Shown one piece after another: positions 1-62,946 of a DNA stretch of 62,946 bases. The position numbers were made by a program, and so were the translations under genes. The notes beneath the pieces are model-generated. The model ran no database searches. It was given only the letters and a program-made list of their open reading frames with translations, and was not told the origin of the DNA. The stretch is from Methanobacteriota archaeon. GTDB lineage: Archaea; Thermoplasmatota; Thermoplasmata; RBG-16-68-12. Numbering within the stretch: position 1 is the stretch's first letter; the number at the start of each line of letters is the position of its first letter. The stretch spans positions 1 to 62,946 of the forward strand of contig VBLT01000120.1 in assembly GCA_005878615.1 (NCBI GenBank), in the 5' to 3' direction.

Positions 1-66
1 CCCGGGGGCCGTATTAATAGTCTCCTCGCCGAGAATCTCCGGCGGCAGAAAAGGGACCGGCGCAGC

Positions 67-213
67 CTACTTCGCGGCGCCGATTCGCATGATCGTCGTA
101 CCGCAGACCGGGCATTTTCCTTTCATCGCGGGCTTGCCGTTTTTCAGCTTCACGGCCACCGCGCTGCTGATCTCCCGCTTTGCCCGGCACTTCACGCAAT
201 AGCCTTGGACCAT
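67..213 (-). CDS. small zinc-ribbon protein, DUF5679-like (48 aa)
   Basis: Internal ATG (cat at 211-213) of ORF 67..366. MVQGYCVKCRAK...GKCPVCGTTIMRI has two CxxC pairs typical of this small family. The upstream part of the ORF looks non-coding. Confidence 0.6.
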   Translation of the reverse strand: MVQGYCVKCRAKREISSAVAVKLKNGKPAMKGKCPVCGTTIMRIGAAK

Positions 214-350
214 GGGGGAATCACCGACGAGGCAACAGGTACCCCCTGATAAAAGGTGTGGTAGCGAAAAGGTCATTCCCCCCACCCGGTTGCGCAATAC
301 TTTTATAATGGGATTTTGATACAACTCGCAAGATTGGGAGCGGATCGGCT

Positions 351-761
351 GTGAGTGAGAAGCCAACTGCAGGTTTTGTTGTGTCTTTGATTGCGGGAAT
401 CTTCATTCTGCTTGGTGCCATCTTCATGATGGTCCTGTCGTCGATGATTGGCGGTTTCGCGCTTGGGGTCGGCGCGGGCGCCGCGGCGGGCATCTTCCTA
501 ATCTACGGGGCCGTCGGCCTCATCTTCGCAATTCTGGTCCTGGTCGGCGCCGTGATGTTGTGGATGAAACCGCAGAGCCACGTGGCGGCCGGCGTGATCA
601 TCCTGCTCTTCTCGCTGTTCAGCATCATCAGCGGAGGCGGGTTCATCATCGGGCTGATCTTGGGAATCGTCGGAGGCATCCTGGGCATCGTATGGAAGCC
701 GCCGGCACCGATGGCCCCCGGCATGATGCAGCCGATGCCACCGAGCATGCCGCCGCAATAG
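351..761 (+). CDS. small multi-pass membrane protein with P/M-rich C-terminal tail
   Basis: 136-aa ORF with a GTG start. Four hydrophobic G/A/I/L-rich segments. High third-position GC. Confidence 0.55.
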   Translation: MSEKPTAGFVVSLIAGIFILLGAIFMMVLSSMIGGFALGVGAGAAAGIFLIYGAVGLIFAILVLVGAVMLWMKPQSHVAAGVIILLFSLFSIISGGGFIIGLILGIVGGILGIVWKPPAPMAPGMMQPMPPSMPPQ

Positions 762-977
762 AACTGCGGACACGGTCGATCGAAGGGCGGCGGGGCGATC
801 CCCCGCCGCTCGCAACCTAACGGCGGGAGACAGGTTCGCGGAGAGGCGAAACCCGTTATCGGTTCTGATAGCTTCGGCGAAGCATAGTTATGGCATAGCC
901 GTCTCCCACGCTCGGCGTTTGAACTGGCCGCTTACCCCGTCTCTCCTGCCGCGCCGACCCGATCGCGTCCGATCGGG

Positions 978-1310
978 GTGACGATCCTCGCCGTCCTCAC
1001 GATCCTCGGGGGAGTCCTCCTCCTGCTCCTCGGCATCGTCGTGGTCGCCTTTTCGTCCTTGCTCGTCGGCGTCGGTCTCCCTCTCGGCTTCGGCCTGACC
1101 GGGAGCGTCCTGGGGGCGATCGTCCTCATCTTCGGGATCATCTGGATCGCGGTCGGCTCGGGTCTCCTGAACCTTCGACCATGGGCCTGGTGGCTGGCGA
1201 TCATCGTCATGGTCCTCTCGATCGTCGGGAGCATCGGCTCGCCGATTTCGGCGATTATCCCGGGTCTGATCCTGGTATACCTGATTCTTGTGCGGCACCA
1301 CTTCCGTTGA
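978..1310 (+). CDS. small multi-pass membrane protein
   Basis: 110-aa ORF that is almost entirely hydrophobic helices (ILGGVLLLLLGIVVVAF..., WAWWLAIIVMVLSIV...). Confidence 0.5.
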   Translation: MTILAVLTILGGVLLLLLGIVVVAFSSLLVGVGLPLGFGLTGSVLGAIVLIFGIIWIAVGSGLLNLRPWAWWLAIIVMVLSIVGSIGSPISAIIPGLILVYLILVRHHFR

Positions 1311-1379
1311 GCGGTCTCCTCTGGCGAGGGACGAAACCTTTTTAGAGGCCCGCCCTTTCGTCGCAACGGAGACGTTTTC

Positions 1380-1562
1380 GTGATTCTCACTCGTTTTGAG
1401 CGAGCCCGCATCCTCGGCGCCCGGGCGTTGCAGATTTCCCTCGGGGCGCCTTCGCTCCTCCTCTCCGAAGCGATCGCGGAGCCCCTCGATATCGCGATCC
1501 GCGAGCTCGCGTCGGGCCGTGGGCCCCTCAGCGTCTCGAGGTTCCGGGATGCCTTCGATTGA
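1380..1562 (+). CDS. rpoK: DNA-directed RNA polymerase subunit K (Rpo6/omega-like)
   Basis: [22 protein letters not shown] signature. Position immediately upstream of eno-rps2 matches the conserved archaeal arrangement. GTG start. Confidence 0.85.
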
Positions 1563-2760
1563 CGGGGCGGTCATCCGGAAGATCCTCGACAGCCGCGGGA
1601 ACCCGACCGTCGAAGTCGAGATTCGATCGGGGACCTTGGCCGGCCGGGTTGCAGCCCCGAGCGGCGCGAGCACCGGCGCCCACGAACCTCCCGCATGGCC
1701 CAAGGGCGGCGTCGACAAGGCGATCCAAATCTTTCGGTCCTCCATCGCGGGCCGGTTGAAAGGGCGGGACGTCGCGGACCAATCGGCCCTCGACCGGCTC
1801 CTCCGTGAGATCGACGGCACGCCGAACTTCGAGAAGATTGGCGCCAACACCGCGACCGCGACCTCGCTCGCATCGGCCAAGGCCGCGGCGGCGGCTGCGG
1901 GAAAACCGCTGTACCGATATCTCGCGGGCGCCGGCCGTCCCGTCATGCCGCTCCCCTTTGGGAACGTGATCGGGGGCGGCCGCCACGCCGTGGGCGGGAC
2001 GACGATCCAAGAATTCATGGTCGTCTCGCAGGGACCGACCTTGCAGGGCAATGTCTTCGCAAATGCCCGCGTGCATCAACACGTCCGCGACGCGCTGACG
2101 AAGAAGTTGCCCGATGTCCCGCTCGGGAGAGGCGATGAAGGCGCGTGGATTGCGCGCCTCGGCGACGAAGATGCGCTGGGCCTACTCGCCGACGTCTGCC
2201 GTGGCGTGCAAAAAGACGTCGGGTTCGCCGTTCGGCCCGCCTTGGACCTCGCGGCCTCCGAATTCTTCCGGGACGGAAAGTACCATTATCGCGACACGAC
2301 CCTCGCGCGAGGCGCCCAGGTCGATTTCGTCGAGCGCCTCGTGCGCGACTACGGCCTTTTCAGCGTCGAGGATCCGTTCGACCAGGAGGACTTCGATGCG
2401 TTCTCCGAGCTGACGAAGCGCGTCGGGACGCGCTGCAAGATCATCGGTGACGACATCTTCGTGACGAACGTCGAGCGCTTGCGTCGAGGAATCGAACTCC
2501 ATGCGGGCAACGCTATCCTTATTAAGCCGAACCAAATTGGGACGCTCTCCGACACGCGGGCGGCCGTGGACCTGGCCCATCGCTCCGGATTCGCGACCGT
2601 CATGTCGCATCGGTCCGGCGAGACGACAGACGACACGATCGCCCATCTCGCCGTCGCCTTCGGGTGCCTCGGCATCAAGACCGGCGCGGTCGGAGGCGAG
2701 CGGATCGCGAAGTTGAACGAGCTCATCCGGATCGAAGAGGAACTCCAGGCAGGCGCATGA
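1549..2760 (+). CDS. eno: enolase (phosphopyruvate hydratase)
   Basis: [25 protein letters not shown]... and [18 protein letters not shown] motifs. The start is taken at the internal ATG 1549 of ORF 1396..2760; the upstream 51 codons are S/R-rich and overlap rpoK. Confidence 0.95.
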
Positions 2761-3380
2761 TGCAGGAAGAGGAGCAGACCGGTGTCCAGGGACTCCTGGT
2801 CCCCGAGGACGTCTACCTGACGTCCGGCGTCCACATCGGCACGCAGCAGAAAAGCGCCGACATGAAGCCTTTCATCTACAAGGTGCGGATCGACGGCCTG
2901 TACGTCCTCGACATCAAGAAGACGGACACGCGGATCCGCGAGGCCGCGAAGTTCCTCGCGCGGTTCAAGCCGGAGAACACCCTCGTCGTGGCGGCGCGGC
3001 AATACGGACAGAAGCCCTCGCGGCTGTTCGCGAAGCAGATCGGGGCGAAGGTACTCGCGGGCCGCTTCGTCCCCGGAACCCTCACGAATCCGAATCTCCC
3101 GGAGTTCATCGAGCCCGAGGTGCTCGTCGTCACCGACCCGGCCGCGGATCAGCAGGCCCTCCGAGAGGCGCTGAACATCGGCATCCCGGTCGTCGCCTTG
3201 TGCGACGCGAACAACGAAACGCGCGACGTGGACCTCGTCATCCCGACGAACAACAAGGGGCGCCGGGCCCTGGCGACGATCTACTGGCTGCTCACCCGCG
3301 AGGTCGCCAAGGCCCGCGGAGCCCTGAAGTCGGACGAAGAGTTTACCTTGACGATCGATGATTACGAAGCGTCCCTCTGA
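2757..3380 (+). CDS. rps2: 30S ribosomal protein S2 (uS2)
   Basis: [33 protein letters not shown]... ATGA overlap with the eno stop at 2757-2760. Confidence 0.95.
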
Positions 3381-3391
3381 AGGGCGCCTCG

Positions 3392-4255
3392 ATGCGATAT
3401 CCGGCCGTGGCGGGAGCTTTCTACGAACGCTCGAAGGAGGCCCTCCTCCGCCAGGTTCGCGAGTGCTACACCCATCCGCTGGGTCCGGGCCGCGTCCCCA
3501 CGGTGCGGGCCGGCGAACGTCGGATCCTCGGGCTCGTCGTGCCGCACGCCGGCTACTTGTACTCGGGCCCGGTCGCCGCGCATGCGTATGCTGCGCTCGC
3601 GGCGGACGGCTGGCCCTCGTCCTTCGTGATCCTCGGCCCGAACCACCATGGCGCCGGGGCGCCGCTGGCGGTCACGAACCACGACTGGCAGACGCCCCTC
3701 GGGACCGTGCCCGTTGACCCGGAGGTGTATGCCCGACTCGCGAAGCCGCCCCTGGAGGACGACATCCGGGCGCACCGAGACGAGCACAGCATCGAAGTCC
3801 AGCTGCCCTTCCTGCAACAGCTGAAAGACGACCTGCGGTTCGTCCCCATCTGCATGGCCTTCCAGGAGTACGAAGTCGCGGCGGAGGTCGGCGGCCTCGT
3901 GGCCGACGCCGCGAAGGGACGGGATTGCGTCGTCATCGCGTCCTCCGACTTCACCCACGTCGGCCCGCAGTACTTCCAGCTGCCCACGCGCGGGCTGACC
4001 GCACCGGCCTTCGCGAAGGAGCAGGACGCCAAGGCGATCGAGAGGATCCTCGCCCTCGACCCGAAGGGATTCTCAGGGAAAGTGGCCCAATCGGAGATCT
4101 CGATGTGCGGGTACGGCCCCGTGGCCGCGATGCTGACGGCTACAAAACAGCTAGGTGCCAAGGCCGCGACCCTCCTGAAGTACGGGACCTCGAGCGACGT
4201 GAGCCACGACGGGCGCACGGCCGTCGGCTACGGGGCGATCGCGGTCTACCGCTGA
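3392..4255 (+). CDS. MEMO1-family protein (AmmeMemoRadiSam system protein B)
   Basis: MRYPAVAGAFYE..., VVPHAGYLYSGPVAAHAY, HSIEVQLPFLQ motifs. Confidence 0.85.
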   Translation: MRYPAVAGAFYERSKEALLRQVRECYTHPLGPGRVPTVRAGERRILGLVVPHAGYLYSGPVAAHAYAALAADGWPSSFVILGPNHHGAGAPLAVTNHDWQTPLGTVPVDPEVYARLAKPPLEDDIRAHRDEHSIEVQLPFLQQLKDDLRFVPICMAFQEYEVAAEVGGLVADAAKGRDCVVIASSDFTHVGPQYFQLPTRGLTAPAFAKEQDAKAIERILALDPKGFSGKVAQSEISMCGYGPVAAMLTATKQLGAKAATLLKYGTSSDVSHDGRTAVGYGAIAVYR

Positions 4256-4551
4256 TCCGTCTCCGCGTCGATCCAGTCGAGGTACGCGGGCAGGGCGGGC
4301 CCCATCGGGTAGGAGACGATGCACGGGACCTCGTGCGGATGGAGCCCGCGGACCGCCGCGATGAGCTTCCGGAGGAGCGCCTTCCGCGTCTTGAAGACGA
4401 TCACGAATTCGCCGGTCTCCTCGCGATGTCCGCGCCACCGGTAGATCGATTCGACGGGCCAGAGGTTCGCACAGGCCGCCAGGCGCCGTTCCACGATCGT
4501 CCGTGCGATCTTGCGCGCGGTCGTCCGGTCCGGAGCCGTCACGTACGCCAT
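4246..4551 (-). CDS. cutA: divalent-cation tolerance protein CutA
   Basis: Internal ATG at 4551 of ORF 4246..4734. AYVTAPDRTTARKIARTIVERRLAACANLWPVESIYRWRG is a typical CutA1 sequence. Confidence 0.85.
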   Translation of the reverse strand: MAYVTAPDRTTARKIARTIVERRLAACANLWPVESIYRWRGHREETGEFVIVFKTRKALLRKLIAAVRGLHPHEVPCIVSYPMGPALPAYLDWIDAETDQR

Positions 4552-4669
4552 CGCATGCGGTCCCCGTCGACGCGCCACTCTCGTACCTCTCACTCCCGGT
4601 ATCAGGGTCAGGAACAGGAATGGCCTCGACGGCCTTTTAAGTGGACGTCCTCGTGGGTACGACGGTCCC

Positions 4670-5053
4670 ATGCCCGTCGTGACGATGTCCGAGACGGTCG
4701 CCGCCCTTCGGGCCACGGTGGGCAAGCGCGGCATGTCGGAGGACGACCTGCGGGCCCTGGCCGACTACCTGATGTCCTTCTTCGGGTTCGAGACGGAGGC
4801 GATCGACAACAACCTCGACGTGGCGGACCGCGACGTCTTCTACATGCTCGAGGAAGCGGGCCTCCTGACGACACGGCAGGAAGAGGTCATGATCAAGAAG
4901 GGCAAGATGTGGCGCATCCACTACTGGATCCTCCGCGTGGAGCGCATCAAGACGCTCGCGAAGCCGCAGCGTCCAAAGGCCGAGCCCTCCGCCTTCGCGG
5001 TGTACGACGACTTGCCCGACGACATCTGGAACCGCCAAGTGACCGCGAGATAG
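4670..5053 (+). CDS. conserved hypothetical protein (127 aa)
   Basis: Internal ATG 4670 of ORF 4511..5053. Protein-like composition (LADYLMSFFGFETEAIDNNLDVADRDVFYMLEEAGLL). No family recognised with certainty. Confidence 0.5.
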   Translation: MPVVTMSETVAALRATVGKRGMSEDDLRALADYLMSFFGFETEAIDNNLDVADRDVFYMLEEAGLLTTRQEEVMIKKGKMWRIHYWILRVERIKTLAKPQRPKAEPSAFAVYDDLPDDIWNRQVTAR

Positions 5054-5089
5054 GTTGAAATATTCCCGAAGGTTCGTTCGGAGCCGCGC

Positions 5090-6436
5090 ATGGCCGTCCT
5101 CGATTCCATCCTGATCGCGGCGGCCGCGATCGTCCTCTGGTGCCTCCTGCTCTACGTGCTCCAGAGTCGGGGGCTCCTCGAGCGTCGGGGCCTGTCGCCT
5201 TCGCCTCCGCCCGCCGGGCCGTTCCTCATGTGGAAGACCGTCCGCGGGAGGCAGCTCATCGACCGCATCGCGCGGCGGAACGTGTTCTGGCGATGGTTCG
5301 GCGACCTCGCGATCGTCCTGGTCGCGGTCACCATGGTCGGGACGACCTTGCTCCTCCTGTGGGAGGCGACCTTGGTCCAAAGTTCGGCGGTCCGCGCGAA
5401 TCCTCCCTCCCCCGAACTCCTCCTCGGCCTTCCGGGGATCAACCCGATCATCCCGGTCGGCTACGGGATCTTCGGCCTGGCCGTGGCGATCATCCTCCAC
5501 GAGTTCTCGCATGGGATCCTCGCGCGCGTCGCCAAGATCCGGATTCGGTCCCTCGGCCTGATCTTCCTGATCTTTCCGATCGGCGCCTTCGTCGAGCCGG
5601 ATGAAGAGGAGCTGCGGGCCCTCCCGCGGCGGGACCGGGCCCGCCTGTTCGCCGCGGGGCCGGCGACGAACATCGTCCTGGCGATCCTCTTCGCGGTGAT
5701 CTTCTCCTCCGTCATGGCGACGTCGGTCCAGCCGGTCCACGACGGCGTCGGCATCGTCGCGTTTCCCCAGAACACGGCGTCTCCGGCGCAGGCCGCCGGG
5801 ATGCAGCCCTTCACGGTCATCACGAGCATCAACGGGCACGACATCCACACGTTCACGGACTTCACCTCGGCCCTCGCGCAGGCGCCGCTCAACCAATCGA
5901 TCCCGGTCGTCGCGTACGATCCGTCCACGGGCGCGAGCACGAACTATTCCGTCATCCTGACGGAACGGAGGGCCGAAACTGGCCGGGCCGTCCTGGGGAT
6001 CCTCGCGTTCGACATGGACACGAGCTACTATCATCCCTTGACGAACCCGGATCGCTTCAACGGCATCCCCGGCGCCATTCTCACCTACATCTCGCTCCCC
6101 TTCCAGGGCCGCTCGCCGATCGATGAACCGACGGTGCGGTTCTACCGCATCACGGGGCTCGCGGCCGCCGTGCCCGCGCCGTTGTTCTGGCTGCTCGCGA
6201 ACACCGCGTACTGGCTCTTCTGGCTGAACGCCATGCTCGGCGCGACGAACGCCCTCCCCGCGGTGCCGCTCGATGGCGGCTACATCTTCAAGGACGGGAT
6301 CGAGGGCTTCCTGTCCCGCATTCGAAAGGGCATCCCCACGGAGCAGCGCGACCGGATCGTGCGGAGCGTGAGCTACAGCTTCGCGTTCCTCATCCTCGGC
6401 CTCGTCCTGTGGCAATTCATCGGGCCGCGGATTTGA
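5090..6436 (+). CDS. site-2 protease family (M50) membrane metalloprotease with PDZ-like insert
   Basis: HEFSHGILARV (HExxH) and NALPAVPLDGG (LDG motif). Multiple TM segments. Confidence 0.85.
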   Translation: MAVLDSILIAAAAIVLWCLLLYVLQSRGLLERRGLSPSPPPAGPFLMWKTVRGRQLIDRIARRNVFWRWFGDLAIVLVAVTMVGTTLLLLWEATLVQSSAVRANPPSPELLLGLPGINPIIPVGYGIFGLAVAIILHEFSHGILARVAKIRIRSLGLIFLIFPIGAFVEPDEEELRALPRRDRARLFAAGPATNIVLAILFAVIFSSVMATSVQPVHDGVGIVAFPQNTASPAQAAGMQPFTVITSINGHDIHTFTDFTSALAQAPLNQSIPVVAYDPSTGASTNYSVILTERRAETGRAVLGILAFDMDTSYYHPLTNPDRFNGIPGAILTYISLPFQGRSPIDEPTVRFYRITGLAAAVPAPLFWLLANTAYWLFWLNAMLGATNALPAVPLDGGYIFKDGIEGFLSRIRKGIPTEQRDRIVRSVSYSFAFLILGLVLWQFIGPRI

Positions 6437-6442
6437 CTTCCG

Positions 6443-6763
6443 TCAGGGACCGCCTTCGGACGCGACGAGCCCGATGACGCCGGCGACGATCGAGAGAATC
6501 GAGCCGATCTGATTCAACTGGAGGATCAAGGCCACGACTCCGAGGATGATGTCGAGCAGTCCGCCCGAACCGTACTTGCTGCGGTAGATCAACAAGCTCG
6601 CCGCGAGGATCGCGATCCCGAGGACGAGGGGGACGAGCGCCGACAAGATCGCGGCGAGGTCGGAGACCCCCCGAAAGCCCCGGACAGCCTCATTGAGGAT
6701 CAGCAGGCCTCCCACGAGGCCGATGAGCAGGGCGATCAACGCGAGTAGCCGTTTCTCAGTCAT
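6443..6763 (-). CDS. small membrane protein
   Basis: 106-aa ORF with three hydrophobic helices. Confidence 0.5.
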   Translation of the reverse strand: MTEKRLLALIALLIGLVGGLLILNEAVRGFRGVSDLAAILSALVPLVLGIAILAASLLIYRSKYGSGGLLDIILGVVALILQLNQIGSILSIVAGVIGLVASEGGP

Positions 6764-6790
6764 ACGGTCCGGCGAACTCCGGAAAGGGCT

Positions 6791-7645
6791 TCAGCCTTTC
6801 TCCAGTCCCCCGACCCCCCAGATTCCGCGAGGATCGCCCGCGAACTCGTCGGTCCCCCACACCATCCGGAGGGCGCGGAAAACTTCCGCAAAGCGGAGCC
6901 CGCGGACGAACTCGAGGAGCGCGTCGTTCGCAGACGGGCCGCTGAAGGCGACCTCGGAAACGCCCGCCGCCAGGACGACGGTGTGGAAAAGGTCTCGAGC
7001 GACCGTCTCCCGCCCGGGCGCCACGACCCAAGGGCCGATCTCACATGCCTCGCCGCTCGGGTTTCCGACGATGACGCCTTGGATCGCGCCGCGCCGTTCG
7101 GCGATCAGAAAGGTCGCAGGCACCTCGTCCACGAGACGATCGAGCAAGGCGCGACGATTCGCTCCGAAATACGCTTGGTCCCACCGCGCCAAGGCTTCCA
7201 GGTCGTCCAGGCGAACCGGCCGGACGGTCCCGAGTCTACCTCTCGTACCCGGAGGCCCGTGCCAGCGGATGACCTCGTATTCGCGACGAAATCCGAGGCG
7301 CTCGTAGAACGGGATCGCGTTCAGGTAGGCATTGAGGCGCACGGACCGGACTCCCTTCCCGCGGAGGTGCTCCAAGGCCGCGTCCATCATCGCCTTCCCG
7401 ATCCCCTTGCCGCGAAGCTCCGGAGTCACGATGACGGCCCCGAGCCAAGCGACGGCGTCGTAGGTCGTCGTCGTCAGGACGCCGACGACGCGCCCGTTCG
7501 ACTCCGCCGCGAAACATCCGTCGGGCGAAAGCGCCAGCAACCGTCGGAAGTCCGCGCGGGTGTAACCCCAATGTTCGAGGTCGGTCAGGGCGATGGCGGC
7601 GTCGATGTCGCGGTCGGTGAGCCGTCGGACGTTCGCTGCTTCCAC
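6791..7645 (-). CDS. GNAT-family N-acetyltransferase (two-domain)
   Basis: AVIVTPELRGKGIGKAMMDAAL acetyl-CoA-binding motif. The start is set at GTG 7645 (VEAANVRRLTDRDID); upstream codons of ORF 6791..7792 are R-rich and non-protein-like. Confidence 0.75.
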   Translation of the reverse strand: MEAANVRRLTDRDIDAAIALTDLEHWGYTRADFRRLLALSPDGCFAAESNGRVVGVLTTTTYDAVAWLGAVIVTPELRGKGIGKAMMDAALEHLRGKGVRSVRLNAYLNAIPFYERLGFRREYEVIRWHGPPGTRGRLGTVRPVRLDDLEALARWDQAYFGANRRALLDRLVDEVPATFLIAERRGAIQGVIVGNPSGEACEIGPWVVAPGRETVARDLFHTVVLAAGVSEVAFSGPSANDALLEFVRGLRFAEVFRALRMVWGTDEFAGDPRGIWGVGGLEKG

Positions 7646-7827
7646 ATCGTCACCCGTCGCTCGAGCTCCTCGAGCTCGTCGCACTCGTGGTAACCGTAGG
7701 TGACGTATCGCTTTTCCTTCCGGAAATGCTTGTACATGCAGGGGCCGTACTCGTCGTCCTCTTGCCCGTACCACTTGTCGCAGTCCTTGCACAGGTGCTT
7801 CTGCGGCAGCTGCGCTTGGAGTTCCAC
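7585..7827 (-). CDS. small Cys/His-rich protein (80 aa), putative zinc-binding
   Basis: It occupies the frame of shadow ORF 7585..8484. The GTG start overlaps the infB TAG stop (TAGTG). HLCKDCDKWYGQEDDEYGPCMYKHFRKEKRYVTYGYHECDE has very high GC3. The last ~20 codons overlap the GNAT start. Confidence 0.45.
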   Translation of the reverse strand: MELQAQLPQKHLCKDCDKWYGQEDDEYGPCMYKHFRKEKRYVTYGYHECDELEELERRVTMWKQRTSDGSPTATSTPPSP

Positions 7828-9587
7828 TACATGCCCCAAAACGGGTCCTCCTTTCGTTTGATCTTCGCGAGTTCTTCGAGGGCGGCGACCTCGTCCGGGT
7901 TCAGGTCCTTCCGGCCGCGGAGGGCCCGGGCGTCCGCCTCGGGGAGGTCCACGTAGAGGACGTCGCCGGGCTCGATCTGTCGGCCGATCGTGACCCCGTC
8001 GACGGAGACCGCGACCTCCTGTCCCGCGCTCGCTCCGTCGAGGCTCTTCTCGCCGCTCCGGATCGCCTTGATCCGACCGAGGGTCCGTCCGTCTTTCCGC
8101 ACGAGCGATTCCCCGCTCCGGATGCGCCCGGCGAGGACGCGCACGCCGAAGATCGCGGGCTTCGAGGTCCGGAAGATGTGGTCCGGCAGGAACAGTAGCT
8201 TCGCCGGGTACGCGATTTCCTTGCGGCTCGCCTCCTCCAGCTGCCGCTTCCGCTCGTCCCGCCAGGCCTGGTAGTCTTCGATCAGGCGGTAGATGATGTC
8301 GCTCTCCAGCAGCTTGACGTCGTCGAGTTCCTGCAGCGCGACCTTGGCGTCCGGGAGGATCTCCAGGTTGAAGGCGAGGATCGCGCGGTGGAGCGGGTTC
8401 TTGACCGTCGCGGCGTCCGTCACGTCGCGCCGGGAGACGGGCCCGAGGCGCGCGAACTTGATCGGGATGCCCGCCTGCTTGCATTCGTAGGCGAGGCCTT
8501 CGAGGGAGCCGATTGCGTCCGCCTTCACGAGGATCCCGTCGTCCTGCGTCTCGATGTGGACCTGCGACTCCTTCGCGACCTCCTCGATCGCCGCGGCGAG
8601 GTCGCCCTTCGCGGCCCGGAGGGGTGCACCCGCGACCGCGCGTTCGAGCCCGCTGCCGAGGATCTTGACGCCGGCCGCGGCGGAGACGGACGGGACGGAA
8701 TCGAAGCGCTCCTGCGGGTCGCGGATCTCGTCGAGCGGCTTCGGCTTCAGGAGGGCCTTCACCTTCGTGGTGCCTGGCTTCCCGGTCGTCCCGAACACGA
8801 TCGTGTCGCCTTTCGACAAGCTGCTTTGGTAGAGGATCGCGTCGACGGTCGTCCCCAGGCCCTTTTCCTCCTTGACCTCGAGGATCGTGCCGACCGCGGG
8901 CCCTTCCGTCGCGGCGAGCTGGGATTCCAGGAACCGCTGCGCCAGGCCGATGAGTGTGAGGAGGAGGTCGGGGACTCCCTCGCCGAACTTCGCGCTCACC
9001 GGCACGACGGCGATGTTCGTCGTGAAGTCGGCGACACGGTCGTATCGCTCCGCCGAGAATCCATGTTCGAAGAGGCGGCCGATCAGCTCGTACATGCGCT
9101 TGTCGAGCTCGTCCCGGACGGACTCCGCTTGGTCCCGATAGGAGACGACGAAGGGCTGGCCCTCATGCTTCCGCCATCCGGGCACGAGGTCGATCTTGTT
9201 GGCCGCGACGACGAACGGCGTCTTGTACCGTTTCAGGATGTTCAGGCTCTCGATTGTCTGCGGCCGGAACCCCTCGTTGACGTCGATGACGAGGACCGCG
9301 AGATCCGCGAGGGCTCCGCCGCGGGCCCGCAAGGTCGAGAAGGCGACGTGACCGGGCGTGTCGATGAACAAGAGGCCGGGGATTCGAAACGACTTGCCCT
9401 TCACCAGGTCGCCGCACATCTCCAGGATCGCCGAAAGCGGGACCTCCGTGGCGCCGATATGTTGGGTGATGCCTCCGGCCTCGCGGCCTGCGACGCCGGT
9501 CCCGCGGATCCGGTCGAGCAACGTGGTCTTCCCGTGGTCCACGTGCCCGAGGACGGAGACGATGGGCTGGCGGATGGAGGGGGCCAT
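7827..9587 (-). CDS. infB: translation initiation factor aIF5B (IF-2)
   Basis: VLGHVDHGKTTLLDRIRGT, DTPGH and NKID GTPase motifs. 586 aa. Conserved position after ndk. Confidence 0.95.
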   Translation of the reverse strand: MAPSIRQPIVSVLGHVDHGKTTLLDRIRGTGVAGREAGGITQHIGATEVPLSAILEMCGDLVKGKSFRIPGLLFIDTPGHVAFSTLRARGGALADLAVLVIDVNEGFRPQTIESLNILKRYKTPFVVAANKIDLVPGWRKHEGQPFVVSYRDQAESVRDELDKRMYELIGRLFEHGFSAERYDRVADFTTNIAVVPVSAKFGEGVPDLLLTLIGLAQRFLESQLAATEGPAVGTILEVKEEKGLGTTVDAILYQSSLSKGDTIVFGTTGKPGTTKVKALLKPKPLDEIRDPQERFDSVPSVSAAAGVKILGSGLERAVAGAPLRAAKGDLAAAIEEVAKESQVHIETQDDGILVKADAIGSLEGLAYECKQAGIPIKFARLGPVSRRDVTDAATVKNPLHRAILAFNLEILPDAKVALQELDDVKLLESDIIYRLIEDYQAWRDERKRQLEEASRKEIAYPAKLLFLPDHIFRTSKPAIFGVRVLAGRIRSGESLVRKDGRTLGRIKAIRSGEKSLDGASAGQEVAVSVDGVTIGRQIEPGDVLYVDLPEADARALRGRKDLNPDEVAALEELAKIKRKEDPFWGM

Positions 9588-9635
9588 ACGCCGCGCATCA
9601 AGAATCCGACGCTACTTGAAGGTTCGTCCCTCGGC

Positions 9636-10136
9636 TCAGTAGTGGTCTGGGACCGGGCCACCCCACTCTTCCTCCGGATGGTCGTAGAGGCAGAAGAAAA
9701 TCCCGTCCGGGTCCTGGATGTAGACAATGCGGTGGCCGCTCCGGCCAAGCCAAACATCCTCCTCCATGAGTTTCCGGAATTTCGGATCCTCTTTCAGTTT
9801 CGCGACCGCCGGTCGATTGACCCAGAGCTTCTTCGTCGCCGGGAGGATGCCGAGCTTCTTGAGCCGCTCCATCGTCTCCGGCACGCTCTTGACACGGACC
9901 TCGAAGTGGTCCAACGACTCCCCCACGACGTAGGGAGCCCAGAAGGGATTGCTCTCCGCGTACCAATTGAGCTCCAGCCGCTGGCCGGAATGCCGATCCT
10001 TGAACAGGACGTACGTGCTCTCGACGTCCCCGCCGCGGTCGATCTCTTCGAGATCGAAGACCTTCGTGTAAAAATCGATGGACTTCTCCAAATTGGTGAC
10101 GCGAATTCCAACGTCGCCGAGCCAGAGGTCGTGCAT
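9636..10136 (-). CDS. VOC/glyoxalase-family protein
   Basis: GIRVTNLEKSIDFYTKVFDL... HFEVRV... IQDPDGIFFCLY pattern of paired beta-alpha-beta-beta-beta modules. Confidence 0.65.
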   Translation of the reverse strand: MHDLWLGDVGIRVTNLEKSIDFYTKVFDLEEIDRGGDVESTYVLFKDRHSGQRLELNWYAESNPFWAPYVVGESLDHFEVRVKSVPETMERLKKLGILPATKKLWVNRPAVAKLKEDPKFRKLMEEDVWLGRSGHRIVYIQDPDGIFFCLYDHPEEEWGGPVPDHY

Positions 10137-10184
10137 GATCAGCGAGGGGTCGCCCCGACCGAAGAACGTTTCCCCGGCATTTGG

Positions 10185-10637
10185 CTAATCCCGGAGCCAC
10201 GCCTCGTCGACGCGGGCGTACGCGTGGATCTCGTCGGGCTTGAAGAAGAGCGGGATCTCCCGCTTCGCGCTCTCGAGCGAATCGGACCCGTGGATGATGT
10301 TCCGCCCGATCGTCAGCGCGAGGTCTCCGCGGACCGTCCCCGGTTCGGCCTCCGCGGAATTCGTCTTGCCCATCATCTTCCGCACGATGGCGACGGCCCC
10401 GTCGCCCTCGAGGACCATCGCGACGACTGGCCCCGCGGCAATGTACGACATGAGAGGTTCGAAGAAGGCCTTGCCCCTGTGTTCCGCATAATAGGTCTCG
10501 CCGAGAGACCGGGTCACGCGGAGCATCTTCATCGCGACGACCTTGAGTCCGCGACGCTCGAAGCGCCCAAGGATTTCACCGACGAGCGCGCGTTGGACCG
10601 CGTCCGGCTTCAGGAGCACGAACGTGCGCTCGGCCAT
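10185..10637 (-). CDS. ndk: nucleoside-diphosphate kinase
   Basis: [35 protein letters not shown]... NIIHGSDS active-site region. Confidence 0.95.
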
Positions 10638-10638
10638 C

Positions 10639-11268
10639 TCAGGCCCCTTTCTTCGCCTTCTTCGCGGGCTTTGCGGTCGGCGCGGGAGCTTCCTCTTCTT
10701 CCTCCTCCGGCTTCTCGCGCTTGCGCCCCTTCACCTTGGCCCATTGGCCGTCGAGCCAGGCCTTGAAGACGCGGCGGCCTTCCTGGGAGTCCTTCCAGGC
10801 CGCGAACTCGGCCTTCTCGACGTGCGTCACCGGCTTCGCGCCGTGCTTCTTCTTCGCCCAGCCGAGGATCGACGTCCGGAAGGCCGGGCTGTCGACGAAG
10901 GACGTGAAGAATTTCTCGACCTCTCCTCGCGGGAGGTCCGGACCGAGACGTTTGTCGATCAGGTCGGCGAGGTCCGCCGGGATGTCCTTGCCCTTCGGCG
11001 TCTCGATCGTCACCTCGCCGGGGGCGGCCTCGGCGGGCGCGGGCACCTCCTCGGAGACGATCGCCTCCTCCGTCGCGGCCCGTCCCGCGGCGCGGCGGAA
11101 CGCCTGTGTCCAAGGCGTCCAACGCGGCACGCGGCCGAGGTGGAGCATGTTCGATTGGCATTTGTGGGAACAGAACAGGAAGACCGTCCCATCCTTTCGG
11201 ATGAACATCTTGCCGGTCCCCGGCTCGATCTCGTTGCCGCAGAAGGAGCAGGAACGGCGGGCGGGCAT
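10639..11268 (-). CDS. rpl24e: 50S ribosomal protein L24e (eL24) with ~145-aa C-terminal extension
   Basis: The N-terminus [32 protein letters not shown] is the eL24 zinc-ribbon core. The ORF continues uninterrupted to 209 aa. Confidence 0.85.
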
Positions 11269-11272
11269 CGGC

Positions 11273-11485
11273 TCACCGGACCGAGAGCTTGCGGGCCTCG
11301 CGGGCGGTCTCGCGGAGCATCAGCACATCGCCGACCTGGATGCTCCCCTTCACGTTCCGCGTGATGATGCGGCCCTTGTCCCGTCCGTCGAGGACGCGGA
11401 CCTTCACCTGGACCGCCTCGCCCGTCATCCCCGTCCGGCCGACGACCTCGACCACTTCTGCGGGGATGCTGTCCTCGTCCGCCAT
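11273..11485 (-). CDS. rps28e: 30S ribosomal protein S28e (eS28)
   Basis: [40 protein letters not shown]. Confidence 0.95.
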
Positions 11486-11513
11486 CGTCTCTCCGTGCTC
11501 CTTCCGGGCTCCG

Positions 11514-11885
11514 TCACTTCTTCATCGCGCGGAGCTTGCCGGACAGATCGTCGAGCACCGGCTTCGCCTTGCCGGGGTCCAAGATCGCGATCGAGGCCGT
11601 CGCCTTGCCGAGGCCGACCGCGACGCCGAGCTCCTGTTTGCTCGGGACGTACGCGTAGGGCACGCCTTTCTCCTCGCACAGGAGGGGCATGTGGGCGAGG
11701 ATCTCCTCGGGCTGGACGTCCTCCGCCATGACGACGAACTGAGCCTCGCCTCGCTCGACGAGCTTCGTGACCTCGTTGGTCCCTTTGCGGACCTTCCCGC
11801 TCTCCTTCGCGAGTTCGATCGATTGGTACGTCTTGTCGACCAGGTCCTTCGGCATCTCGAAGCGCACGTACATCGGCTTGGCCAT
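11514..11885 (-). CDS. rpl7ae: 50S ribosomal protein L7Ae (eL8), K-turn binding
   Basis: Internal ATG 11885. [46 protein letters not shown]. Confidence 0.95.
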
Positions 11886-12010
11886 TGGGGAGACCTCCTT
11901 CCGCCCCGCATCGCGGGGCGTCATGAGTCATCGGCTCTCCGTTCCCAGAGAAGCGGCCGTCGAAGTGGCGCGGCGTATAAAAGGATTTCCAGGATACGCC
12001 GCGGCGATTC

Positions 12011-13435
12011 CTAGGAAGGGCTCGGACCGATTTGCTCGCGGACGATGCGGTTCGCAATCTCCAAGAACTTCTGCTCCGTCCCCGGAGGGATCGTCGCTCC
12101 CGCGGCCGCGTGGTGCCCGCCTCCGAATCCACCCACCGCCTTGCTCGCCTCCTGCATGACCGCGGCGAGGTCGAGCCCGCGCGCGACGAGATCGCGCGTC
12201 GTCCTCGCGCTGACCTTGATCCCGTCGTCCGCCGTCGCGAAGGCGATGATCGGCAGGTCCTTTGCCGCTCCCTCGCGGTTCAAGGCGAGGCTCGCCGCGA
12301 TCCCGACGACGGTGTCGCGGATCCGGTCCGCCGCATGGAAATATTGGATCGCGTCCATCGTGTTGATGCCCGCCTCCGCGATCGCGTCCATCGACTCCAC
12401 GAGATATTCCCGATGGCCGCGCAGGAGCCGCAAGGCCTGTCCGAGGAACTCGTCGCGGTCGCCGCGGCAGACGCGATAGCCGACCTCCGGCTGGTCGTAT
12501 CGGCCGCAGGCATTCACCAGCGTCCCGAATTCCTTCGCGTCCCGGGTCGGGCTTCCCGCGGGTTCTCGGATCAGGGTGTACGTCTCGCCGGCAAGCCGTT
12601 CCGTTTCCTTCACACCGCAGCCGCGTTCGAGCATGTGCGCGACGAGGGCGGTCACGACCCGCCGCTTCTCTCCGTCGTCAAGGTCCGACCAACTCCGCCA
12701 GTGCTCCTCCACCTTGAGGTCGATCCCCAACTCGAGCAGGAAGGCGATGCACGCATCCTCATTCCCGCTGAGCCGCGGGATCCAGGGGTCGGAGGCGTAT
12801 TGCAGCATCTTGTAGGCCGGCCGGGTCTCGCGGCCGAATAGGCGCAGGTCGATCTGGGCCCGGAGGACCCCGGCGTCGATCCCATCCTGGAGGATCGTGC
12901 GGTTGTACCCGGAGAGGCGTCGGAACTCCTGGTCCTGGACGTCTCCGACGGCCCCGACGATCGCGACGGCGGCGAGGTCCCGGTTCGTCGAGGCCAGGGC
13001 CCTCGCGACGGCATAGGCGCATCCGGCCCCGCTCGCGACGTCGGACCCGGCGCCTTCGAGGTGCGGGTTCAACATGAGGATGCGGTCCTGCGACTCGGCG
13101 AAGCGCATCAGGTCGGACCGCAGGACTTTCGGGACCTCCCGTTCCGTGGGGACGTGATGGTCCGTGATCACCGCGTCGAGTCCGTGGAGGGCGTGCATCA
13201 TCCCGGCGCCCAGATCGATGAACCAGACGAGGGGCGTCCCGCGCCGCTTCAGTTCCGTGATCACGGGCTCGTCGAGTTTCTTCACGAACGCGACTTCGTG
13301 CGCGATTCCCGCGCGGTCGAGCGCCTCGGACGCGATCGCCCCGCCCGTGATGCCATCCGTGTCGATGTGGGTCACGATGCGGACCATCGGGGCGTCCCGG
13401 ACGCGCTCCGCGATCTGCTGGGCGACCGCCTCCAT
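12011..13435 (-). CDS. archaeal RecJ-like DHH/DHHA1 nuclease (GAN/RecJ family)
   Basis: HIDTDGITGG (motif I), VITDHH (motif III), GGGHHAAAGATI (DHHA1). Confidence 0.8.
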   Translation of the reverse strand: MEAVAQQIAERVRDAPMVRIVTHIDTDGITGGAIASEALDRAGIAHEVAFVKKLDEPVITELKRRGTPLVWFIDLGAGMMHALHGLDAVITDHHVPTEREVPKVLRSDLMRFAESQDRILMLNPHLEGAGSDVASGAGCAYAVARALASTNRDLAAVAIVGAVGDVQDQEFRRLSGYNRTILQDGIDAGVLRAQIDLRLFGRETRPAYKMLQYASDPWIPRLSGNEDACIAFLLELGIDLKVEEHWRSWSDLDDGEKRRVVTALVAHMLERGCGVKETERLAGETYTLIREPAGSPTRDAKEFGTLVNACGRYDQPEVGYRVCRGDRDEFLGQALRLLRGHREYLVESMDAIAEAGINTMDAIQYFHAADRIRDTVVGIAASLALNREGAAKDLPIIAFATADDGIKVSARTTRDLVARGLDLAAVMQEASKAVGGFGGGHHAAAGATIPPGTEQKFLEIANRIVREQIGPSPS

Positions 13436-13521
13436 CGAGGGCGACTAGCGGGGGACCGCTCCTTGAATCTTTGGGAGGGAACGGCGGACGCCCTTTCGAC
13501 ATCAAGCGGGGGCGAGTGCAT

Positions 13522-13543
13522 GTTATAGTCAAGTAACTATAAC
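13522..13543. promoter_or_regulatory. inverted repeat GTTATAGT-N6-ACTATAAC in divergent intergenic region; possible paired TATA boxes
   Basis: Read directly from the sequence. It lies between the recJ-like start (13435, minus) and the Nudix start (13586, plus). Confidence 0.35.
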
Positions 13544-13585
13544 GCGGCCAAGGCGGATATTCCCGGAGCGAGTTGCGAGGCCGCG

Positions 13586-13987
13586 ATGCTCCACGTGACC
13601 GCGACGGCACTCCTCCTGAAGGAGGGGCGGGTCCTCCTGGGAAGACGGACCAGCACAGTCCGTTTCGCCGGCATGTGGGATGCCTTCGGCGGCCACCTGG
13701 TGCCCTGCGAGGAACCCTCGACCGCCTTGATCCGGGAACTGAAAGAAGAGCTAGGGATCGAGGTCGTCGGCCCGCGGTTCTTGGGGATTTACGAAGACGT
13801 CGACCCGACATCCCGAGACCTTTTCCGCCACTACCTCTTCGTCGTGACCCGGTGGGAGGGCGATGTGCGGATTGCGAACGAGGAACATTCGGAGATTCGC
13901 TGGTTCACGCCCTCGGACGCGGTGATGTTGGATCTGGCACCGTCCTTGAAGGACTCGATCCGTCGACTGATTCCGACGAAACCTTAA
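13586..13987 (+). CDS. Nudix hydrolase
   Basis: Nudix box GGHLVPCEEPSTALIRELKEELGI (Gx5Ex7REUxEExGU). Confidence 0.85.
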   Translation: MLHVTATALLLKEGRVLLGRRTSTVRFAGMWDAFGGHLVPCEEPSTALIRELKEELGIEVVGPRFLGIYEDVDPTSRDLFRHYLFVVTRWEGDVRIANEEHSEIRWFTPSDAVMLDLAPSLKDSIRRLIPTKP

Positions 13988-14021
13988 GCGAAACGCGGGA
14001 CTTGAGTGGATTGGCCGTGCC

Positions 14022-14441
14022 ATGACGGATGACGCGACGATTCGAAAGATCCTGACGACCATCCGAACGATTGCGGTCGTCGGATGTTCGAAGGACCCCA
14101 CCAAAGATGCGCACCGGGTCCCGAAGTACATGCAACAGCATGGGTACCGAATCATCCCGGTGAATCCGACGGCGACGGAGATCCTCGGCGAGAAGGCGTA
14201 CCCGTCCCTTGACGCGGTCCCGATCCCATACGACGCCGTCGACATCTTCCGCCCGTCCGCGGATGTCCCGCCGATCGTCGATCAGGCGATCAAGGGTCCC
14301 GCGAAGGTCATCTGGATGCAGCTCGGCATCCGGAACGAGGCGGCGGCCTCCAAGGCCCAGGCGGCCGGCAGGACCGTCGTGCAGGACCACTGCCTGATGC
14401 GCGACCACGCGCGGCTATTCGGCGGCGACATCCTCGAATGA
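14022..14441 (+). CDS. CoA-binding domain protein (YccU-like)
   Basis: IAVVGCSKDPTKDAHRVPKYMQQHGYRIIPVNP... VDIFRP... VIWMQLG. Confidence 0.85.
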   Translation: MTDDATIRKILTTIRTIAVVGCSKDPTKDAHRVPKYMQQHGYRIIPVNPTATEILGEKAYPSLDAVPIPYDAVDIFRPSADVPPIVDQAIKGPAKVIWMQLGIRNEAAASKAQAAGRTVVQDHCLMRDHARLFGGDILE

Positions 14442-15050
14442 GGACGCCGCGAAGACGATCGCGACGCTCGGCGCGCCCGCGCGCCGCGCCGCGGCGCTGA
14501 GTGCCTCGATCTCCCCGAGGAGACTCGTCACGGACGCCGGCGCATTGAATTTCATCTTGGACGCCCAGTCGTAGAGAGCGCGGACCCTCGGCTCGGGGAC
14601 GATCCCCACTCGATACCCGCCGGCGACGCCGCGCTCCAGCTTCACAATCGGGCTGATGCCGGAAAAGGCCTGCACGGGGATCTCAATCCACTCCGTCGAC
14701 TCCTTCGGCAGCAGCTCACGGAACGGGTCCTCCTGAAGCGCTTCCTCGGCGCTCACGAAGGACTCGAGGCCCGCCTCGCCCTCCCACACCCTGCCGAGGC
14801 GCGCGCCCGCGGACACGACCGAGTGATCGAGCCACGCCAGATCGTGCACCCGCTCGATCGACGCCCGGCGGGTCCAGAGGGTCTTCGCGAGGAGCTGGTA
14901 TCCTTCGCGGAGGGCCTTCGCCTCCGGGGACTTCGTGCCGCCCGATCGCTGCGCCTTGTCGAGCGCCGCGGCGAGGACCGGCTGCGCCGTGAGGAGCTCC
15001 TGGAAGTCCACGACGCGCAGGAGGCCGCGCCATCCCATGGGACCCATCAC
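14415..15050 (-). CDS. hypothetical protein (211 aa)
   Basis: Protein-like composition; no family recognised. There is a 27-nt convergent overlap with the previous gene. Confidence 0.4.
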   Translation of the reverse strand: MMGPMGWRGLLRVVDFQELLTAQPVLAAALDKAQRSGGTKSPEAKALREGYQLLAKTLWTRRASIERVHDLAWLDHSVVSAGARLGRVWEGEAGLESFVSAEEALQEDPFRELLPKESTEWIEIPVQAFSGISPIVKLERGVAGGYRVGIVPEPRVRALYDWASKMKFNAPASVTSLLGEIEALSAAARRAGAPSVAIVFAASSFEDVAAE

Positions 15051-15111
15051 GGGCCCTCGCCAAGAAAAGCGTGTCGGCCCCTCGTTGCTCGAATGCCCGC
15101 GGTGGTGCGGC

Positions 15112-15612
15112 TCAATGGAGCACGACGGACTTGACCCCGTCCACCTGTTTGATCAGGGGCAGCAGCCGCTCGGGGACCGGGGCCTCCGTCACGATGAACC
15201 CATGCGGATCGTCGACGATCTCCGGATCGTCCATGATCACCTGGCGGACGGAGATGCCCGCCTGCGCGATGATCGTCGTGACCCCGGCGAGGATGCCGGG
15301 CTTCGCCGCGTTCGTCGGCACGATCTCGATCGCGCCCCAGTTCATCAGAGGGGCGACGTCCCTCAGGTAGCACGCCGGCAGGAGTCGGTCGAAGAAATTC
15401 CCCAGCTCCGGGTTCTTCGCGATCGTGTCGACCGTGGCCGTGACGACGCGACGGTCCACGCCAGCGGCGCGCGCGAGGGACGTGTCGGAGATCTTGATCG
15501 CTCCCGCGTAGACGTTGCCTTCGTGGACGCGAAGTCCTGTCAGGACCATGAGTTGGGCGACTTTCTCTTGCGCCGGGAAGCCCTTGAAGTACGGACGCAA
15601 CCTCGACCACAT
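15112..15612 (-). CDS. ACT-domain regulator-like protein (HTH-like N-terminus + ACT)
   Basis: Only the C-terminal 166 codons of ORF 15112..17217 are protein-like (start ATG 15612). The ACT-like part is GILAGVTTIIAQAGISVRQVIMDDPEI. Confidence 0.7.
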   Translation of the reverse strand: MWSRLRPYFKGFPAQEKVAQLMVLTGLRVHEGNVYAGAIKISDTSLARAAGVDRRVVTATVDTIAKNPELGNFFDRLLPACYLRDVAPLMNWGAIEIVPTNAAKPGILAGVTTIIAQAGISVRQVIMDDPEIVDDPHGFIVTEAPVPERLLPLIKQVDGVKSVVLH

Positions 15613-15752
15613 GCTAAGTCCACGTAATGCACGAAAAGATTCTATGGAGCTTAAATCCTCTCGGTTTCGTTTGTAGTTGCGAGTATTCTTACTCCTCGTG
15701 TTGCACCATCCATGTATTCTCACTCTACATAAATGTACGTCATAGAACGTAA

Positions 15753-15766
15753 ACGTTATATAACGT
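15753..15766. promoter_or_regulatory. perfect 14-nt palindrome ACGTTATATAACGT containing a TATA box, upstream of trpB2
   Basis: Located in the AT-rich divergent intergenic region 15613..15789. The TATA core TTATATAA lies ~27-34 nt before ATG 15790. Confidence 0.4.
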
Positions 15767-15789
15767 CCGGATATCTGTGTCAGCGTCAA

Positions 15790-17145
15790 ATGGTGGTGAC
15801 CATGCAAGCGATCCATCCGAGTTCGGCGGCCGCGGGACACGTGAAAATCCTCCTCGATGAGGACGACCTCCCGCGGGCGTGGTACAACATCCTGCCGGAT
15901 TTGCCCGCTCCCTTCCCTCCCTACCTTCACCCCGGGACGAAGGAGCCGGTCCCGCCGCAGGCCTTCGAGCCGCTGTTCCCGAAGGAGCTCATCCGCCAGG
16001 AGATGAGCCCGAACCGCTCGGAGCCGATCCCCGAAGAACTGCGCGAGGCCTACCTCCGATTCGGCCGACCGACGCCGCTGTACCGGGCCTCCCGCCTGGA
16101 GGCGTTCCTCAAGACGCCGGCGCGGATCTACTACAAGCGGGAGGATCTCTCCCCGGTCGGATCCCACAAGCCGAACACCGCGATCGCGCAGGCGTACTTC
16201 GCCGCGAAGGAAGGGGTCGAGGCCCTCGCGACGGAGACGGGGGCCGGCCAATGGGGATCCGCGCTCGCCCTCGCGACGAACTATTTCGGCCTCCGGTCCA
16301 AGGTGTTCATGGTCCGTGTCTCGTACGACCAGAAGCCCTACCGGAAGTACATGATGCGGCTCTTCGGCGCGGAAGTCATCCCGAGCCCGAGCGACCGGAC
16401 GAACGTGGGGAAGAAGATCCTCGCACAGGACCCGAACCATCCCGGATCCCTCGGCGTCGCGATCTCGGAGGCGATCGAGACGGCGGTGACGAGCCCGAAC
16501 ACGCGGTATTCCCTCGGATCCGTCCTGAACCACGTGCTGATGCATCAGACGGTCATCGGCCTCGAGGCGCAGAAGCAGTTCGAGATCGCGGACATCACGC
16601 CGGACTACATGGTCGGCTCCGTCGGGGGAGGCTCCAACTTCGCGGGCTTCACCTACCCGACCATCGGAGAGCGGATCCACGGGCGTTCGGAGACGCGGTT
16701 CATCGCGGTCGAGCCGACATCGGTCCCCTCGATGACCCAGGGCCGATACGAATACGACTTCGGCGACACCGGCGAGATGACGCCGCTCGTGAAGATGCAC
16801 ACCCTCGGCCACACCTTCGTACCGCCGCGCATCCACGCGGGCGGCCTGCGGTACCACGGGACCGCGGCGACCCTGAGCGTCCTCCTGGACGCAGGGCTCG
16901 TCGAGCCGCGCGCGGTCGACCAGGTGAGCACCTTCCAGGCCGGCGAGATCTTCGCCAAGACGGAAGGACTCATCGCGGCGCCGGAGACCTGCCACGCGAT
17001 CCGCGGCGCGATCGACCTGGCGCTCGAGGCGAAGAAGCGGAACGAGGAGACGGTCATCGCCTTCAACTACAGCGGCCACGGGCTGTTGGACCTCGAGGGC
17101 TACGCGCAGTTCCTCGCCGGCAACCTGAGCAGCAACGGGCCCTGA
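15790..17145 (+). CDS. trpB2: TrpB-like PLP-dependent enzyme (tryptophan synthase beta, TrpB2 type)
   Basis: [13 protein letters not shown]... [13 protein letters not shown]... GGGSNFAG. The start is ambiguous among ATG 15733, 15790 and 15802; the TATA position favours 15790 or 15802. Confidence 0.85.
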
Positions 17146-17228
17146 CCACCCCGCTGGCCGCAATCCGTTCCCGAGTCGTCGGATTAGCCGCGCGAAGTCT
17201 CTTGAGGTCTCGGACAATCCGGCCGACC

Positions 17229-19160
17229 ATGGACGTGGGCGTGGATGTCGGCGGGACCTTCACGGACTTCGTCGGGTTCCGCGGCCGCGAGGTCGTGACG
17301 GCCAAGGTTCCGTCGACGCCCGATCCCTCCCGCGCGGTCGTCGACGGGATGCGGGAGCTCGGGGCCGGCGACATGGCCCACGGGACGACGGTCGCCACGA
17401 ACGCGATCCTGCAACGAAAAGGGGCCCGCACGGTATTCGTGACGACGGCGGGCTTCGAAGACCTGCTGGTCATCGGCCGCCAGGACCGTCCGAACTTGTA
17501 CGACTTCCACGTCACACGGGCGTCTCCGCCGGTCGATTCGGAGATGTGCCTCGGAGCCGACGAACGCGTCGACGCGCGAGGACGCCCGTTGCGGCCTCTG
17601 ACGGAGCGGGAGGCCCGCCGAATTGCCAGGGAGGTGCGTTCCCGAAAGGCGGAATCCGTGGCGATTTGCCTGCTCTTCTCCTTCATGCGACCGAGCCACG
17701 AGCGGATCCTCCGCGATGCCCTTGGCGACCTCCCCGTCTCGATGAGCCACGAAGTCCTCCCGGAATTTCGAGAGTATGAGCGCGCTTCGACCACCGTGTT
17801 GGACGCCTACCTGAAACCGCTCGTCGGCCGCTACCTGACCGAGTTGAGGGCCGCAATTCGAAAGGACTTCTTCGTGATGAAATCGGGAGGCGGCGTGGCC
17901 GTCCATTCGGCCGTCGCCCGACGACCGGTTGACTTGGTCCTCAGCGGTCCCGCGGGCGGCGTCGCCGCCGGCGCGGCCCTGTCTCGAGGGAGCCATTCGA
18001 GGAACTTCGTCACCTTCGACATGGGAGGGACCAGCGCAGATTTTTCCGCACTCCCGAAGGGCGAGCCGACCTGGACGACCGATGCCGTGATCGACACCTT
18101 CCCGATTGCGATCCCGGTCATCGACATCGAGTCCGTGGGCGCGGGAGGAGGGAGCCTTGCGTGGATTGACCCGGGAGGCGCGCTTCGAGTCGGACCCGAG
18201 AGCGCCGGCGCGACCCCGGGGCCCATGGCCTACGGTGCGGGCGGGTCCCAGGTCACGGTGACGGATGCCGACCTCGTCGGCGGGTCCCTTGGACCGAGTC
18301 TCCTCGGAGGTCGGCTTCCCCTCGACAGGTCCCTCTCCACAAAAGGGATCGAGGCCCTCGCATCGACCCTGCATCTTTCCCGGGACGAAGCGATCCTCGG
18401 CGTCCAGCGGGTTGTCGAAGCCTCGATGGCGAAGGCGATGCGGCTGGTCCTCGCCCGTCGCGGCCTTGACCCGAGGGATTTTGCGTTGCTCGCCTTCGGC
18501 GGCGCCGGGCCGATGCACGCATGCGCCCTCGCCCAACAGCTCGGGGTCCGGACGGTCCTCGTGCCCTTCCTCCCTGGGGCGTTCTCGGCCTACGGCATCC
18601 TGATCTCTCCGATCCGAGCCGAGTATGGGCGAAGCGTCCTCCGACCGTTGGAGCGAGCCGAGACGGTCATCGAGTCGGCGATCGAGGAGTTCCGTGACCG
18701 GGCGATTTCGGTGCTGCGGACGCAAGGGCACGATGTGGGTCGGGCTCAATTCGAATCGAGCGTCGACCTACGATTCAAGGGGCAGAGTTACGAAATCAAC
18801 GTTCCGATCCGCGGCGACTTGAGGCGGGCCTTCCATCGAGCGCATCGGCTTCGGTACGGATACGCCTCGCGGAGCGAAGCGATCGAGGTCGTCGCGGCCC
18901 GCCTCGTGGTCCGCATGCCACGTCCGTTCCGCCGGCCGCGTGCGCCTCTTCATCGCGGTTCGCGTCCGCGGAGTCGCCGGGTTCTTTTCGACGACGGATG
19001 GCATGATGTCCCCGTCCACGAACGGTCGCGCCTCGGCGTCGGGAGCGAGATCGACGGTCCCGCCATCGTGGCGGAGGACCATGCGACCACTGTCGTTCCT
19101 CCCGGCGCGCACCTCACCGTGGATCGATTGGGCCTTCTCGAGGTCGAGGTGCCCCGATGA
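17229..19160 (+). CDS. hydantoinase/oxoprolinase family, A (HyuA-like) subunit
   Basis: MDVGVDVGGTFTDFV... GTTVATNAILQRKG... DMGGTSADFS. Start taken at the internal ATG 17229 of ORF 15879..19160. Confidence 0.9.
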   Translation: MDVGVDVGGTFTDFVGFRGREVVTAKVPSTPDPSRAVVDGMRELGAGDMAHGTTVATNAILQRKGARTVFVTTAGFEDLLVIGRQDRPNLYDFHVTRASPPVDSEMCLGADERVDARGRPLRPLTEREARRIAREVRSRKAESVAICLLFSFMRPSHERILRDALGDLPVSMSHEVLPEFREYERASTTVLDAYLKPLVGRYLTELRAAIRKDFFVMKSGGGVAVHSAVARRPVDLVLSGPAGGVAAGAALSRGSHSRNFVTFDMGGTSADFSALPKGEPTWTTDAVIDTFPIAIPVIDIESVGAGGGSLAWIDPGGALRVGPESAGATPGPMAYGAGGSQVTVTDADLVGGSLGPSLLGGRLPLDRSLSTKGIEALASTLHLSRDEAILGVQRVVEASMAKAMRLVLARRGLDPRDFALLAFGGAGPMHACALAQQLGVRTVLVPFLPGAFSAYGILISPIRAEYGRSVLRPLERAETVIESAIEEFRDRAISVLRTQGHDVGRAQFESSVDLRFKGQSYEINVPIRGDLRRAFHRAHRLRYGYASRSEAIEVVAARLVVRMPRPFRRPRAPLHRGSRPRSRRVLFDDGWHDVPVHERSRLGVGSEIDGPAIVAEDHATTVVPPGAHLTVDRLGLLEVEVPR

Positions 19161-20731
19161 ATCCGGCCGAACTCGAGATCCTGCGGACCGGATTCGCGTT
19201 CATCCCGGAGGAAATGGGCGTTGCGCTGAAACGAAGCGCCTATTCGCCGAACATCAAGGAGCGGATGGACGCGAGTTGCGCCTTGTTCGACGAGGCCGGC
19301 CGGATGGTCTCGCAGGCCGAACATATCCCGGTCCATCTCGGCTCGATGCCCGCCGCAGTGGACGCGGTCCTGCGGGATTTCCCCGGCACGTTGCGGGAGG
19401 GCGACCAGGTCATCCTGAACGATCCCTATCGAGGCGGGACGCACCTCCCGGACGTGACGCTTGTCCGGCCCGTGTTCGTCCGGACCGAATTGGTCGGCTT
19501 CACGGCGAATCGCGCCCACCACGCAGACATCGGCGGGATCGCGCCCGGATCGATGCCCGCGGACGCCGTGCATCTGGAGGAGGAAGGCATCGTCCTGGAG
19601 CCGCAGAAGTTCCTCGACCGCGGCGAGGAGCGCCGCTCGATCCTCGACCGGTTCCGGGAGGAGACCCTCAATCCCGTTGAGCGACTCGGGGATCTCCGCG
19701 CGCAGGTGGCCGCCAATGAACTGGGCGCCCGGCGTCTCGCGGAATTTGCGGACAAGTGGGGCGTGACCCGCCTTCGGTCCCACATCGGGGAACTCCTCGA
19801 CTATGCGGAACGGCGCATGCGATCCGCCATCCAGACGCTCCCGCGAGGGACATGGGCCGCCGAGGATTACCTCGAGTCCGCCGGCTCCCGCGACTCGCAG
19901 AAAATTCGCATCCGGGCCGAGGTCACGATTGGCGGTTCGGGCTTGACGGTCGACTTCCAAGGCACGGATCGCCAGGTCCGCGGAAACGTGAACGCTCCGT
20001 TCGCGGTGACCTTGAGTGCCACGTATTACGTCGTCCGATGTGTCACGGATCCCGACGCGCCGCGGAACGCCGGCGCGTATCGACCGGTCCGGGTCCTCGC
20101 GGAGGAAGGCCTGCTCGTCCGACCCCGAAGCCCAGCCGCAGTGGCCGCGGGGAACGTGGAAACCTCCCAGCGAATCGTTGACGTCCTGTTCCTCGCCCTC
20201 TCGGAGCCCTTGGCGGACCGGGTACCGGCCCAGAGCCAGGGGACGATGAACAACCTCACCATCGGCGCGGTCGACCGAGTGCCTTTCTCGTACTACGAGA
20301 CCATCGCAGGCGGCGAAGGCGCTCTCCCGTTCCGCCGCGGCATGTCCGGCGTGCACACCCACATGACGAATACGCGGAACACGCCCATCGAGGCCTTGGA
20401 GCTCGCGATGCCCCTCCGCGTCGAGGAATATCGCCTCATCCCCGGCTCGGGAGGCGCCGGCCGTTTCGCGGGAGGCGATGGCGTGCGTCGGTCCGTCCGG
20501 TTCCTCGGTCGAGCTGGGACGGCATCGATCCTCTCCGAGCGACGATCCCTGCGACCCCGGGGCTTGAAGGGCGGCGAAGACGGCCGGCCGGGGCGAAATC
20601 GGCTCGTCCGAAAGGGCCGCCGAAAGACGCTCCCGGCCAAGGTCACGCTCCCTCTGCGGCGGGACGATCTCCTGATCATCGAGACGCCCGGAGGCGGCGG
20701 CTGGGGAAGGCCCCGAGCGCCGCAGCGGTGA
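19157..20731 (+). CDS. hydantoinase/oxoprolinase family, B (HyuB-like) subunit
   Basis: ALKRSAYSPNIKERMDASCALFD... NDPYRGGTHLPDV. ATGA overlap with hyuA. Confidence 0.9.
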   Translation: MNPAELEILRTGFAFIPEEMGVALKRSAYSPNIKERMDASCALFDEAGRMVSQAEHIPVHLGSMPAAVDAVLRDFPGTLREGDQVILNDPYRGGTHLPDVTLVRPVFVRTELVGFTANRAHHADIGGIAPGSMPADAVHLEEEGIVLEPQKFLDRGEERRSILDRFREETLNPVERLGDLRAQVAANELGARRLAEFADKWGVTRLRSHIGELLDYAERRMRSAIQTLPRGTWAAEDYLESAGSRDSQKIRIRAEVTIGGSGLTVDFQGTDRQVRGNVNAPFAVTLSATYYVVRCVTDPDAPRNAGAYRPVRVLAEEGLLVRPRSPAAVAAGNVETSQRIVDVLFLALSEPLADRVPAQSQGTMNNLTIGAVDRVPFSYYETIAGGEGALPFRRGMSGVHTHMTNTRNTPIEALELAMPLRVEEYRLIPGSGGAGRFAGGDGVRRSVRFLGRAGTASILSERRSLRPRGLKGGEDGRPGRNRLVRKGRRKTLPAKVTLPLRRDDLLIIETPGGGGWGRPRAPQR

Positions 20732-22113
20732 ATGTAGGCTACCTGCATCGGGGACGTTCACCCGATGCATCTGTGTTTGTCGTCGTGGACCTCCTCGGCG
20801 TCCTGGCAGCCTTCGTCGGAGTCGTCCTCCTCGGCGTCGCGGTCGGGATGCTCACCGGACTCTCCCCCGGACTTCACGTGAACAACGTGGCCGCGCTCCT
20901 CCTGGCCACGCGAGGCGTCTGGGCTGGATTTCTCGGAATCCTCGTCCCCGAGATCGCGGCGGATCCCGCGGCGATCGGGACCTTGCTGTCCTCGTTCCTG
21001 CTCGCGACGGCGGCGGCCCACGGGGTTTCGAGCCTCATTCCCAGCGTGTTCCTCGGCGCGCCGACGGAGGACACGGCCCTCGCGACCTTGCCGGGCCATC
21101 GTCTCCTCTTGGCGGGAGAGGGCCCGAGGGCGGTCGCGCTCGCGGCCCGCGGAGCGACGCTCGGGACCCTTTTCGCGGTCCTCCTCCTGGTCCCGCTCCG
21201 ATTTGTGCTGAGCGATCCGATCGAGCTGGCCGCCCGATTCCGTCCGTGGAGCGCGCTGTTCCTCCTGGGCTTGCTCGGCGCGATCCTCGCCACCGAGTTC
21301 CGGGGACGGCACCGGATTCGGCGGGGCCTCCGAGCGGCGTGGGTTCAGGGCCTCGCGGGCCTCCTCGGCATCCTGACCCTTCGCGGGACGGTCCCCCTCG
21401 ATCCGAACATCGTGCTGTTCCCTCTCTTCTCCGGCCTCTTCGGACTGCCGACGCTCTTCATCAGCCTCCGAGGCAACTCGGGTCGGATCCCGGCGCAGCG
21501 TATCGATTCGCTGCGTCGCCTTTCGTGGAGCGATGCCCGCAGCGCGTTGCGAGGGACGGCCGCGGGTGCGGCGATCTCCTGGCTCCCTGGCCTCAGCGGC
21601 GGCGCGGCCGCGACCCTGGCATCGATCGGAAGGCGCAACCGCACCGGGCCGGGGCAATTCATGATCGTCCTCGGGGCGGTGTCCGCGTCGACGGGCCTCC
21701 TGAGCGCCGCGGTGCTCTTCATGATTCATCGGACGCGCAGCGGCGTCGCGGCCGGAGTCAAGGAACTCGCGGGAGATCCGGCGGCCTGGTCCGGCTTCGG
21801 CATCCCGGCCACCTTGGTCGCGCTCGTCGTGTCCACTTCGCTCGCGACTGCGTTGGCGGCCCCGATGGCGGCCCGGCTGGCTCAACGGATCGCGCGCCGC
21901 TGGTCGACCTGGGATCCGCGGAAAGTTTCCATCGTTTCCATCGCGGTGATCGAGGGCCTCCTGTTCGTCGTGACCGGTTGGCCAGGTGTCGCCGTTGCGG
22001 CCGTCGCGAGCCTGGTCGGGCTCGTGCCGGTGGCCCTTCGCGTGCGCCGCATCCATTTGATGGCCTCCCTCCTGGTCCCCGTCCTCCTGACGTACGTCCT
22101 CCCCGCTCCCTGA
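20728..22113 (+). CDS. TctA-like (DUF112) multi-pass membrane transporter
   Basis: GLSPGLHVNNVAALLL and GAPTEDTALATLPGHRLLLAGEGPRAVALAARGATLG resemble TctA-family repeats. The GTG start overlaps the hyuB stop (GTGA). Confidence 0.65.
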   Translation: MNVGYLHRGRSPDASVFVVVDLLGVLAAFVGVVLLGVAVGMLTGLSPGLHVNNVAALLLATRGVWAGFLGILVPEIAADPAAIGTLLSSFLLATAAAHGVSSLIPSVFLGAPTEDTALATLPGHRLLLAGEGPRAVALAARGATLGTLFAVLLLVPLRFVLSDPIELAARFRPWSALFLLGLLGAILATEFRGRHRIRRGLRAAWVQGLAGLLGILTLRGTVPLDPNIVLFPLFSGLFGLPTLFISLRGNSGRIPAQRIDSLRRLSWSDARSALRGTAAGAAISWLPGLSGGAAATLASIGRRNRTGPGQFMIVLGAVSASTGLLSAAVLFMIHRTRSGVAAGVKELAGDPAAWSGFGIPATLVALVVSTSLATALAAPMAARLAQRIARRWSTWDPRKVSIVSIAVIEGLLFVVTGWPGVAVAAVASLVGLVPVALRVRRIHLMASLLVPVLLTYVLPAP

Positions 22114-22164
22114 GGAAAGGGTAATGAGCCAACGTTTGCATCCCTCAAACGGAGGGGCCTTTCG

Positions 22165-22920
22165 ATGCAAGGCGGGCAGACGCGATCCCGGGATTTCCTC
22201 GAAGGGCTCTCGTTCGTCCTCGCGAGTCGACAGCGCGAAACGGTCCTCGCCGCCGTCATCCCGGGGCCGAAGACGCCCATGCAGGTCGCGAAACAGACGG
22301 GGCTGCACCTGCCGCACGTGAGCCGCGCGCTCGGTCAACTCGTCCGCACGGACCTCGTCGAGCGGGTCGCGGGCCAGCGCCGCGGTCGGCTCTATGCCGC
22401 CTCGGGCCTCGGCCGCGCAGTCTTCGGAGAGCTCGCGGAGGAGCGGGGCGACCGGATCGTCGCGCCAATGATCCGAGGCGGTCACCTTCGGAACTATCAC
22501 CATTGGGTCGCGACCCACCACACGTCGACGGCCGCGGACGAGATCCTGATTGGCGTCGCGATCGAAGCGCGTTTCGGAGACGGCACCTACGAGACGATTC
22601 GACGCATGCTCCGCGAGGAGGCGAAGAACTTTTCGTCGGCCAAGCGCCTCATCTCAAAGGTGATTCCCTTCACGCTCTTGCTCGAGTTGTCCCCGAATGC
22701 GTACTCGCGGGAGTTCAACCACGGACGCCTCGAGGTCGAGGTCCAGGGGCATCGCGCCCTGCTCAAGAACTACGATTGGATCAGCAGCCCCGCCCGCTGC
22801 GCGGCGTGGTTGGGCGCGTACGAGGGGTTCGTCCAGATGCTGAAGATCGAGGCCACCGTGACGAAGGTCGCGTGCATGCTCCGAGGCGACCCGTACTGCG
22901 GTTACCAGCTGGATTGGTGA
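22165..22920 (+). CDS. winged-helix (ArsR/TrmB-like) transcriptional regulator with C-terminal V4R domain
   Basis: The N-terminus PKTPMQVAKQTGLHLPHVSRALGQLVRTDLVERV is wHTH-like. The C-terminus ...CAAWLGAYEGFVQML...VACMLRGDPYCGYQL matches the V4R Cys pattern. Confidence 0.65.
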   Translation: MQGGQTRSRDFLEGLSFVLASRQRETVLAAVIPGPKTPMQVAKQTGLHLPHVSRALGQLVRTDLVERVAGQRRGRLYAASGLGRAVFGELAEERGDRIVAPMIRGGHLRNYHHWVATHHTSTAADEILIGVAIEARFGDGTYETIRRMLREEAKNFSSAKRLISKVIPFTLLLELSPNAYSREFNHGRLEVEVQGHRALLKNYDWISSPARCAAWLGAYEGFVQMLKIEATVTKVACMLRGDPYCGYQLDW

Positions 22921-23099
22921 TACTGGCTCCCCGAAACGCCCGTACCGAACGGAACAAAGCCTGGTAACCAATTGGTAATATGGCCTTATCCCCGAAGGGG
23001 TTGGTCTGCTTCTGGGCAGGAATCTCGGGACGAAATCCTCGTCTGGAGGGATGCTTGCCTAAGCCCGTCCTCGAGGGGAGTCGCGGACGGGTTCCTTTC

Positions 23100-23648
23100 T
23101 TACGAGTCCTCGTGGTTTTCGCGGGTGCCGTACGGCGTCGAGTACTTATGGGTCTCGCGGATGCGCTCGGTCCCGTCGATCTCCTTGATGTACGCCGCGA
23201 CCACCGCGGGGACGAGGGACTCCCAATCTTCGCCCTTGAGGATCCGATGGCGGACCGTGGTCCCCGAGAGCCGCTCGCGGTCCAGCAGCGGCGGCGAGAG
23301 CGCCTTCAGGCCGTGCTCCCGGAACAGCCGCACGACGAGGTCGGAGTTCGTGTAGACAACGTCGAAGCGCGGGACGAGGGACGTGACATGGCTGACCCAC
23401 ACGCTGTGCACGTGGGTGTCGGGGATCGGGACGATGTGGTAGTTGTGGATCCCCTCGGCGTCGAGGGCTCTCTTGATCATCTCGTACCGCTCGCCGGCGG
23501 TGAAAGGATTCTCGCCCGTGTGGCTGTACTGGGCCGAGCCGATTCCGACGATGATCTCCTCGTTCGATTCCAGGATCCGCCTCACCATCGCGAGGTGCCC
23601 GCGATGGAACGGCTGGAACCGGCCGATGAAGAAGGCGCGTCCCGTCAT
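23100..23648 (-). CDS. nadM: nicotinamide-nucleotide adenylyltransferase (archaeal NMNAT)
   Basis: FIGRFQPFHRGHLAMV (HxGH-type motif), GIGSAQYSHTGENPFTAGER. Internal ATG 23648. Confidence 0.9.
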   Translation of the reverse strand: MTGRAFFIGRFQPFHRGHLAMVRRILESNEEIIVGIGSAQYSHTGENPFTAGERYEMIKRALDAEGIHNYHIVPIPDTHVHSVWVSHVTSLVPRFDVVYTNSDLVVRLFREHGLKALSPPLLDRERLSGTTVRHRILKGEDWESLVPAVVAAYIKEIDGTERIRETHKYSTPYGTRENHEDS

Positions 23649-23812
23649 TCGGATTCGTCTCCCACGAAGTGTCCGATGTACGGGCAATCGAGCGTGAGGA
23701 ACTTGCGGCAATGGATGCAACGGCCGTCATCGTGGACGGACGCAAGGGCCGCGTTGACTTCGTAGCAAGGCATCGGTTCCGAGAATTCGAACGGCTCCAG
23801 GCCCTCGTCCAC
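23645..23812 (-). CDS. small Cys-rich protein (55 aa from GTG 23812, or 42 aa from ATG 23773)
   Basis: Not listed in the ORF track. Hand translation gives VDEGLEPFEFSEPMPCYEVNAALASVHDDGRCIHCRKFLTLDCPYIGHFVGDESE. High GC3. Its stop overlaps the NMNAT start (ATGA). It begins 18 nt after the lonB stop. Confidence 0.4.
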   Translation of the reverse strand: MDEGLEPFEFSEPMPCYEVNAALASVHDDGRCIHCRKFLTLDCPYIGHFVGDESE

Positions 23813-23829
23813 AGGCTCTCTCCGGAAGC

Positions 23830-25815
23830 TCAGTGGGGGACTGCGCCGAGGCCGGGCTTGTCCGGGGTCATCTTGGGAACGAGCGCCGCGAGCTTGCTGA
23901 TCAGGCCCGACTTCTTCGGGCCTACGAGGGCTTGCTCCAAGACCTCGCTCAAGGTGTCGACGGGGACGATTTGGATCTTCCCTTGGTACTTGTCCTCCAG
24001 CAGGACGTCCTTCATGTTCGACCGCGGGATGACGACCTTCTCGATCCCGAGTTCGGCCGCGGCTTCGATCTTCGCGGTCACGCCGCCGACGGGCAGGACC
24101 TGTCCGCGCACGCTCAGGGAGCCGGTCATCGCGACCGCCTGGTTCACCGGGACTTCTTCGAGGGCGCTGATGACCGCGGTCGCGACGGAGATCGAGGCGC
24201 TGTCGCCTTCCGTGCCTTCGCGGGACCCGACGAACTGGACGTGGATGTCGTGGTTCGAGATGTCCTCGCCGGTGTACTTCTTGATGAGCGCGGCGACGTT
24301 CTCGACCGCCTCCTTCGCGATTTCACCGAGCCGGCCGGTGGCGATGATGCGCCCGCCTTGCTTCGCTTGCGCAGGGGTCACCTCGGCGGCAATGGGCAAG
24401 ACGATGCCACTGAATTCCGCGATCGAGTTGTCGCCGACGAGGACCGCGAGACCGTTGACCATGCCGACGATCGATCCTTCCGTGATGAAGGTCTGGTACT
24501 CCTTGCCCCGCTCGATCATGCGGTCCGCGACCTGCTGCTCGAGGGAGCGCGCGATGCGCTTCGCGTTCAGGACGTGCTTCGCCGTCACGAGGGGAGTCCC
24601 TTCCTCCTGGGCGATGTCCCCCGCGACGCGGATCAATCCGCCCAACTCGCGAAGGCGCAGGGTGAGTTGTCCACGGCGGCCGGCCCTTCGCTGGGCCTCC
24701 CGGAGGATTTCCAGGACCGCGGTGCGGTCGAAGTGCGGGATCTTCCGATCTTTCGAGACCTCCTGCGCGACGAACCGGACCAGCTTGAGGCGGTTGTCCT
24801 CCGTGTCCAGCATCGTGGCCTTCATGTAGATCTCGTATCCGTATCCGCGGATGCGGGACCGCAGCGCCGGGTGCATCCCTTGGACCGCGTCCAGGTTTCC
24901 CGCGGCGACGAGGATGAAGTCGCATGGGACCGCCTCCGTCTTGACCATCGCGCCGGACGACCGCTCGCTCTGGCCGACGATCGAGAATTTCTTCTCCTGC
25001 ATCGCGGTCAGCAGGCTCTGCTGGCTCTCCATGCGGAGGACGTTGATCTCGTCCACGAAGAGGACGCCCTTGTGGGCCTTGTGGATCGCGCCGGATTCGA
25101 CGCGCTCATGCGCGGGGGTCTCGAGGCCGCCGCTCTGGAAGGGATCGTGCTTGACGTCCCCGAGCAAGGCGCCGGCGTGACTCCCGGTCGCGTCGATGAA
25201 GGGCGGCATCTCATCGGCCGTGTGGCTGACGAGGAGCTTCGGGACCATCAGGTTCTCCTGACGGTGGCCCGTGTACCGCGTCGCGATGTAGATGATCGCC
25301 GCGACGAGGATCCCGAACAGGATGATATTCGGGGCATCCGTGCGGAAGCTCGGCTCCGGCGCGCCCCATTGGTAGGAGAGGATGACGCTCAGGCCGATGA
25401 TGAAGAACACGATCGTCATCACCATGGAGGCCTTCTGTTCCCGGCGTTGCATCGCCTCGGCCTTCTGGGCGTTCACGATCTCGCGGCCTTTGCCCGCGGG
25501 GACGACGCGGATCTTGGGTTCGTTCGGGTCCTCGGGATTGTGATACACGATGATGTCCTGGAGATCGTCCCGGGGCAGGAGTTCCGTCATCGCCCGGGCC
25601 AACATCGACTTCCCGGTGCCCGGGTCGCCGATCAACATGACATGCCGCTTCTGTTCGGCGGCTTTGCGGATGACTTCCACGGCCCGTTCCTGACCGATGA
25701 CTTGGTCCACGAGCCGCTCGGGGATTTTCACTTCCGCCGTGGACCGGAAGTCGACCTTGTTAATCCACGAATCCACAGGCGGGAGTTCTTCCGGTTCTCC
25801 CGCTGTCTCCACCAT
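23830..25815 (-). CDS. lonB: archaeal membrane-bound Lon protease (LonB)
   Basis: Walker A LIGDPGTGKSM, two TM helices inserted in the AAA+ domain, and C-terminal protease domain GDSASISVATAVISAL. Confidence 0.95.
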   Translation of the reverse strand: MVETAGEPEELPPVDSWINKVDFRSTAEVKIPERLVDQVIGQERAVEVIRKAAEQKRHVMLIGDPGTGKSMLARAMTELLPRDDLQDIIVYHNPEDPNEPKIRVVPAGKGREIVNAQKAEAMQRREQKASMVMTIVFFIIGLSVILSYQWGAPEPSFRTDAPNIILFGILVAAIIYIATRYTGHRQENLMVPKLLVSHTADEMPPFIDATGSHAGALLGDVKHDPFQSGGLETPAHERVESGAIHKAHKGVLFVDEINVLRMESQQSLLTAMQEKKFSIVGQSERSSGAMVKTEAVPCDFILVAAGNLDAVQGMHPALRSRIRGYGYEIYMKATMLDTEDNRLKLVRFVAQEVSKDRKIPHFDRTAVLEILREAQRRAGRRGQLTLRLRELGGLIRVAGDIAQEEGTPLVTAKHVLNAKRIARSLEQQVADRMIERGKEYQTFITEGSIVGMVNGLAVLVGDNSIAEFSGIVLPIAAEVTPAQAKQGGRIIATGRLGEIAKEAVENVAALIKKYTGEDISNHDIHVQFVGSREGTEGDSASISVATAVISALEEVPVNQAVAMTGSLSVRGQVLPVGGVTAKIEAAAELGIEKVVIPRSNMKDVLLEDKYQGKIQIVPVDTLSEVLEQALVGPKKSGLISKLAALVPKMTPDKPGLGAVPH

Positions 25816-25935
25816 CTTCTGACCGGCCCCTCGCTAGGGTCAGTTTGAATACACGAGCCTTCTACTTAAACACTTTGACCTTGGACACATTGGTGAGATT
25901 TCGAAGATCGCCCTCGCAATTCCGAATTTTCTCCA

Positions 25936-25994
25936 GAGAAAACACGCGACAAACGGAAATCCCGTGCACGAAAACGTGCGGACTTGTGTCGCGT
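25936..25994 (-). terminator. nested hairpin followed by a U-run just 3' of GTPase gene 1
   Basis: Outer stem ACGCGACA (25944-51) / TGTCGCGT (25987-94). Inner stem GCACG-AAAA-CGTGC (25966-79). On the minus strand the structure is followed by GUUUUCUCU. Confidence 0.35.
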
Positions 25995-26007
25995 TCGACC
26001 GTGGAAT

Positions 26008-26547
26008 CTACGCGGCGCGCGAGGCGATCATCTTGGCGAGCTTCGCGAACGCGTCCTCGACGTTCTGTCCGGTCTTCGCGGAGGTGAACACGTAGGGGGC
26101 GTGGTAGGATTCCGCGGTCCGGCGGATGTCCGCCTCCGTCAGGTCCATCTCGTCCTTCAAGTCCGCCTTGTTCGCGAGGAACTCGATCGGCACGTTGCCC
26201 GTGACCTTGACCACCGCCGCGACCCAGTCGGCCAAATCGTCGAGCGTCTGCCTCCTCGTCACGTCGCAGACGGCGAGGACTCCCTGGGCCCCGTGGAAAT
26301 AGGCCTCCTTGAGGAGTTCGCGGAATCCTTTCTCGCCCATGATGTCCCAGATGGTCATGTCGATATCGGACCCGCCGGTGGGGCCGTCGATTTTGATCTC
26401 CTTCTTCGAGACCTTCGCCCCGAGCGTCGAGATGTAGCGATCGTCGAACTGGTCCTGGATGAACCGTCGGATCAGGCACGTCTTGCCGACGGCGCCTTCC
26501 CCGACGAGGCAGATTTTCACCTTCATCTTCTGGCGGTCCATTTCCAT
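26008..26547 (-). CDS. Ras/Rab-like small GTPase, paralog 1
   Basis: G1 GEGAVGKT, switch I YISTLG, G3 WDIMGEKGF, G4 NKAD, G5 TSAKTG. 179 aa, with no C-terminal prenylation Cys. Confidence 0.85.
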   Translation of the reverse strand: MEMDRQKMKVKICLVGEGAVGKTCLIRRFIQDQFDDRYISTLGAKVSKKEIKIDGPTGGSDIDMTIWDIMGEKGFRELLKEAYFHGAQGVLAVCDVTRRQTLDDLADWVAAVVKVTGNVPIEFLANKADLKDEMDLTEADIRRTAESYHAPYVFTSAKTGQNVEDAFAKLAKMIASRAA

Positions 26548-26604
26548 CCTCTGGTTCGACGTATCGCGAGCACTATCCTCAGGTTATAAAGGCGTTGCCC
26601 AACG

Positions 26605-26622
26605 GTTATCTTCGGGGATAAC
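26605..26622 (-). promoter_or_regulatory. 18-nt palindrome GTTATC-N6-GATAAC, 14 nt upstream of a TTTATAA box (26584-26590) for GTPase 1
   Basis: The plus strand reads GTTATCTTCGGGGATAAC. It matches the site at 27896-27913 at 16 of 18 positions, with the same spacing to a TATA-like element. Confidence 0.5.
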
Positions 26623-26654
26623 ACGCGTGCGACGCGATCGAAAATTGTCGTGGT

Positions 26655-27212
26655 TCAGGCGTCGCCGTGATGACCGATCGCATCCGCGAGGGCTTGGAAC
26701 GCCTCGTTCACGCCATGCCCCGTCTTCGCGGACGCGAGGAAATGCGAGGCGCTGTGGATCGTGCCCATCCGCGCGAGTTCCTCCTCGCTGACGACGCGCC
26801 GTTCCAGGAGGTCCATCTTGTTCCCGAGGAACACGATCGGGACGTTCCCGACCTGCTTGCGGATCATCTGAACCCAGTTGTTGAGATCGTAGAACGTGTC
26901 CTTGCGCGTCAGATCGCAGACCGCGATGACGCCATGCGAGCCTTCGAAGTACGCGTCCCGGAGGAGGGCCCGGAAACCTTTCTCGCCCATGATGTCCCAC
27001 ACCATCATGTCGAGCATCGCGGGCGCACCCCGCCATTCCACTTCGACGGTCTTCTTCGTGACCTTCGTCCCGACCGTCGCGATGTACCGGTCATCGAATT
27101 CGTCCTGGACGAACCGCCGGATGAGGGAGGTCTTCCCGACCGCGACATCCCCGACCAAACACACCTTGGCCTTGACGTGCTTCAGGCCGGTCACCGCGGG
27201 CGTCGCCATCAT
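26655..27212 (-). CDS. Ras/Rab-like small GTPase, paralog 2
   Basis: Internal ATG 27212 of ORF 26655..27560. G1 GDVAVGKT, YIATVG, G3 WDIMGEKGF, NKMD, ASAKTG. Confidence 0.85.
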   Translation of the reverse strand: MMATPAVTGLKHVKAKVCLVGDVAVGKTSLIRRFVQDEFDDRYIATVGTKVTKKTVEVEWRGAPAMLDMMVWDIMGEKGFRALLRDAYFEGSHGVIAVCDLTRKDTFYDLNNWVQMIRKQVGNVPIVFLGNKMDLLERRVVSEEELARMGTIHSASHFLASAKTGHGVNEAFQALADAIGHHGDA

Positions 27213-27274
27213 GCGGCTCGAAACGGACTCCGTCTTATGTACCGTGAGGACGCGATTCTCGTCGATGATAATTC

Positions 27275-27838
27275 TTATTCTTCCGCGACGACTTTCCGCG
27301 CGTATCGCTCCTTCGCGACGCGCTCCGCCAGGGATTGGAAGGCGGTCTCGACGTTGACACCGGCCTTCGCCGATGTGAAATGGAACGGGCTGTCGTAGGC
27401 CCTTGCGGCCTGGACCATTTCGTCCTCCGTAATCTGGAGCTGGTCCTTCAGGTCGACCTTGTTCCCCAAGAATTCGATCGGGATCTTGCCGGTCACGCTG
27501 TAGACGCCCTCGATCCAGTCGTCCAGGTCGTCGAGCGTCTTGCGGCGCGTCACGTCGCACACCGCGAGAATGCCGCGAGCGCCGTAGAAGTAGGCCTCCT
27601 TGAGCAGCTCCCGGAATCCCTTCTGGCCCATGATGTCCCAGATCGTCATGTCGATCTTCAGCTCGCCCGTGCCGTCGGGACTGGGCGAGGCGAGTTCCTT
27701 CTTCGAGACCTTCGTGCCAAGGGTCTGAATGTACTTGTCATCGAAGTTGTCGAGCACGAATCGCCGGATGAGGGAGGTCTTGCCGACTGCGGCTTCGCCG
27801 ATGAGACAAACCTTCACCTTCATCCTCTTGACATCCAT
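27275..27838 (-). CDS. Ras/Rab-like small GTPase, paralog 3
   Basis: G1 GEAAVGKT, YIQTLG, G3 WDIMGQKGF, NKVD, TSAKAG. ATG 27838 (MDVKRMKVKV) is preferred over 27862, based on alignment with paralog 1 and the TATA position. Confidence 0.85.
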   Translation of the reverse strand: MDVKRMKVKVCLIGEAAVGKTSLIRRFVLDNFDDKYIQTLGTKVSKKELASPSPDGTGELKIDMTIWDIMGQKGFRELLKEAYFYGARGILAVCDVTRRKTLDDLDDWIEGVYSVTGKIPIEFLGNKVDLKDQLQITEDEMVQAARAYDSPFHFTSAKAGVNVETAFQSLAERVAKERYARKVVAEE

Positions 27839-27895
27839 AAATTCCCGCCTGGCACTGGGCATACCCGGCGAGACCCGCTTAAACGTTATGGGAGC

Positions 27896-27913
27896 GTTAT
27901 CCTCGGGGATAAT
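27896..27913 (-). promoter_or_regulatory. 18-nt palindrome GTTATC-N6-GATAAT, 12 nt upstream of a TTTAAG TATA-like box for the GTPase 3-2 unit
   Basis: The plus strand reads GTTATCCTCGGGGATAAT. This is the second copy of the motif found at 26605-26622. Confidence 0.5.
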
Positions 27914-28016
27914 TGATTGGCCGCGCGGAGCCCGGCCTCATCGAAACGTACTCCGTGACGGAGAATGGCAAACGATGATGTATCCTCGCCGAAATACGGG
28001 GACCGAAGGTGGCCCG

Positions 28017-28181
28017 ATGTGCGACGAATATTATGACGAACGGATGAAAGCGGTCTGGCGGGCGCTCGCCGACGAATCCGAACTCGAACGCGACGAAGAA
28101 AGTGAAGAGGAGTCTCCACGGCCGATCGCGATCGAGCCGCTCGATCTCCCGAAGGCGAAACCGAAAGCCCTTCTCCGTTGA
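28017..28181 (+). CDS. possible small acidic protein (54 aa)
   Basis: MCDEYYDERMKAVWRALADESELERDEESEEESPRPIAIEPLDLPKAKPKALLR. GGTGG lies 5 nt upstream of the ATG. Divergent from GTPase 3. No homology recognised. Confidence 0.3.
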   Translation: MCDEYYDERMKAVWRALADESELERDEESEEESPRPIAIEPLDLPKAKPKALLR

Positions 28182-28216
28182 GGGCCGCCGTTCGGCGAGA
28201 AATGGGCATTTCCTCC

Positions 28217-28234
28217 GAGAGACGCGCGTCTCTC
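28217..28234. repeat. perfect 18-nt palindrome GAGAGACGCGCGTCTCTC
   Basis: Read directly from the sequence. It lies immediately upstream of the BRE/TATA-like CCAAAAAGCTAAATAG (28236-28251), ahead of the rpl3 operon. Confidence 0.9.
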
Positions 28235-28431
28235 TCCAAAAAGCTAAATAGCCCCCCTCCATAGGGACGGCCCAACGCGCCGACCAGACGCCCCCCCGGG
28301 CAATCCGCCTGAGGATCCCGGAAATGCGAACCCGAAACTTCTGGGCCCCGCAGGAAGCGTCACGGCGGCGTGGCATTCGCCCGCGGCTCGTTGCACGCGA
28401 CGAGAGATCGCTTTACGCGGAGGACTCGCCG

Positions 28432-29436
28432 ATGCCGAAGGAACACCGACCACGACACGGCTCGATGGGCTTTTCGCCCCGCAAGCGCAGCGAGAGCCCG
28501 ATTCCCCACTTCTCGAGCTGGCCCGACCTGGACGGCGGCAGCCCGAAGGTCCAGGGCTTTGCGGGCTACAAGGCGGGGATGACGCACGCGATCGTGGTGG
28601 ACTACCGGCCCACGTCGACCACGTCGGGTCAAGAGGTCCAGATTCCCGTCACCGTCCTCGAGGTCCCTCCAATGCACGTGGCGGCGGTTCGACTCTACCA
28701 TCGGGAGCCCGAGGGCCTGAGGACCCAGGCGGAAGTGTGGAGCCCGAAGCTCGACAAGGAACTGCGAAGGGTCTTCCCGATTCCGAAGGACTACGACGCG
28801 GGGGAAGCATGGAAAAAGGTGGATCCCGCGCAAATCGACGACGTGCGCCTCATCACCTACACGCAGCCGGCGCTGCTGACCGGGGTGCCGAAGAAGAAGC
28901 CGGATCTCATGGAGAATCGGGTCGGCGGCGGTTCCATCGAGGACCGCATCAAGTACGCGAAGCAGCTGCTCGGGACGGACATCGCCGTCACGGAATTCTG
29001 TCGGGAAGGATCGATGGTCGATGTCGCCGCGATCACGAAAGGGAAGGGGTGGAAGGGGCACCACACCCGATGGGGCACGCGGCTCCTGAGCCACAAGAAC
29101 TCGAAGCACCGCAGGAACATCGGGACGCTCGGGAACTTTCAGCCGGGGTACGTGCGGCCGACGGTCCCGCAAGGCGGACAGTTCGGGTACCATCAGCGCA
29201 CCGAGTACAACAAGCGGATTTTGAAGATCGGCGAGAAGGGTGAGGAGATTAATCCGAGCGGCGGGTTCCTCTCGTACGGGATCGTCCGCAATTCGTACGT
29301 GCTGCTCCATGGTTCGATCCCGGGCCCCGCGAAACGACTCATCCGCCTCCGAGATGCTGCCCGAGTTGGCTATGTGAAACTGGAAAAGTCTCCCGACCTT
29401 ACGTACCTCTCGCGCGAATCGAAGCAGGGGGTGTGA
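28432..29436 (+). CDS. rpl3: 50S ribosomal protein L3 (uL3)
   Basis: Internal ATG 28432. HRPRHGSMGFSPRKR... FAGYKAGMTH... Confidence 0.95.
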   Translation: MPKEHRPRHGSMGFSPRKRSESPIPHFSSWPDLDGGSPKVQGFAGYKAGMTHAIVVDYRPTSTTSGQEVQIPVTVLEVPPMHVAAVRLYHREPEGLRTQAEVWSPKLDKELRRVFPIPKDYDAGEAWKKVDPAQIDDVRLITYTQPALLTGVPKKKPDLMENRVGGGSIEDRIKYAKQLLGTDIAVTEFCREGSMVDVAAITKGKGWKGHHTRWGTRLLSHKNSKHRRNIGTLGNFQPGYVRPTVPQGGQFGYHQRTEYNKRILKIGEKGEEINPSGGFLSYGIVRNSYVLLHGSIPGPAKRLIRLRDAARVGYVKLEKSPDLTYLSRESKQGV

Positions 29437-29502
29437 GGCATCCCCGCGAAGGACAAGAAGGAGGCGTCCGCCGAAGACGAGAAGGCGCCGCCGAAGCCGC
29501 GG

Positions 29503-30366
29503 GTGCGACGGAAGAAGGCGACCGCAGCGGAGAAGCCGCCGAAGGCGACGAAAGCCCCGAAGGCAAAGCAGACCCCGCGTCCGGAAGGCGGTCGTGTTCA
29601 CGTTTATTCCCTCGACGGCGACGTGGTCAAGTCCGTCGACCTCCCGCCGATCTTCCAAGGCGACGTTCGATCCGACCTCATCCGCCGGGCCGTCACCGCG
29701 GCGCAGGCGAATCGACGCCAGCCCTACGGCTCCGCGTTCCGGTCGGGATTGAGCCACTCCGTCCGCTGGTCGGGCAAGGGGCACGGAGTGTCCCGCGTGC
29801 CGCGGCTCCGCGGTTCGATGACCGGCGCGCAGGCGCCGGGCACCGTCGGAGGCCGCCGCGCGCACCCTCCTCGCCCGGACAAGGTCTGGGCCAAGAAGAT
29901 CAACGAGAAGGAGCGGCGGATGGCCCGAAACGCGGCCCTGGCCGCGCTCAAGGAATCGGAGATCGTCGCGGCGCGCGGCCACCATTTCAAGGAGGAGCTG
30001 AGCCTCCCCGTCATCGTCGAAGATGGGCTCGAGACCCTCGAGCCGGAGGGGGGCGCCACCCGGGAGGGTGTCAAGATCCTCGATCGCCTCGGCGTGCTTT
30101 CGGACGTCGAGCGGGCGAAGGAGGGCCGCCACGTCCGGGCCGGTCGCGGCAAGATGCGCGGCCGGAGGTACCGCCAGCCGCGGAGCCTGCTCGTCGTCGT
30201 GAAAGACCCGAAGAAGGTGCGCCGGTTGTTCGGGAACCTCCCGGGCGTCGAGGTCGTCAGCCCGGCGGGCCTGAACGCCGAGGTGCTCGCGCCCGGCGGC
30301 GATCCGGGCCGACTCGCGGTATTCAGCGAGGGAGCCCTCGAAGTGTTGCGGAGTTGGCAGCCATGA
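29503..30366 (+). CDS. rpl4: 50S ribosomal protein L4 (uL4) with K/A/P-rich N-terminal tail
   Basis: VHVYSLDGDVVKSVDLPPIF... GKGHGVSRVPR. GTG start. No ATG/GTG/TTG lies in frame between the L3 stop and 29503. Confidence 0.9.
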   Translation: MRRKKATAAEKPPKATKAPKAKQTPRPEGGRVHVYSLDGDVVKSVDLPPIFQGDVRSDLIRRAVTAAQANRRQPYGSAFRSGLSHSVRWSGKGHGVSRVPRLRGSMTGAQAPGTVGGRRAHPPRPDKVWAKKINEKERRMARNAALAALKESEIVAARGHHFKEELSLPVIVEDGLETLEPEGGATREGVKILDRLGVLSDVERAKEGRHVRAGRGKMRGRRYRQPRSLLVVVKDPKKVRRLFGNLPGVEVVSPAGLNAEVLAPGGDPGRLAVFSEGALEVLRSWQP

Positions 30367-30644
30367 AACCGCACGAGATCCTCATCCATCCCTACGTCAC
30401 CGAGAAGACGCTCAACATGCTCCAGGGCACGCCCGCTCAGAACCTGAAGGACGGAAATCGCCTCGAGTTCCTCGTGATCCGCCGTGCGACGAGGGACCAG
30501 GTCAAGAAGGCGTTCGAGGAACTGTTCCAGGTCAAGGTCGAGAAGGTCAACACGTTCGTCCGGAGGGACGGCAAGCACGCGATCATCAAACTCAAGCCGG
30601 AGTTCTCCGCGGAAGAAATCGGGATGCGGATTGGGGTGTTCTGA
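30363..30644 (+). CDS. rpl23: 50S ribosomal protein L23 (uL23)
   Basis: MKPHEILIHPYVTEKTLNML... ATGA overlap with the rpl4 stop. It is the C-terminal part of track ORF 29433..30644. Confidence 0.95.
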   Translation: MKPHEILIHPYVTEKTLNMLQGTPAQNLKDGNRLEFLVIRRATRDQVKKAFEELFQVKVEKVNTFVRRDGKHAIIKLKPEFSAEEIGMRIGVF

Positions 30645-31357
30645 TGGGCAAGAACCTTCCGGGCCAGCGCCGCGGCCGCGGGACCTCGCCGACGTATCGG
30701 TCGCCGAGCCACCGCCATCCGGGTCCGGTCGTGCACCCGCATCTCCGCGGCACCGGCGTCGTGACCGCCATCTTCCAAGCGCCGGGCCACACGGCCCCGC
30801 TCGCGCGGGTGCGGTTCGATGGCCACGAAGTGCTCATGATCGCGTGCGACGGGCTTTCCGTCGGGCAGCCGGTGACCCACGGCCCTCCGAATCTCGACCG
30901 CGGGAACACGATGGCGTTGCGCGAGATCCCCGAAGGGACCCTCGTCTACAATCTCGAGGCGATGCCGGGAGACGGGGGCCGCTTCGTCCGCGCCGCGGGC
31001 ACGCAGGCCGTCGTCGTGAGCCAGGGAGATCGGACCGTCGTCCAGTTGCCGTCGGGCCAGTTCCGATCGTTCCATCCCGATTGCCGCGCGACAATCGGCG
31101 CGGTCGCCGGCGCGGGCCGCGGGGACAAGCCCTTCACAAAGGCCGGCAAGAAATGGTTCTCCTTCCAGTCCTTCAGCAAGCCCTACTTCAAGGTCCGCGG
31201 GGTCGCGATGAATCCCGTCGACCATCCGCATGGAGGCGGATCGCACCAGCACGTCGGCAAGCCGTCGACCGTCGGATTCGACGCTCCTCCCGGCCGGAAG
31301 GTCGGCCGGATGTCCCCCAAGCCGAAGCGACTGAAGGAGAAGCGACGACGGAGGTAA
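30644..31357 (+). CDS. rpl2: 50S ribosomal protein L2 (uL2)
   Basis: GVAMNPVDHPHGGGSHQHVGKPSTV. Confidence 0.95.
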   Translation: MGKNLPGQRRGRGTSPTYRSPSHRHPGPVVHPHLRGTGVVTAIFQAPGHTAPLARVRFDGHEVLMIACDGLSVGQPVTHGPPNLDRGNTMALREIPEGTLVYNLEAMPGDGGRFVRAAGTQAVVVSQGDRTVVQLPSGQFRSFHPDCRATIGAVAGAGRGDKPFTKAGKKWFSFQSFSKPYFKVRGVAMNPVDHPHGGGSHQHVGKPSTVGFDAPPGRKVGRMSPKPKRLKEKRRRR

Positions 31358-31361
31358 ACGC

Positions 31362-31826
31362 ATGGCGAAGAAGATGGGCGGTCTCGCGAAGGCGGCACGG
31401 AGGAAGTTGCGGAAGCGCGCGGGCCTCGTGGAGACGCGACGCAAGAAAGAGTTCACCTACCGCGGCTACACGCTCGACGAGATGAAGGCGATGACGCTCG
31501 AGGAGATCATCGAGCTCCTGCCGGCGCGTCCTCGCCGGAGTTTCATCCGCGGCCTTGATGACGAGCGCCTGACGTTCGTCGAGAAGCTCCGCGCGAACGG
31601 GACCGACACGGCAGTCCGGACGCACTGCCGCGACGTGCCGATCCTGCCCGACTTCATCGGGAAGAAGGTCGCGATCCACAACGGGAAGGAGTTCGTGACG
31701 GTCGAGATCAAGTCCGAGATGATCGGCCATTTCATCGGCGAGTTCGCGATGACTCGCAAGCCCGTGGTCCACAGCGGACCGGGCGTCGGCGCGACGCGCT
31801 CGTCGAAGTTCATGCCGCTGAAGTGA
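31362..31826 (+). CDS. rps19: 30S ribosomal protein S19 (uS19)
   Basis: IGKKVAIHNGKEFVTVEIKSEMIGHFIGEFAMTRK. Confidence 0.95.
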   Translation: MAKKMGGLAKAARRKLRKRAGLVETRRKKEFTYRGYTLDEMKAMTLEEIIELLPARPRRSFIRGLDDERLTFVEKLRANGTDTAVRTHCRDVPILPDFIGKKVAIHNGKEFVTVEIKSEMIGHFIGEFAMTRKPVVHSGPGVGATRSSKFMPLK

Positions 31827-31833
31827 GGATCGA

Positions 31834-32289
31834 ATGACGAAGCTCGGGTACACGGTGGAATACAAGATCGAGACGATGGCCCGAGCGTACGGCCGAGACC
31901 TCCCGATCGCATGGAAGAAGTCGATCGAGCTCGCGAGGCAGCTTCGCGGCCGGACGGTGGAGAAGGCTCGCGAATACCTGGAAAACGTGGCCTCCCTCAA
32001 GCAGGCGGTGCCGATGCGAACGTACGGGCGGTGGGTCGCGCACAAGTCCGGCATCGGGCCGGCGCGTTACCCGGTCAAAGCGGCGAAGGCCTTCCTCACG
32101 ATCCTCGAGAGCGCCGTCGCGAACGCGGAGTTCACCGGGAAGGAGGATCCGGACACGATGGTCATCGCGGTCATCAACGCCCACAAGGGCCCGACGTCGA
32201 AGGGCTACCGACCCCGCGCGTACGGGCGCAGCAGTCCGTGGAATCAAGACACCGTCAATCTGGAGATCGTCCTCGAAGAGGTGGAGTAG
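31834..32289 (+). CDS. rpl22: 50S ribosomal protein L22 (uL22)
   Basis: ARAYGRDLPIAWKKSIELARQLRG... KGYRPRAYGRSSPWN. Confidence 0.95.
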   Translation: MTKLGYTVEYKIETMARAYGRDLPIAWKKSIELARQLRGRTVEKAREYLENVASLKQAVPMRTYGRWVAHKSGIGPARYPVKAAKAFLTILESAVANAEFTGKEDPDTMVIAVINAHKGPTSKGYRPRAYGRSSPWNQDTVNLEIVLEEVE

Positions 32290-32308
32290 GTGCCGGAGAC
32301 AATACCTG

Positions 32309-33109
32309 ATGAGCGAGACCCGCCGGGCCGGGTTCGGCGGCCTCGACATCCAGCGGACTCCCATGGGGACCCGCGTCACGCTGCTCGCGGAGCGACCGGG
32401 CCTCGTCATCGGGCGGAAGGGCGGGGCGATCAAGAGCCTCACGGAGGCCGTCGAACGTCAATTCAAGTTCGACAATCCCCAGATCGAAGTGCAGGAGGTC
32501 GGAAGCCCGGCCCTCAACGCACAGATCATGGCGGAGAAGCTCGCGAACGCGCTCGAGCGCGGTTGGCATTTCCGGCGGGCAGGCCATTCGACCGTGCGAC
32601 GGATCATGGAGGCCGGCGCGAAAGGCTGCCTCGTCGTCATCGCAGGCAAGCTGACGGGGCAGCGGCACCGCAGGGAGAAGTTCAAGTCCGGCCACATCAA
32701 GTACTGCGGCGAGCCGCGCAACCTCTGGATGGACCGCGGCTTCGCGGCGGCGAAACTCAAGCCCGGGATCATCGGCGTGACGGTCGAAATCATGGACCCG
32801 CGGGCGAAGCTGCCCGATGAGATCGAGATCAAGCAGCCGTCGGCCGAATACGTGGCCGCGGCCGCCGCCATGGCCGAGGCAGCCCTCATCGCGCGGGCGC
32901 AGCCCCAGCCCGAAGCGGTCCCCGCAACGGTTCCCGCCGAGGGCGAACCCGAAGAACCGGAACCCCTCATTGTGGAGGAGCCGAAGGCGCCCGAGACGAA
33001 GGTGAAGCGCGGCAAGGTCGCCTCGAAGCGGTTGAAGAAGGTCGCGAAGGAAGTGAAGGCGCTCGGCGTGGACGCCGACGTCGAGCCGAGCGGAGGCGAC
33101 GACGCCTAA
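32309..33109 (+). CDS. rps3: 30S ribosomal protein S3 (uS3) with acidic/P-rich C-terminal tail
   Basis: KH domain: GFGGLDIQRTPMGTRVTLLAERPGLVIGRKGGAIKSL. Confidence 0.95.
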   Translation: MSETRRAGFGGLDIQRTPMGTRVTLLAERPGLVIGRKGGAIKSLTEAVERQFKFDNPQIEVQEVGSPALNAQIMAEKLANALERGWHFRRAGHSTVRRIMEAGAKGCLVVIAGKLTGQRHRREKFKSGHIKYCGEPRNLWMDRGFAAAKLKPGIIGVTVEIMDPRAKLPDEIEIKQPSAEYVAAAAAMAEAALIARAQPQPEAVPATVPAEGEPEEPEPLIVEEPKAPETKVKRGKVASKRLKKVAKEVKALGVDADVEPSGGDDA

Positions 33110-33363
33110 TGCCCCTGCTGCGCACGAAGGAAATCCGGGCGATGGACGCCGACACGCTCGGCAAGAAGCTCTCGGAACTTCGAGACGAGCTGATGCACGA
33201 GCGCGGCGTCGCGGCGATGGGCGGCGCGCCCCCGAATCCCGGGAAGATCCGCGCCCTTCGTAAGAACATCGCCCGCATCCTCACGATCCTGTCCGAGGAG
33301 CGGCGGCTCGGGACCGCCCCGGCGCCCGCGCCGAAGGAGACGGAAAAGGAGGGGACCTCGTGA
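33109..33363 (+). CDS. rpl29: 50S ribosomal protein L29 (uL29)
   Basis: LRTKEIRAMDADTLGKKLSELRDELMHER. TAATG overlap with the rps3 stop. Confidence 0.9.
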   Translation: MPLLRTKEIRAMDADTLGKKLSELRDELMHERGVAAMGGAPPNPGKIRALRKNIARILTILSEERRLGTAPAPAPKETEKEGTS

Positions 33364-33611
33364 ACCTTCGGAAGCACGAGCTCATCGGGCTCCAGGTCGA
33401 GGTCGTCGCGGCGACGGACCCCAGCCAGGAGCACCTTCGCGGACGCGTCGTCGATGAGACGCGGAACACCCTCGTACTCGACATCCGTGGCGACGAGAAA
33501 CGGATTCCGAAGGAAGGGAGCCGCTTCCGCTTCGAAGTCCAGGGCGGTTTCGAGATCGACGGGGCGGACATCCGATTTCGGCCGGAAGACCGCGTGAAGA
33601 AGGCTCGGTGA
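33360..33611 (+). CDS. rnp1: RNase P protein component 1 (Rpp29/Pop4)
   Basis: HELIGLQVEVVAATDPSQEHLRGRVVDETRNTLVLD. Conserved position between rpl29 and rps17. Confidence 0.85.
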   Translation: MNLRKHELIGLQVEVVAATDPSQEHLRGRVVDETRNTLVLDIRGDEKRIPKEGSRFRFEVQGGFEIDGADIRFRPEDRVKKAR

Positions 33612-34006
33612 GGTTCATGGCGGAGAAGAAGGGGAGACGGAAGGCGGCCACGGCGGCGGTGCCATCGGCCCCCGGCGCCCGCGACATCGGCATTGACGTC
33701 CCCTCCCCCGCGAAGGTTTGCACGGACCGCAAGTGTCCGTTCCACGGCGGCCTTCCCGTGCGCGGCCAGATGCTCGAAGGCGTCGTCGTCTCGACCCGCA
33801 TGCAGAATACGGTCGTCATCGAGCGGGAGTACCTTCGGTACATCCAGAAGTTCGAACGATTCGAGAAGCGGACGCGACGGTTGAATGTCCACGCTCCGCC
33901 GTGTCTCGGCCTCCAGGTCGGGCACCGCCTCGTCGCGATGGAGTGCCGGCCTCTCGGGAAGACCGTGCACTTCGTCGCAATCCACAACCAGGGGGTCGCG
34001 GCGTGA
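33608..34006 (+). CDS. rps17: 30S ribosomal protein S17 (uS17)
   Basis: [35 protein letters not shown]. The start is either GTG 33608 (GTGA overlap) or ATG 33617. Confidence 0.9.
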
Positions 34007-34401
34007 AGGGCCTTCCCGGACGCCAGATGCGCGGCCTCCCGAAAGGCGCGCGCCTTGAATGCATCGACAACACCGGCGCGAAGATCGTCGAGATCATTGA
34101 GGTGATGAAGTACCGCGGCGTGCGGAACCGGCTCGCGTCCGCGGGCATCGCCGACCTCCTCGTCGTCGCCGTGAAGAAGGGGACGCCGGAGACGCGAAAG
34201 CAGGTGATGAACGCGGTCGTCGTGCGCCAGCGTCGCCCCTTCCGGCGCCCCGAGGGGATGATGGTCCAGTTCGAGGACAACGCGTGCGTGATCGTGACCC
34301 CGGAAGGCGAGGTGAAGGGATCGGACATCAAGGGACCGGTCGCCCGCGAGGCGGCCGAGCGGTGGCCCCGCGTCGCGGCGACCGCGAGCATGATCGTGTG
34401 A
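34003..34401 (+). CDS. rpl14: 50S ribosomal protein L14 (uL14)
   Basis: [19 protein letters not shown]... GTG start overlapping the rps17 stop. It is the C-terminal part of track ORF 33718..34401. Confidence 0.95.
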
Positions 34402-34409
34402 GGCATCGC

Positions 34410-34778
34410 ATGACGAGCATACAACCGAGGACGCAACGGAAACAGGCGGCCAACGCTCCCCTCCATGTGAAACGGATCCTCGCCTCCTCCCACCTCTCGG
34501 CGGAGCTCCATGACAAGGCGAAGGGACGCCTCCCGCGAGCGCTGCCGGTCCGCAAGGGCGACACCGTCCGCGTCATGCGGGGCGGATTCCGCGGGCGGGA
34601 GGGCAAGGTGGTCTCCGTGGATCGCGTGCACGGGACCGTCGTCATCGAGGGCATCACGATCGAGAAGGTCGACGAGAAGAAGGTCGCGAGGCCCTTGCAC
34701 GCCTCGAATCTCCTGATCATCCGAATGGACGACACGGACGCGTGGCGTCGACGCAAGCTCGAGGAGAAATCGAAGTGA
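34410..34778 (+). CDS. rpl24: 50S ribosomal protein L24 (uL24)
   Basis: LPVRKGDTVRVMRGGFRGREGKVVSVD (KOW motif). Internal ATG 34410. Confidence 0.95.
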   Translation: MTSIQPRTQRKQAANAPLHVKRILASSHLSAELHDKAKGRLPRALPVRKGDTVRVMRGGFRGREGKVVSVDRVHGTVVIEGITIEKVDEKKVARPLHASNLLIIRMDDTDAWRRRKLEEKSK

Positions 34779-35485
34779 AGAAGCACCTCAAGCGACTGCC
34801 CGCCCCGCGGTCCTGGTCGATCCCCCGCAAGACCCACTTCTGGATCGTCCGTCCCTCGCCCGGCCCGCATGGGATCGGCGAGAGCGTGCCGCTCGGCTCG
34901 ATCCTCCGGGACATGCTCAAGGTCTGCGACACCGCCCGCGAGGCCCGGCATATCCTGAACAACCGCGGCGTCCTCGTCGACGGGCGCGCCGTGACGGATC
35001 CCAAGTTCCCCGTGGGCCTGATGGACGTGCTCACCTTGAGCCAGACGAAGGCCCACTATCGCATGCTCGTGGACACCCGCGGCCGCATGTCGCTCGTCGG
35101 CATCGAGGAGGGCGAGGCCACGTGGAAACTGTGCCGCGTCGAGGACAAGACGACCGTGCGGGGCGGGAAGACGCAGATCAACCTGCACGACGGCCGGAAC
35201 CTGGTCCTCCCGAAGGATTCGTACAAGACGGGGACCACCGTGAAGATGAACGTCCCCGGCCAGAAGGTCGTCGAGCACTACGAACTGAGCAAGGGCGCGC
35301 CGGTCCTGGTGACCGCGGGCCAGCACGTCGGAGAGATCGCCCACGTCCTCGAGGTCCAGCGAACGCGGAACCCGCGGGCGAACATCGTCACGTTCACGGA
35401 AGGCTTCTCGACGGACATCCACAAGGTGTTCGTCCTCGGGACGGAAGGGCCCACGATCAAGACGCCGGAGGCTCCGGCGATCTAG
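34775..35485 (+). CDS. rps4e: 30S ribosomal protein S4e (eS4)
   Basis: [34 protein letters not shown] 34775 overlaps the rpl24 stop. Confidence 0.95.
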
Positions 35486-35493
35486 GTGGGACG

Positions 35494-36003
35494 ATGGCGG
35501 GCATGCGCGAGATCCGGGTCGAGAAGGTCGTGGTCAACGTCGGCGTCGGCGAGGCGGGCGAGAAGCTCGTCAAGGCGCAGAAGGTGCTCGAGCTCGTGAC
35601 GAAGCAGAAGTCGGTCCAGACGCTCAGCCACCAGGCCGTCCGCGACTGGGGCGTCCGAAGGAACATGCCGATCGGGACGCGCGTCACGTTGCGCGGCGAG
35701 GGCGCCGAGTCGTTCCTGAAGTCCGCCCTCGACATCCGGAACAACCGCCTCCCGGGCTACAGTTTCGACGCCCGCGGGAACGTATCCTTCGGAATCCAGG
35801 ATTACACGGACTTCCCCGGGATGAAATACGATCCCGAGATCGGCGTGTTCGGGATGGACGTCAGCGTGAGCCTGCAACGGCCCGGCTGGCGCGTCGCCCG
35901 TCGAGCCATCCAAGCGCGACGGATCCCTCGCTCCCACCGCGTCTCCCGATCGGAAGGCATCGAGTTCATGAAGGTGCACTTCAAGGTCGAGGTGGTCGAG
36001 TGA
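35494..36003 (+). CDS. rpl5: 50S ribosomal protein L5 (uL5)
   Basis: [19 protein letters not shown]... [15 protein letters not shown]. Internal ATG 35494. Confidence 0.95.
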
Positions 36004-36146
36004 ACCGGACGAAAGATTTCGGCCGGAAGAAAGGCTGCCTCCGCTGCGGACGGAAGCGGGGGATCGTCCGCCGCTACGGCCTGCACTTGTGCCGCCAGTG
36101 CTTCCGCGAGATCGCCTACGAGCTCGGCTTCCGGAAGTACAGCTGA
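36000..36146 (+). CDS. rps14: 30S ribosomal protein S14 type Z (uS14), 48 aa
   Basis: Not in the ORF track (<60 aa). Hand translation gives [48 protein letters not shown], with CxxC...CxxC. The GTG start overlaps the rpl5 stop. Confidence 0.9.
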
Positions 36147-36155
36147 GGTGATCGT

Positions 36156-36545
36156 TTGCTCCAGGATCCACTCAACGATGCGATGGCGACGATCCGCAAC
36201 GCCGAGTCGGCCGGCAAGACCGAGTGCGTCATCCGGCCGGCGTCGAAGCTGATCGGCCGCGTGCTCAAGGTGATGCAGGACTACGAGTACATTCGCTCGT
36301 TCGAACTCGTGGAGGACGGCCGCGGGAACCTGTACCGGGTCGGCCTCGTCGGGAGCATCAACAACTGCGGTGTGATCAAGCCGCGCTTCGCGGTCAAGCG
36401 CAAGGAGCTCGAGAAGTACGAGGCGCGGTACCTGCCCGCGCAGGATTTCGGGGTCCTCATCCTCACGACGACGGAAGGCGTCATCTCTCAGACGAAAGCG
36501 AAGGAGGTGGGCGTGGGCGGGAAACTCCTCGCCTACGTCTATTGA
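36156..36545 (+). CDS. rps8: 30S ribosomal protein S8 (uS8)
   Basis: [18 protein letters not shown]... [31 protein letters not shown] start as given by the track. Confidence 0.95.
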
Positions 36546-36553
36546 GGTGGGCG

Positions 36554-37099
36554 ATGCCGGTCGCAGGATTGAAGGAGGAATTGGTCGACATCCCCGCGGA
36601 CGTGCAGGTCCGCATGGAAGGCGACCTCGTGGTCGTCACCGGCAAGGGCCACTCGTTGCGTCGCGCGCTGTCCCATCCGCGCATCCGGATCCTCGTCGAC
36701 GGGAAACAGGCGAAGGTCCGCTGCGAATTCCCGCGGCGGCGGGAGGGCGCTCTCGTGGGGACGTTCGCGGCCCACCTCCGGAACATGATCGTCGGCGTGA
36801 CGCAGGGCTTCGAGTACGAGATGAAGATCGTGTACAGTCATTTCCCGGTCAAGGCGACCGTCAAGGGGTCCGAGTTCATCATCGAAAACTTCCTGGGGGA
36901 GAAGTTCCCGCGGAAGACGCGGATCGTCGGGGAGACGAAGGTCGAGGTGAAAGGCGACCAGGTGCTCCTCAGCGGCCCGGACGTCGAAGCGGTCGGTCAG
37001 ACCGCCGCGAACATCGAGCTGGCGACGCGGATCCGGGGCTTCGATCCGCGGATCTTCCAGGACGGCATCTACATCACGAAGAAGGCCGGGGAGGCATAG
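36554..37099 (+). CDS. rpl6: 50S ribosomal protein L6 (uL6)
   Basis: Internal ATG 36554. GVTQGFEYEMKIVYSHFPVKATVKG. Confidence 0.95.
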   Translation: MPVAGLKEELVDIPADVQVRMEGDLVVVTGKGHSLRRALSHPRIRILVDGKQAKVRCEFPRRREGALVGTFAAHLRNMIVGVTQGFEYEMKIVYSHFPVKATVKGSEFIIENFLGEKFPRKTRIVGETKVEVKGDQVLLSGPDVEAVGQTAANIELATRIRGFDPRIFQDGIYITKKAGEA

Positions 37100-37100
37100 G

Positions 37101-37880
37101 ATGGCCGAGGAAGAACCAAAACCGGCGAAGAAAGTCAAGAAGGCCACGCTCCCGGAGAAGCCGCCGGAGCCGCGAGGTCCCCTCCCGACGGCCGCCGAGG
37201 TCCGCGCCGCAAAGAAGGCGGAACTGGTCGCGTGGTCTGACAAGTACGAGCTGAGCACGGAAGGCAAGGTCGACGAGCTCCGAAAGCGCCTCCTCGCATT
37301 CCTCACAAAAGAGGAAGCGAAGGCGGCCCGCGAGGCGAAGAAGGCGGCCGAGCCGAAGGAGCCGGAAAAAGAGGAGAAGGCGGAGGAGAAGCCCGCGAAG
37401 GAGCCTGCCCTGCGGAAAAAGCCAAAGAAGGAGGAAAAAGAAGAGGAGGGAGAGAAGGAGCGCGTCCACGAGGCTCGGGCCAAGCCCAAGCTGGACGAAC
37501 GCCTTCGGAAGCTCCTCGATTTGCGCAGCGCGAAGAATGCGGTCCGCCCGAAGTTCCGGCGCCAGGAGTGGTTCCGGTACCGCATGTTCGGCGACGAGTG
37601 GCGGAAGCCGCAGGGCGGTCAGTCCAAGTTGCGACGCCACTTCGGATACCGCTGGAATGTCCCATCGATCGGCTACCGGGGCCCGAAGGCCGTCCGGGGT
37701 CTCCATCCGAGTGGCTTCCAAGAGATCCTCGTCCATAACGAGCGACAGCTCGAGGGACTCGATGCGACGAAACAGGCCGTCCGCATCGCTCACGGGGTCG
37801 GCACGCGGAAGCGGGAACTGATCGAGAAGGCCTGCGACGACAAGGGGCTGCGCATCCTCAACCGGATGGTGACCGAATGA
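37101..37880 (+). CDS. rpl32e: 50S ribosomal protein L32e (eL32) with long N-terminal SAP-like + K/E-rich extension
   Basis: The C-terminal core is RPKFRRQEWFRYRMFGDEWRKPQGGQSKLR. The N-terminal ELSTEGKVDELRKRLLAFL is SAP-like. Confidence 0.9.
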   Translation: MAEEEPKPAKKVKKATLPEKPPEPRGPLPTAAEVRAAKKAELVAWSDKYELSTEGKVDELRKRLLAFLTKEEAKAAREAKKAAEPKEPEKEEKAEEKPAKEPALRKKPKKEEKEEEGEKERVHEARAKPKLDERLRKLLDLRSAKNAVRPKFRRQEWFRYRMFGDEWRKPQGGQSKLRRHFGYRWNVPSIGYRGPKAVRGLHPSGFQEILVHNERQLEGLDATKQAVRIAHGVGTRKRELIEKACDDKGLRILNRMVTE

Positions 37881-38344
37881 GGTTTGACTACCAGCGTCGA
37901 CTCGCCGCCTCGATCCTCAAGGTCGGGTTGAACCGGGTGTACATCAGCCCGGACCCGAAGGAGCAAGAGAACATCCTCGACGCGATTACGCGCGATGGGG
38001 TCCGCGCGCTCATCCGCCGGAATGTGATCCAGAAGAGGGCCGTGCGCGGCGTCTCCCGCGGGCGGGCCCGCCACCGAGCGGCCCAGCGGGCGAAAGGCCG
38101 ACGCCGGGGGCATGGCTCCCGAGAAGGCGCGCTCAACGCGCGCACGCCGCGGAAGACGCGGTGGATCGGCCTCATCCGCTCCATGCGACGGCATCTCCGC
38201 GAGCTGAAGGCGCAGGGCCGGATCGACGTGCGGACGTATCGCCGGTTCTACGCCCAATCGAAGGGCGGCATGTTCAAATCGAAGGCCCACCTGGACCAGC
38301 AGTTGCGGGCCGCGGGCGTCCTGCGAGAAGGGGTGGCGAAATGA
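37877..38344 (+). CDS. rpl19e: 50S ribosomal protein L19e (eL19)
   Basis: QRRLAASILKVGLNRVYISPD... GHGSREGALNARTPRK. Confidence 0.95.
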   Translation: MRFDYQRRLAASILKVGLNRVYISPDPKEQENILDAITRDGVRALIRRNVIQKRAVRGVSRGRARHRAAQRAKGRRRGHGSREGALNARTPRKTRWIGLIRSMRRHLRELKAQGRIDVRTYRRFYAQSKGGMFKSKAHLDQQLRAAGVLREGVAK

Positions 38345-38841
38345 CACAGGGTCCTCACTATCGGGTGCCCTTCCGTCGTCGGCGGGAGGGCCGGACCGAT
38401 TACCGCGTACGATCGAAGCTCCTCCGGAGCGGGAAGCCTCGGGCGGTGGTCCGAAAGACCTTGCGGCAAACGATCGTGCAGTTGGTCGTCGCGGAGGACA
38501 CCGGAGACCGTGTGCTCGCGACCGCCCAGTCGCTCGAGCTCAAGGAGCATGGTTGGTCCGCGGGAACGGGGAATTTGCCCGCGGCCTATCTGACCGGCTA
38601 TCTCGCGGGCCGCCGGGCTTCCGCGCATGGCCTGAAGGAAGCGATCCTCGACATCGGCGGGCAGAGGCCCTCGCCCGGAGGCCGGCTATTTGCCGCCCTC
38701 CAGGGCCTCCTCGATTCCGGGGTCGCGGTCCCCCATAGCCCGGAGGTGTTGCCGGCGAAGGACCGCGTCCGCGGGACGCACATCAGGGCCGAATTGGGTG
38801 AGCTCTTCGACACTGTGAAGAAGAAACTGGAGGCTCCCTGA
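38341..38841 (+). CDS. rpl18: 50S ribosomal protein L18 (uL18)
   Basis: GPHYRVPFRRRREGRTDYRVR. ATGA overlap with the rpl19e stop. Confidence 0.95.
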   Translation: MTQGPHYRVPFRRRREGRTDYRVRSKLLRSGKPRAVVRKTLRQTIVQLVVAEDTGDRVLATAQSLELKEHGWSAGTGNLPAAYLTGYLAGRRASAHGLKEAILDIGGQRPSPGGRLFAALQGLLDSGVAVPHSPEVLPAKDRVRGTHIRAELGELFDTVKKKLEAP

Positions 38842-39689
38842 TGCCGCAGCGGAGGGGCGGCCGCCGCAGAGAAGCGCGGGCCGCCCGCCCGGAGCGGGAC
38901 CTCTCGGCCTGGGTGCCGAAGACGAAGCTGGGCCGCATCGTCCTCGCCGGGGAGATCACGAGTCTCGGGGACGCGATCAAGACCAGCCTGCCCATCCGAG
39001 AGCCCGAGATCGTTGACGTCCTCTTGCCGGAGACAGAGGACGAGGTCCTCGACGTGAACATGGTCCAGCGGATGACCGACTCCGGCCGCCGTGTGAACTT
39101 CGTCATCACGTGCATCGTCGGGAACAAGGATGGGTTCGCGGGCCTTGGCCGCGCGCGAGGCCGCGAGGTCGGACCTTCCATCCGAAGGGCGATCGATAAC
39201 GCGAAGTTGAACATGATCGAGATCAAGCGCGGCTGCGGCTCCTGGGAGTGCGGTTGTCAGCGCGCCCATTCGCTGCCGTTCCGCGTGACGGCCAGGAGCG
39301 GATCCGTCGTAGTGACGCTCAAGCCCGCACCGCAAGGCGTCGGCCTCGCGGTGGGGGACGTCGCCAAGAGCGTCCTCCGCCTCGCCGGCATCACCGACGC
39401 CTGGGGATTCACGAAAGGCCACACGAAGACCACGGTCAACTACGCGCTCGCCACCTTCGCGGCCCTCCGTCGCACCGCCGAACTCAAGGTCCGGGTCGAA
39501 CAGACCGAACGGTTGAAGATCAAGTCGGGAGCGGAGCAGGTGTTCATCCGCAAAGTCGCGGTGGCGCCCCCCGTCCCGGCGGTGGAAGGAGCGCCCCTCC
39601 CGGAGGAAGTCGAGGTCGAAGGCGAGGACCTCACAGAGGCGAAGGAGGGCGAGGACGTCGCGACCGAGGACACGGAGACTGAGAAATGA
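38841..39689 (+). CDS. rps5: 30S ribosomal protein S5 (uS5) with acidic C-terminal tail
   Basis: VNMVQRMTDSGRRVNFVITCIVGNKDGFAGLG... GVGLAVGDVAKSVLRLAGI. Confidence 0.95.
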   Translation: MPQRRGGRRREARAARPERDLSAWVPKTKLGRIVLAGEITSLGDAIKTSLPIREPEIVDVLLPETEDEVLDVNMVQRMTDSGRRVNFVITCIVGNKDGFAGLGRARGREVGPSIRRAIDNAKLNMIEIKRGCGSWECGCQRAHSLPFRVTARSGSVVVTLKPAPQGVGLAVGDVAKSVLRLAGITDAWGFTKGHTKTTVNYALATFAALRRTAELKVRVEQTERLKIKSGAEQVFIRKVAVAPPVPAVEGAPLPEEVEVEGEDLTEAKEGEDVATEDTETEK

Positions 39690-40174
39690 GTTTCGCCGTC
39701 CTGCGTCTCCGGGGCAAGGGCGATCTTCGCCGCGAGGTGAAGGACACGCTCCGGCTCCTGCATCTCACACGGCAGAACCACTGCGCGATCGTGCCGCAGG
39801 ATCCCACCTACCGCGGGATGCTCCAGCTCGTCAAGGACTACGTGACCTGGGGAGAGGTCGATCCCGAGGTCCTCGCAAAACTCCTGCTGAAACGCGGCCG
39901 ACAGGTGGGAGACCGGCCGATCGACGACGCTTTCGTGAAGTCCCACAGCGAATACAAATCCATCTGGGATCTCAGTCAAGCCCTCGTGAAAGGAGAGGCA
40001 CGTGTCGCGGACGTCCGCGACTTGCGTCCGGTGATCCGACTGCCGCCCCCTCGGAAGGGCTACCGCGGGATCAAGCGCGGATACCACGACGGCGGGGACC
40101 TCGGGTACCGGGGAAAAGCGATCAACCCGCTCCTCGTGAGGATGGTCGTGGAGGAGACGACGGATGGTCAGTAG
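39686..40174 (+). CDS. rpl30: 50S ribosomal protein L30 (uL30)
   Basis: FAVLRLRGKGDLRREVKDTLRLLHLTRQNHCAIV. Confidence 0.95.
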   Translation: MSFAVLRLRGKGDLRREVKDTLRLLHLTRQNHCAIVPQDPTYRGMLQLVKDYVTWGEVDPEVLAKLLLKRGRQVGDRPIDDAFVKSHSEYKSIWDLSQALVKGEARVADVRDLRPVIRLPPPRKGYRGIKRGYHDGGDLGYRGKAINPLLVRMVVEETTDGQ

Positions 40175-40601
40175 GACGCGCAAGCTTCGAGGGAGCCGCA
40201 CGCACGGCCGCGGCAAGAAGCATGGCCGAGGCGCGGGAGGCCGTGGCGGCACCGGGAACGCGGGGCTCCACAAACACAAGTTCAAGTCGATGATCAAGTA
40301 CGATCCGGAACACTTCGGTCGACACGGCTTCACCCGCCACGCTCAGATGCACCCCGTCACGGCGATCGACCTCGAGGACCTCGCTCGTCGGCTTGCCGAG
40401 TTCGAGGCCGCCGGGCACGCGACCAAGGACAACTCTCGAATCCACGTCGACCTGACCGCGGCCGGAATCGACAAACTATTAGGGTCGGGCCGGGTAGCCG
40501 TGGCAATGCGCATCACGGTGGCGAAGGCCTCCGAGGCCGCCCTCGCGAAAGTCGCAGACGCCGGCGGGGAGGTCGTGCTCCCGGCCGCCGCCGGGAAGTG
40601 A
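40164..40601 (+). CDS. rpl15: 50S ribosomal protein L15 (uL15)
   Basis: RKLRGSRTHGRGKKHGRGAGGRGGTGNAG. Confidence 0.95.
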   Translation: MVSRTRKLRGSRTHGRGKKHGRGAGGRGGTGNAGLHKHKFKSMIKYDPEHFGRHGFTRHAQMHPVTAIDLEDLARRLAEFEAAGHATKDNSRIHVDLTAAGIDKLLGSGRVAVAMRITVAKASEAALAKVADAGGEVVLPAAAGK

Positions 40602-40604
40602 GCG

Positions 40605-42209
40605 ATGCCCCTCGAGGAACAGAAGAAAAGTCGCCTCTACGCGCTCAAGCCGTTGACGGATCGACTGCCCGCGGTGAGCCGGCCCGAGGGCCACGTGCAG
40701 TTCCGCACGAAGATGTTCTGGGTCCTGGCCATCCTCGTCCTGTACTTCGCCATGACGAACGTCTTCATCTACGGCCTCGACCGGACGAACGTCATCGACT
40801 TCTTCTCGAGCCTCCGCGCGATCCTGGCCGGTGCCCAAGGCTCGCTGATGCACCTCGGCATCGGGCCGATCGTCACGGCCTCGATCATCATGCAGCTCTT
40901 CGCGGGCGCGAAGATCATCAACCTCAACCTCCAGGACGACGAGGACAAGAGCGTCTACCAGGGCACGCAGAAGTTCCTCGTCATCGTCATGATCTTCGTC
41001 GAGGCTGTCCCGCAGGTGTTCGGGTTCCTGACGCCCGCGAGCGGGTTCGTGAGCTCGCTGAACGGATCCCTGTTCTTCGGCCTCATCGCCGGGGGACACG
41101 GGGACCTGCTCGCGAAGATCCTGATCATCCTCCAACTGTTCGGCGGCTCCTACCTCGTGTTCCTGATGGACGAGGTCGTCTCCAAGTGGGGGATCGGGTC
41201 GGGCATCTCCCTGTTCATCGCGGGCGGCGTGGCGCAGCAGATCTTCACCGGCACGTTCAACTGGGAACCGTCCCGGGCGGGGAGCGTCGTCCCGGCGGGC
41301 GCGATCCCGAAGACGATCTACTACCTGCAACACCTGCCCGCGAGCTCCCTGGCCCAGGGCGGGATCGAGCAGATCATGGTTCAACCGCCGAACCCGCTGA
41401 TCGCGTTGATCGGGACGATCGTGATTTTCTTCATCGTGGCCTACGTCGAATCGACGCGAATCGAGCTTCCCCTCGCCCACGGTCAGGCCCGCGGCGCCCG
41501 CGGTCGCTATCCGATCCGCCTGATGTACGCGTCGAACATCCCGGTCATCCTCGTCGCGGCGGTCCTCGCGAACGTCAGCATGTTTTCCCTCCTATTCTGG
41601 CAACATCCGGAATGGCCGATCCTCGGCCACGCGAGTTGGATCGGCGCGTATCCGGACGCGACCGACCCGCGGGTGGTCTCGGGACAGATCCAGAGGACGA
41701 CACCCATCGGAGGACTCGCATATTACTTCTCGAACGTGAACGGGGTGCAGGACTGGCTCCTCCCCCTGTTCAATCCGACCTCGTACGGGGTCTACCTGCG
41801 GGGCCTGGAGTACTGGCAGGTGTTCGTGCATATCCTCGTGTTCCTGCTCGTCTTCATCGGCGGTTCCGTCATGTTCGCGAAATTTTGGATCATGACGACG
41901 AACATGGGCCCCGAAGACGTGGCGCGACAGATCGAGTCGAGCGGCATGCAAATCCCCGGGTTCCGGCGGGATCCGCGGATCCTGCGGCGCGTGCTCGACC
42001 GATACATCCCGGTCGTGGCGGTGATTTCTGGAGCCTCGGTGGGCGCCCTCGCGGCGGGCGCCGACATGATTGGGACGGTGGGGAACGCCTCCGGCACCGG
42101 CGTCCTGCTTTCGGTCGGCATCATGATACAGATGTACGAAGCGATCGGCCGGGAGCAGATGATGGAGATGCATCCGCTCCTTCGACAGTTCTTCGGCGCC
42201 AACGAATGA
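40605..42209 (+). CDS. secY: preprotein translocase subunit SecY
   Basis: Conserved position after rpl15. Ten TM pattern. GIGPIVTASIIMQLFAG. Confidence 0.95.
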   Translation: MPLEEQKKSRLYALKPLTDRLPAVSRPEGHVQFRTKMFWVLAILVLYFAMTNVFIYGLDRTNVIDFFSSLRAILAGAQGSLMHLGIGPIVTASIIMQLFAGAKIINLNLQDDEDKSVYQGTQKFLVIVMIFVEAVPQVFGFLTPASGFVSSLNGSLFFGLIAGGHGDLLAKILIILQLFGGSYLVFLMDEVVSKWGIGSGISLFIAGGVAQQIFTGTFNWEPSRAGSVVPAGAIPKTIYYLQHLPASSLAQGGIEQIMVQPPNPLIALIGTIVIFFIVAYVESTRIELPLAHGQARGARGRYPIRLMYASNIPVILVAAVLANVSMFSLLFWQHPEWPILGHASWIGAYPDATDPRVVSGQIQRTTPIGGLAYYFSNVNGVQDWLLPLFNPTSYGVYLRGLEYWQVFVHILVFLLVFIGGSVMFAKFWIMTTNMGPEDVARQIESSGMQIPGFRRDPRILRRVLDRYIPVVAVISGASVGALAAGADMIGTVGNASGTGVLLSVGIMIQMYEAIGREQMMEMHPLLRQFFGANE

Positions 42210-42216
42210 CGATCGC

Positions 42217-42798
42217 CTAGGTGAGGCCCGGCGGCGGCCTCGCTTCCGGCAAGGGAGCCGCATGCGCGGTTGCCACGGAGGGACGGCTGCGCCATCGGAC
42301 CCAGCGTTGGACGCCCCACGATCCGATTGAAAGCCCCACGCCGAGCATCGCTAGTCCCGAGCCGAACGTGGTCGGGTTGATCCCGCTCAGGTGCACGGTG
42401 AGCCGGACGACCTGCGCGGTCTGCTCATACGAGGTCCCGTGGTCCGCGACCAGGAAATACCGCCCCGTTCCGGGGAGCGATACGTCGATCGTGCCGCCCC
42501 GCGAACTCCCGAGGGACCACAAGCTCCCGAAGTTCGCCCCGGTGCGGTAGTAATCGTACTGCTCCTGCGTCATGACGAAGAGATCCAGCGAACCGCCGGA
42601 GATTTCCTGGTAATCTCCCCGAAGACTGCCGGATCCGAGGATGTTGACCTCGTAGTACATGTAGTACCGGAAGCCGGCGGGGATGGACGTCGTCGAAGAC
42701 GAGGAAGAACCGAGGGACGAGAAGACGAGCGAGACCCCGGTGAGGGCGAGGACGCCGCCGACGATCAACAGTATTCGGAAGACTCTCACAAAAGCCAT
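42217..42798 (-). CDS. hypothetical bitopic membrane protein (N- and C-terminal TM helices flanking a beta-rich domain)
   Basis: 193-aa ORF. Signal-anchor MAFVRVFRILLIVGGVLALTGV. The central region is SLDLFVMTQEQYDYY...RYFLVADHG. Confidence 0.5.
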   Translation of the reverse strand: MAFVRVFRILLIVGGVLALTGVSLVFSSLGSSSSSTTSIPAGFRYYMYYEVNILGSGSLRGDYQEISGGSLDLFVMTQEQYDYYRTGANFGSLWSLGSSRGGTIDVSLPGTGRYFLVADHGTSYEQTAQVVRLTVHLSGINPTTFGSGLAMLGVGLSIGSWGVQRWVRWRSRPSVATAHAAPLPEARPPPGLT

Positions 42799-42942
42799 GT
42801 CGTTTTAGACCAGGCTCGCCCCTCGAGCGTACGCCGACCCGTCGCTCGCGGTCTCCCCCACGGCCGAACCCCTCACAGAGGGAATCGGGCGGAAGGGCCT
42901 TAACGCTTTGCGCCGGTCACAATCCTGAGAACACGACCGCGG

Positions 42943-43467
42943 CTACTTCGACGGCGTTCGGAGGGTCAGCTCCTCCGACTGGCTGTCGTACCGCAGCAGC
43001 TCGACGTAGCGGCCCCAGTAGACCATGGCCTTGAACAGATCCGCGGCCCGATGGCTTCCGACGTGCGCCGAGAGCGCCTCGATGATCTCCTTCCGGGTCA
43101 GGGGCCGGCCCGCCTTTCGCGCCATGTCCGTGATCATCCGGAAATCGGGGATGTCGTCGATGATCTCCCGCAGGATCGCCTTTCGCTCGCGGACGTTCGC
43201 GCTCAGGAGCTTGCGGCTCAGGTCGGTCATCCGCACGTCGCCTTCGTGGACGGTCATGAGGCCGAGGAACTCGGCGGCATCGAGGATGGGTCCCAGACGG
43301 TCCACGTCCATCTCGACTTCCTGGGAGATCGTCGCGACGTCGGCCACGCCCCCGACCTCATCGATCGCCTCGACCAAGCCGAGGATCTGGCCTACGGACA
43401 CCTTGGCGAAGGGATGAAAGTCGGTCAGCATGCCCGGTCGCCCATCGTCATTGCCGCTATTAGACAC
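42943..43467 (-). CDS. stand-alone AAA-associated (ABC ATPase C-terminal-type) domain protein
   Basis: VSVGQILGLVEAIDEVGG...DVDRLGPILDAAEFLGLMTVHEGDVRMTDLSRKLL resembles the domain usually fused to NitT/TauT ATPases. GTG 43467 is preceded by GGAGGAGG; ATG 43431 is the alternative start. Confidence 0.65.
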   Translation of the reverse strand: MSNSGNDDGRPGMLTDFHPFAKVSVGQILGLVEAIDEVGGVADVATISQEVEMDVDRLGPILDAAEFLGLMTVHEGDVRMTDLSRKLLSANVRERKAILREIIDDIPDFRMITDMARKAGRPLTRKEIIEALSAHVGSHRAADLFKAMVYWGRYVELLRYDSQSEELTLRTPSK

Positions 43468-43481
43468 TTGACCTCCTCCAA

Positions 43482-44222
43482 TCACACGATGAGCGAGTAG
43501 ATTTCGTCGACCCAGCCGTAGAATTCCGGCTCCTTCCGATTCCGGGGTCGCGGCAGGTCGATTTCCAGCTCGGCGATCATGCGGCCCGGTCGACTCGAGA
43601 GGACGATCACGCGGTCCGCCATGTAGACGGCTTCTTCGATCGCATGGGTCACCATCAGGACCGCCTTCGGGGGGAGGTCCGGATTCGTCCACAACTGCAG
43701 GATTTCGTCACGCAGGTTCTGGGCGGTGAGCGGGTCGAGGGACGAGAAAGGCTCGTCCATGCACAGCAGCAGCGGCTCGATCGCGAGGGCCCGCGCGATG
43801 CCGACCCGCTGCTTCATGCCGCCGCTGAGCTCGCGCGGGAAGGCGTCCTCGAACCCGGTCAGGCCGACCGCGTCGATGAACTTCCGGGCGATCTTCCGTC
43901 GTTCCTCCAGAGGCGTCCCCTTGGCCTCGAGGCCGAGCTCGACGTTCTGCTCGACGCTCAACCAGGGGAACAAGGCGAAGGACTGGAACACCATCGCGAC
44001 CTGCGGGTTGTCCGCCCGGATCGGCTCACCCTCGAAGAGGACCTCGCCTGCGGTCGGCTTCTCGAGGCCCACGATGATCCGCAGCAAAGTCGACTTGCCA
44101 CTGCCGGAGGGCCCGACGACGCAGACGAAGTCGCGTTCCGAAAGGTCGAATCGGACCAGGTCGAGGACCTTGAACTCCTTGCCGTTCTCGAAGAACGACT
44201 TCGCGACGTCCTTGACTTGCAA
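43482..44222 (-). CDS. ABC transporter ATP-binding protein (NitT/TauT family)
   Basis: Walker A GPSGSGKST, signature LSGGMKQRV, Walker B LLCMDEPFS. Confidence 0.9.
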   Translation of the reverse strand: MQVKDVAKSFFENGKEFKVLDLVRFDLSERDFVCVVGPSGSGKSTLLRIIVGLEKPTAGEVLFEGEPIRADNPQVAMVFQSFALFPWLSVEQNVELGLEAKGTPLEERRKIARKFIDAVGLTGFEDAFPRELSGGMKQRVGIARALAIEPLLLCMDEPFSSLDPLTAQNLRDEILQLWTNPDLPPKAVLMVTHAIEEAVYMADRVIVLSSRPGRMIAELEIDLPRPRNRKEPEFYGWVDEIYSLIV

Positions 44223-44243
44223 CAGCGGGCGGTCGACCAGGCT

Positions 44244-45947
44244 TCACACCTCGAGTCGGAAGCGGGTGCTCGCCCGGCGAAACAGGGGGCGCCACAGGAG
44301 CTTGTTCATCGCCAGGACGACGACGATCATCGTCAGGATTGTCAGGAGCAGCATCTCGTTGTCCGGCGTCGGATAGACCGCGTGGTTCAGGAGGGACCCG
44401 AGGCCCGGGACCTCGTAGAACTGGTGGGCGTACTGGATGTACTCCGACACGATGAGCGCGTTCCATCCGGCCCCCCAGGCCGTGATGCTCCCCGTGAGGA
44501 GGGACGGCGCGATCGCGGGCAGCAACAGCCGCTTCCAATAGGCCCGGCCGCGGAGGCCGAACGATCGGGCTGCCTCCTTCAGGTCGTCCGGGATGCTGCG
44601 GACCCCGGCGATGAGGTTGAACAGGAGGTACCACTGCATGCTGAAGAGGGCGATCAGGATCGCCGCGAGCTGGCCCGCGGCCCCGACCGACGGCGCGATG
44701 AGGAGCGCGAAGCCGACGATGACGGGAAGCAGCGCGGTCGCCGGGAGGGATGCGAACAGTTCGAGGGCCGGCGTCAGGTATCGAGCAGCCTTCTCGCTTT
44801 CGCCGAGCATCGCGGCGACGGGGATCGTCCACACCAACGCGATCGCATAGGCGACCAAGAGCCTCGAGAACGAGAGCACGGCGGCGCTCGGGAGGACGGA
44901 TGCGTTCGGCGGGAGCGGCCGGAGGAACATCTGCACCAATCCGACCAATCCCGTCGCGACCACGACGACGAAGACGATGGCGAACAACGCGAGGTCCACC
45001 CGCCGGATCTCGCGGAGCGCCTTCGGGTGTCGCGAGTAGGCGCGCTCGAAGCGCATGGAGAGGCGATGGTATCGCTCCACGGCCGGCTGCACGCGGGCGA
45101 TGATGCGCTTGCGGACCTTCGGCAGCCGCGGGAGCCAACGGAACCGCTCGTAGGGACTCGGGACCCGCGGGATCTCGCGGCCCGGGGCCGTCTCCATCCG
45201 AAAGCGCTCGGACCACGCTCCCAGGGGCCGCCACACGAAGATGTCGAGGGTCAGCACGACTGCCGCAAGCACCCCGATTCCGATCGCGATCGACGGGACG
45301 TCGCCGTTCCGGCCCGCGACCGCGATGAACGCTCCGAGGCCCGGCCGCTGGAACTCCGTCCCGCCCGCGGAGAAGATCTCGCTCGCGACGAGAAAGAACC
45401 AACCGTTCGTCCACGAGAGGATGGAGTTGTAGACGAGCTTCGGGATCGCCGCCGGGAATGCGAGGTACCGGAATCGGAGCCAGCCCCTCAGGCCGAAGCT
45501 CGCGGCGGCCGCCTCGAGGTCCGCCGGGATCGTGGTCAGGGATTCGTACACGCCGAACGCCATGTTCCACGCCATGCTCGTGAAGATCAGGAACACGACC
45601 GCGAACTCGATTCCGATCGGATGGCCGTGGAAGGTCGCGACGAAGAAGATCAAGGCCGCGGGGAAGAAACCCAGGATCGGAATGGACTGGAGCACATCGA
45701 GGAGCGGGAGCAGCGCCGCCGAGGCGCGTTTGTTCGTCGCCGCCGTGTGACCGTAGGCGATGGCGAAGACCAGGGCGAACAGGTAGGCGATCACCATCCG
45801 CGTCGTGGAAAAGAACGCGAACAACGGGAGTTGAATCGCGTTCCAGGCCGCCTGGGGGAAGGCGATCGCCGTGACGATGCCGGCAAGAATCAGGACGACG
45901 GCGACGAGGCGGAGCCACCGCCGCAGGCCGCGCACAATCGCCCGCAA
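44244..45947 (-). CDS. ABC transporter permease, duplicated (two fused NitT/TauT-type permease domains)
   Basis: 567 aa with ~12 TM segments. The ASFGLRGWL / ARSFGLRGRAYW EAA-like loops occur twice. Confidence 0.85.
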   Translation of the reverse strand: MRAIVRGLRRWLRLVAVVLILAGIVTAIAFPQAAWNAIQLPLFAFFSTTRMVIAYLFALVFAIAYGHTAATNKRASAALLPLLDVLQSIPILGFFPAALIFFVATFHGHPIGIEFAVVFLIFTSMAWNMAFGVYESLTTIPADLEAAAASFGLRGWLRFRYLAFPAAIPKLVYNSILSWTNGWFFLVASEIFSAGGTEFQRPGLGAFIAVAGRNGDVPSIAIGIGVLAAVVLTLDIFVWRPLGAWSERFRMETAPGREIPRVPSPYERFRWLPRLPKVRKRIIARVQPAVERYHRLSMRFERAYSRHPKALREIRRVDLALFAIVFVVVVATGLVGLVQMFLRPLPPNASVLPSAAVLSFSRLLVAYAIALVWTIPVAAMLGESEKAARYLTPALELFASLPATALLPVIVGFALLIAPSVGAAGQLAAILIALFSMQWYLLFNLIAGVRSIPDDLKEAARSFGLRGRAYWKRLLLPAIAPSLLTGSITAWGAGWNALIVSEYIQYAHQFYEVPGLGSLLNHAVYPTPDNEMLLLTILTMIVVVLAMNKLLWRPLFRRASTRFRLEV

Positions 45948-45982
45948 AGGGCGGACCCTATTTACGGGTTCTCGCGAGGCCC

Positions 45983-46912
45983 TCAGACGCCCGCGAGGAA
46001 TCGGGCGAGGATCGCTTTCTGCGCATGGAGTCGATTCTCCGCTTGGTCAAAGACGATCGATTGCGGACCATCGATCACGTCGTCCGTGATCTCGAGGCCC
46101 CGATGCGCGGGCAGACAATGCATCACCAGGGCGTCCGGCTTCGCGCGATCGAGGAGCTTCGCGTTCACCTGGTACGGGCGGAACAGTTTTTCGCGCTCCT
46201 CCTTCTCCCGCTCCTGCCCCATCGAAACCCACACGTCGGTATAGACGATGTCGGCCCCGCGGGCAGCGGACATCGGGTCCGACACGACGTCGATGCTGGA
46301 ACCGTTCTGCTTCCCGAGATGGCGCGCCTCTTCGAGCAGGTCCGAATCGGGCTCGTAGTCCGCCGGACATCCGGCGGTCATGTCCATCCCGACGATCGCG
46401 CACCCGAGGAGGAGCGAATTGCAGACGTTGTTGCCATCCCCGACATACGCGAGCTTGAGGCCGGAGAGTTTCCCCTTCCGCTCCTGGATCGTGAAGAGGT
46501 CGGAGATGATCTGGCAAGGGTGCTCTCGATCATCCAGGCCGTTGATGACCGGGACCGTCGCGTGGTTCGCGAGTTCTCGGACGTGCTCATTTTTGAAGGC
46601 GCGGTACATGATGCCGTCGACGTAGCGGCTCAAGACCCGCGCGGTGTCCGCGATCGTCTCGCCGCGGCCGATTTGCATGTCGTTCGGGCTGAGGAACAGC
46701 GCGTGGCCTCCGAGCTGGGTCATGCCGACCTCGAACGACACGCGGGTCCGGGTGGAGGCCTTCTCGAAGATCATCGCCAGGCTTCGGCCTCGCAGCGGCT
46801 CGTATGGCTCGCCCGCCTTGGTCCGGTTCTTGATGCTGCCGGCCAGTTCGAGGAGGCCGACCAGGTCCTCCCGCACGTCGCGCATCGAGAGGAGGTCTCG
46901 TTTGCCCGCCAT
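45983..46912 (-). CDS. argF: ornithine carbamoyltransferase
   Basis: STRTRVSFE, HPCQ, DVWVSMG, HCLPAHRG motifs. Confidence 0.9.
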   Translation of the reverse strand: MAGKRDLLSMRDVREDLVGLLELAGSIKNRTKAGEPYEPLRGRSLAMIFEKASTRTRVSFEVGMTQLGGHALFLSPNDMQIGRGETIADTARVLSRYVDGIMYRAFKNEHVRELANHATVPVINGLDDREHPCQIISDLFTIQERKGKLSGLKLAYVGDGNNVCNSLLLGCAIVGMDMTAGCPADYEPDSDLLEEARHLGKQNGSSIDVVSDPMSAARGADIVYTDVWVSMGQEREKEEREKLFRPYQVNAKLLDRAKPDALVMHCLPAHRGLEITDDVIDGPQSIVFDQAENRLHAQKAILARFLAGV

Positions 46913-47009
46913 CGGAATGGGCCCATCCGGCGGAGCGTACTAAATGCTTGTGCACCCGAGTGCGTTCCTCGGCGGAGCCATCAAATAACGACGGGCCGGA
47001 TGCCGGTTC

Positions 47010-47273
47010 GTGGAACCGCCAAATCGGACGGCACCGTCCGAACGCCGTCGCGCAGCCGAGGCGGCTCTTCGCCGACGTCGCGGGTTGAGCGTCTCGATTG
47101 GCGCCATCGGCCTCGTCATCCTCTTCGCCGGAGCGATTGCAAGCCTCCTCTTTCCTCCCGCTTCGTATCTGCCGTTCATCGTCCTCGAGCTCGCTGGCGT
47201 CGCATTGATCGTCGTCTCGTTTGTCCGGCTGCGGCGGTTCGGATTGCCCCTGGCTCGACCGCCCGCAAAGTGA
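47010..47273 (+). CDS. possible small two-TM membrane protein
   Basis: 87-aa ORF with hydrophobic segments IGAIGLVILFAGAIASLLF and IVLELAGVALIVVSFV. Start uncertain. Confidence 0.35.
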   Translation: MEPPNRTAPSERRRAAEAALRRRRGLSVSIGAIGLVILFAGAIASLLFPPASYLPFIVLELAGVALIVVSFVRLRRFGLPLARPPAK

Positions 47274-47310
47274 ACGATCGGATTCCGCCGACGCGATCCC
47301 GTCGCCAAAA

Positions 47311-47319
47311 CCTATATCC
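47311..47319 (+). promoter_or_regulatory. TATA-like box CCTATATCC upstream of tRNA-His
   Basis: Preceded by an A-rich BRE-like CCAAAA. It lies ~25-30 nt before the tRNA 5' end. Confidence 0.35.
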
Positions 47320-47342
47320 TCCCCACCTCTACCGCGAACCGC

Positions 47343-47418
47343 GGCCGGGATGGGCTAGCTTGGTTGATGCTAGGGGACTGTGGATCCCTTGACGCGAGTT
47401 CAAATCTCGCTCCCGGCC
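47343..47418 (+). tRNA. tRNA-His (anticodon GTG) with genomically encoded G-1
   Basis: Hand-folded. Acceptor GCCGGGA/TCCCGGC with an extra 5' G opposite discriminator C. D-loop has A14, G18-G19 and A21. Anticodon stem GGGGA/TCCCT, loop CTGTGGA. T-arm GCGAG-TTCAAAT-CTCGC. No encoded CCA. Confidence 0.9.
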
Positions 47419-47564
47419 CTTCCGCAAAGGCCGTGGGGCCGCGCATCGCCCACCGAGGCATCCGGCGACGCATCTTCTTATATTGGCTGTCGGATGGGCA
47501 GGTCGCTGCTTCGCGGCGATGAAGAAGCCGCGCGGGAGCCCGGGTCCCCAGGAGCGGGGCTGCG

Positions 47565-50500
47565 ATGATCAAGCAGGCGGAGAAGACGTACGCTCCCCTA
47601 GAGGTGGAGCGCCAGGTCCAGGAATTTTGGAACCGCGCGAAGGTCTACGCGAAGACCGTCGCGGCGCGTTCGAAGGGGGAAGACTTCTACTTCGGCGACG
47701 GCCCGCCCTATACGACCGGGTCAATCCACCTGGGCAATGTCCTGAACAAGTCCCTGAAAGACGCCGTCATCCGCTTTCGCCGGATGCGTGGCTTCCACGT
47801 CCGAGACCAGCCCGGGTACGACATGCATGGCCTCCCGATCGAGGTCCAGGTCGAGAAGACCCTGGGGATCACGAACAAGAAGGAGATCGAGGACTTGGGG
47901 ATCGAGAAATTCGTCTCGACCTGTCGCAAGTTCGCCCTCGATTTGCTGAACAAGATGACGGACCAGTTCCGGGCCCTCGGGATCTGGATGGACTGGGACC
48001 GGCCGTACATGACGATCCGGAACGAATTCATCGAGGCGGCGTGGTGGACCCTCGGCCGCGCGCACGAACGCGGTCTGCTCTACGAGGCCCTCCGCTCGAC
48101 CCAGTGGTGCTCCCGCGACGAAACCGCCCTGGCCGACGCGGAGATCGAGTACTCGGATGAGACGGATCCCTCCATCTACGTCAAGTTCCCGCTCCGGGAC
48201 CGACCCGCCGAATCGCTCCTGATCTGGACGACGACTCCCTGGACCCTCCCAGCGAATCTGGCAATCGCGGTCCACCCGCAGTTCGTCTACTCGAAGGTGA
48301 AGGTGGTCCGCGGAGAGTCCGTGGAATTTCTGTGGACGATGGAGGCGACGGTTCCCGCCGTCATGGCCCGCGGCGGGGTGACCGCCTACGAGGTCACCGA
48401 GACGACGACCGGCGACAAGCTGGTCGGCCTGGCCTATGCGCACCCCCTCGCGGACAAGGTCCCCTATCAGGCGACCGCGACGGGGGAATGGGTCCATCGC
48501 GTGGTCTCCTCGACCACCGTCGAGGCGGAGCACACGGGCCTCGTCCACAGCGCACCGGGTCACGGTCCGGAAGATTTCGAACTCGGGCAGACCCTCGGGT
48601 TGCCGGTCTTCAGTCCGGTCGACGGACGGGGCCATTTCACGAAGGAGGCGGGCGTGTACGCCGACAAGCCGGTCAAAGAGGCGGACGCGGTGATCATCGA
48701 GGACCTCCGCGCCGCGAACGCTCTCTTCGCCGCGGAGACGCTGGTCCATGCCTACGGTCACTGCTGGCGCTGCAAGACGCCGATCCTCTACCGCGCGACG
48801 GTCCAGTGGTTCCTGCGGGTCACGCCGATCAAAGCGAAAATGGTCGACGAGGTTCGCCGGGTCGCGTGGTATCCAGAATGGGCGGGCGCGGCCCGTCAGA
48901 TGGACTGGACCCAGAACCTGCGGGATTGGTGCCTCTCCCGCCAGCGGTACTGGGGCATCCCGCTCCCGATCTGGCGGTGCACGAAGTGCGGCCACTGGAT
49001 CGTCGTGGGCTCCTCGGACGCGTTGCGGAAGGCGCAGGGATACGCGGACGGCATGGACCTCCACCGGCCGGGGATCGACCAGGTCGTCCTGCCGTGTCCG
49101 AAGTGCCGCGAGGAGATGCGGCGGGTCCCCGACATCCTCGACGTGTGGTGGGACAGCGGAGTGGCCAGTTGGGCGAGCCTCGGATATCCCGCGCGGGACG
49201 ACGAGTTCCGCCGGTGGTGGCCGGAGGACTGGATCGTCGAAGGTCCCGACCAGACCCGGGGTTGGTTCAACTCGCAGCTCGCCGCCGGCGTGGTCGCCTT
49301 CGACCGAGCGCCGTACGACAGCGTCCTCATGCACGGGTGGGTGAACGGGCCCGACGGCCGGCAGATGCACAAATCCCTCGGCAACATCATCGAGCCGGAG
49401 ACGGTCGTCCGCAAGTTCGGCGTCGACGCGCTCCGCTTCTACATGCTCTCCGTCAACGCACCGTGGGACGACATCACCTTTCAGGAAGACGGGGTTCGCA
49501 ACGCCAACCGCACCCTGAACATCCTGTGGAACGTCCTGCGCTTTGCGACGACCTACATGGTCCTCGATCGATTCGATCCGACGGCGCCGGACTTCGCCTC
49601 GATCTCTGGCCATCTGCGACCCGAGGATCGGTGGCTCCTCTCCCGGCTCGAAGGCCTCAAGGCGACCGTGAATGCGGAGTTTGCGACGTACAATCTGCAT
49701 CGGGCCTTTCGGGCGGTCGAGTCCTTCATCCTCGATGACCTCTCGCGCTGGTATGTGAAACTCGTCCGGGGCCGGACCTGGACGGAAGCCGAGGATCGCG
49801 ACAAGCTCGCGGCGTACCATGTGTTGTTCGAGGCGTTGCGCACCGTCGCGGTCCTGCTCGCGCCGGTCACGCCGTTCGTCGCCGAAGCGATCTATCAGCG
49901 ACTGGATGGGAAGAAGCTCAGCGTGCACATGCTCGATTGGCCCTCCGCCCAGGAGGAGCGACTCCAGCCGGACCTCGAGCGGTCCATGTCGATCGTCCAG
50001 GAACTCGTCGAGATCGTCTCGAAGGAGCGGCAGAAGGGAGGGCGCAAGCTCCGGTGGCCGTTGAAGCTGATCGCGGTCCAGGCGCCGACGCCGGAGGCGG
50101 CCAAGGCCCTCGAGACGTTGCGGGGCATCTTCCTCGAACAGGCGAACGCGAAAGCGCTTGCGGTCCTCAAAGCGAACGAGGAATTCCCTGGGATGGCCCT
50201 CGTGGTGAAGCCGGACGGAGCGGCGATCGGGAAGGCCTATCGGGTCCTCCAGCCGAAGATCGTGAAGCTCCTCGAGGGTCGCCCGCCCGAGGAAATCAAG
50301 AAGGCGCTCGACAAGGGCCGACTCGAAGTCGGCGTCGAAGGCCAGGTCGTCGCGATCGACCCGTCGATGGTCCGATTTGAGAAGGCGATGCCTTCCGAGG
50401 TCGTCCGGGTGCCCACGCCGTACGGCGAGCTCTACCTCGACCTGCGCGTGACGCCGGAGCTCCGTGCCGAGGCCTACGCGCGCGAGTTGATCCGCCGGAT

Positions 50501-51719
50501 CCAACAGATGCGGAAAGAGATCGATCTGGACGTAGATGACTTCCTGATCACGGTCATCAAGACGAACAAGGAATTGGCGGCGTTGATCGGGGGACAGAGG
50601 GATTTCATTGGTCGGGAGACCCGCTCGCGTCGGATCACGTTCACGGACGGAGCGGTCGAGGCCGAGTACGTCGTGGAATGGAACGACGTCGACGGACATT
50701 CGGTGACGATCGGCGTCACACCGCTCCACATGTCCGAGGCCCTCCGCGACTTCACGAAGATCCCGGGCATCACGGTCGCGAAGGCGATGGGCCTGTTCGA
50801 TGCGGGCTACAAGAGCCTCGCGGCGTTGCGCGCGGCGACGAAACAAGAGCTCGCGCAGATCGAGGGCCTCCAAGTCGCGGATGCGGTTCGGATCTTGGAC
50901 GCGCTCGCGGCGAAGAGGGACACATCGATCCCATGCCCCACGTGCGGGGCGGCCATCGCCCCATCGACCCGCCGATGCGCGCGGTGCGGCGAACCCGTCG
51001 CAACGAAGGGGACCCCTTGCCCCAGGTGTCGCGCGGAGATCCCTCCGGGCGCGGACAACTGCCCGGTCTGCGGCTTCGTCTTGTCCACGTCGGCGACGGC
51101 CCCGCCGTCGCGCGTCGCATGCATCGCCTGCGGCGAGCTCATTCCCGCGGGCTCGACCGAGTGCCCGTCCTGTGGCGCTCCCCAAACCCGGGCCCCCGCG
51201 TCGAATCGTGCGGCCTCGGAGGACGACGCTCCGCCCCTCTTGAAAGATTCCTCCTCCTATCTCGTCGAGGAATCGGTCCCGGACGGGGCCTATCGGCTCT
51301 TCGAGATCGCCCAGAGGGCGGGGAAAGGCGGGATGGTCATCACGCGGACGTTCCCGCAGAAAGTCCGGGAGCGACTGAGCGGTCCCCCCTTCCCGATCCT
51401 GTGGCTCAGCAATGTCGGGAAGGAAGACACCGTCCGACCGAAAGACCTGGAGAAACTGTCCCTCGCCGTCGAGCAGTTCCTCGCTCGGGAGAAGGGCGTC
51501 ATCCTCCTCGACGCGATTGAATACCTGGTGACGAACAACAATTTCATCACGGTCCTGCGGCTCGTGCAATCGATCCGCGACCAGGTCGCGATCAACAGTG
51601 GGGTGTTCCTCCTCTCCGTGAACCCGTCGGCCCTCGATCCGCACCAGCTGACCTTGCTCGAGAAGGAGGTCGACCGGGTCATCCCCGGGTCGTCCGGCGC
51701 GCGGACCGCGTCGGGCTAG
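47565..51719 (+). CDS. ileS: isoleucyl-tRNA synthetase fused in frame to a C-terminal HhH + 3x zinc-ribbon + DUF835-like module (1384 aa)
   Basis: Class I motifs PPYTTGSIHLGN (HIGH-type) and KMHKSLGN (KMSKS-type). CP1 editing region. The ORF runs uninterrupted past the usual end at ~aa 1054. Confidence 0.9.
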   Translation: MIKQAEKTYAPLEVERQVQEFWNRAKVYAKTVAARSKGEDFYFGDGPPYTTGSIHLGNVLNKSLKDAVIRFRRMRGFHVRDQPGYDMHGLPIEVQVEKTLGITNKKEIEDLGIEKFVSTCRKFALDLLNKMTDQFRALGIWMDWDRPYMTIRNEFIEAAWWTLGRAHERGLLYEALRSTQWCSRDETALADAEIEYSDETDPSIYVKFPLRDRPAESLLIWTTTPWTLPANLAIAVHPQFVYSKVKVVRGESVEFLWTMEATVPAVMARGGVTAYEVTETTTGDKLVGLAYAHPLADKVPYQATATGEWVHRVVSSTTVEAEHTGLVHSAPGHGPEDFELGQTLGLPVFSPVDGRGHFTKEAGVYADKPVKEADAVIIEDLRAANALFAAETLVHAYGHCWRCKTPILYRATVQWFLRVTPIKAKMVDEVRRVAWYPEWAGAARQMDWTQNLRDWCLSRQRYWGIPLPIWRCTKCGHWIVVGSSDALRKAQGYADGMDLHRPGIDQVVLPCPKCREEMRRVPDILDVWWDSGVASWASLGYPARDDEFRRWWPEDWIVEGPDQTRGWFNSQLAAGVVAFDRAPYDSVLMHGWVNGPDGRQMHKSLGNIIEPETVVRKFGVDALRFYMLSVNAPWDDITFQEDGVRNANRTLNILWNVLRFATTYMVLDRFDPTAPDFASISGHLRPEDRWLLSRLEGLKATVNAEFATYNLHRAFRAVESFILDDLSRWYVKLVRGRTWTEAEDRDKLAAYHVLFEALRTVAVLLAPVTPFVAEAIYQRLDGKKLSVHMLDWPSAQEERLQPDLERSMSIVQELVEIVSKERQKGGRKLRWPLKLIAVQAPTPEAAKALETLRGIFLEQANAKALAVLKANEEFPGMALVVKPDGAAIGKAYRVLQPKIVKLLEGRPPEEIKKALDKGRLEVGVEGQVVAIDPSMVRFEKAMPSEVVRVPTPYGELYLDLRVTPELRAEAYARELIRRIQQMRKEIDLDVDDFLITVIKTNKELAALIGGQRDFIGRETRSRRITFTDGAVEAEYVVEWNDVDGHSVTIGVTPLHMSEALRDFTKIPGITVAKAMGLFDAGYKSLAALRAATKQELAQIEGLQVADAVRILDALAAKRDTSIPCPTCGAAIAPSTRRCARCGEPVATKGTPCPRCRAEIPPGADNCPVCGFVLSTSATAPPSRVACIACGELIPAGSTECPSCGAPQTRAPASNRAASEDDAPPLLKDSSSYLVEESVPDGAYRLFEIAQRAGKGGMVITRTFPQKVRERLSGPPFPILWLSNVGKEDTVRPKDLEKLSLAVEQFLAREKGVILLDAIEYLVTNNNFITVLRLVQSIRDQVAINSGVFLLSVNPSALDPHQLTLLEKEVDRVIPGSSGARTASG

Positions 51720-52513
51720 GATTCCCGGTCCTTGCGGAGCACCGCCGCGACGACTTCGGGAAGTCGCGGGACCGTTTCGTAGCGACTGATCTCCTCCGGC
51801 CGAATCCAGCGGTACTCGACGTTCTCCCAATCGAGGCGCACGCGGCGGCTCGGTGCGTCGAAGAGGAGGGGGTGGACGACGAACATCGTGGCGCCGTCGC
51901 GGGCAAGGATTGGGGCCGCGTTCGCACGAAACCGGATCCCTCGAAGACCGGTCTCCTCTCGCACCTCTCGGATCGCGCGGGATTTCGGATCCTCGCGGCC
52001 TTCCATGTACCCCGAGATGGCCGACCACTGACCTCGGAACGTGCCGACCGCTGCACTTCGCCGCACGAGGAGGATCCGGCCGCGGTTGCGCAGGACGACC
52101 GAGACGACGGATCGTCCGCGGACGCCCGCGAGCTCGACGGTCCCACGGTCCCCGTCGATGCGGACCGTGTCGTCGTTCTCCAGGCCACCCACGTCGATCC
52201 CATCGACCATGGGAATCCCGGCGAGGATCGCGCCGACCGCGACGATTCCCTCGGCCGCGGAGTTGACAATGCCCGCCGGGCCGACGCCCCTTTTTGCGAG
52301 GCCGTAGATCACGTAGGAGCCGACCGTGCTCCCCTTGCCGTGCGGGAATGCGAAGATCCGCCCGCCGAGGCGTTCGTTCGCGGCGCCCGTCGCGGCGTCG
52401 AGGACGGCGCCCGTGGCCGGATCCGCGCCGCCGACGAACGAGAAAGGGACGCGAATCACCAACGCGGTCCCTTCCGTCCGGCCCGGTGCAATCCCGCGTC
52501 CGCGGAGCTTCAT
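51716..52513 (-). CDS. AcnX swivel (DUF126) small subunit fused to a Nudix hydrolase domain (265 aa)
   Basis: The N-terminal half FAFPHGKGSTVGSYVIYGLAKRGVGPAGIVN...AVGAILAGIPMVD is DUF126. The C-terminal half carries the Nudix box GYMEGREDPKSRAIREVREETGL. ATGA overlap with the large subunit. Confidence 0.8.
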   Translation of the reverse strand: MKLRGRGIAPGRTEGTALVIRVPFSFVGGADPATGAVLDAATGAANERLGGRIFAFPHGKGSTVGSYVIYGLAKRGVGPAGIVNSAAEGIVAVGAILAGIPMVDGIDVGGLENDDTVRIDGDRGTVELAGVRGRSVVSVVLRNRGRILLVRRSAAVGTFRGQWSAISGYMEGREDPKSRAIREVREETGLRGIRFRANAAPILARDGATMFVVHPLLFDAPSRRVRLDWENVEYRWIRPEEISRYETVPRLPEVVAAVLRKDRES

Positions 52514-53574
52514 CCGTACCGCTCCAAGAGGGCATCGAGCTCGTCGAGGATGACCTTCTGTTTGCACAAGGTCGGCAGGTAGTACGCGGCCTTTCCCGAA
52601 GGCGTCGCGACCGTCCCGAATTGATGCTCGAGCAGTGTGACCTCGAGGCACGTATCCGCGAGGACGCGGCCACCGTGGCTCTCGATCGCCGCGACCGGCT
52701 CCGGGTTCTCGTCCCGGACGGCGCGACTCGTGAAGACCCAGACCGGGATCCGGGGAGGCTTCCGTCGCACGCGGTCCGCGACGCCCCACAGTTCCTGCCC
52801 AGAGAGTTGGGGCGAGCCGAGCGCGATCACGTCCGGCTTCGTCCCGTCCGTGAAGGACCTCTGGGCCTCGACCAGATCGCGCCGGGAGATCGTGATGGAG
52901 GGCAGGCCTGCGGTGCGGGCCCGCCGCGCCTCGGGGGTGACGTCTTCGAGGTGGAACATGGCACAGGCGCCCGTCGAGGCGAGCGACGCCCCGAGCCATT
53001 TCAGGTCCTCCTCGGACCCGTGGAATCCGCGGAAGAACGGGAGGCCATCGCCCACGCGCTGGCCCGCAACCAGACCGATGAGGGAGAAGTCGAGGCCGTG
53101 TGGTTTGGTGGTCACGTTCACGCGGACGGTCGGCCGTCGGCCTTCGTCCTTGTGGAGGCCGTGGTCTGGCGTCGCGCCGACGATCGCGGCGGCCAGGGCC
53201 GAAGGGCCTCCCTCGCGGTTCGTCCGTGCCCCGAGGACGGAGTTGGCGAAGCACACGGCGTTCGATTCGGCCCAGGCGACGTGCTCTCCGAACGCGGGCC
53301 GCGCTCCAACGAGGTACGGCGTGCATGTGAAACTCGGACGGACGCCCATCGATCCGTAGGCGCGGGCTCGGGCGTCGCGCGCGAAGTCCTCGAGGAACTC
53401 GAGGCCCGGATCGCCAATCATCTTGTACGAGGCGCCCGACACGTGCGCCGAAGTGACGGGGACGAGACGCTCCGCCTCCGAGAGATGGGAGAGGGCGAGC
53501 AGGATCTGCATCGCCTTGCGCTGCGCCGGCGTGCCGTCGTCCCGCAAGCGGCGCTGCTCGCGGGTGAGCCGCAT
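52510..53574 (-). CDS. AcnX (DUF521) aconitase-X catalytic large subunit
   Basis: VTSAHVSGASYKMIG..., CTPYL..., WAESNAVCFANSVLGARTNREGG. Confidence 0.8.
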   Translation of the reverse strand: MRLTREQRRLRDDGTPAQRKAMQILLALSHLSEAERLVPVTSAHVSGASYKMIGDPGLEFLEDFARDARARAYGSMGVRPSFTCTPYLVGARPAFGEHVAWAESNAVCFANSVLGARTNREGGPSALAAAIVGATPDHGLHKDEGRRPTVRVNVTTKPHGLDFSLIGLVAGQRVGDGLPFFRGFHGSEEDLKWLGASLASTGACAMFHLEDVTPEARRARTAGLPSITISRRDLVEAQRSFTDGTKPDVIALGSPQLSGQELWGVADRVRRKPPRIPVWVFTSRAVRDENPEPVAAIESHGGRVLADTCLEVTLLEHQFGTVATPSGKAAYYLPTLCKQKVILDELDALLERYG

Positions 53575-54009
53575 TCACGCCGCCCCGGCCAGGATGGACT
53601 TGGCGACCCGTCGGGCTGACTCAGGCTTCGCCGGGTAGGCGACCAGTTTCACGCGGACATCGATCGTGTCGGAGTCCGTCGCGAGGGACCACCGTTCCTC
53701 GAAGGCCGCCTGCTTGTCGAGCCGAAAATGCAGGATGCCCTCCTCGTCCACGCGCGCGTCCGCCTCGGTCGCGAGGGCCTCGAGCAGGCCGGCGGCGGTC
53801 CACCGCTCCCAAGCCGTTCGGATCGACGGATTTTCCTCGAGCCGCCTGGTGAGCCGGACGAGCTCGTTCCCGAAGTGCCCCTGGAGCACCTCGCGGGCGG
53901 GGGTTCCTCCGGGCACCGCGAAGTCCAAAGCCCTTCCCACCCGGCCTTCGTCCTCCGTGGCATGGCGGTACGTCCGCGCTTCGATCCACCGAATCGGTAG
54001 CTTAGCCAT
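53575..54009 (-). CDS. UPF0201-type RNA-binding protein (predicted exosome-associated)
   Basis: IEARTYRHATEDEGRVGRAL matches the xTED motif of the family. 144 aa. Abuts the acnX large subunit start. Confidence 0.6.
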   Translation of the reverse strand: MAKLPIRWIEARTYRHATEDEGRVGRALDFAVPGGTPAREVLQGHFGNELVRLTRRLEENPSIRTAWERWTAAGLLEALATEADARVDEEGILHFRLDKQAAFEERWSLATDSDTIDVRVKLVAYPAKPESARRVAKSILAGAA

Positions 54010-54538
54010 GGAGCCGCCCCAAGGCCGTCCGCGCTTGGCGTCGGAATTCCTCCAAGGTTCCTTCGTTGACGAGCATCACGTCGGCCGTCGCGATCACGTC
54101 GCCGAGCCCCCAGCTCAACTCCCGTAGATCGCGGGCGCGGAACGCCTCGATCGATCCGGCATCGTCGGTCCGGCGACGCCGCAGCATCCGCTCGTACCGG
54201 GTCCTCGGGGACGCGTGGACGGCGACGACGGACAGGTCATCACCGAACGAGTTCCTGAAAACTTCGAGTTCCGCCCGCCCGCGAAGTCCGTCGACCAACA
54301 CCCGCTCTCCAGAGATGCGGGGGAGGGTCCGTTCCGCCCAGACCCCCATCCCTTGGATCTGTCGCTCGGCGTGGGCCATCCCCCCGACGGTCGTATCGCT
54401 GATTGGGAGTCCGCGACGCAAGGCTTCCTCGCGGACGACGTCGCCCATTCGGACAACCGCGAAGCCCAACGTCTGTGCGACCGCCAGGGCCTCTTCCTTC
54501 CCGCAGCCCGGCATGCCGGTGAGGCAAACGACGCGCAC
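54002..54538 (-). CDS. UPF0200-type P-loop kinase-like protein (dephospho-CoA kinase-like)
   Basis: GTG 54538. VVCLTGMPGCGKEEALAVAQTLGFAVVRMGDVVREEALRRGL. 8-nt overlap with the next gene. Confidence 0.7.
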   Translation of the reverse strand: MRVVCLTGMPGCGKEEALAVAQTLGFAVVRMGDVVREEALRRGLPISDTTVGGMAHAERQIQGMGVWAERTLPRISGERVLVDGLRGRAELEVFRNSFGDDLSVVAVHASPRTRYERMLRRRRTDDAGSIEAFRARDLRELSWGLGDVIATADVMLVNEGTLEEFRRQARTALGRLHG

Positions 54539-54618
54539 GGGAGGCGAGGAATCGGAGAGTTCACTTAAGCGTTTCCCGCGACCTCGGGAGGATTCCGCTT
54601 CACGAGCAGAAGACCGTT

Positions 54619-54966
54619 CTAACTCGCATCGCGGAGGAGACTCAAGACCCAGAGGCCACCGGAGAAACCTGCCGACGCGAGCAGAACCGAGGCGACGAAG
54701 ACCCATTGTCTCCAACCAACCCCGCGTTGGGTGGCGGGGATCAACAGTAGTCCGAAAAGCCCGCAGACCATCGCCACTTCCGCGAAGGAACGGACCGTGC
54801 CGTAGATGAATTGGAGATCGAACAACGGTGAACTGGGAATTGTCTCGAGGATCGCAATCGATCCCGCGGCAGAGGCAATACTTGCCGTCGCGAGTTGGAT
54901 GAGCGAGACGTGGCGGGATGCGAGGTAAGCGAGATCCACCAACCCCGTATCGTTTGACTCCGACAA
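54619..54966 (-). CDS. possible small three-TM membrane protein
   Basis: Only the C-terminal ~115 codons of shadow ORF 54619..56136 are hydrophobic and protein-like. Candidate starts are TTG 54966 and GTG 54939. Confidence 0.3.
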   Translation of the reverse strand: MSESNDTGLVDLAYLASRHVSLIQLATASIASAAGSIAILETIPSSPLFDLQFIYGTVRSFAEVAMVCGLFGLLLIPATQRGVGWRQWVFVASVLLASAGFSGGLWVLSLLRDAS

Positions 54967-55098
54967 AGTGCTACCGTTTATGCCTTCGATAGGCACGGAA
55001 GGAGGCCCGTCCCATTGCAATGCAGTTCTCAGTTGCGGGAGTTCCGCGACCAAACATAGAAATACCCACCGGCTCGTAGGTCGCGAACGAGGCGGACC

Positions 55099-56118
55099 AT
55101 GCCCCTCGACCTGGACCTCAGCAAACTCCGATTCGGGACCGAACTGCTCAAGCGCGGCTTCGCGAAGATGCAGAAGGGCGGGGTCGTCATGGACGTCACG
55201 AACGCGGAGCAGGCCCTGATCGCCGAGGAAGCCGGCGCGGTCGCCGTCATGGCCCTCGAGCGCGTCCCGGCGGACATTCGAGCCGCGGGCGGGGTCGCGC
55301 GGATGGCCGATCCGGTCAAGATCCAGGAGATCATGGACGCGGTCACGGTCCCTGTGATGGCGAAGTGCCGGATCGGACATGAGGCCGAGGCGAGGGCGCT
55401 CGAGTCCCTCGGCGTGGACATGATCGACGAATCCGAGGTCCTCACCCCCGCAGATCCATTCTTCCACGTCAACAAGAGGGGATTCGAGGTCCCGTTCGTC
55501 TGCGGGGCGCGCAACCTCGGGGAGGCCGTGCGCCGCACCTGGGAAGGCGCCGCCATGATCCGGACGAAGGGCGAGGCCGGGACCGGGGACGTCGTCGAGG
55601 CGGTCCGCCACATCCGACTCGTCACCGCAGCGATCGCGGAACTGAAAGGCCTCGAAAACGACCGGCTCCTTGCGGTCGGGACGAAGTTCGCGGCCAGCTA
55701 CACCAAGCTCTTGGAGGAAGTCCGGACGGCGCAGGGCTCCGATCCGACCGTGCGGGAGGCGGACGTCGTGTTCGCGGGCGCCACCCTCGACGACATCACC
55801 GAGGGAATCTACCAGGTCCTCTTGGAAATCAAGAAGCTCCAGCGTCTCCCGATCGTCAACTTCGCAGCGGGAGGCGTGGCGACACCGGCCGATGCGGCCC
55901 TCATGATGCTCATGGGCTGCGATGGCGTCTTCGTCGGCTCCGGCATCTTCAAGGCGGAGAACCCGGAGACGCGGGGCCGCGCCATCGTGGACGCGGTCGC
56001 CCACTTCGATGATCCGTCGACCGTCGCGGAGGTCTCGAAAGGGATCGGGCTCGCGATGAAGGGCCTCGACGCTAAGGCCCTGCCGATCGAGGCGCGCCTC
56101 CAGGACCGCGGTTGGTGA
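55099..56118 (+). CDS. pdxS: pyridoxal 5'-phosphate synthase lyase subunit PdxS
   Basis: [35 protein letters not shown]... [15 protein letters not shown]... with the archaeal-type insertion. Confidence 0.95.
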
Positions 56119-57082
56119 GTTCCGCCAACAGCGCATCGAGGGCCTTCGTCACCCGGCTGCCATGGAGGGACGACACCGCGATGCCTTCCGTCCGCGGGCC
56201 TCCGAGGTCCGCTTTGTTTGCGAGGACGAGCAGGGGGACCGCGGGAAAGAGACTCCGGATCTCGGCGAGGAGCTTCCGTTGGTCGTCGAGCGGGTAGCCG
56301 CAGGTCTCCGTGGGATCGAGGAGGAAGAGGATTCCGTCCGCGACGTGGGAGAGCGCCGAGATCGCCTGGCGCTCCATCGCGTTCCTCTTCGCCATCGGTC
56401 GATCGAGGAGGCCCGGGGTGTCGAGGATCTGGAAACGCTCCACCCCCCGGTCGAAGTGACCGATCGAAACCCGTTTCGTGGTGAAGGGGTAGTCCGCGAT
56501 CTTCGGTCGACCGGAGGAGACCGCCCGGACAAAGGAACTCTTCCCCACGTTCGGATAGCCTGCGACCACGACCGTCCGCAGGGCGGGGTCGATCTCCGGG
56601 AGCCGTCGGAGGGCGCGACGGGCCTCGGTGAGCGCCTCGAGATCCGGCCCGACTTGTTCCACGAGCGACGAGAGTCTGCCGTACGCCTGCTTCCGCAGCT
56701 CCCCGATCGAGTGGCCTTCCGACTTGCCGATTCGGCGACGATAGTCGCGCGCCATGTTCGCCGTTCGGTCCGCCGCCCAGTCGATCGCGCCGAGGTGTTT
56801 CTTGAGCTGGTTCGCATCGACCAAGATGTCGACGAGCTCGCGGTAGAAGGGCGGCAGCCGGTCGAGGCTGGGGAAGCCCTTCACGATTCCCCGGAGGGTC
56901 GACTCGATCGTCTGCCCCGCGATACGGACGCGCGCCGCGGCGAGGTTGCGTGCCCGCGCGATCCGATCGGGTCCCGTCGCCGTGGCCTTGGCGGCCCGGC
57001 CGAAGGCCTTGTCGAGAAGGCCGGTCGCATCGAGGACCGACGGCAGTTCGAACACGGGGCGTCGGAACCGACCCCACACCAT
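56072..57082 (-). CDS. NOG1-family GTP-binding protein
   Basis: Internal ATG 57082 of ORF 56072..58009. [22 protein letters not shown]. Confidence 0.85.
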
Positions 57083-57096
57083 AAGGGTGTGGGCCG

Positions 57097-57615
57097 TCAA
57101 GCGGGGAAGAATTCGCGCGCGACGAACCAGATCGCTCCAAGGATCGCCACGCGATTCAGGGCCGCGAGGAAATTCGCGATCAGGAACATGTTCCGCTCCA
57201 GGGCCTTCCCTTCCTGGTTGAAGACGGAGTACACGTAGATCGGGATCGTGTCGCTCATGAGAGGGATGCTCAAGAGGAGGTACAGCCCCGCGTATCCGGT
57301 CTTCTGGACCAGCGTCTCGGCCTTTCGGACGGTCCAGTCGGCGACCCGCCAGCGGGCCGACCACTTCCGAATCGATCCTTCGATGTTCAGGCCGAAGATG
57401 AAGATGAGCCACGCGCCGAACGTCTTGCCCGCGGCGATGGCCAACCCCGTTCCGAGGAGGAATCCGAAGTTCTGGTCGGCGAGCGGTTTTACGAGGGCGA
57501 TCTCGATCGGGATCGGGAGGATGATCGCGACCAGGATCGCATAGCCGAAGGCCAGGAGCATGTAGATCCAGGGGGTATTGTACGAATCGAGCAGGATCTG
57601 GAGGAGGTCGACCAC
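57097..57615 (-). CDS. DedA/VTT-like membrane protein
   Basis: 172 aa with 4-5 TM segments. The call rests on the general DedA-like layout only. Confidence 0.45.
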   Translation of the reverse strand: MVDLLQILLDSYNTPWIYMLLAFGYAILVAIILPIPIEIALVKPLADQNFGFLLGTGLAIAAGKTFGAWLIFIFGLNIEGSIRKWSARWRVADWTVRKAETLVQKTGYAGLYLLLSIPLMSDTIPIYVYSVFNQEGKALERNMFLIANFLAALNRVAILGAIWFVAREFFPA

Positions 57616-57669
57616 GGCGCTCGGCGTCGTATCGGACCGGGGCTCTAAAAACCGCCGCCGTGAGTCCGT

Positions 57670-58620
57670 TCAGCGGGAAAGAGGGTGGAGTTCGCCGTCC
57701 TGGGTGAGCAGGACGACCCGACTGTCCTCGCGTTCGGCGGCGATCTTGTAGTCCAGCCGCTCTCCCAGGCCCTCGGCGAAGGACCGGATCGACGCGTGGG
57801 TGGGGACGTTGTCCGCCTCGAGGCGGAGCCGGCTTTCTCCGACGAAGCTGTAGCCCTTGCACTCGATGAACATCGGTTTCGCGCGGCGGTCCAATTCGGC
57901 GTACTCGTCCTCCCACCCGAGGTTCCATCCCTCGACCAGCGTGTGGCGGATGACCGTCCGGGTCGGCAAGGTCGGCAGGAGGGCGAGCGTCTCCTTCAGT
58001 TTCTCCCATTCGTGGCCGGATTTGGGGACGACCAATTTCCGATAGATCGCCTCGTTCGGAGCCGCGACGGTCACATAGAGTTGCGTCGGAAGGCGGCCCT
58101 CCGAGTGCAGCCGTCGCAGGGCCGCTGGAGTCGTGCCGTTCGTCACGAGGAACGTCGACATGCGGCGACGTTGGAACTCATCGATCATCTCGCCGAGGCG
58201 ACGATACAGGGTCGGCTCTCCGGTCAGGCTGATGGCCACGTTCGTCGGATGCCACGCTTCGAGGAACCGCTCCCCCGAGACGTTCGGGTTGCCCTTGAAT
58301 CCGCTGAGGAGTTCCCGCTGGGCGCGGATCGAGTCCTCGACGATCATGGCGGGGTCATCCGCGAGCAAGAGGGAGTCGGAGCCCCACTCCTGGGTGCGCC
58401 AGCAGAATTGGCAGGCGAGGTTGCAGGCGTCGACGGTCGGCGTCATCTGGAGGCAACGATGGCTCTCGATGCCGTAGAAGGTCTGCTTGTAGCAACCGAC
58501 GCCCTTCGTCAGGCTGGCTTTCGTCCAGTGGCACAGCTTGACGCCACTGTGCTCTCCGACGATGCGATAGCCCTGCCGCTCCAGGACTTCCTGCTTCTCC
58601 GCATCCATTCGGCGGCGCAT
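57670..58620 (-). CDS. taw1: 4-demethylwyosine synthase Taw1 (TYW1), radical SAM
   Basis: GVKLCHWTK, CYKQTFYGIESHRC, radical-SAM CNLACQFC. Confidence 0.9.
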   Translation of the reverse strand: MRRRMDAEKQEVLERQGYRIVGEHSGVKLCHWTKASLTKGVGCYKQTFYGIESHRCLQMTPTVDACNLACQFCWRTQEWGSDSLLLADDPAMIVEDSIRAQRELLSGFKGNPNVSGERFLEAWHPTNVAISLTGEPTLYRRLGEMIDEFQRRRMSTFLVTNGTTPAALRRLHSEGRLPTQLYVTVAAPNEAIYRKLVVPKSGHEWEKLKETLALLPTLPTRTVIRHTLVEGWNLGWEDEYAELDRRAKPMFIECKGYSFVGESRLRLEADNVPTHASIRSFAEGLGERLDYKIAAEREDSRVVLLTQDGELHPLSR

Positions 58621-58632
58621 GCGGGGCGGAGG

Positions 58633-59190
58633 TTAAAGGGCTTTCGCGCTCGGCGACGACGGCCGGGCGACGCCGTTGCGCATCCCTCCCCGCAAGGAGA
58701 GGAGGTCGACTTCTCCCCGGTGAAGCTCGACCGGCCGGAACACATCGTCCTTCGCCAAGATCGACTCGAGCCGTTCCATCCCGTCTGCGAATCGCAGGTC
58801 GTGGATCTTGAGTCTCTTCCCCGCATGCATGAACGGGCGGGCGATGTTCGTGGTGAACGCGGCCTCGATCCACGTTCGGTCCACTCCGGACACGCCGCGG
58901 AACACCCACCAGGGATCGTAATGGACGAGGTGAGCAAGGTCTTCCAGCGGGACTGATTCGATCCGTCGGAGGTCCGCTTTCGATCCGGTCGAGTGCAAGC
59001 GCGATCCATCCCAGTTGATGGGCTCCGCGAAGATTCGAGGAGGGCTTCCCACGAGATCGAGGACCACGAAAGGCACCTTCCACGAAGCGTCGACGAATGG
59101 CAAAGTGTACTTGGTCAGGAGTTCGGAGTCGGCGAGGTCGAGCCGCCGGCCGACGATGGCGCGTTGGCGGATTCCCGACTCATGCGGCAT
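58633..59190 (-). CDS. hypothetical protein (185 aa)
   Basis: Protein-like composition; no family recognised. 11-nt overlap with the rfcL stop region. Confidence 0.4.
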   Translation of the reverse strand: MPHESGIRQRAIVGRRLDLADSELLTKYTLPFVDASWKVPFVVLDLVGSPPRIFAEPINWDGSRLHSTGSKADLRRIESVPLEDLAHLVHYDPWWVFRGVSGVDRTWIEAAFTTNIARPFMHAGKRLKIHDLRFADGMERLESILAKDDVFRPVELHRGEVDLLSLRGGMRNGVARPSSPSAKAL

Positions 59191-60580
59191 CGGATTCGTC
59201 CTCGTCGAACGCGGGGAGCGAGCCCTCCTTCGACTCGGTGGCGCGAGACCCGGCGACGAGGGCCGCCTTCTCGAGGAGGTGCTTCACCGCGTGGCTCGAC
59301 TCGGGCTCTTCCATCAGGAGGGCGACCTCGGCGTCCTCGAGGCCGAGGGTGGCCGTGAGATTCACCCGCAGCTCCTCGTCGCCCTGAAACAGCATCCGGA
59401 TCGTCGGGAGGAGCTCGTCGAGGACGAGGGTCCGCGACACGTGCAGGTGGCGAGCGAGTTTCGTGGCGAGGGACGTCCGCGCCCCGCGCTGCGCCCGGGA
59501 GCGCGCCATCTGGATCAGGTAGTACGGGAACTCGAGCTGGCCGCCTCGACCGCGTCCCTTCCGCGCGGACGCGACCCCGCTCGACATCAGCTCCTTCGCG
59601 TAGGACCAGAGGCCGAAACTCTGTCGCCGACGGGCCCGCCCCAGGAAAACGTCTGCGCGGCTCAGCGCATCATACCCGCGGGCCAAGTCGTCGGGACGGC
59701 CGAACTCGTGGCCCAGGTTCTGATCGACCCATAAGATGAGGTCTTCCGGGGATTCGTCGAGTCCCGTCGCCGCGTCTTTCGCGCGCCGCGCATCTCCGGA
59801 CCGGAGGATCTCCTCGATCGCGGGGAAAATCGTGCGCTCTCGGTCGCGGTATCCGAGGGCCTTCGTGCCGGTGCCTCGAACGGTGTCTTTACCGATCGCG
59901 AGCGACTCGAGGTCGTTGATTGCGGACCGCAGATCTCCGGAGGACCGCTCGACAATCACATCGAGGACCTCCGAGGCCGCCTCGACGCCCTCCTCAGTGG
60001 CAATGGTCCGAAGTATGTTTTTCATGGCGTCATCGTGAATAGGTTGAAATTTGATGGTCTTGCTTAATCGCTTCAGGGAGGACGATCGTCGGGTGAGCCC
60101 GTAGTAGTCGTTCGCGATCAGGACGATCGGCTGCCCGCTGGTCTGGATCGTCTCGACAATCGCGCCGATCCCTCCGCGGTCCTCCCGGCCGAACACGTTG
60201 TCGGCCTCGTCGAGGACGATCAGCTTGCGGCCTCCTTGGTCCGCTCGGAGGAATTCGCCGGAATCGCTGAAGGTCTGCAGGACGGCCCCGCGCGTCGCGA
60301 CCTTCCGAATCGCCTCCGCGTTCCGGCTGTCCGAGGCGTTCATTTCGACGACGCTCCAGCCCATCTCCTTCGCGAGGGCGAGCGCGGCGCTGGTCTTCCC
60401 GATGCCGGGAAGGCCCTGCAAGATGACCGCTTTCTTGTCCGGTCGACCGCGCTGCCATGCGGCCGCCCACTTGCGGAGCTCGGCGACCGCGGTCGGATTC
60501 GCGACGATGTCGTCGAGGTCCTTCGGTCGGTGTCGCTCCGCCCAGTTCATGCCCGCTCCGAGAATCGGACGCGCGGTCAT
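59180..60580 (-). CDS. rfcL: replication factor C large subunit
   Basis: WAERHRPKDLDDIV, Walker A GLPGIGKTS, Walker B LIVLDEADN. ATG 60550 is the alternative start. Confidence 0.9.
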   Translation of the reverse strand: MTARPILGAGMNWAERHRPKDLDDIVANPTAVAELRKWAAAWQRGRPDKKAVILQGLPGIGKTSAALALAKEMGWSVVEMNASDSRNAEAIRKVATRGAVLQTFSDSGEFLRADQGGRKLIVLDEADNVFGREDRGGIGAIVETIQTSGQPIVLIANDYYGLTRRSSSLKRLSKTIKFQPIHDDAMKNILRTIATEEGVEAASEVLDVIVERSSGDLRSAINDLESLAIGKDTVRGTGTKALGYRDRERTIFPAIEEILRSGDARRAKDAATGLDESPEDLILWVDQNLGHEFGRPDDLARGYDALSRADVFLGRARRRQSFGLWSYAKELMSSGVASARKGRGRGGQLEFPYYLIQMARSRAQRGARTSLATKLARHLHVSRTLVLDELLPTIRMLFQGDEELRVNLTATLGLEDAEVALLMEEPESSHAVKHLLEKAALVAGSRATESKEGSLPAFDEDESDAA

Positions 60581-60675
60581 AACCCTATCACCTACGTGGC
60601 GAAATCTTGCGATTTAGCACAAACATATGATTTGTATAGCTGTTACAAAACCGAATAGGAATTTATATGTTACAG

Positions 60676-61326
60676 CTAAACAGGCTTTTGATTGCCGATT
60701 TCTGTGCTTTGCACCGACTTCTCGACCGAATCGCAAAGCTCAGACAGGAATTGGTCGTAAGTTTTTCGAAACTTCAGCCGGTACAATCGATTCCGAGTCA
60801 CGGTCGACAACTGGATCGTCGTCAGGTCCCGGGTTTTCTGCGTGGGAGAGGTCTGCGCACTGATTGTCGGCATGGGCTTCACCGGACTAGGTTTTGTCAA
60901 ACCGGGCATTGCCCCCGTTTCCGTATACACTCGGTAGACCGAAGGTCTACGGATGCTTCCATCCAAGGCTGGGTCAATCCCTGGAGGATGAAGAATACAG
61001 CGCGGACTGCCGGGCTCAATTATCGCGTTGCAAGCCCTGCAGAGCAGCCGAAATCCTGATTCACCGCGGAGAATCTTGAAACTCAAGTCTGCGGAGTGAG
61101 TTTTGCGCGTCAGTCGACGCCCACCCCCGTTAATGTGGTCGAACTCCAGTCGGTTCGGCCCGTACACGTCGGTCCACCCGCAACAGGCACAACGGGGGGC
61201 GCCTTGAGACAACAGTATCATGGCTCTGATCCGCCGACGTCGTCTCGATTGCCGCTGCAGCGCACGATATGCATCTGGATGAGCCTTGCGCCAACGTTTC
61301 ACGGCTTCGGTCGACTTATATGGCAT
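60676..61326 (-). CDS. HNH-endonuclease-like protein with C-terminal RHH-like segment
   Basis: CACCGW...EFDHINGGG...LLCRACN is an HNH-type motif. The C-terminal part is IQLSTVTRNRLYRLKFRKTYDQFLSEL. Confidence 0.6.
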   Translation of the reverse strand: MPYKSTEAVKRWRKAHPDAYRALQRQSRRRRRIRAMILLSQGAPRCACCGWTDVYGPNRLEFDHINGGGRRLTRKTHSADLSFKILRGESGFRLLCRACNAIIEPGSPRCILHPPGIDPALDGSIRRPSVYRVYTETGAMPGLTKPSPVKPMPTISAQTSPTQKTRDLTTIQLSTVTRNRLYRLKFRKTYDQFLSELCDSVEKSVQSTEIGNQKPV

Positions 61327-61486
61327 CGGACATTGGTTGGAGGACCGGAGCTCTATTTACATATCTCCGGGCTAGGCGAAGGTAATGCGCCCAGTTCATG
61401 GCGAACCAAGACGGAGCAGCGAACGGGTCGCGTTTATTGCGAACCTTTGGGCGTTTGTAGTTGCCATTCAACAACGGCTGGAACGG

Positions 61487-62215
61487 CTAGTCGACGTAGT
61501 CCTCGAGTCGAAGGTGCGGTGTTTCCGTTTTTCTTTGATCGGGTCGTCGGATTCTCCGTTGCATTTCATTTTGGACTCGGTTAAACGTGTCAATCTCGAT
61601 GAGCGGATCGTGCTTCCCTCGCTTGATTCCGCCGTTCAACCGCGAGAGTCCACAGTAGACCGGGTTGCTGAGGATATTCGCAATAGTCTGACTCGCCCAG
61701 GCTCGTCCAGTCTTCGTCCGGTACCCATCCCGATTTAGTTCTTGGCAAATTTTCGCGATACCTCGGCCTTCAAGATAGCGACGGAAAATCAAAGAAACCA
61801 CGCGGGCTTCTTCTTGCTTTACTTGGAGGATCCCGTTTACGTAGTCGTAGCCATACGGACTTGCATATGTGAGGAATGCATTTGCCTTCTTCACTGCATT
61901 GTTCAAAGCATCCGCGTTTTGTTGGCCACGAGCCCTTCGGATGACTTCACGTTCATTCAGGTCGCGCTCGATGCAGAGTTTGCGCAAGGCATCTTCTTCC
62001 GTTTCCGAATTGTAGTGCTGCAAGAGTTCTCGCGTAGAGCCAAATCGCATATAGATTTCCCAGAACAGTAAAGCGTCCGTTGGAGCACTGTCGACACAAT
62101 GCTTACAGAGGATGACCTTCTCTTTCCGAATTGTAGGATCCGCGCGCGGATTAGCTTCGACTTCATGGTTCACAAGGTTCTTTGAAACCCAGCAACGCCC
62201 GCACCGCCCCTCCAC
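61487..62215 (-). CDS. recombinase-domain protein lacking a resolvase catalytic domain (N-terminal CxxC...CxxC zinc ribbon)
   Basis: PYGYDYVNGILQVKQEEARVVSLIFRRYLEGRGIAKICQELNRDGYRTKTGRAWASQTIANILSNPVYCG is paralogous to the recombinase domain of the upstream gene. GTG start 2 nt after the upstream stop. Confidence 0.6.
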   Translation of the reverse strand: MEGRCGRCWVSKNLVNHEVEANPRADPTIRKEKVILCKHCVDSAPTDALLFWEIYMRFGSTRELLQHYNSETEEDALRKLCIERDLNEREVIRRARGQQNADALNNAVKKANAFLTYASPYGYDYVNGILQVKQEEARVVSLIFRRYLEGRGIAKICQELNRDGYRTKTGRAWASQTIANILSNPVYCGLSRLNGGIKRGKHDPLIEIDTFNRVQNEMQRRIRRPDQRKTETPHLRLEDYVD

Positions 62216-62217
62216 CT

Positions 62218-62946
62218 TCAGGCCTCCAGCAAAACGGGGGGCGATTGAGCGTCCGTGTTCAGCGCGCGCGAACGCAGTCGTTCCTGGGTTTCGTTGTATT
62301 CGGCTACGGAGACGAGGGGTTCGTGCTCAGCTTTGCGGGTGAATTGGTCCCACCGCAAGAAGCCCGCATACACCGGATTGTGCAGAATCCGGTAGACTTT
62401 GAAGGCGGTCCAGGCGGTTTCCCGTTTCGTCCGAACTCCCGATGCATTCAAACCCGACGCTATTTCTTCCAGCGTCTCTCCCGCTGCACATCGCTCGAAG
62501 ATCTCACAGACGACCGCGGCTTCGCGATCGTTTCGAACGAGTCGGCCCTCCGAGATGTCGTACCCGAGAGGGGCGTGGAATCCCAGGATCCCGGGGCCCT
62601 CCTTGGCCTTCTGCGACATCCCCATCTTGACTCGCTCCCCGATCTGCTCGGACTCGAGCTGCGCGATCCTCTGGATGATGTCCATCACGAAGCGGCCCAT
62701 CGCGGTGGACGTGTCGAGGGACTCCGTGGCGGACACGAAGTCCTTCTCCCATTCGCCCAATTGATCCATCATCTCCATGAAGTTCCGCGCGTTTCGATGG
62801 ATCCGGTCCATCTTGATCACGAGGATCGCGTCCCACCGATCACGTTCCTCGAACATGCGTTGATACGCGGGCCGGCGGGTGTTGCGGCCGGAGTGCCCAT
62901 CGTCCACATACAGGGCCGCGACCTCCCAGCCCCGGGCCAGACAGTA
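62218..62946 (-). CDS. serine recombinase (resolvase + recombinase domains), N-terminus outside the window
   Basis: The frame stays open to the window edge (..YCLARGWEVAALYVDDGHSGRNTRRPAYQRM..). AILVIKMDRIHRN and GRFVMDIIQRIAQLESEQIGERVK (E-helix). Recombinase domain PLGYDISEGRLV...ILHNPVYAG. Confidence 0.8.
   Translation of the reverse strand, partial: YCLARGWEVAALYVDDGHSGRNTRRPAYQRMFEERDRWDAILVIKMDRIHRNARNFMEMMDQLGEWEKDFVSATESLDTSTAMGRFVMDIIQRIAQLESEQIGERVKMGMSQKAKEGPGILGFHAPLGYDISEGRLVRNDREAAVVCEIFERCAAGETLEEIASGLNASGVRTKRETAWTAFKVYRILHNPVYAGFLRWDQFTRKAEHEPLVSVAEYNETQERLRSRALNTDAQSPPVLLEA

What the first reader, a model, noticed from the sequence alone, without database searches (positions are those of the whole stretch)
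26008..27862. Three tandem Ras/Rab-like small GTPase paralogs; the catalytic Gln is replaced by Glu in two of them
Three co-oriented 179-187-aa genes encode clearly paralogous Ras-superfamily GTPases with complete G1 (GxxxVGKT), G4 (NKxD) and G5 (SAK) motifs. Their G3 region is an unusual WDIMG(E/E/Q)KGF. The residue after DxxG is the water-activating Gln61 in Ras and in most Rab/Arf proteins. It is Gln only in paralog 3 and Glu in paralogs 1 and 2. That suggests a division of labour, for example one hydrolysis-competent member and two slow or partner-dependent ones. No Roadblock/LC7 (MglB-like) or longin-type partner ORF is visible in the flanks, although such partners usually accompany prokaryotic small GTPases. 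None of the three has a lipidation Cys tail. The cluster sits between lonB and the main r-protein operon.
Basis: partly seen in the sequence, partly recalled or inferred. Interest (0 to 1): 0.7.

Follow-up and report, generated by a model that had tools for sequence, protein, structure and literature searches.

The report
Conserved Q/E/E trio of archaeal Rab-like GTPases
Three neighbouring genes for Rab-like molecular-switch proteins, one with the usual catalytic glutamine and two with glutamate, are real, and dozens of Thermoplasmata archaea keep them in the same order; this makes them an uncharacterised natural variant of a well-known protein type.

Summary
Three tandem minus-strand genes encode 45-64% identical Ras-superfamily GTPases with intact G1-G5 motifs and switch II WDIMG(Q/E/E)KGF. 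Rabs are their closest relatives by sequence and by predicted fold.

The pattern is not strain-specific. In all 46 three-gene loci from different Thermoplasmata species the order is Q-E-E, although CAG and GAG differ by one base. The Ras-12 position of the P-loop is also copy-specific (Ala / Val or Phe / Gly).

New findings:
- Each gene has its own BRE/TATA promoter preceded by the palindrome TATC-N6-GATAA. It occurs upstream of 174 of 187 cluster genes and 0 of 19 other paralogs.
- lonB follows the cluster in 55 of 57 loci.
- A membrane-protein plus two-domain Roadblock module lies directly upstream of the trio in one sublineage. In another, KaiC and DUF835 genes do, and GTPase-DUF835 fusions exist.

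Ras Q61E has raised intrinsic GTPase activity, so Glu is probably a working catalytic residue.

No described family matches (MglA, Rup1-3, RasL, ArfR). Verdict: a new variant of a known kind, of moderate interest, with function still inferred.

The parts
27275..27862 (-). G1: Rab-like GTPase with P-loop GEAAVGKT and switch II WDIMGQKGF (canonical Gln). The ORF starts at 27862; the conserved start is probably M9 at 27838 (187 aa).
   Evidence: Gene calls of 187 or 195 aa in near-identical contigs. Q in 46/46 three-gene loci. Orthogroup bootstrap 93%.
26655..27212 (-). G2: the most divergent paralog, with P-loop GDVAVGKT (Val at Ras position 12) and switch II WDIMGEKGF (Glu). Its start at 27212 is probably leaderless.
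   Evidence: E in 46/46 loci. Position 12 is Val 32, Phe 9, Ile 2, Thr 2, Ser 1. Mean ortholog identity 0.66, against 0.80 for G1 and 0.74 for G3.
26008..26547 (-). G3: paralog closest to G1 (64% identity), with P-loop GEGAVGKT and switch II WDIMGEKGF (Glu). The probable start is the second ATG at 26541 (177 aa), preceded by GAGGA.
   Evidence: most orthologs are 177 aa. E in 46/46 and Gly12 in 46/46 loci. AlphaFold model pLDDT 79.8; Foldseek top hits are Rab8, Rab1 and Rab27 at TM about 0.8.
27897..27912 (.). Palindromic element TTATCCCCGAGGATAA upstream of G1, just upstream of the BRE/TATA. Candidate binding site for a dimeric transcription factor.
   Evidence: Conserved position and half-sites across loci.
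27256..27271 (.). Palindromic element upstream of G2, inside the 62-nt G1-G2 spacer. It reads TTATCATCGACGAGAA in the window and TTATCAGGGGCGATAC in most relatives.
26606..26621 (.). Palindromic element TTATCCCCGAAGATAA upstream of G3.
   Evidence: repeat D4.
27878..27883 (-). TATA-like box (AACGTTTAAG) of the G1 promoter, 13 nt downstream of the palindrome.
   Evidence: Read from the sequence. Consensus across 53 loci: gTATCG....TGATAAC-N8-AACgTTTA.
27234..27240 (-). TATA-like box (TACATAAG) of the G2 promoter, about 25 nt upstream of the ATG at 27212.
26584..26590 (-). TATA box (CCTTTATAAC) of the G3 promoter.
   Evidence: TTTATAA conserved in 53 loci.
23830..25815 (-). lonB (661 aa, membrane AAA+ Lon protease), the conserved co-directional downstream neighbour. 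It has its own TATA-like box, and T-runs separate it from G3.
   Evidence: It is the next gene in 55 of 57 loci with enough sequence, with LonB identity down to 71-72%.

Best explanation
The locus encodes three separately transcribed, co-regulated Rab/Ras-like molecular switches. They belong to a large uncharacterised archaeal small-GTPase family recognisable by switch II WD[IV][ML]GxKGF.

Shown:
- An ancient tandem triplication produced three orthogroups.
- Each orthogroup keeps its own pair of residues at the two positions that flank the gamma-phosphate (Ras numbering): G1 Ala12/Gln61, G2 Val or Phe12/Glu61, G3 Gly12/Glu61.
- These pairs are held by purifying selection.
- Each gene has its own BRE/TATA promoter preceded by the same TATC-N6-GATAA palindrome.

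Inferred:
- All three bind guanine nucleotide, because G1-G5 are intact.
- The Glu acts as a working water-activating or general-base residue, as in Ras Q61E. The copies would then differ in switch-off kinetics and regulator dependence, not in being 'live' versus 'dead'. G2, with a bulky residue at position 12, is the likeliest slow or long-lived GTP-state member.
- One dimeric transcription factor co-regulates the trio.
- The switches signal through partners encoded elsewhere. The best candidates are a two-domain Roadblock/LC7 protein paired with a small membrane protein, and DUF835/KaiC-type signalling proteins.
- The near-invariant position immediately upstream of lonB hints at a membrane or proteostasis-related output. 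That link rests on association only.
For: Family and fold:
- Pfam Ras E 1e-35 to 1e-39.
- Best solved relatives are Rab6, Rab8, Ypt6 and Thor-Rab.
- The AlphaFold model matches Rab8 and Rab1 at TM about 0.8.

Conservation:
- Q-E-E in 46/46 three-gene loci, with synonymous codon variation (CAG/CAA, GAG/GAA).
- Orthogroup bootstraps of 93, 87 and 91%.
- Paralog-specific residues at position 12.
- In the wider family, among the top 150 representatives scanned for the motif (175 domain stretches), Q appears in 100 stretches and E in 21. Together with the Q-type outgroups in the tree, this points to E being derived.

Glu chemistry: Ras Q61E has increased intrinsic GTPase activity (PMC2987813, PMC10515638).

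Promoters:
- The palindrome lies upstream of 174 of 187 cluster genes and 0 of 19 other paralogs.
- The background rate is 0.011 per 110 nt.
- The window has 4 matches against 0.15 expected.
- The spacing to BRE/TATA is fixed.

Partners:
- A Roadblock module lies directly upstream of G1 in L028 and L087.
- KaiC and a 7TM-2xDUF835 gene lie divergently upstream in L045-47, L050 and L052.
- GTPase-DUF835 fusions exist: P0131 and P0147.

lonB is the next gene in 55 of 57 loci.
Against: - There is no biochemical or expression data for any member.
- The Ras Q61E result may not transfer to a DIMG-type switch II.
- The model has low confidence in switch I and shows no nucleotide.
- lonB and the Roadblock module lack the palindrome.
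- Roadblock adjacency is limited to one sublineage, and KaiC/DUF835 adjacency to another.
- Two loci (L034, L069) lack lonB downstream.
- The lonB and r-protein synteny could simply be inherited gene order.
- The transcription factor is unidentified.
Confidence: 0.5

Rival explanations
1. One reading: G1 (Gln) is the only hydrolysis-competent switch. The Glu copies are slow, locked-on or strictly partner-dependent regulators, close to pseudo-GTPases.
For: G2 has Val, Phe or Ile at the Ras-12 position. In Ras this impairs intrinsic and GAP-stimulated hydrolysis (established knowledge). G2 also evolves fastest. Rup1 GTPases that lack the Gln have been proposed to receive it in trans (PMC4316618).
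Against: Ras Q61E hydrolyses GTP faster than wild type. From memory, Glu and Pro are the non-transforming substitutions at Ras codon 61 (Der et al. 1986). G3 pairs Glu with the canonical Gly12, and all G motifs are intact in both E copies. Glu is fixed, not merely tolerated (46/46 loci).
Confidence: 0.2
2. The three proteins form a heteromeric, dimerisation-activated GTPase of the GAD type. Hydrolysis would be triggered when paralogs pair through their G domains, with the Glu acting as catalytic residue as in MnmE or Irga6.
For: Copy number and order are strictly conserved. The genes share a cis element, implying joint expression. Deeper lineages keep four copies rather than collapsing to one. 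One relative, P0121, fuses a G1-like domain to a degenerate second G domain. Catalytic Glu in dimerising GTPases is recalled from the literature and was not checked here.
Against: No fusions of two active domains of this family were found; the multi-domain hits were eukaryote-type Rab concatenations. No dimerisation motif was identified. Complex prediction could not be run. Separate promoters allow unequal expression.
Confidence: 0.15
3. The trio is a dedicated regulator or adaptor set for the LonB protease, or a shared stress module with it. Nucleotide state would gate LonB activity or substrate delivery at the membrane.
For: lonB is the next co-directional gene in 55 of 57 loci across LonB identities of 71-99%. 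This includes four-copy loci where the r-protein linkage is lost.
Against: lonB has its own TATA-like box and lacks the palindrome. T-runs follow G3. NMN adenylyltransferase is just as conserved in the neighbourhood. L034 and L069 keep the trio without lonB. No precedent was found in the literature searched.
Confidence: 0.12
4. The copies are functionally redundant, and the Q/E and position-12 differences are neutral.
For: High overall similarity (45-64% identity) and identical G1, G4 and G5 motifs.
Against: Q/E/E is invariant in 46 species-level loci although the codons differ by one base, with synonymous changes present. The orthogroups predate species divergence. Position 12 is fixed within each orthogroup.
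Confidence: 0.03

Closest known systems
Eukaryotic Rab GTPases (Rab1, Rab8, Rab6/Ypt6)
   Same: Best sequence matches in the PDB (E 1e-28 to 1e-21). Best structural matches (TM about 0.8, 28-33% identity). A Rab5-like P-loop GExAVGK[ST]. Partial matches to the RabF4 and RabF5 regions (AYFYGA, AVCDVT).
   Different: No C-terminal prenylation Cys. Switch II reads DIMG(Q/E)KGF instead of DTAGQERF. Two of the three carry Glu at the catalytic Gln. RabF1-F3 are poorly matched. The host is an archaeon with no known GDI, REP or TBC-GAP system.
Asgard Rab-like/RasL GTPases (e.g. Thorarchaeota Rab, PDB 7EZB; PMC10933270)
   Same: Archaeal, single-domain and Rab-like, with no lipid anchor. 7EZB hits G1 at E 5e-25. 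Roadblock proteins are the suspected regulators.
   Different: Thor-Rab keeps the catalytic Gln and has a switch I Arg at the MglA position. Here that position is Q, A or S. The present family is from Thermoplasmata, not Asgard, and is organised as a conserved Q/E/E tandem.
MglA-MglB (bacterial and archaeal Ras-like GTPase with a Roadblock GAP)
   Same: A prokaryotic small GTPase for which a Roadblock/LC7 protein is the natural candidate regulator. A Roadblock gene is adjacent in L028 and L087.
   Different: No intrinsic Arg finger before the switch I Thr. Sequence and fold are closest to Rabs; MglA is not among the top PDB matches. There is no Roadblock gene in the window. The Roadblock protein here has two domains and is paired with a small membrane protein.
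H-Ras Q61E (engineered mutant)
   Same: Glu at the position of the water-activating Gln in a Ras-fold GTPase. Increased intrinsic GTPase activity is reported.
   Different: It is an artificial single substitution in a DTAGQ context. Here Glu is the natural, fixed state in a DIMGEKGF context, combined with Gly or Val/Phe at position 12. It has not been tested biochemically.
Rup1 (bacterial Ras-like GTPases lacking the G3 Gln; PMC4316618)
   Same: Prokaryotic Ras-like GTPases with eukaryote-like G motifs and a non-Gln residue at the catalytic position.
   Different: Rup1 is bacterial and sits in four-component signalling operons, with a proposed in-trans Gln. Here the gene neighbourhood is different, one paralog keeps Gln, and the replacement is specifically Glu.

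Membership tests
Ras superfamily of small GTPases | G1 GxxxxGK[ST], G2 Thr, G3 DxxG, G4 NKxD and G5 SAK in a single G domain of about 180 aa. | tested here: met
   All five motifs are invariant in the three proteins and in 46 ortholog sets. Pfam Ras scores 121-134 bits against a 21.6-bit cut-off. TIGR00231 is above its cut-off.
Ras superfamily of small GTPases | Catalytic Gln immediately after DxxG. | tested here: not met
   Present in G1 only. G2 and G3 have Glu. This feature varies in several accepted subfamilies, so it does not exclude superfamily membership.
Rab family | Closest sequence and structural similarity is to Rabs rather than to Arf, Ras, Rho or Ran. | tested here: met
   The top 60 PDB sequence hits are Rab/Ypt, apart from one Thorarchaeota Rab entry. 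The top 50 Foldseek hits are all Rabs. Pfam Arf gives only 37-53 bits.
Rab family | C-terminal Cys prenylation motif (CC, CXC or CAAX). | tested here: not met
   The C-termini are ...KVVAEE...GHHGDA and ...ASRAA, with no Cys.
Rab family | RabF1-RabF5 signature motifs (IGVDF, KLQIW, RFRSIT, YYRGA, LVYDIT; motifs recalled from memory). | tested here: inconclusive
   By eye: LGTKV, MTIW, GFRELL, YFYGA, AVCDVT. That is about 2-3 of 5-6 residues per motif. No Rabifier-type scoring was available.
MglA family | Intrinsic arginine finger immediately before the switch I Thr. | tested here: not met
   The residue before the Thr is Q (G1), A (G2) and S (G3), conserved within each orthogroup. The feature is as described in PMC10933270.
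MglA family | Adjacent mglB (Roadblock/LC7) gene. | tested here: inconclusive
   Absent from the window's flanks and from most loci. A two-domain Roadblock gene (PF03259, E 4e-9) is directly upstream in L028 and L087.
Rag/Gtr family | C-terminal roadblock domain that mediates heterodimerisation. | tested here: not met
   The proteins are 177-195 aa and consist of the G domain only. The Gtr1_RagA hit covers only the N-terminal part of the G domain, up to residue 158 at most, at 22-27 bits.
Arf/Sar family | N-terminal amphipathic helix and a WDxGGQ/H switch II. | tested here: not met
   The N-termini are short and charged, and switch II is WDIMG(Q/E). The Arf HMM scores far below Ras.
Rup1 | Bacterial, lacks the G3 Gln, and is encoded with a conserved membrane-associated signalling gene set. 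| not tested
   Known only from the description in PMC4316618. No Rup1 sequences were compared. The neighbourhood here (r-proteins, lonB, NMNAT) differs.

The most novel reading that the evidence does not exclude
The paralog-specific residue pairs at Ras positions 12 and 61 are (A,Q), (V/F,E) and (G,E) in the trio. Elsewhere in these genomes they are (H,S), (K,E), (R,E) and (Q,D/N). Together they may form a natural dial that sets different GTP-hydrolysis clocks. On this reading the co-regulated trio works as a physically interacting relay, or as a dimerisation-activated complex using a carboxylate catalytic residue. It would be docked on a membrane Roadblock platform and would control LonB or DUF835/KaiC-type signalling. 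That would be a Rab-cascade-like system in a non-Asgard archaeon.
Probability: 0.12. Interest if true: 0.75.

Novelty: new variant of a known kind. Interest (0 to 1): 0.45.

Why it matters
Small Ras-like GTPases outside eukaryotes and Asgard archaea are barely studied, and the catalytic Gln is treated as a hallmark of the superfamily.

Here evolution has fixed Glu at that position in two of three sister proteins, across dozens of species. It has also fixed different residues at the other oncogenic hot-spot position, Ras-12. This is a ready-made comparative system for asking how the two gamma-phosphate-flanking residues set intrinsic and stimulated hydrolysis rates.

The shared promoter palindrome and the Roadblock, DUF835/KaiC and lonB associations give concrete handles for finding what such switches control in an ordinary, non-Asgard archaeon. 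That bears on how much 'eukaryote-like' GTPase signalling predates eukaryotes.

Tried and rejected
- **Neighbours of other paralog loci.** Pfam scans of genes next to the DIMGSKGF singleton and the E-E pair found transporters, a peptidase A24, a giant TPR/DUF11 protein and OMP decarboxylase. No known GAP or GEF appeared.
- **Promoter/terminator scan.** The bacterial-type scan found nothing above shuffles, as expected for an archaeon.
- **Rfam.** No RNA family in the region; only one tRNA in the whole window.
- **Multi-GTPase fusions.** These looked at first like Rosetta-stone evidence for a complex. They are eukaryote-type Rab concatenations (WDTAGQERF) and were discarded.
- **P0131 middle region.** I guessed it was a Roadblock domain, but Pfam did not confirm this. 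It is, however, similar to the second domain of the L028 Roadblock protein.
- **Roadblock module and the regulon.** The module does not carry the TATC-N6-GATA element, so it is not in the same predicted regulon.
- **TrmB-type TGM motif.** I considered it as the identity of the palindrome. I rejected it because the spacing differs: N9 between TATC and GATA from memory, against N6 here.
- **Literature.** Searches for DUF835 plus GTPase, and for Thermoplasmatota plus small GTPases, returned nothing relevant.
- **Hetero-complex prediction.** It could not be run, because the structure tool takes single chains from the window only.
Full report
**1.

The minus strand carries three co-oriented ORFs:
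- G1 at 27275..27862
- G2 at 26655..27212
- G3 at 26008..26547

All three hit Pfam Ras (PF00071) at E 5e-35 to 5e-39, far above Arf, and TIGR00231 above its cut-off. They are 45-64% identical to one another. GxxxVGKT, the switch I Thr, WDIMG, NKxD and SAK are invariant. The triplication is still visible in the DNA: three copies with a 641-650 nt period at 65-75% identity.

The residue after DxxG is Gln in G1 and Glu in G2 and G3. In the HMMER alignments the G1 Gln pairs with the catalytic Gln of Rab6 and Rab8. None of the proteins ends in Cys.

Promoter geometry and ortholog lengths suggest slightly shorter proteins than the maximal ORFs. G1 probably starts at M9 (27838, 187 aa). G3 probably starts at the second ATG (26541, 177 aa), which follows a GAGGA.

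**2. What kind of protein**

- The best solved relatives by sequence are Rab6, Rab8, Ypt6 and the Thorarchaeota Rab 7EZB (E 1e-28 to 5e-25).
- An AlphaFold2 model of G3 has pLDDT 79.8 and pTM 0.79, with switch I at low confidence. It has the canonical small-GTPase topology.
- Its 50 best PDB matches are all Rabs (Rab8a, Rab1, Rab27, Rab5), at TM about 0.8 and 28-33% identity.
- The proteins lack the Rab prenylation tail and match the RabF motifs only partly. They lack the MglA-type switch I arginine, having Q, A and S at that position. They lack a Rag-type C-terminal domain.

They are therefore Rab-like members of the Ras superfamily, not members of any defined subfamily.

**3. The pattern is ancient and under selection**

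A scan of one genome per GTDB species returned 78 loci, all from Thermoplasmata-type MAGs from soil, sediment and groundwater.

| Feature | G1 | G2 | G3 | Source |
|---|---|---|---|---|
| Residue at Ras-61 (46 three-gene loci) | Gln 46/46 (CAG 44, CAA 2) | Glu 46/46 (GAG 41, GAA 5) | Glu 46/46 (GAG 42, GAA 4) | |
| Residue at Ras-12 | Ala 46/46 | Val 32, Phe 9, Ile 2, Thr 2, Ser 1 | Gly 46/46 | |
| Orthogroup bootstrap | 93% | 87% | 91% | |
| Mean ortholog identity | 0.80 | 0.66 | 0.74 | |

- The Gln and Glu codons are one base apart and synonymous variants occur. The amino-acid identities are therefore maintained by selection.
- The tree is neighbour-joining with 100 bootstraps. Q-type sequences of the wider family lie outside the three orthogroups, so the triplication predates the species and Glu is derived.
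- Deeper lineages carry four tandem copies. The first is always Gln (10/10), the second always Glu, and the third and fourth vary among E, D, N, G and A.

The same genomes hold further paralogs elsewhere:
- a singleton with DIMGSKGF and His at position 12;
- an E-E pair whose second member has Lys at position 12;
- in four-copy loci, a second gene with Arg at position 12.

The two positions that flank the gamma-phosphate are thus the main axis along which these paralogs differ.

**4. The wider family**

- A profile search of 1.84 billion representatives found 783 clusters at E <= 1e-30.
- Among the top 150 representatives (175 domain stretches scanned), the switch II motif is typically WD[IV][ML]GQ. 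Gln occurs in 100 stretches, Glu in 21, and S, D, N or H in a few each.
- Some members are fused to DUF835 (P0131, P0147) or to TPR repeats (P0140, P0162).
- The five multi-GTPase polypeptides inspected (P0122, P0123, P0128, P0129, P0135) are eukaryote-type Rab concatenations. They say nothing about this family.

**5. Gene neighbourhood**

- lonB is the next co-directional gene in 55 of 57 loci with enough sequence (median gap 156 nt). NMN adenylyltransferase follows it. This holds even where LonB identity falls to 71-72% and in the four-copy loci.
- The divergent L3 operon is upstream in 39 of 49 loci. It is missing upstream in all eight four-copy loci that could be assessed.
- No Roadblock or longin gene lies within about 10 kb of the trio in near-identical or related contigs.

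Three further links emerged.

(i) Roadblock module.
- In L028 and L087 a two-gene module sits directly upstream of G1 and co-directional with it.
- It consists of a small membrane protein overlapping a 272-287-aa two-domain Roadblock/LC7 protein (PF03259, E 4e-9).
- This Roadblock family is conserved in Thermoplasmata. P0326, for example, is named as a Methanobacteriota archaeon MAG protein and occurs on 106 contigs.
- It is usually encoded elsewhere, with the same overlapping small partner gene.
- The large protein downstream of the E-E pair carries a homologous C-terminal region.

(ii) KaiC/DUF835 genes.
- In L045-47, L050 and L052 a KaiC-type ATPase (PF06745, E 4e-43) lies divergently upstream of G1.
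- A 7TM protein with two DUF835 domains lies beside it.

(iii) GTPase-DUF835 fusions, noted above.

**6.

- Each of the three genes is preceded by a palindrome, TATC-N6-GATAA(C). In the window the sites are 27897-27912, 27256-27271 and 26606-26621.
- With at most one mismatch, the window holds 4 matches against 0.15 expected. No shuffle reached 4.
- Across loci, the core TATC-N6-GATA with at most one mismatch lies upstream of 174 of 187 cluster genes. It lies upstream of none of the 19 genes in the other paralog loci. The background rate is 0.011 per 110 nt over 767 kb.
- The exact motif occurs at only five other places in that 767 kb.
- Alignments anchored on the motif show a fixed architecture: palindrome, then 7-8 nt, then AAC..TTTAWA (BRE/TATA), then the start.
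- From established archaeal promoter geometry (my knowledge), each gene therefore has its own promoter, and the palindrome lies where upstream activator sites usually lie. That one dimeric factor co-regulates the trio is an inference. The factor is unknown.
- lonB and the Roadblock module lack the element.

**7. How it most likely works**

Intact G1-G5 motifs imply that all three bind guanine nucleotide.

Two papers report that Ras Q61E has increased intrinsic GTPase activity (PMC2987813, PMC10515638). From memory, Glu is also one of the two non-transforming substitutions at Ras codon 61. The more economical reading is that Glu is a working catalytic residue. The copies would then differ in hydrolysis clock and regulator dependence.

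G2 adds a bulky residue at position 12 and evolves fastest, so it is the best candidate for a long-lived GTP state. I put about 0.5 on this 'differentiated, co-regulated switches' model. The rivals are:
- a dimerisation-activated hetero-complex (0.15);
- a dedicated LonB regulator (0.12);
- neutral redundancy (0.03), which the conservation data contradict.

**8. Comparison with what is known**

- The literature searched lists these prokaryotic groups: MglA1-5, Rup1-3, RasL, Rag, ArfL and ArfR. Neither source mentions Thermoplasma or a Thermoplasmata family (PMC4316618, bioRxiv 10.1101/2024.02.28.582541).
- An earlier survey noted single, divergent 'Rab-like' proteins in a Thermoplasmatales archaeon and in Aciduliprofundum, without further analysis (PMC4915359).
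- Databases annotate these genes only as 'GTP-binding protein' or 'Rab family GTPase'.
- I found no description of the WDIMGxKGF family, the Q/E/E triplet, its promoter element or its lonB linkage. Only open-access text could be searched.

**9. Verdict**

The finding is real, is conserved far beyond the strain, and is not explained by any characterised family. In kind, however, it is a set of Rab-like small GTPases with a variant catalytic residue. Its function remains inferred from association. I rate it a new variant of a known kind, with interest about 0.45.

Noticed in passing
window 47565-51719 (+): A continuous 1384-aa ORF fuses isoleucyl-tRNA synthetase to a C-terminal helix-hairpin-helix, zinc ribbons and a DUF835 domain (PF05763, E 3e-31). 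Many hits to the C-terminal part also carry IleRS C-terminal domains (PF19302, PF08264) or are named isoleucyl-tRNA synthetase. The fusion therefore looks conserved in Thermoplasmata. DUF835 is also fused to relatives of the GTPases.
   Followed up: partly
window 856-871 and 978-1310 (+): A fourth copy of the palindrome (TTATCGGTTCTGATAG) lies about 12 nt upstream of a TATA-like ATAGTTAT. It precedes a 110-aa multi-pass membrane protein with a borderline DUF7144 hit (26.3 bits against a 27-bit cut-off). This gene may belong to the same regulon.
   Followed up: partly
window 28017-28181 (+): A 54-aa, very acidic small ORF (MCDEYYDERMKAVW...) lies between G1 and the L3 gene. It is conserved at 40-94% identity in about 25 related loci and is called as a gene in related contigs. 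It has no Pfam match.
   Followed up: partly
L083-L088 and L028:4273-5896: A conserved two-gene module: a small membrane protein (126-142 aa) overlaps by 14 nt the start of a two-domain Roadblock/LC7 protein of about 275 aa. It is found in varied genomic contexts in Thermoplasmata, and next to the GTPase trio only in one sublineage.
   Followed up: partly
L050:2012-5720 (also L045, L047, L052; L046 lacks the terpene-synthase-like gene): In the four-copy lineage the trio's upstream neighbours are a KaiC-type ATPase, a 7TM protein with two DUF835 domains, and a terpene-synthase-like gene. Two overlapping exact TATC-N6-GATAA palindromes lie upstream of the terpene-synthase-like gene in L050 and L052.
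   Followed up: partly
P0121 (762 aa): A relative carries a G1-like GTPase domain (WDITGQKGF), followed by a long linker, a second degenerate G domain without a P-loop, and a large C-terminal region with no Pfam match.
   Followed up: no
L064, L067, L070 (E-E pair loci): The second paralog pair is followed by a 425-467-aa protein with no Pfam match. After that comes an 878-956-aa protein that starts with a hydrophobic N-terminal stretch and has a weak PKD hit. Its C-terminal region is homologous to the two-domain Roadblock protein.
   Followed up: partly
window G1 C19/C102 and the equivalent residues in G2 and G3: Two Cys residues (in KVCLVG and AVCDVT) are invariant in all three paralogs and in the G3 orthologs aligned. 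From the general Ras fold I would place them in strands beta1 and beta4, which are neighbours. Whether they pair or bind anything was not examined.
   Followed up: no
window 47344-47418 (+) and 60001-62000: A tRNA gene lies about 150 nt upstream of the IleRS fusion gene. GC content drops from about 0.65 to 0.56 in the last 2 kb profiled.
   Followed up: no

Follow-up and report, generated by a model that had tools for sequence, protein, structure and literature searches.

Eukaryotes characteristically append non-catalytic domains to their aminoacyl-tRNA synthetases, which thereby gain signalling and scaffolding roles; archaeal examples are few. Appended-domain or pseudo-synthetase sensors include the eukaryotic synthetases with WHEP, EMAPII or GST domains, the HisRS-like domain of GCN2, and HisZ. 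Starvation sensing in archaea is poorly understood. To our knowledge, the function of DUF835 (iKaiC), a domain of archaeal signalling proteins, has never been established experimentally. Proteins with the REC-PAS-GAF-DUF835 architecture were recovered in our database search, and DUF835 has been classed as an inactivated KaiC-like ('iKaiC') output domain of REC-DUF835 and REC-PAS-PAS-DUF835 regulators, in a response-regulator census that does not contain an IleRS-DUF835 architecture (Galperin et al. 2018, PMC5847659).

Here we analysed a window, that is, one whole stretch of DNA of 62,946 nucleotides, in which the gene for isoleucyl-tRNA synthetase (IleRS) continues into a module composed of a helix-hairpin-helix (HhH) domain, three zinc ribbons and DUF835 (Table 1). 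The original prediction, made from the letters alone, had claimed that the reading frame runs about 330 codons past the end of IleRS, and this read-through is confirmed: the fused gene is a single ORF of 1384 codons followed by a TAG stop (51717-51719), and the ORF list for the window has no stop codon between the IleRS part and the extension. Orthologous open frames in related genomes are 1345-1508 aa long. We consider it highly probable that this is a genuine, lineage-wide fusion, whose predicted product is one polypeptide of ~155 kDa composed of a complete IleRS and a non-catalytic accessory module of 330 residues with the domain order of RadA/Rad51.

Table 1. Features of the fused gene, with their coordinates in the window.
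Feature	Residues	Coordinates	Strand	Evidence
Fused gene ileS-HhH-(Zn ribbon)x3-DUF835		47565..51719	+	ORF list; Pfam and NCBIfam scans; open ortholog frames
IleRS body, archaeal/eukaryote type	1-1054	47565..50726	+	TIGR00392, motifs, Pfam
HhH domain	1056-1115	50730..50909	+	HHH_5, AF2
Three predicted zinc ribbons	1122-1204	50928..51176	+	CxxC motifs, DZR, Zn_Ribbon_1
Pro/Ala/Ser-rich linker, low confidence	1205-1229	51177..51251	+	AF2, conservation
DUF835 / 'iKaiC' domain	1230-1373	51252..51683	+	PF05763, AF2, Foldseek
C-terminal tail, short and variable, plus stop codon		51684..51719	+	Sequence, ORF list

The stop codon of the fused gene overlaps that of a convergent neighbour, identified by Pfam as an AcnX_swivel-NUDIX gene, the two sharing the tetranucleotide CTAG (51716-51719). 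Neither a second ileS nor a second DUF835 occurs elsewhere in the 63 kb window, and a single tRNA is the only RNA family found in it. The GC content of the window is 65 %, and the ORF list contains an antisense ORF of 1650 aa opposite the fused gene (47721..52673, minus strand), which is a high-GC shadow of the latter.

The IleRS body shows the layout of a Rossmann catalytic domain with CP1 editing (Pfam tRNA-synt_1, residues 18-631), an anticodon-binding domain (Anticodon_1, 688-835) and a C-terminal DUF5915 (861-1050). With 935.8 bits against a cut-off of 621.4, the protein is a member of the isoleucine--tRNA ligase equivalog family of class Ia synthetases (TIGR00392), and the class I signature motifs (HIGH-type HLGN at residue 55, KMSKS-type QMHKS at 600), those of CP1 editing (Thr-rich TTTPWT at 222, HSAPGHG, of the form HxAPGHG, at 328) and DQTRGWF at 562 are all present. 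Variants of the form xM[SH]KS, with a first residue other than Lys, are also found in unfused IleRS and in all 57 orthologs. The DUF5915 match covers HMM positions 9-191 of 195 and thus nearly reaches the end of the profile, which places the end of the IleRS body near residue 1054; together with the length of unfused IleRS relatives (1025-1045 aa), it supports the earlier view that an IleRS of the usual length is complete at about that point. Judging from its motifs, the IleRS body is complete and presumably active and editing-competent. Membership of ileS_w_GNAT (NCBIfam NF040702) was considered and rejected (428 bits against a cut-off of 1999).

Profile-HMM searches gave significant matches for the HhH, ribbon and DUF835 domains that the original prediction had proposed for the extension. 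HHH_5 (PF14520) matches residues 1061-1114 above the Pfam cut-off of 27 (36.3 bits in the full protein, 38.4 bits in the extension alone), and the same region weakly resembles the N-terminal domain of RadA, the haloarchaeal eL32 extension, domain 5 of Hel308 and the AR repeats of NusA. In the AF2 model of the extension (mean pLDDT 89.5), the HhH domain consists of five helices, with pLDDT of 93-97 across the junction, and the last β-strand of IleRS is followed by the first HhH helix after a 3-residue turn (junction pLDDT 93-96), so that in this model the joint between the HhH and the C-terminal domain of IleRS is rigid. Six CxxC motifs (residues 1124, 1138, 1152, 1166, 1186 and 1200) make up three CxxC-N10-CxxC ribbons, the same three that had been read from the sequence, and both DZR (PF12773; 45.8 bits in the full protein, 52.7 in the extension alone, cut-off 27.3) and Zn_Ribbon_1 (PF13240; 31.4 and 44.6 bits, in three stretches, cut-off 25) match them. 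The ribbons have a dN/dS of 0.13-0.22, and among metagenomic relatives their number varies from 0 to 3 even between close ones. The linker that follows falls below a pLDDT of 50 at extension residues 158-168, and residues 1115-1225 are the least conserved segment (pairwise identity 0.22).

The terminal domain gives the strongest assignment of the extension: DUF835 (PF05763) matches residues 1243-1368 with 105.6 bits (full protein) or 108.5 bits (extension alone), the cut-off being 33.1, and its AF2 pLDDT is 90-98. The domain E-values (2.4e-30 for DUF835), together with conservation among relatives, exclude a chance origin of the module. In Foldseek searches the full extension has its best matches in RAD51/RadA (E = 4e-7 to 1e-5, 330-367 columns), and the DUF835 core superposes on PH0284 (2dr3, rmsd 3.1 Å over 172 columns) and FlaH (4yds, rmsd 4.3 Å over 167 columns). 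By contrast, the Walker A signature GK[ST] is absent from the extension, where the β1-α1 loop reads ESVP, and Gly-Lys-Ser/Thr is likewise absent from the P-loop position in the consensus of 84 sequences. An Asp is kept at the end of β4 (VILLD, residues 1312-1316), a weak sequence match to ArlH/FlaH is found around Walker B, and Pfam returned no match to the KaiC-like ATPase family PF06745 at E ≤ 0.1. According to the model, DUF835 is here a RecA/KaiC-like α/β fold without a P-loop and, since Walker A has been lost, should not bind or hydrolyse ATP canonically. The 84 sequences share 24 invariant columns, many of them polar (R, D, E, K, N-N, Q), with a cluster formed by R1291, P1292, D1294, E1296, K1297, T1323, N1324, N1325, Q1335 and D1339; rather than serving docking or signalling, these residues could mark a small-molecule, nucleic-acid or even undescribed catalytic site.

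The fusion recurs across Thermoplasmata/Methanomassiliicoccales. Comparison of ileS 3' ends revealed no stop at the junction in any of the 80 species-representative genomes retrieved (of 193 matches in these groups), nor in any of 19 metagenomic relatives at 37-80 % identity, and the same uninterrupted junction is present in the complete chromosomes OW818644.1, OY968769.1, CP070748.1 and CP058896.1 and in an independent assembly at 94 % nucleotide identity (L001). The HhH, ribbon and DUF835 segments have dN/dS values of 0.04-0.22. The few loci with shorter frames owe them to frameshifts, to one TAA or to a stretch of Ns, all of them away from the junction: six candidate junction breaks (L004, L026, L036, L044, L046, L061) were rejected as frameshifts inside the IleRS core, and a candidate pyrrolysine case (L066) was rejected because its lone in-frame stop is TAA, not TAG, at a conserved Tyr codon. 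The carriers named in the records are all MAG-derived (Methanomassiliicoccus sp., Methanomethylophilaceae, Thermoplasmata), with no cultured carrier among the names returned.

These data bear on two ways in which the fusion might be only apparent. A collapsed stop or frameshift could have merged ileS with an independent HhH-DUF835 gene downstream of it, as might be suspected in high-GC metagenome-type sequence, where long open frames easily arise and where one such frame indeed lies antisense to the gene; however, the identical junction in independent genomes and metagenomic fragments and the purifying selection across the junction region speak against it, as does the lack of any truly free-standing HhH-DUF835 ortholog among the four candidates checked (P0040/L081, P0110/L082, P0120/L084 and P0079/L085). 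All four lie inside fused ileS frames: two of these are uninterrupted (1370-1415 aa), another carries frameshifts in its long-read assembly, and the last is cut by a gap of Ns in the scaffold. An assembly or sequencing artefact is thereby effectively refuted. It is also very improbable, though less so, that the module is a separate protein of ~36 kDa made additionally or exclusively from an internal start, in which case the 'fusion' would be two overlapping products. The original prediction had suggested such a start at the in-frame ATG at 50730, which encodes Met1056 exactly at the junction; Met occupies this column in 33 of 57 orthologs, and gene callers and NCBI records list 'DUF835 domain-containing proteins' of 186-242 aa inside the same frame. 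Conservation nevertheless weighs against the suggestion, the other 24 of the 57 having I, L, T, A or V there, and in the model this position lies within the first HhH helix, right after the last IleRS strand. The short annotated proteins, for their part, begin at differing downstream positions inside uninterrupted frames of 1370-1415 aa and therefore look like gene-calling artefacts. Separate expression of the module may still occur in the window's own clade.

What is constant across relatives is the pairing of the IleRS body with a terminal DUF835, while the spacer between them is freely exchanged (HhH zero to two times, zinc ribbons zero to three times, TPR); some intact orthologs, P0138, P0139 and P0162 among them, have neither HhH nor ribbons. 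The DUF835 core shows a pairwise identity of 0.75, the highest of any domain, versus 0.61 for the catalytic domain. Conservation of the fusion across many Thermoplasmata/Methanomassiliicoccales genomes makes it probable that the fused IleRS has a second, non-catalytic job.

A further group of sequences is formed by degenerate paralogs, at least 14 cluster representatives, whose IleRS-like bodies lack HIGH, KMSKS and DQTRGWF as well as the editing motifs, and whose catalytic domains are 17-30 % identical to that of the window. They keep Anticodon_1, DUF5915 and the junction and, with the exception of P0168, DUF835 at 34-51 % identity, and they adjoin genes related to tRNA and translation (archaeosine TGT, class II aaRS). 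No canonical ileS lies within ±10 kb of these paralogs, its presence in the genomes that bear them being assumed from the essentiality of IleRS. A crude neighbour-joining tree, in which long-branch attraction is likely, places the dead forms on long branches, apart from intact fused and unfused IleRS. Because paralogs without catalytic and editing motifs retain the tRNA-binding domains and DUF835, their IleRS-DUF835 pairing suggests a function beyond aminoacylation.

As to what this function might be, we tentatively prefer a docking or signalling module that would link the status of IleRS and tRNA-Ile to a partner. The HhH would anchor the module rigidly to the C-terminal domain of IleRS, located at the anticodon side of the tRNA, and the three zinc ribbons would form a flexible tether after it, the HhH and ribbons together extending the module's reach and perhaps adding contacts to nucleic acid. 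At the end would stand a RecA/KaiC-fold DUF835 without Walker A, serving as docking or signal-output domain and relaying the state of IleRS (binding of tRNA-Ile or of isoleucine) to a conserved partner, for which the KaiC-type signalling network of archaea would be the most plausible setting. The module would be synthesised within the IleRS polypeptide rather than on its own. By analogy with known sensors, the IleRS body might itself sense tRNA-Ile charging or isoleucine supply, with DUF835 as the output into the KaiC-type network and the dead paralogs as dedicated sensors, which would have arisen once another IleRS took over aminoacylation; we regard this reading as unlikely.

The placement of the HhH next to the anticodon-side domain fits a plain role in tRNA affinity equally well. 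The module might thus be a cis-acting cofactor, on the model of the EMAPII/Arc1p/Trbp111-type domains appended to other synthetases, in which the HhH and ribbons, and possibly DUF835, raise the affinity of IleRS for tRNA-Ile non-specifically. The rigid joint seen in the AF2 model agrees with this, as do the frequent use of HhH and zinc ribbons as nucleic-acid binders, the sequence matches noted above (RadA N-terminal domain, Hel308 domain 5, eL32 extension), and the retention of tRNA-binding domains in the degenerate paralogs. On the other hand, conservation is lowest in the HhH and ribbons, which intact orthologs such as those named above lack, and high in DUF835, for which no RNA-binding role is known; if the module served only as an affinity tag, one would not expect it to surpass the catalytic core in conservation, nor to outlive the loss of catalysis. 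We accordingly judge a tRNA cofactor somewhat unlikely. Less likely still is a scaffold or oligomerisation device, in which DUF835 would bring several copies of IleRS together or hold the enzyme to a multi-synthetase complex, to the ribosome or to DNA. In favour of this, domains of the RecA/KaiC fold assemble into rings or filaments, the layout of the extension matches that of filament-forming RAD51/RadA, the tether is long and flexible, and NusA-AR-like (HhH)2 repeats are protein-interaction modules; but the core is truncated (~140 aa), the ATP site through which RecA-family oligomers build their subunit interface is missing, and a RadA-type polymerisation motif was not identified. The docking or signalling module linking IleRS/tRNA-Ile status to a partner is the reading that we retain, with the reserve stated above.

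No description of an IleRS-DUF835, IleRS-HhH or IleRS-KaiC fusion was found in the literature searched, consistent with the earlier statement that no synthetase is known to carry such a module, and the IleRS-DUF835 fusion appears to be undescribed. Its sequences are already public, as 'class I tRNA ligase family protein' or 'DUF835 domain-containing protein'; annotation pipelines split or misname the fused gene, for which 'DUF5915 domain-containing protein' is also in use, or enter no ileS at all, and such misannotation could make ileS seem absent from these genomes. For the exact protein of the window, the assembly index returned no record. The fusion means that a whole lineage of archaea (Methanomassiliicoccales and other Thermoplasmata) has an IleRS whose terminal domain is more conserved than its catalytic domain. 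It places DUF835/iKaiC in a defined and tractable molecular context, and points to a connection between translation status and signalling in archaea that is open to testing.

Compared with described systems, residues 1-1054 are a full member of the canonical archaeal/eukaryote-type IleRS (TIGR00392, e.g. PDB 8c8u); canonical enzymes, however, end at about 1025-1045 aa, and the window protein adds 330 C-terminal residues with three further domain types. The ileS_w_GNAT family likewise consists of an IleRS with an extra fused domain, which is an N-acetyltransferase, unlike that of the window protein. The extension shares with RadA/Rad51 the order of an N-terminal HhH followed by a RecA-fold core, its HhH aligning to RadA positions 2-53, but its core is ~140 aa, without Walker A, against ~230 aa, and zinc ribbons are inserted in the inter-domain linker; identity as a RadA recombinase (TIGR02236) was rejected (19.5-22 bits against a cut-off of 361, the match being confined to the HhH part). 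The best structural matches of the DUF835 core, PH0284 (2dr3) and FlaH/ArlH (4yds), at 3.1-4.3 Å over 167-180 columns, bind ATP via an intact P-loop, whereas the equivalent loop of the extension is ESVP, with no GK[S/T]. The DUF835 of response regulators belongs to the same Pfam family (PF05763), occupies the same terminal position and has the same inactivated KaiC-like character, but follows a phospho-receiver or PAS sensor, whereas that of the window follows a housekeeping synthetase, or a dead copy of it in the paralogs. By analogy, the appended-domain and pseudo-synthetase systems likewise join a synthetase or synthetase-like body to a non-catalytic domain for regulation or tRNA handling, although the domains are unrelated, the host here is an archaeon, and neither a kinase nor a known effector is attached. 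Among them, the HisRS-like domain of GCN2 would be analogous, in logic and by analogy only, to the starvation-sensor reading and the dead paralogs.

The ileS gene forms a single open reading frame of 1384 codons (ORF listing of the window), and the sequence of 50500-51900 holds an in-frame ATG at 50730 (Met1056) and no stop codon at the supposed end of the synthetase, the terminating TAG lying at 51717-51719. The product scores 935.8 bits on TIGR00392, the IleRS equivalog model (cut-off 621.4), and a motif scan of its IleRS body recovered the class I motifs HLGN (HIGH) and QMHKS (KMSKS-type), as well as the editing motifs TTTPWT and HSAPGHG, and DQTRGWF. Because Pfam domains, equivalog score, motifs and the length of unfused IleRS relatives (1025-1045 aa) all agree, the original prediction of a complete synthetase up to about residue 1054, followed by some 330 further codons, proves correct; judged by sequence, the protein belongs fully to the IleRS equivalog family and has an intact IleRS body. 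The HhH-like segment proposed to follow that body is recovered as HHH_5, the three zinc ribbons are present as six CxxC motifs with N10 spacing, and the final domain, suggested to be DUF835-like, is by its profile match a member of DUF835. Assignment to the curated IleRS-GNAT fusion family was rejected (428 bits against a cut-off of 1999).

Features of the fused ileS gene, its product and its neighbours (identity: mean pairwise, 57 full-length orthologs)
Feature	Position	Strand	Source or remark	Identity
tRNA-His(GTG) gene	47344-47419	+	~145 nt upstream of ileS start	
ileS	47565..51719	+	1384 codons	
tRNA-synt_1	residues 18-631		Pfam	
Catalytic/editing domain				0.61
Anticodon_1	residues 688-835		Pfam	
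Anticodon-binding domain				0.55
DUF5915	residues 861-1050		Pfam, HMM positions 9-191 of 195	0.52
HHH_5 (HhH)	residues 1061-1114		Pfam	0.39
DZR + Zn_Ribbon_1			Pfam, three stretches	
Ribbon/linker region				0.22
DUF835 (identity: core)	residues 1243-1368		Pfam, 105.6 bits vs gathering score 33.1	0.75
Antisense open frame	47721-52673	-	1650 aa	
Aconitase-X swivel domain fused to NUDIX hydrolase domain	51716-52507	-		
AcnX large subunit	52510-53574	-	next after AcnX_swivel-NUDIX gene	

A search for homologues of the extension brought up many fragments from Thermoplasmata that combine DUF5915 (the domain at the C-terminus of IleRS), HHH_5 and DUF835, and in 19 of 19 aligned fragments (37-80 % identity) the IleRS strand '...VxIGxTxL' runs directly into the HhH helix. 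The scan of GTDB representatives, one genome per species, yielded 193 relatives. Of these, 80 were retrieved, with complete chromosomes among them and with Thermoplasmata, Methanomassiliicoccales, Methanomassiliicoccaceae and Methanomassiliicoccus sp. as sources, and every one carries the IleRS C-terminus and the extension within one tblastn segment. Stop-to-stop frames spanned 1345-1508 aa in loci with sufficient upstream DNA; the few shorter ones were due to frameshifts within the IleRS core, none of them at the junction, and the junction is the same in L001, the independent assembly closest to the window (94 % nucleotide identity). The predicted read-through therefore holds in every retrieved genome and aligned fragment, and the reading frames indicate that the gene encodes one polypeptide. 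Countered by the same junction in all these sources, an artefact is effectively excluded as the explanation of the fusion. Four HhH-DUF835 genes that seemed to be free-standing each proved to be part of a fused ileS frame, which was either intact or interrupted solely by frameshifts of the assembly or a stretch of Ns.

One Methanomassiliicoccales ortholog (L066:4297) carries a lone in-frame TAA in place of a conserved Tyr codon of the editing domain, which probably reflects an error in sequencing or recent pseudogene formation; being TAA and not TAG, it is not a pyrrolysine codon. The fused gene is frequently not recorded as one protein, being split by gene callers and inconsistently named: uninterrupted ileS frames of 1370-1415 aa at L082:4482-8726 (GCA_014361295.1) and L084:2311-6558 (CP058896.1) appear in public records as a 186- and a 242-aa 'DUF835 domain-containing protein', with no ileS product. 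Such split records could make ileS seem missing or truncated.

In the window, whose 63 kb gave no other RNA gene, the tRNA-His(GTG) gene precedes ileS on the same strand and may be co-transcribed with it. An ornithine carbamoyltransferase gene lies upstream on the opposite strand, and the AcnX_swivel-NUDIX fusion gene, AcnX and a PF01877 RNA-binding protein gene are convergent downstream. The stop codons of ileS and AcnX_swivel-NUDIX overlap in the tetranucleotide CTAG (51716-51719), leaving zero intergenic space. The ileS/AcnX-NUDIX arrangement is kept in Methanomassiliicoccales loci, and both it and the AcnX_swivel-NUDIX fusion occur in L081, L082 and L084. The open frame antisense to all of ileS, Arg/Pro/Gly-rich, of low complexity and without coding evidence, is a shadow ORF of the kind typical of high-GC DNA (65 % in the window) and can mislead gene callers.

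AlphaFold2 modelled the extension (84-sequence alignment, mean pLDDT 89.5) as a five-helix HhH followed by three small beta-ribbons, then a disordered stretch and finally an alpha/beta domain of six strands. The best Foldseek matches in the PDB were full-length RAD51/RadA (E = 4e-7 to 1e-5, 330-367 aligned columns), recombinases that share with the extension the order HhH then RecA core; the core alone matched the KaiC-like ATPases PH0284 (2dr3, rmsd 3.1 A) and FlaH (4yds, rmsd 4.3 A). HhH profile matches comprised the haloarchaeal eL32 extension, NusA AR repeats, the RadA/Rad51 N-terminal domain and Hel308 domain 5. The terminal domain is thus a KaiC/RecA fold without a P-loop: a motif scan found no GK[S/T] in the extension, the beta1-alpha1 loop at the P-loop place reads ESVP, and the strand equivalent to Walker B (VILLD) still ends in Asp. 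This agrees with Galperin et al. (2018; PMC5847659), who place DUF835 among the output domains of archaeal response regulators, as an inactivated KaiC-like domain ('iKaiC') with the architectures REC-DUF835 and REC-PAS-PAS-DUF835; our more distant matches include REC-PAS-GAF-DUF835 proteins. Identity as RadA was rejected (19.5-22 bits against a 361-bit cut-off), as was that of a KaiC ATPase, given the lack of a P-loop and of a PF06745 match in the Pfam scan of the protein. A second model, of the IleRS C-terminal domain plus extension (pTM 0.50), had pLDDT 93-96 over the junction and only three residues between the last IleRS strand and the first HhH helix, which shows the HhH as rigidly appended in the prediction, and segments of pLDDT <50 in the ribbon tether, which place DUF835 on a flexible leash.

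Between the window gene and five relatives, dN/dS was 0.04-0.19 in HhH, 0.13-0.22 across the ribbons and linker, and 0.08-0.18 in DUF835, similar to the IleRS domains. Regional identity is lower everywhere else than in the DUF835 core, and the appended domain is thus the most conserved part of the protein. It has 24 invariant columns (84-sequence alignment), many of them polar and falling in the motifs WLS...RPxDLEKL, ExLxTNNxF and Q...D. Purifying selection on DUF835 is very strong.

At E <= 0.001, an exhaustive profile search over 1.84 billion cluster representatives gave 6065 relatives; at E <= 1e-30 the number was 528. The top matches include at least 19 proteins, 1228-2329 aa long, in which DUF835 is C-terminal, and all those scanned were IleRS fusions. 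Their spacers comprise one or two HhH, zero to three ribbons, TPR repeats or long stretches without assignment, and P0138, P0139 and P0162 combine an intact IleRS with complete absence of HhH; the IleRS body and terminal DUF835 are the invariant features of the scanned sequences. Elsewhere, DUF835 is combined with varied 'input' modules: P0248 (1059 aa) has a sodium/solute-symporter-like N-terminal region and two C-terminal DUF835 stretches, P0239 (1378 aa) carries DUF835 at its N-terminus, and P0182 (1036 aa) is another long non-synthetase architecture.

A diverse family of degenerate paralogs, found in Thermoplasmatota MAGs (loci L086-L091) and named 'class I tRNA ligase family protein [Candidatus Thermoplasmatota archaeon]' at NCBI, also carries the pairing. 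P0143 (1332 aa; 278.7 bits on TIGR00392) aligns over the entire IleRS body and keeps HhH and DUF835, with 'DQLTWKD' replacing GSIHLGN, the KMSKS loop deleted and the editing motifs gone. A multiple alignment revealed the same losses in P0135, P0140, P0141, P0144, P0146, P0147, P0149, P0156 and P0168; P0262-P0265 also lack HIGH and KMSKS, most of the Rossmann fold is missing from P0146 and P0156, and DQTRGWF and the editing motifs are lost across the family. Catalytic/editing identity to the window protein is 17-30 %, versus 54-57 % for intact fused forms, and DUF835 identity 34-51 % versus 43-58 % (P0168 excepted, 23 %). The family keeps the anticodon-binding domain, DUF5915, junction, HhH and DUF835. 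That the junction, DUF835 and the tRNA-binding domains outlast catalysis argues for a selectable function of the IleRS-DUF835 pairing beyond charging tRNA. IleRS is essential, so that genomes with degenerate paralogs must, we infer, hold another ileS.

The genomic context of these paralogs differs from that of the canonical gene, with an archaeosine tRNA-guanine transglycosylase, a stand-alone AsnC/RAM-type domain protein and a class II aaRS as neighbours, and ApbA adjoining in two cases. Directly downstream of P0135, an 82-aa stand-alone AsnC_trans_reg (RAM-type) protein (L088:9912-10160, L089:12678-12926) is followed by acyl-CoA dehydrogenase and aminotransferase genes, possibly a sign of some connection with branched-chain amino-acid metabolism. 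Near a degenerate paralog and a class II aaRS gene, L090:3875-7117 (GCA_003552585.1) encodes a 1080-aa protein with HHH_5, a double zinc ribbon and many TPR repeats, the spacer building blocks of IleRS-DUF835 linkers.

We tentatively prefer a role for DUF835 as a docking or signal-output domain, which would link the state of the synthetase with respect to tRNA-Ile or isoleucine to some conserved partner, plausibly within a KaiC-type signalling network such as has been proposed for archaea (work cited in PMC5847659). The position of the HhH would suit a cis tRNA-affinity domain, a role that is rather doubtful given the conservation pattern and the dispensability of HhH and ribbons. Use of the extension for oligomerisation or scaffolding seems less probable again, and its separate expression from Met1056 is very unlikely, that column being Met in only 33 of 57 orthologs.

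A full-text literature search, the scope of which excluded the key KaiC review, returned no description of the fusion, the sequences themselves being already public. In concept, the window protein is akin to synthetases with appended domains. The degenerate paralogs look like pseudo-synthetases and, by analogy only, resemble pseudo-synthetase sensors, of which the HisRS-like domain of GCN2 is an example.

Follow-up and report, generated by a model that had tools for sequence, protein, structure and literature searches.

What does a soil Thermoplasmata archaeon gain by joining a subunit of an enzyme that serves to make membrane-lipid precursors permanently to a pyrophosphate-cleaving domain? 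The question is raised by a minus-strand locus within a stretch of 62,946 nucleotides (contig VBLT01000120.1, referred to here as the window), in which the small subunit of an aconitase X (AcnX) dehydratase continues into a Nudix domain. The reading that we prefer, with a probability of roughly 60%, is that the locus encodes a type IIb AcnX dehydratase with a linkerless, putatively competent Nudix pyrophosphohydrolase on its swivel subunit, the fusion having arisen early in Thermoplasmata and then been kept.

The operon and its terminal fusion gene

The four genes of the locus (Table 1) run in the order UPF0200 kinase-like, UPF0201, AcnX large, and AcnX small with Nudix. The UPF0200 product matches the Pfam families AAA_17/AAA_18 and the UPF0200 protein SSO1041 (PDB 3H0K, 1.2e-29), and a 178-aa ortholog occupies the equivalent position in the related loci L001, L003, L005 and L007. 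The UPF0201 product matches PF01877 at 8.3e-23 and MTH689 in the PDB at 3.5e-19. These first two genes overlap by 8 nt, the UPF0201 ATG overlapping the upstream TAA in ATGGCTAA; the AcnX large ATG stands straight after the UPF0201 TGA with a 0-nt gap, and an ATGA overlap connects AcnX large with the fusion gene. Junction spacing is identical in the operons of L003, L005, L007 and others, and soil metatranscriptome contigs give weak evidence of transcription. The Pfam and PDB matches, together with our reading of the junctions, bear out a preliminary description of this DNA in its domain architecture, its gene identities, its overlapping arrangement of four genes and its 8-nt, 0-nt and ATGA junctions.

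Table 1 Features of the AcnX–Nudix locus (aa, residues of the fusion protein unless a gene length is given)
Feature	Position	Strand	Remarks
UPF0200-family P-loop (adenylate-kinase-like) gene	54002..54538	-	GTG start, 178 aa; first of the overlapping set
UPF0201 / PF01877 'RNA binding' protein gene	53575..54009	-	144 aa
AcnX (DUF521) large subunit gene	52510..53574	-	354 aa
99-nt in-frame deletion junction	53364..53371, between 53368 and 53367	-	DNA alignment with L007 and L008
Ser254, at the Fe-S ligand Cys283 position of Thermococcus AcnX-L	52813..52815	-	landmark-residue table, 52 large subunits
Glu311, at Thermococcus position 344 (Val344 to Glu)	52642-52644	-	co-varies with Ser254
AcnX small + Nudix fusion gene	51716-52513	-	265 aa; last of the four genes
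AcnX small-subunit (swivel, DUF126) domain	52124..52513	-	aa 1-130
Catalytic loop GKGSTVGSY	52313-52339	-	aa 59-67; aligns with catalytic Ser62/Thr63 of TK1248
Nudix domain	51719..52123	-	aa 131-265, no linker
Nudix box GYMEGREDPKSRAIREVREETGL	51944-52012	-	aa 168-190; exact fit to GX5EX7REUXEEXGU
Arg205, clade-specific, at the classical specificity position	51899-51901	-	conservation table
Signature DWENVEYRW	aa 228-236	-	conservation table
Signature TVPRL	aa 247-251	-	conservation table
CTAG, overlapping stop codons of the fusion gene (-) and the convergent IleRS gene (+)	51716..51719	.	sequence, ORF ends

The fusion is real and no assembly error. It is read as one continuous ORF, and independent Logan soil-metagenome contigs cross the domain junction, where a stop or frameshift had been put forward as a possible objection, without an indel. 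Runs X1, X2 and X5 give one such contig apiece, and run X3 gives one identical to the window and one more divergent. We found at least 120 homolog protein clusters, and all 120 of those listed carry both PF01989 and PF00293; about 30 representatives at 50% identity cover both domains. The AcnX large gene is followed by the fusion gene in about 40 GTDB species genomes, Methanomassiliicoccales included. Thus the fusion, which the preliminary description had allowed might already be widespread and annotated with a defined function, is indeed common across Thermoplasmata and can be read from precomputed Pfam annotation, but its function is undefined. The same description had supposed the fusion to be undescribed, and this holds for the literature that we searched, in which we came across no paper on Nudix together with PMDh (phosphomevalonate dehydratase), aconitase X, anhydromevalonate or the archaeal mevalonate pathway. 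The Nudix domains could not be resolved in a crude neighbour-joining tree, and we therefore infer a single origin of the fusion from synteny and not from phylogeny.

The dehydratase subunits

The swivel domain matches PF01989 (AcnX_swivel) at aa 24-103 (6.7e-26) and the Thermococcus kodakarensis small subunit TK1248 at 3.6e-35, with which it is 52% identical, the catalytic Ser-Thr loop being retained and Ser62/Thr63/Val64 aligned. The two proteins are structurally superimposable, Foldseek giving TM scores of 0.93-0.95 and rmsd values of 1.0-1.1 Å to chains B, D and F of 7CNR, and the small-subunit part of the fusion looks functional. The large subunit matches PF04412 at 1.8e-112 and TK1249 (7CNR_A) at 1.4e-78, the latter alignment falling into two stretches. 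The two AcnX subunits belong to the archaeal type IIb, whose characterised members are PMDhs (Aeropyrum pernix APE_2087.1 + APE_2089; T. kodakarensis TK1249 + TK1248, PDB 7CNR/7CNS), which is in keeping with the link to this enzyme that had been drawn earlier. The DUF521 and DUF126 genes of these enzymes are likewise adjacent, but, unlike their small subunits, that of the window bears a C-terminal Nudix domain. No further mevalonate-pathway genes were found among the window proteins scanned.

Two observations stand against the dehydratase assignment, namely that the soil clade lacks one Cys ligand and that the window copy lacks Asn79. As regards the first, Glu129, Ser130, Lys361, Tyr365, Cys110 and Cys342 of the Thermococcus large subunit are conserved, whereas Asn53 is Met, position 344 is Glu and Cys283, one of the three Cys ligands of the characterised enzyme (ligand identities from PMC8184944), is replaced by Ser in the soil clade, as judged from 52 large subunits. 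As regards the second, the large subunit is 33 aa shorter than the 387 aa found in seven relatives with called genes, and in 52 aligned relatives the match to the Thermococcus protein extends over 300 residues or more. The segment missing from the window copy is equivalent to residues about 72-95 of Thermococcus AcnX-L, including Asn79, which binds the phosphate of the substrate (PMC8184944). If the deletion is real, it would probably disable this copy of the dehydratase. No indexed run contained its junction, the deletion is absent from all relatives and public contigs, and contigs from four soil runs have loose ends at 53364 and 53367 that run into the missing segment. Both the deletion and the Cys283 replacement had been overlooked in the preliminary description.

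The Nudix domain and its relatives

The C-terminal domain matches PF00293 (NUDIX) at aa 133-256 (9.2e-15). The pattern G-x5-E-x7-x-E-x2-EE-x-G is retained in 118 of 120 close orthologs, and 97-98% of 138 fused sequences have E174, E183, E186 and E187, with many residues of the pocket likewise conserved. On these residues the Nudix part looks catalytic and is a putative active hydrolase. An AlphaFold2 model of the fusion (pLDDT 95.7, pTM 0.88) leads the last swivel strand directly into the first Nudix strand and predicts that the two domains pack rigidly, and such packing would suit a domain that is no hydrolase here and instead serves as a ligand-sensing or purely structural appendage regulating or stabilising the dehydratase. 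In about 60% of close orthologs, moreover, Gln, Val or another residue stands in place of the Arg of REUXEE, and one divergent member, P0218, combines a degenerate Nudix box with an intact AcnX small domain. We regard this role as very improbable, given that the three metal-binding glutamates and the pocket are so widely kept, that the domain persists in the lineages described below where no dehydratase function remains to regulate, and that the window's own box is fully canonical, in agreement with the complete Nudix domain first reported for it.

The best PDB sequence and fold matches to this domain are NudI (YfaO) and other minimal MutT-like Nudix hydrolases (6DT3, 3OGA, 3N77 and 3GRN), which are of similar size (about 135 aa) and likewise have a canonical box, but which are stand-alone proteins with only 22-28% identity. 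A substrate cannot be transferred from NudI because the NudI-type enzymes lack the signature motifs that follow the box in the clade. Type-1 IPP isomerase, whose Nudix fold had been cited, was ruled out as an identity, with 18.4 bits against a cut-off of 127 for the IDI model and a hydrolase box in the fusion; only the Nudix fold is in common, and the fusion's Nudix domain is about 45 aa shorter.

Outside the AcnX fusions, the closest relatives are Nudix–IF-2B fusions. The window's domain and theirs belong to one clade, which is distinct and strongly conserved and is usually partnered by an IF-2B-like sugar-phosphate isomerase. One such fusion gave 955 matches at E ≤ 1e-10, nearly all of the 120 listed having both domains; the taxa listed comprise Nitrososphaerales, Halobacteria, Poribacteria and Dehalococcoidia. 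In Chromatiales and Sedimenticolaceae, stand-alone Nudix genes overlap an IF-2B gene. The Nudix domains of the IF-2B fusions are 46-50% identical to that of the window and share with it RRSxxVGxFxGxW, SGYxE, REETG, VHPFLF, DWE[NH]xExRW and TVPxL, both kinds of fusion being uncharacterised. They differ in that the isomerase-like partner is C-terminal, whereas the AcnX swivel of Thermoplasmata is N-terminal, and in that the IF-2B-associated forms have a box loop one residue shorter and often lack the Glu of GX5E. Arg205 occurs in 99% of the intact swivel-fused forms and in 94% of the degenerate ones but is likewise missing from the IF-2B-associated forms, where the position varies, and positions 159, 211 and others differ consistently between the two groups.

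Possible roles of the Nudix domain

In Sysuiplasma and other Thermoplasmata, proteins of about 245 aa retain the Nudix signature but have lost the GKGSTVGSY loop; no AcnX large gene was found within the fetched flanks of these genes, and their synteny with IleRS is kept at three loci (L057, L069 and L081). Retention of the Nudix domain beside a degenerate swivel, with no adjacent AcnX large gene, argues for work independent of the dehydratase.

This bears on the proposal that the substrate of the Nudix domain is an isoprenoid-pathway diphosphate, either IPP/DMAPP or, if a promiscuous kinase supplies it, mevalonate 5-diphosphate or anhydromevalonate diphosphate. The domain would return a monophosphate used by the dehydratase, the decarboxylase and isopentenyl-phosphate kinase, and so serve as a flux valve or metabolite-repair module. 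Such a role would fit the stable fusion to a mevalonate-pathway enzyme throughout one archaeal class, the likeness to small NudI-type enzymes, and the Thermoplasmata-specific Arg205, which could meet a further anionic moiety, for example a carboxylate. At locus L093, a DUF89/ARMT1-like phosphohydrolase gene directly follows AcnX small in a UbiD–AcnX large–AcnX small operon, although split genes abound on the contig that bears this apparent 'fusion'. We nevertheless consider the proposal unlikely. Nearly all core residues are common to the IF-2B-partnered relatives, including those of Chromatiales and Sedimenticolaceae, gammaproteobacteria that would be expected to lack the mevalonate pathway, and the domain survives beside swivels without a catalytic loop or a neighbouring large subunit. 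The dehydratase yields a monophosphate, which is no Nudix substrate, and we know of no source of mevalonate diphosphate in such archaea. A precedent does exist in plants, where Nudix hydrolases (AtNUDX1/3) and isopentenyl phosphate kinase (IPK) jointly set the IP/IPP ratio (PMC8248349), but these are separate eukaryotic proteins of another Nudix clade, which supply a functional analogy for the hypothetical acceptance of IPP/DMAPP by the archaeal domain. The coupling to isoprenoid diphosphates suggested at the outset thus keeps its place as a speculative candidate, weakened by the IF-2B-partnered relatives and by the Nudix domains kept beside degenerate AcnX.

The commonest context of the clade by far, fused or overlapping with IF-2B, raises a further possibility, namely that the domain does the job of those relatives, for example forming ribose 1,5-bisphosphate out of either PRPP or an ADP-ribose derivative, and that the fusion is a historical accident without coupling. 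Other Nudix enzymes are known to turn PRPP into ribose 1,5-bisphosphate (Fisher et al. 2002, according to the passage of PMC5389931 that cites it), and the reaction has been proposed for archaea without AMP phosphorylase (PMC7300363). At locus L080 the Nudix–IF-2B pair adjoins CbbQ, a RuBisCO activase component, and the window's domain is as close to bacterial forms (48-50% identical) as to the fused forms of Methanomassiliicoccales (40-47%). The role of the IF-2B partner is itself only putative, however, and both the consistent differences at Arg205, 159, 211 and elsewhere and the retention of even a degenerate swivel, which suggests structural or functional integration, make an accident of this kind quite improbable.

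The polypeptide holds two separate active sites. In our preferred reading, that of a dehydratase carrying a competent hydrolase, the catalytic Ser/Thr loop of the N-terminal swivel domain would serve the Fe-S-containing large subunit, although the deletion in the latter may inactivate this particular copy, and the C-terminal domain would hydrolyse a small anionic diphosphate to its monophosphate in a Mg2+-dependent reaction. Since the clade is elsewhere partnered by IF-2B-like isomerases, its activity is probably self-standing and not mechanically dependent on the dehydratase, and in Thermoplasmata the Nudix domain would ride on the dehydratase complex. An altered or further anionic contact is suggested by Arg205, which is specific to the lineage and stands at the classical specificity position.

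Fusion of the AcnX small subunit with a Nudix domain

The fusion protein, with the AcnX small-subunit (AcnXS) swivel domain at aa 1-130 and the Nudix domain at aa 131-265, is encoded at the end of a set of four minus-strand genes, whose positions and database matches are collected in the table. The large (AcnXL, PF04412) and small (PF01989) subunits are specified by separate genes lying side by side and coupled by ATGA, as in the type IIb enzymes, i.e. the phosphomevalonate dehydratase (PMDh) of the archaeal mevalonate pathway, and sequence matches place the two upstream genes in the UPF0200 and UPF0201 families. The junctions given in the preliminary description were reproduced exactly, namely an 8-nt overlap (ATGGCTAA), an ATG immediately behind the TGA (0 nt), and an ATGA. 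The UPF0200 and UPF0201 genes are found upstream in only part of the Thermoplasmata, where the 8/0/4-nt spacing is exactly conserved, and soil metatranscriptome contigs, at low depth, reach the Nudix part, AcnXL and UPF0201. By eye, we also noted a TTAAGT motif 24 nt before the GTG start of the UPF0200 gene, which would suit an archaeal TATA box from which the four genes are transcribed without a leader. In the homologous locus L001, an additional partial AcnXL copy (5′ half) followed by a UPF0201 3′ part lies between UPF0201 and the full AcnXL (6098-6834), and reflects tandem duplication or else misassembly.

Features of the window
Feature	Position	Strand	Evidence or remarks
Four-gene set	51716-54538	minus	Order: P-loop AAA_17/18 (UPF0200), PF01877 (UPF0201), PF04412 AcnXL, AcnXS-Nudix (Pfam, NCBIfam)
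UPF0200-like gene			SSO1041 match 1.2e-29 (solved-structure search); Pfam AAA_17/18
UPF0201 gene			PF01877 8e-23; MTH689 3.5e-19 (solved-structure search)
AcnXL	52510-53574	minus	PF04412 1.8e-112; TK1249 (Thermococcus kodakarensis large subunit) 1.4e-78
AcnXS-Nudix fusion, 265 aa	51716-52513	minus	PF01989 AcnX swivel aa 24-103; PF00293 NUDIX aa 133-256; TK1248 (T. kodakarensis small subunit) 3.6e-35
Swivel/Nudix domain junction	52110-52130		
Ser at Cys283 position of AcnXL	52813-52815	minus	Landmark-residue comparison; partner position 344 is Glu, 52642-52644
99-nt in-frame deletion	53364-53371	minus	Junction 53367/53368, within AcnXL
TTAAGT motif region	54539-54585	minus	Before the UPF0200 start; by eye only
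IleRS gene	47565-51719	plus	1384 aa
Overlapping stop codons (CTAG)	51716-51719		IleRS and fusion genes
Second Nudix protein, 133 aa	13586-13987	plus	PF00293 1e-20; stand-alone
CoA_binding_2 protein	14022-14441	plus	Directly downstream of the second Nudix gene
Region of lower GC	60001-62946		GC ~0.65 to 0.56
Recombinase-like ORF	62218-62907	minus	By eye

The continuity of the reading frame between the two domains, on which the claim of a fusion depended, was borne out by Logan contigs from soil metagenome runs that cross the domain junction without indels, one each in runs X1, X2 and X5 and two in X3, one of the latter being identical to the window and the other more divergent. In addition, the domain-architecture check proposed at the outset found both PF01989 and PF00293 in all 120 homolog clusters among the matches listed (63-98% identity), and ~30 further two-domain representatives with 29-55% identity emerged when 1.8 billion cluster representatives were searched. 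When each GTDB species, represented by one genome, was scanned with an alignment of eight sequences, ~40 genomes showed the order AcnXL, AcnXS-Nudix and convergent IleRS, and those named are Thermoplasmata or unclassified Methanobacteriota. The genomes with the fusion include soil and aquifer MAGs (EA_*, SMAG_*, RBG_16_*) and several Methanomassiliicoccales, e.g. Methanomassiliicoccus sp. UBA6; AcnXS without a Nudix domain occurs in Bathyarchaeia, Thermococci, Methanomicrobiales and Chloroflexi. The independent contigs and the >100 homologs of the same architecture rule out a sequencing or assembly artefact, and these data show a real, ancient and class-wide fusion that joins a Nudix domain to the dehydratase small subunit and in which the Nudix catalytic residues are retained. 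Both domains are already visible in automatic annotation, and the architecture is an uncharacterised variant of a known enzyme and not a new type of system; in agreement with the preliminary description, no paper in the literature searched pairs PMDh or its pathway with a Nudix protein.

An apparent stand-alone Nudix gene in CP070748 proved to be a mis-called start of the full fusion. In this complete MAG chromosome (CP070748.1, locus L011, 5704-6492) the gene call gives just a 163-aa Nudix protein, whereas tblastn and an ORF map revealed the full AcnXS-Nudix reading frame, indicating that the fusion is under-annotated there.

The convergent IleRS gene itself carries a C-terminal extension of ~330 aa, which by annotation of its relatives consists of DZR zinc ribbons and DUF835; its stop codon overlaps that of the fusion gene, an arrangement conserved across the Thermoplasmata.

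The anatomy of the fusion was examined in an AlphaFold2 model built from a 92-sequence alignment (pLDDT 95.7, pTM 0.88), in which the final strand of the swivel (aa 125-129) leads directly into the opening strand of the Nudix domain (aa 132-143). The high pTM suggests that the two modelled domains hold a fixed mutual orientation. In Foldseek comparisons the N-terminal half superimposed on TK1248 with a TM score of 0.93-0.95 and an rmsd of ~1 Å, and the C-terminal half matched NudI/YfaO, 3GRN and other minimal MutT-like proteins with 22-28% identity; the Nudix fold (an α/β/α sandwich) was assigned with a probability of 1.00 against many Nudix structures, and no solved structure with both halves together was found by Foldseek. 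The small-subunit loop GKGSTVGSY is intact, being identical to that of TK1248 in the HMMER alignment and invariant in alignment A4; in the Thermococcus small subunit Ser62 is catalytic, and Thr63 and Val64 bind the substrate (PMC8184944).

The Nudix domain, its relatives and its possible substrates

The Nudix box GYMEGREDPKSRAIREVREETGL (aa 168-190) fits GX5EX7REUXEEXGU at all positions. Among fused homologs Glu174, Glu183, Glu186 and Glu187 are 97-98% conserved, and the arginine of REUXEE is variable, often being replaced by Gln or Val. Judged from these residues, the domain would be a Mg2+-dependent diphosphatase that is active on a small anionic compound; that it is non-catalytic we regard as highly improbable.

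Beyond the box, the window domain displays a signature (RRSxxVGxFxGxW, VHPFLF, DWE[NH]xExRW and TVPxL) that it shares with a clade of Nudix domains associated with IF-2B proteins, but its partner is the AcnX swivel, and the window proteins scanned included no PF01008 IF-2B protein. This clade occurs in three settings. In the first, very common in Nitrososphaerales, Halobacteria, Poribacteria and Dehalococcoidia and present even in a green alga, the Nudix domain is fused N-terminally to IF-2B (PF01008), and HVO_1934 of Halobacteria is annotated as such a Nudix-IF-2B protein (PMC8576121). In the second, a Nudix gene of 138-143 aa lies directly upstream of an IF-2B gene, usually overlapping it, as in Chromatiales and Sedimenticolaceae; overlapping pairs of this kind were observed in L079, L080 (6007-11163), L082, L085 and L092, and downstream of the pair in L080 lie DUF547, CbbQ and a 708-aa ORF, a neighbourhood suggestive of a connection with RuBisCO metabolism. 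In the third, found in Helarchaeota and some bacteria, the Nudix gene is alone, and the contexts of the Helarchaeota homologs were uninformative on function. The window domain is 48-50% identical to bacterial forms, compared with 40-47% for the fused forms of Methanomassiliicoccales, and a neighbour-joining tree of the Nudix domains was star-like, without usable topology. Since hundreds of lineages, archaeal and bacterial, have this clade fused to IF-2B-like isomerases, the substrate of a single member would annotate a large family. A second, stand-alone Nudix protein is encoded elsewhere in the window, directly upstream of a CoA_binding_2 protein.

A substrate of the PRPP or ADP-ribose type, common to the IF-2B relatives, is decidedly unlikely for the window domain, although the Nudix-catalysed conversion of PRPP into ribose 1,5-bisphosphate is known from other Nudix enzymes (Fisher et al. 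2002, cited in PMC5389931) and has been proposed for archaea without AMP phosphorylase (PMC7300363).

A per-group conservation table revealed ~30 positions common to all Nudix groups. Arg205, 15 residues after the box at what we take to be the classical Nudix specificity position, is conserved in 99% of the intact and 94% of the degenerate swivel-fused forms and is variable elsewhere; positions 159 and 211 are likewise group-specific. None of the usual markers for CoA-pyrophosphatase, ADP-ribose (Pro) or ApnA (Tyr) specificity fitted by eye, Arg205 standing at the +15 position. The preliminary description had also pointed to type-1 IPP isomerase as a Nudix-fold relative, a link that did not hold: the IDI model NF002995 scored 18.4 bits against a cut-off of 127, and this score together with the box rules out an IDI-like function.

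The degenerate forms are proteins of ~245 aa from other Thermoplasmata, in which the Nudix signature stands behind a swivel-like N-terminal domain without GKGSTVGSY (L054-L060, L062, L064, L065, L069, L073, L074, L078, L081, L083 and L089); they come e.g. from Candidatus Sysuiplasma and Lutacidiplasmatales, and several are from acid mine drainage MAGs. No AcnXL gene was found within the flanks of these loci, the part of the genomes that was examined. The convergent IleRS is still present in L057, L069 and L081, and the Rpb7, DUF359 and S24e genes upstream in L057 and L069 correspond to those of L011, where AcnXL is present. These data show that the Nudix domain persists even when the AcnX part has degenerated and no large-subunit gene adjoins; most simply, these lineages kept the Nudix function when the dehydratase was lost or relocated, which argues against an obligatory mechanistic link. 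The Nudix domain would then act on its own while being carried by the dehydratase complex.

Isoprenoid or mevalonate diphosphates are an unlikely substrate, although the fusion itself, Arg205 and the plant IPK/Nudix precedent (PMC8248349) speak for them. The 20 window proteins scanned included no other gene product of the mevalonate pathway, be it mevalonate kinase, the UbiD-type anhydromevalonate-phosphate decarboxylase with UbiX, or isopentenyl phosphate kinase. More specifically, the domain might be a pathway-dedicated proofreading or flux-control diphosphatase on PMDh, resetting either IPP/DMAPP or over-phosphorylated intermediates, such as the diphosphates of mevalonate and anhydromevalonate, to the monophosphates; in the soil clade it would be paired with a dehydratase in which Cys-Cys-Glu replaces the three cysteines holding the Fe-S cluster. 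This proposal is quite doubtful, but if true it would give archaea an equivalent of the plant IPK/Nudix valve. Elucidation of the archaeal mevalonate pathway reportedly came as late as 2018, and the conserved joining of a pyrophosphohydrolase to its signature enzyme offers a way in to a control or repair step that is still missing.

In L093 (2433-6588) a UbiD-AcnXL-AcnXS operon is followed by a DUF89/ARMT1-like phosphatase gene split into two ORFs, and by this adjacency a phosphohydrolase beside the AcnX dehydratase may recur. The apparent AcnXS-DUF89 'fusion' at this locus (homolog protein P0260) is a possible frameshift artefact, and given the many split genes on the contig we trust the gene adjacency alone.

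Large subunit and remaining features of the window

Two deviations of the large subunit, a replaced cluster ligand and a deletion, are additional to the preliminary description. The [4Fe-4S] ligands of the characterised large subunit are Cys110, Cys283 and Cys342 (PMC8184944). The window AcnXL keeps two of the three, Cys110 and Cys342, with Ser at the position of Cys283. Throughout the soil clade (L001-L032, L037, L038 and L052) position 283 is occupied by Ser, Thr or Ala and position 344 invariably by Glu, and in most members Thermococcus positions 134 and 232 have become Cys as well. The other lineages compared, both Methanomassiliicoccales with the fusion and non-Thermoplasmata, keep Cys283 with Val or Ile at 344; the distribution of the ligand swap is not that of the Nudix fusion. 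In the bacterial type I enzyme the counterpart of position 344 is Cys510, which serves as a cluster ligand, and a glutamate ligand has been raised as a possibility for other AcnX types (PMC8184944). Going by sequence, the soil clade possibly has an alternative way of binding the cluster, and the Cys283→Ser/Val344→Glu swap is a natural variant for the question, left open in PMC8184944, of how AcnX holds its cluster.

Of the mevalonate-5-phosphate contacts, Gly48, Ser50, Asn79, Glu129, Ser130, Lys361 and Tyr365 are kept in the undeleted relatives, in which Asn53 is replaced by Met, Leu or Thr and Ser131 in part by Asn. The window AcnXL, of 354 aa, is 99 nt shorter than that of its otherwise nearly identical relative L007, of 387 aa, and than those of all other relatives compared. 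The missing segment comprises 33 conserved residues (~72-95 of the Thermococcus numbering) including Asn79, which in the Thermococcus enzyme contacts the 5-phosphate of the substrate and Glu129 (PMC8184944), and the window protein thus does not hold the full set of type IIb contact residues. If the deletion is real, this large subunit is probably inactive. The deletion is in frame with a microhomology of ≤1 nt, and contigs from four soil runs lose their match at 53364 and 53367 and read on into the missing segment. The deletion junction was absent from all indexed public runs searched, a result that does not distinguish an artefact from a rare variant; faulty assembly and a recent, rare variant are the two explanations for the deletion.

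Towards the end of the window the GC content drops and a recombinase-like ORF is seen, and this region may mark the border of an integrated element.
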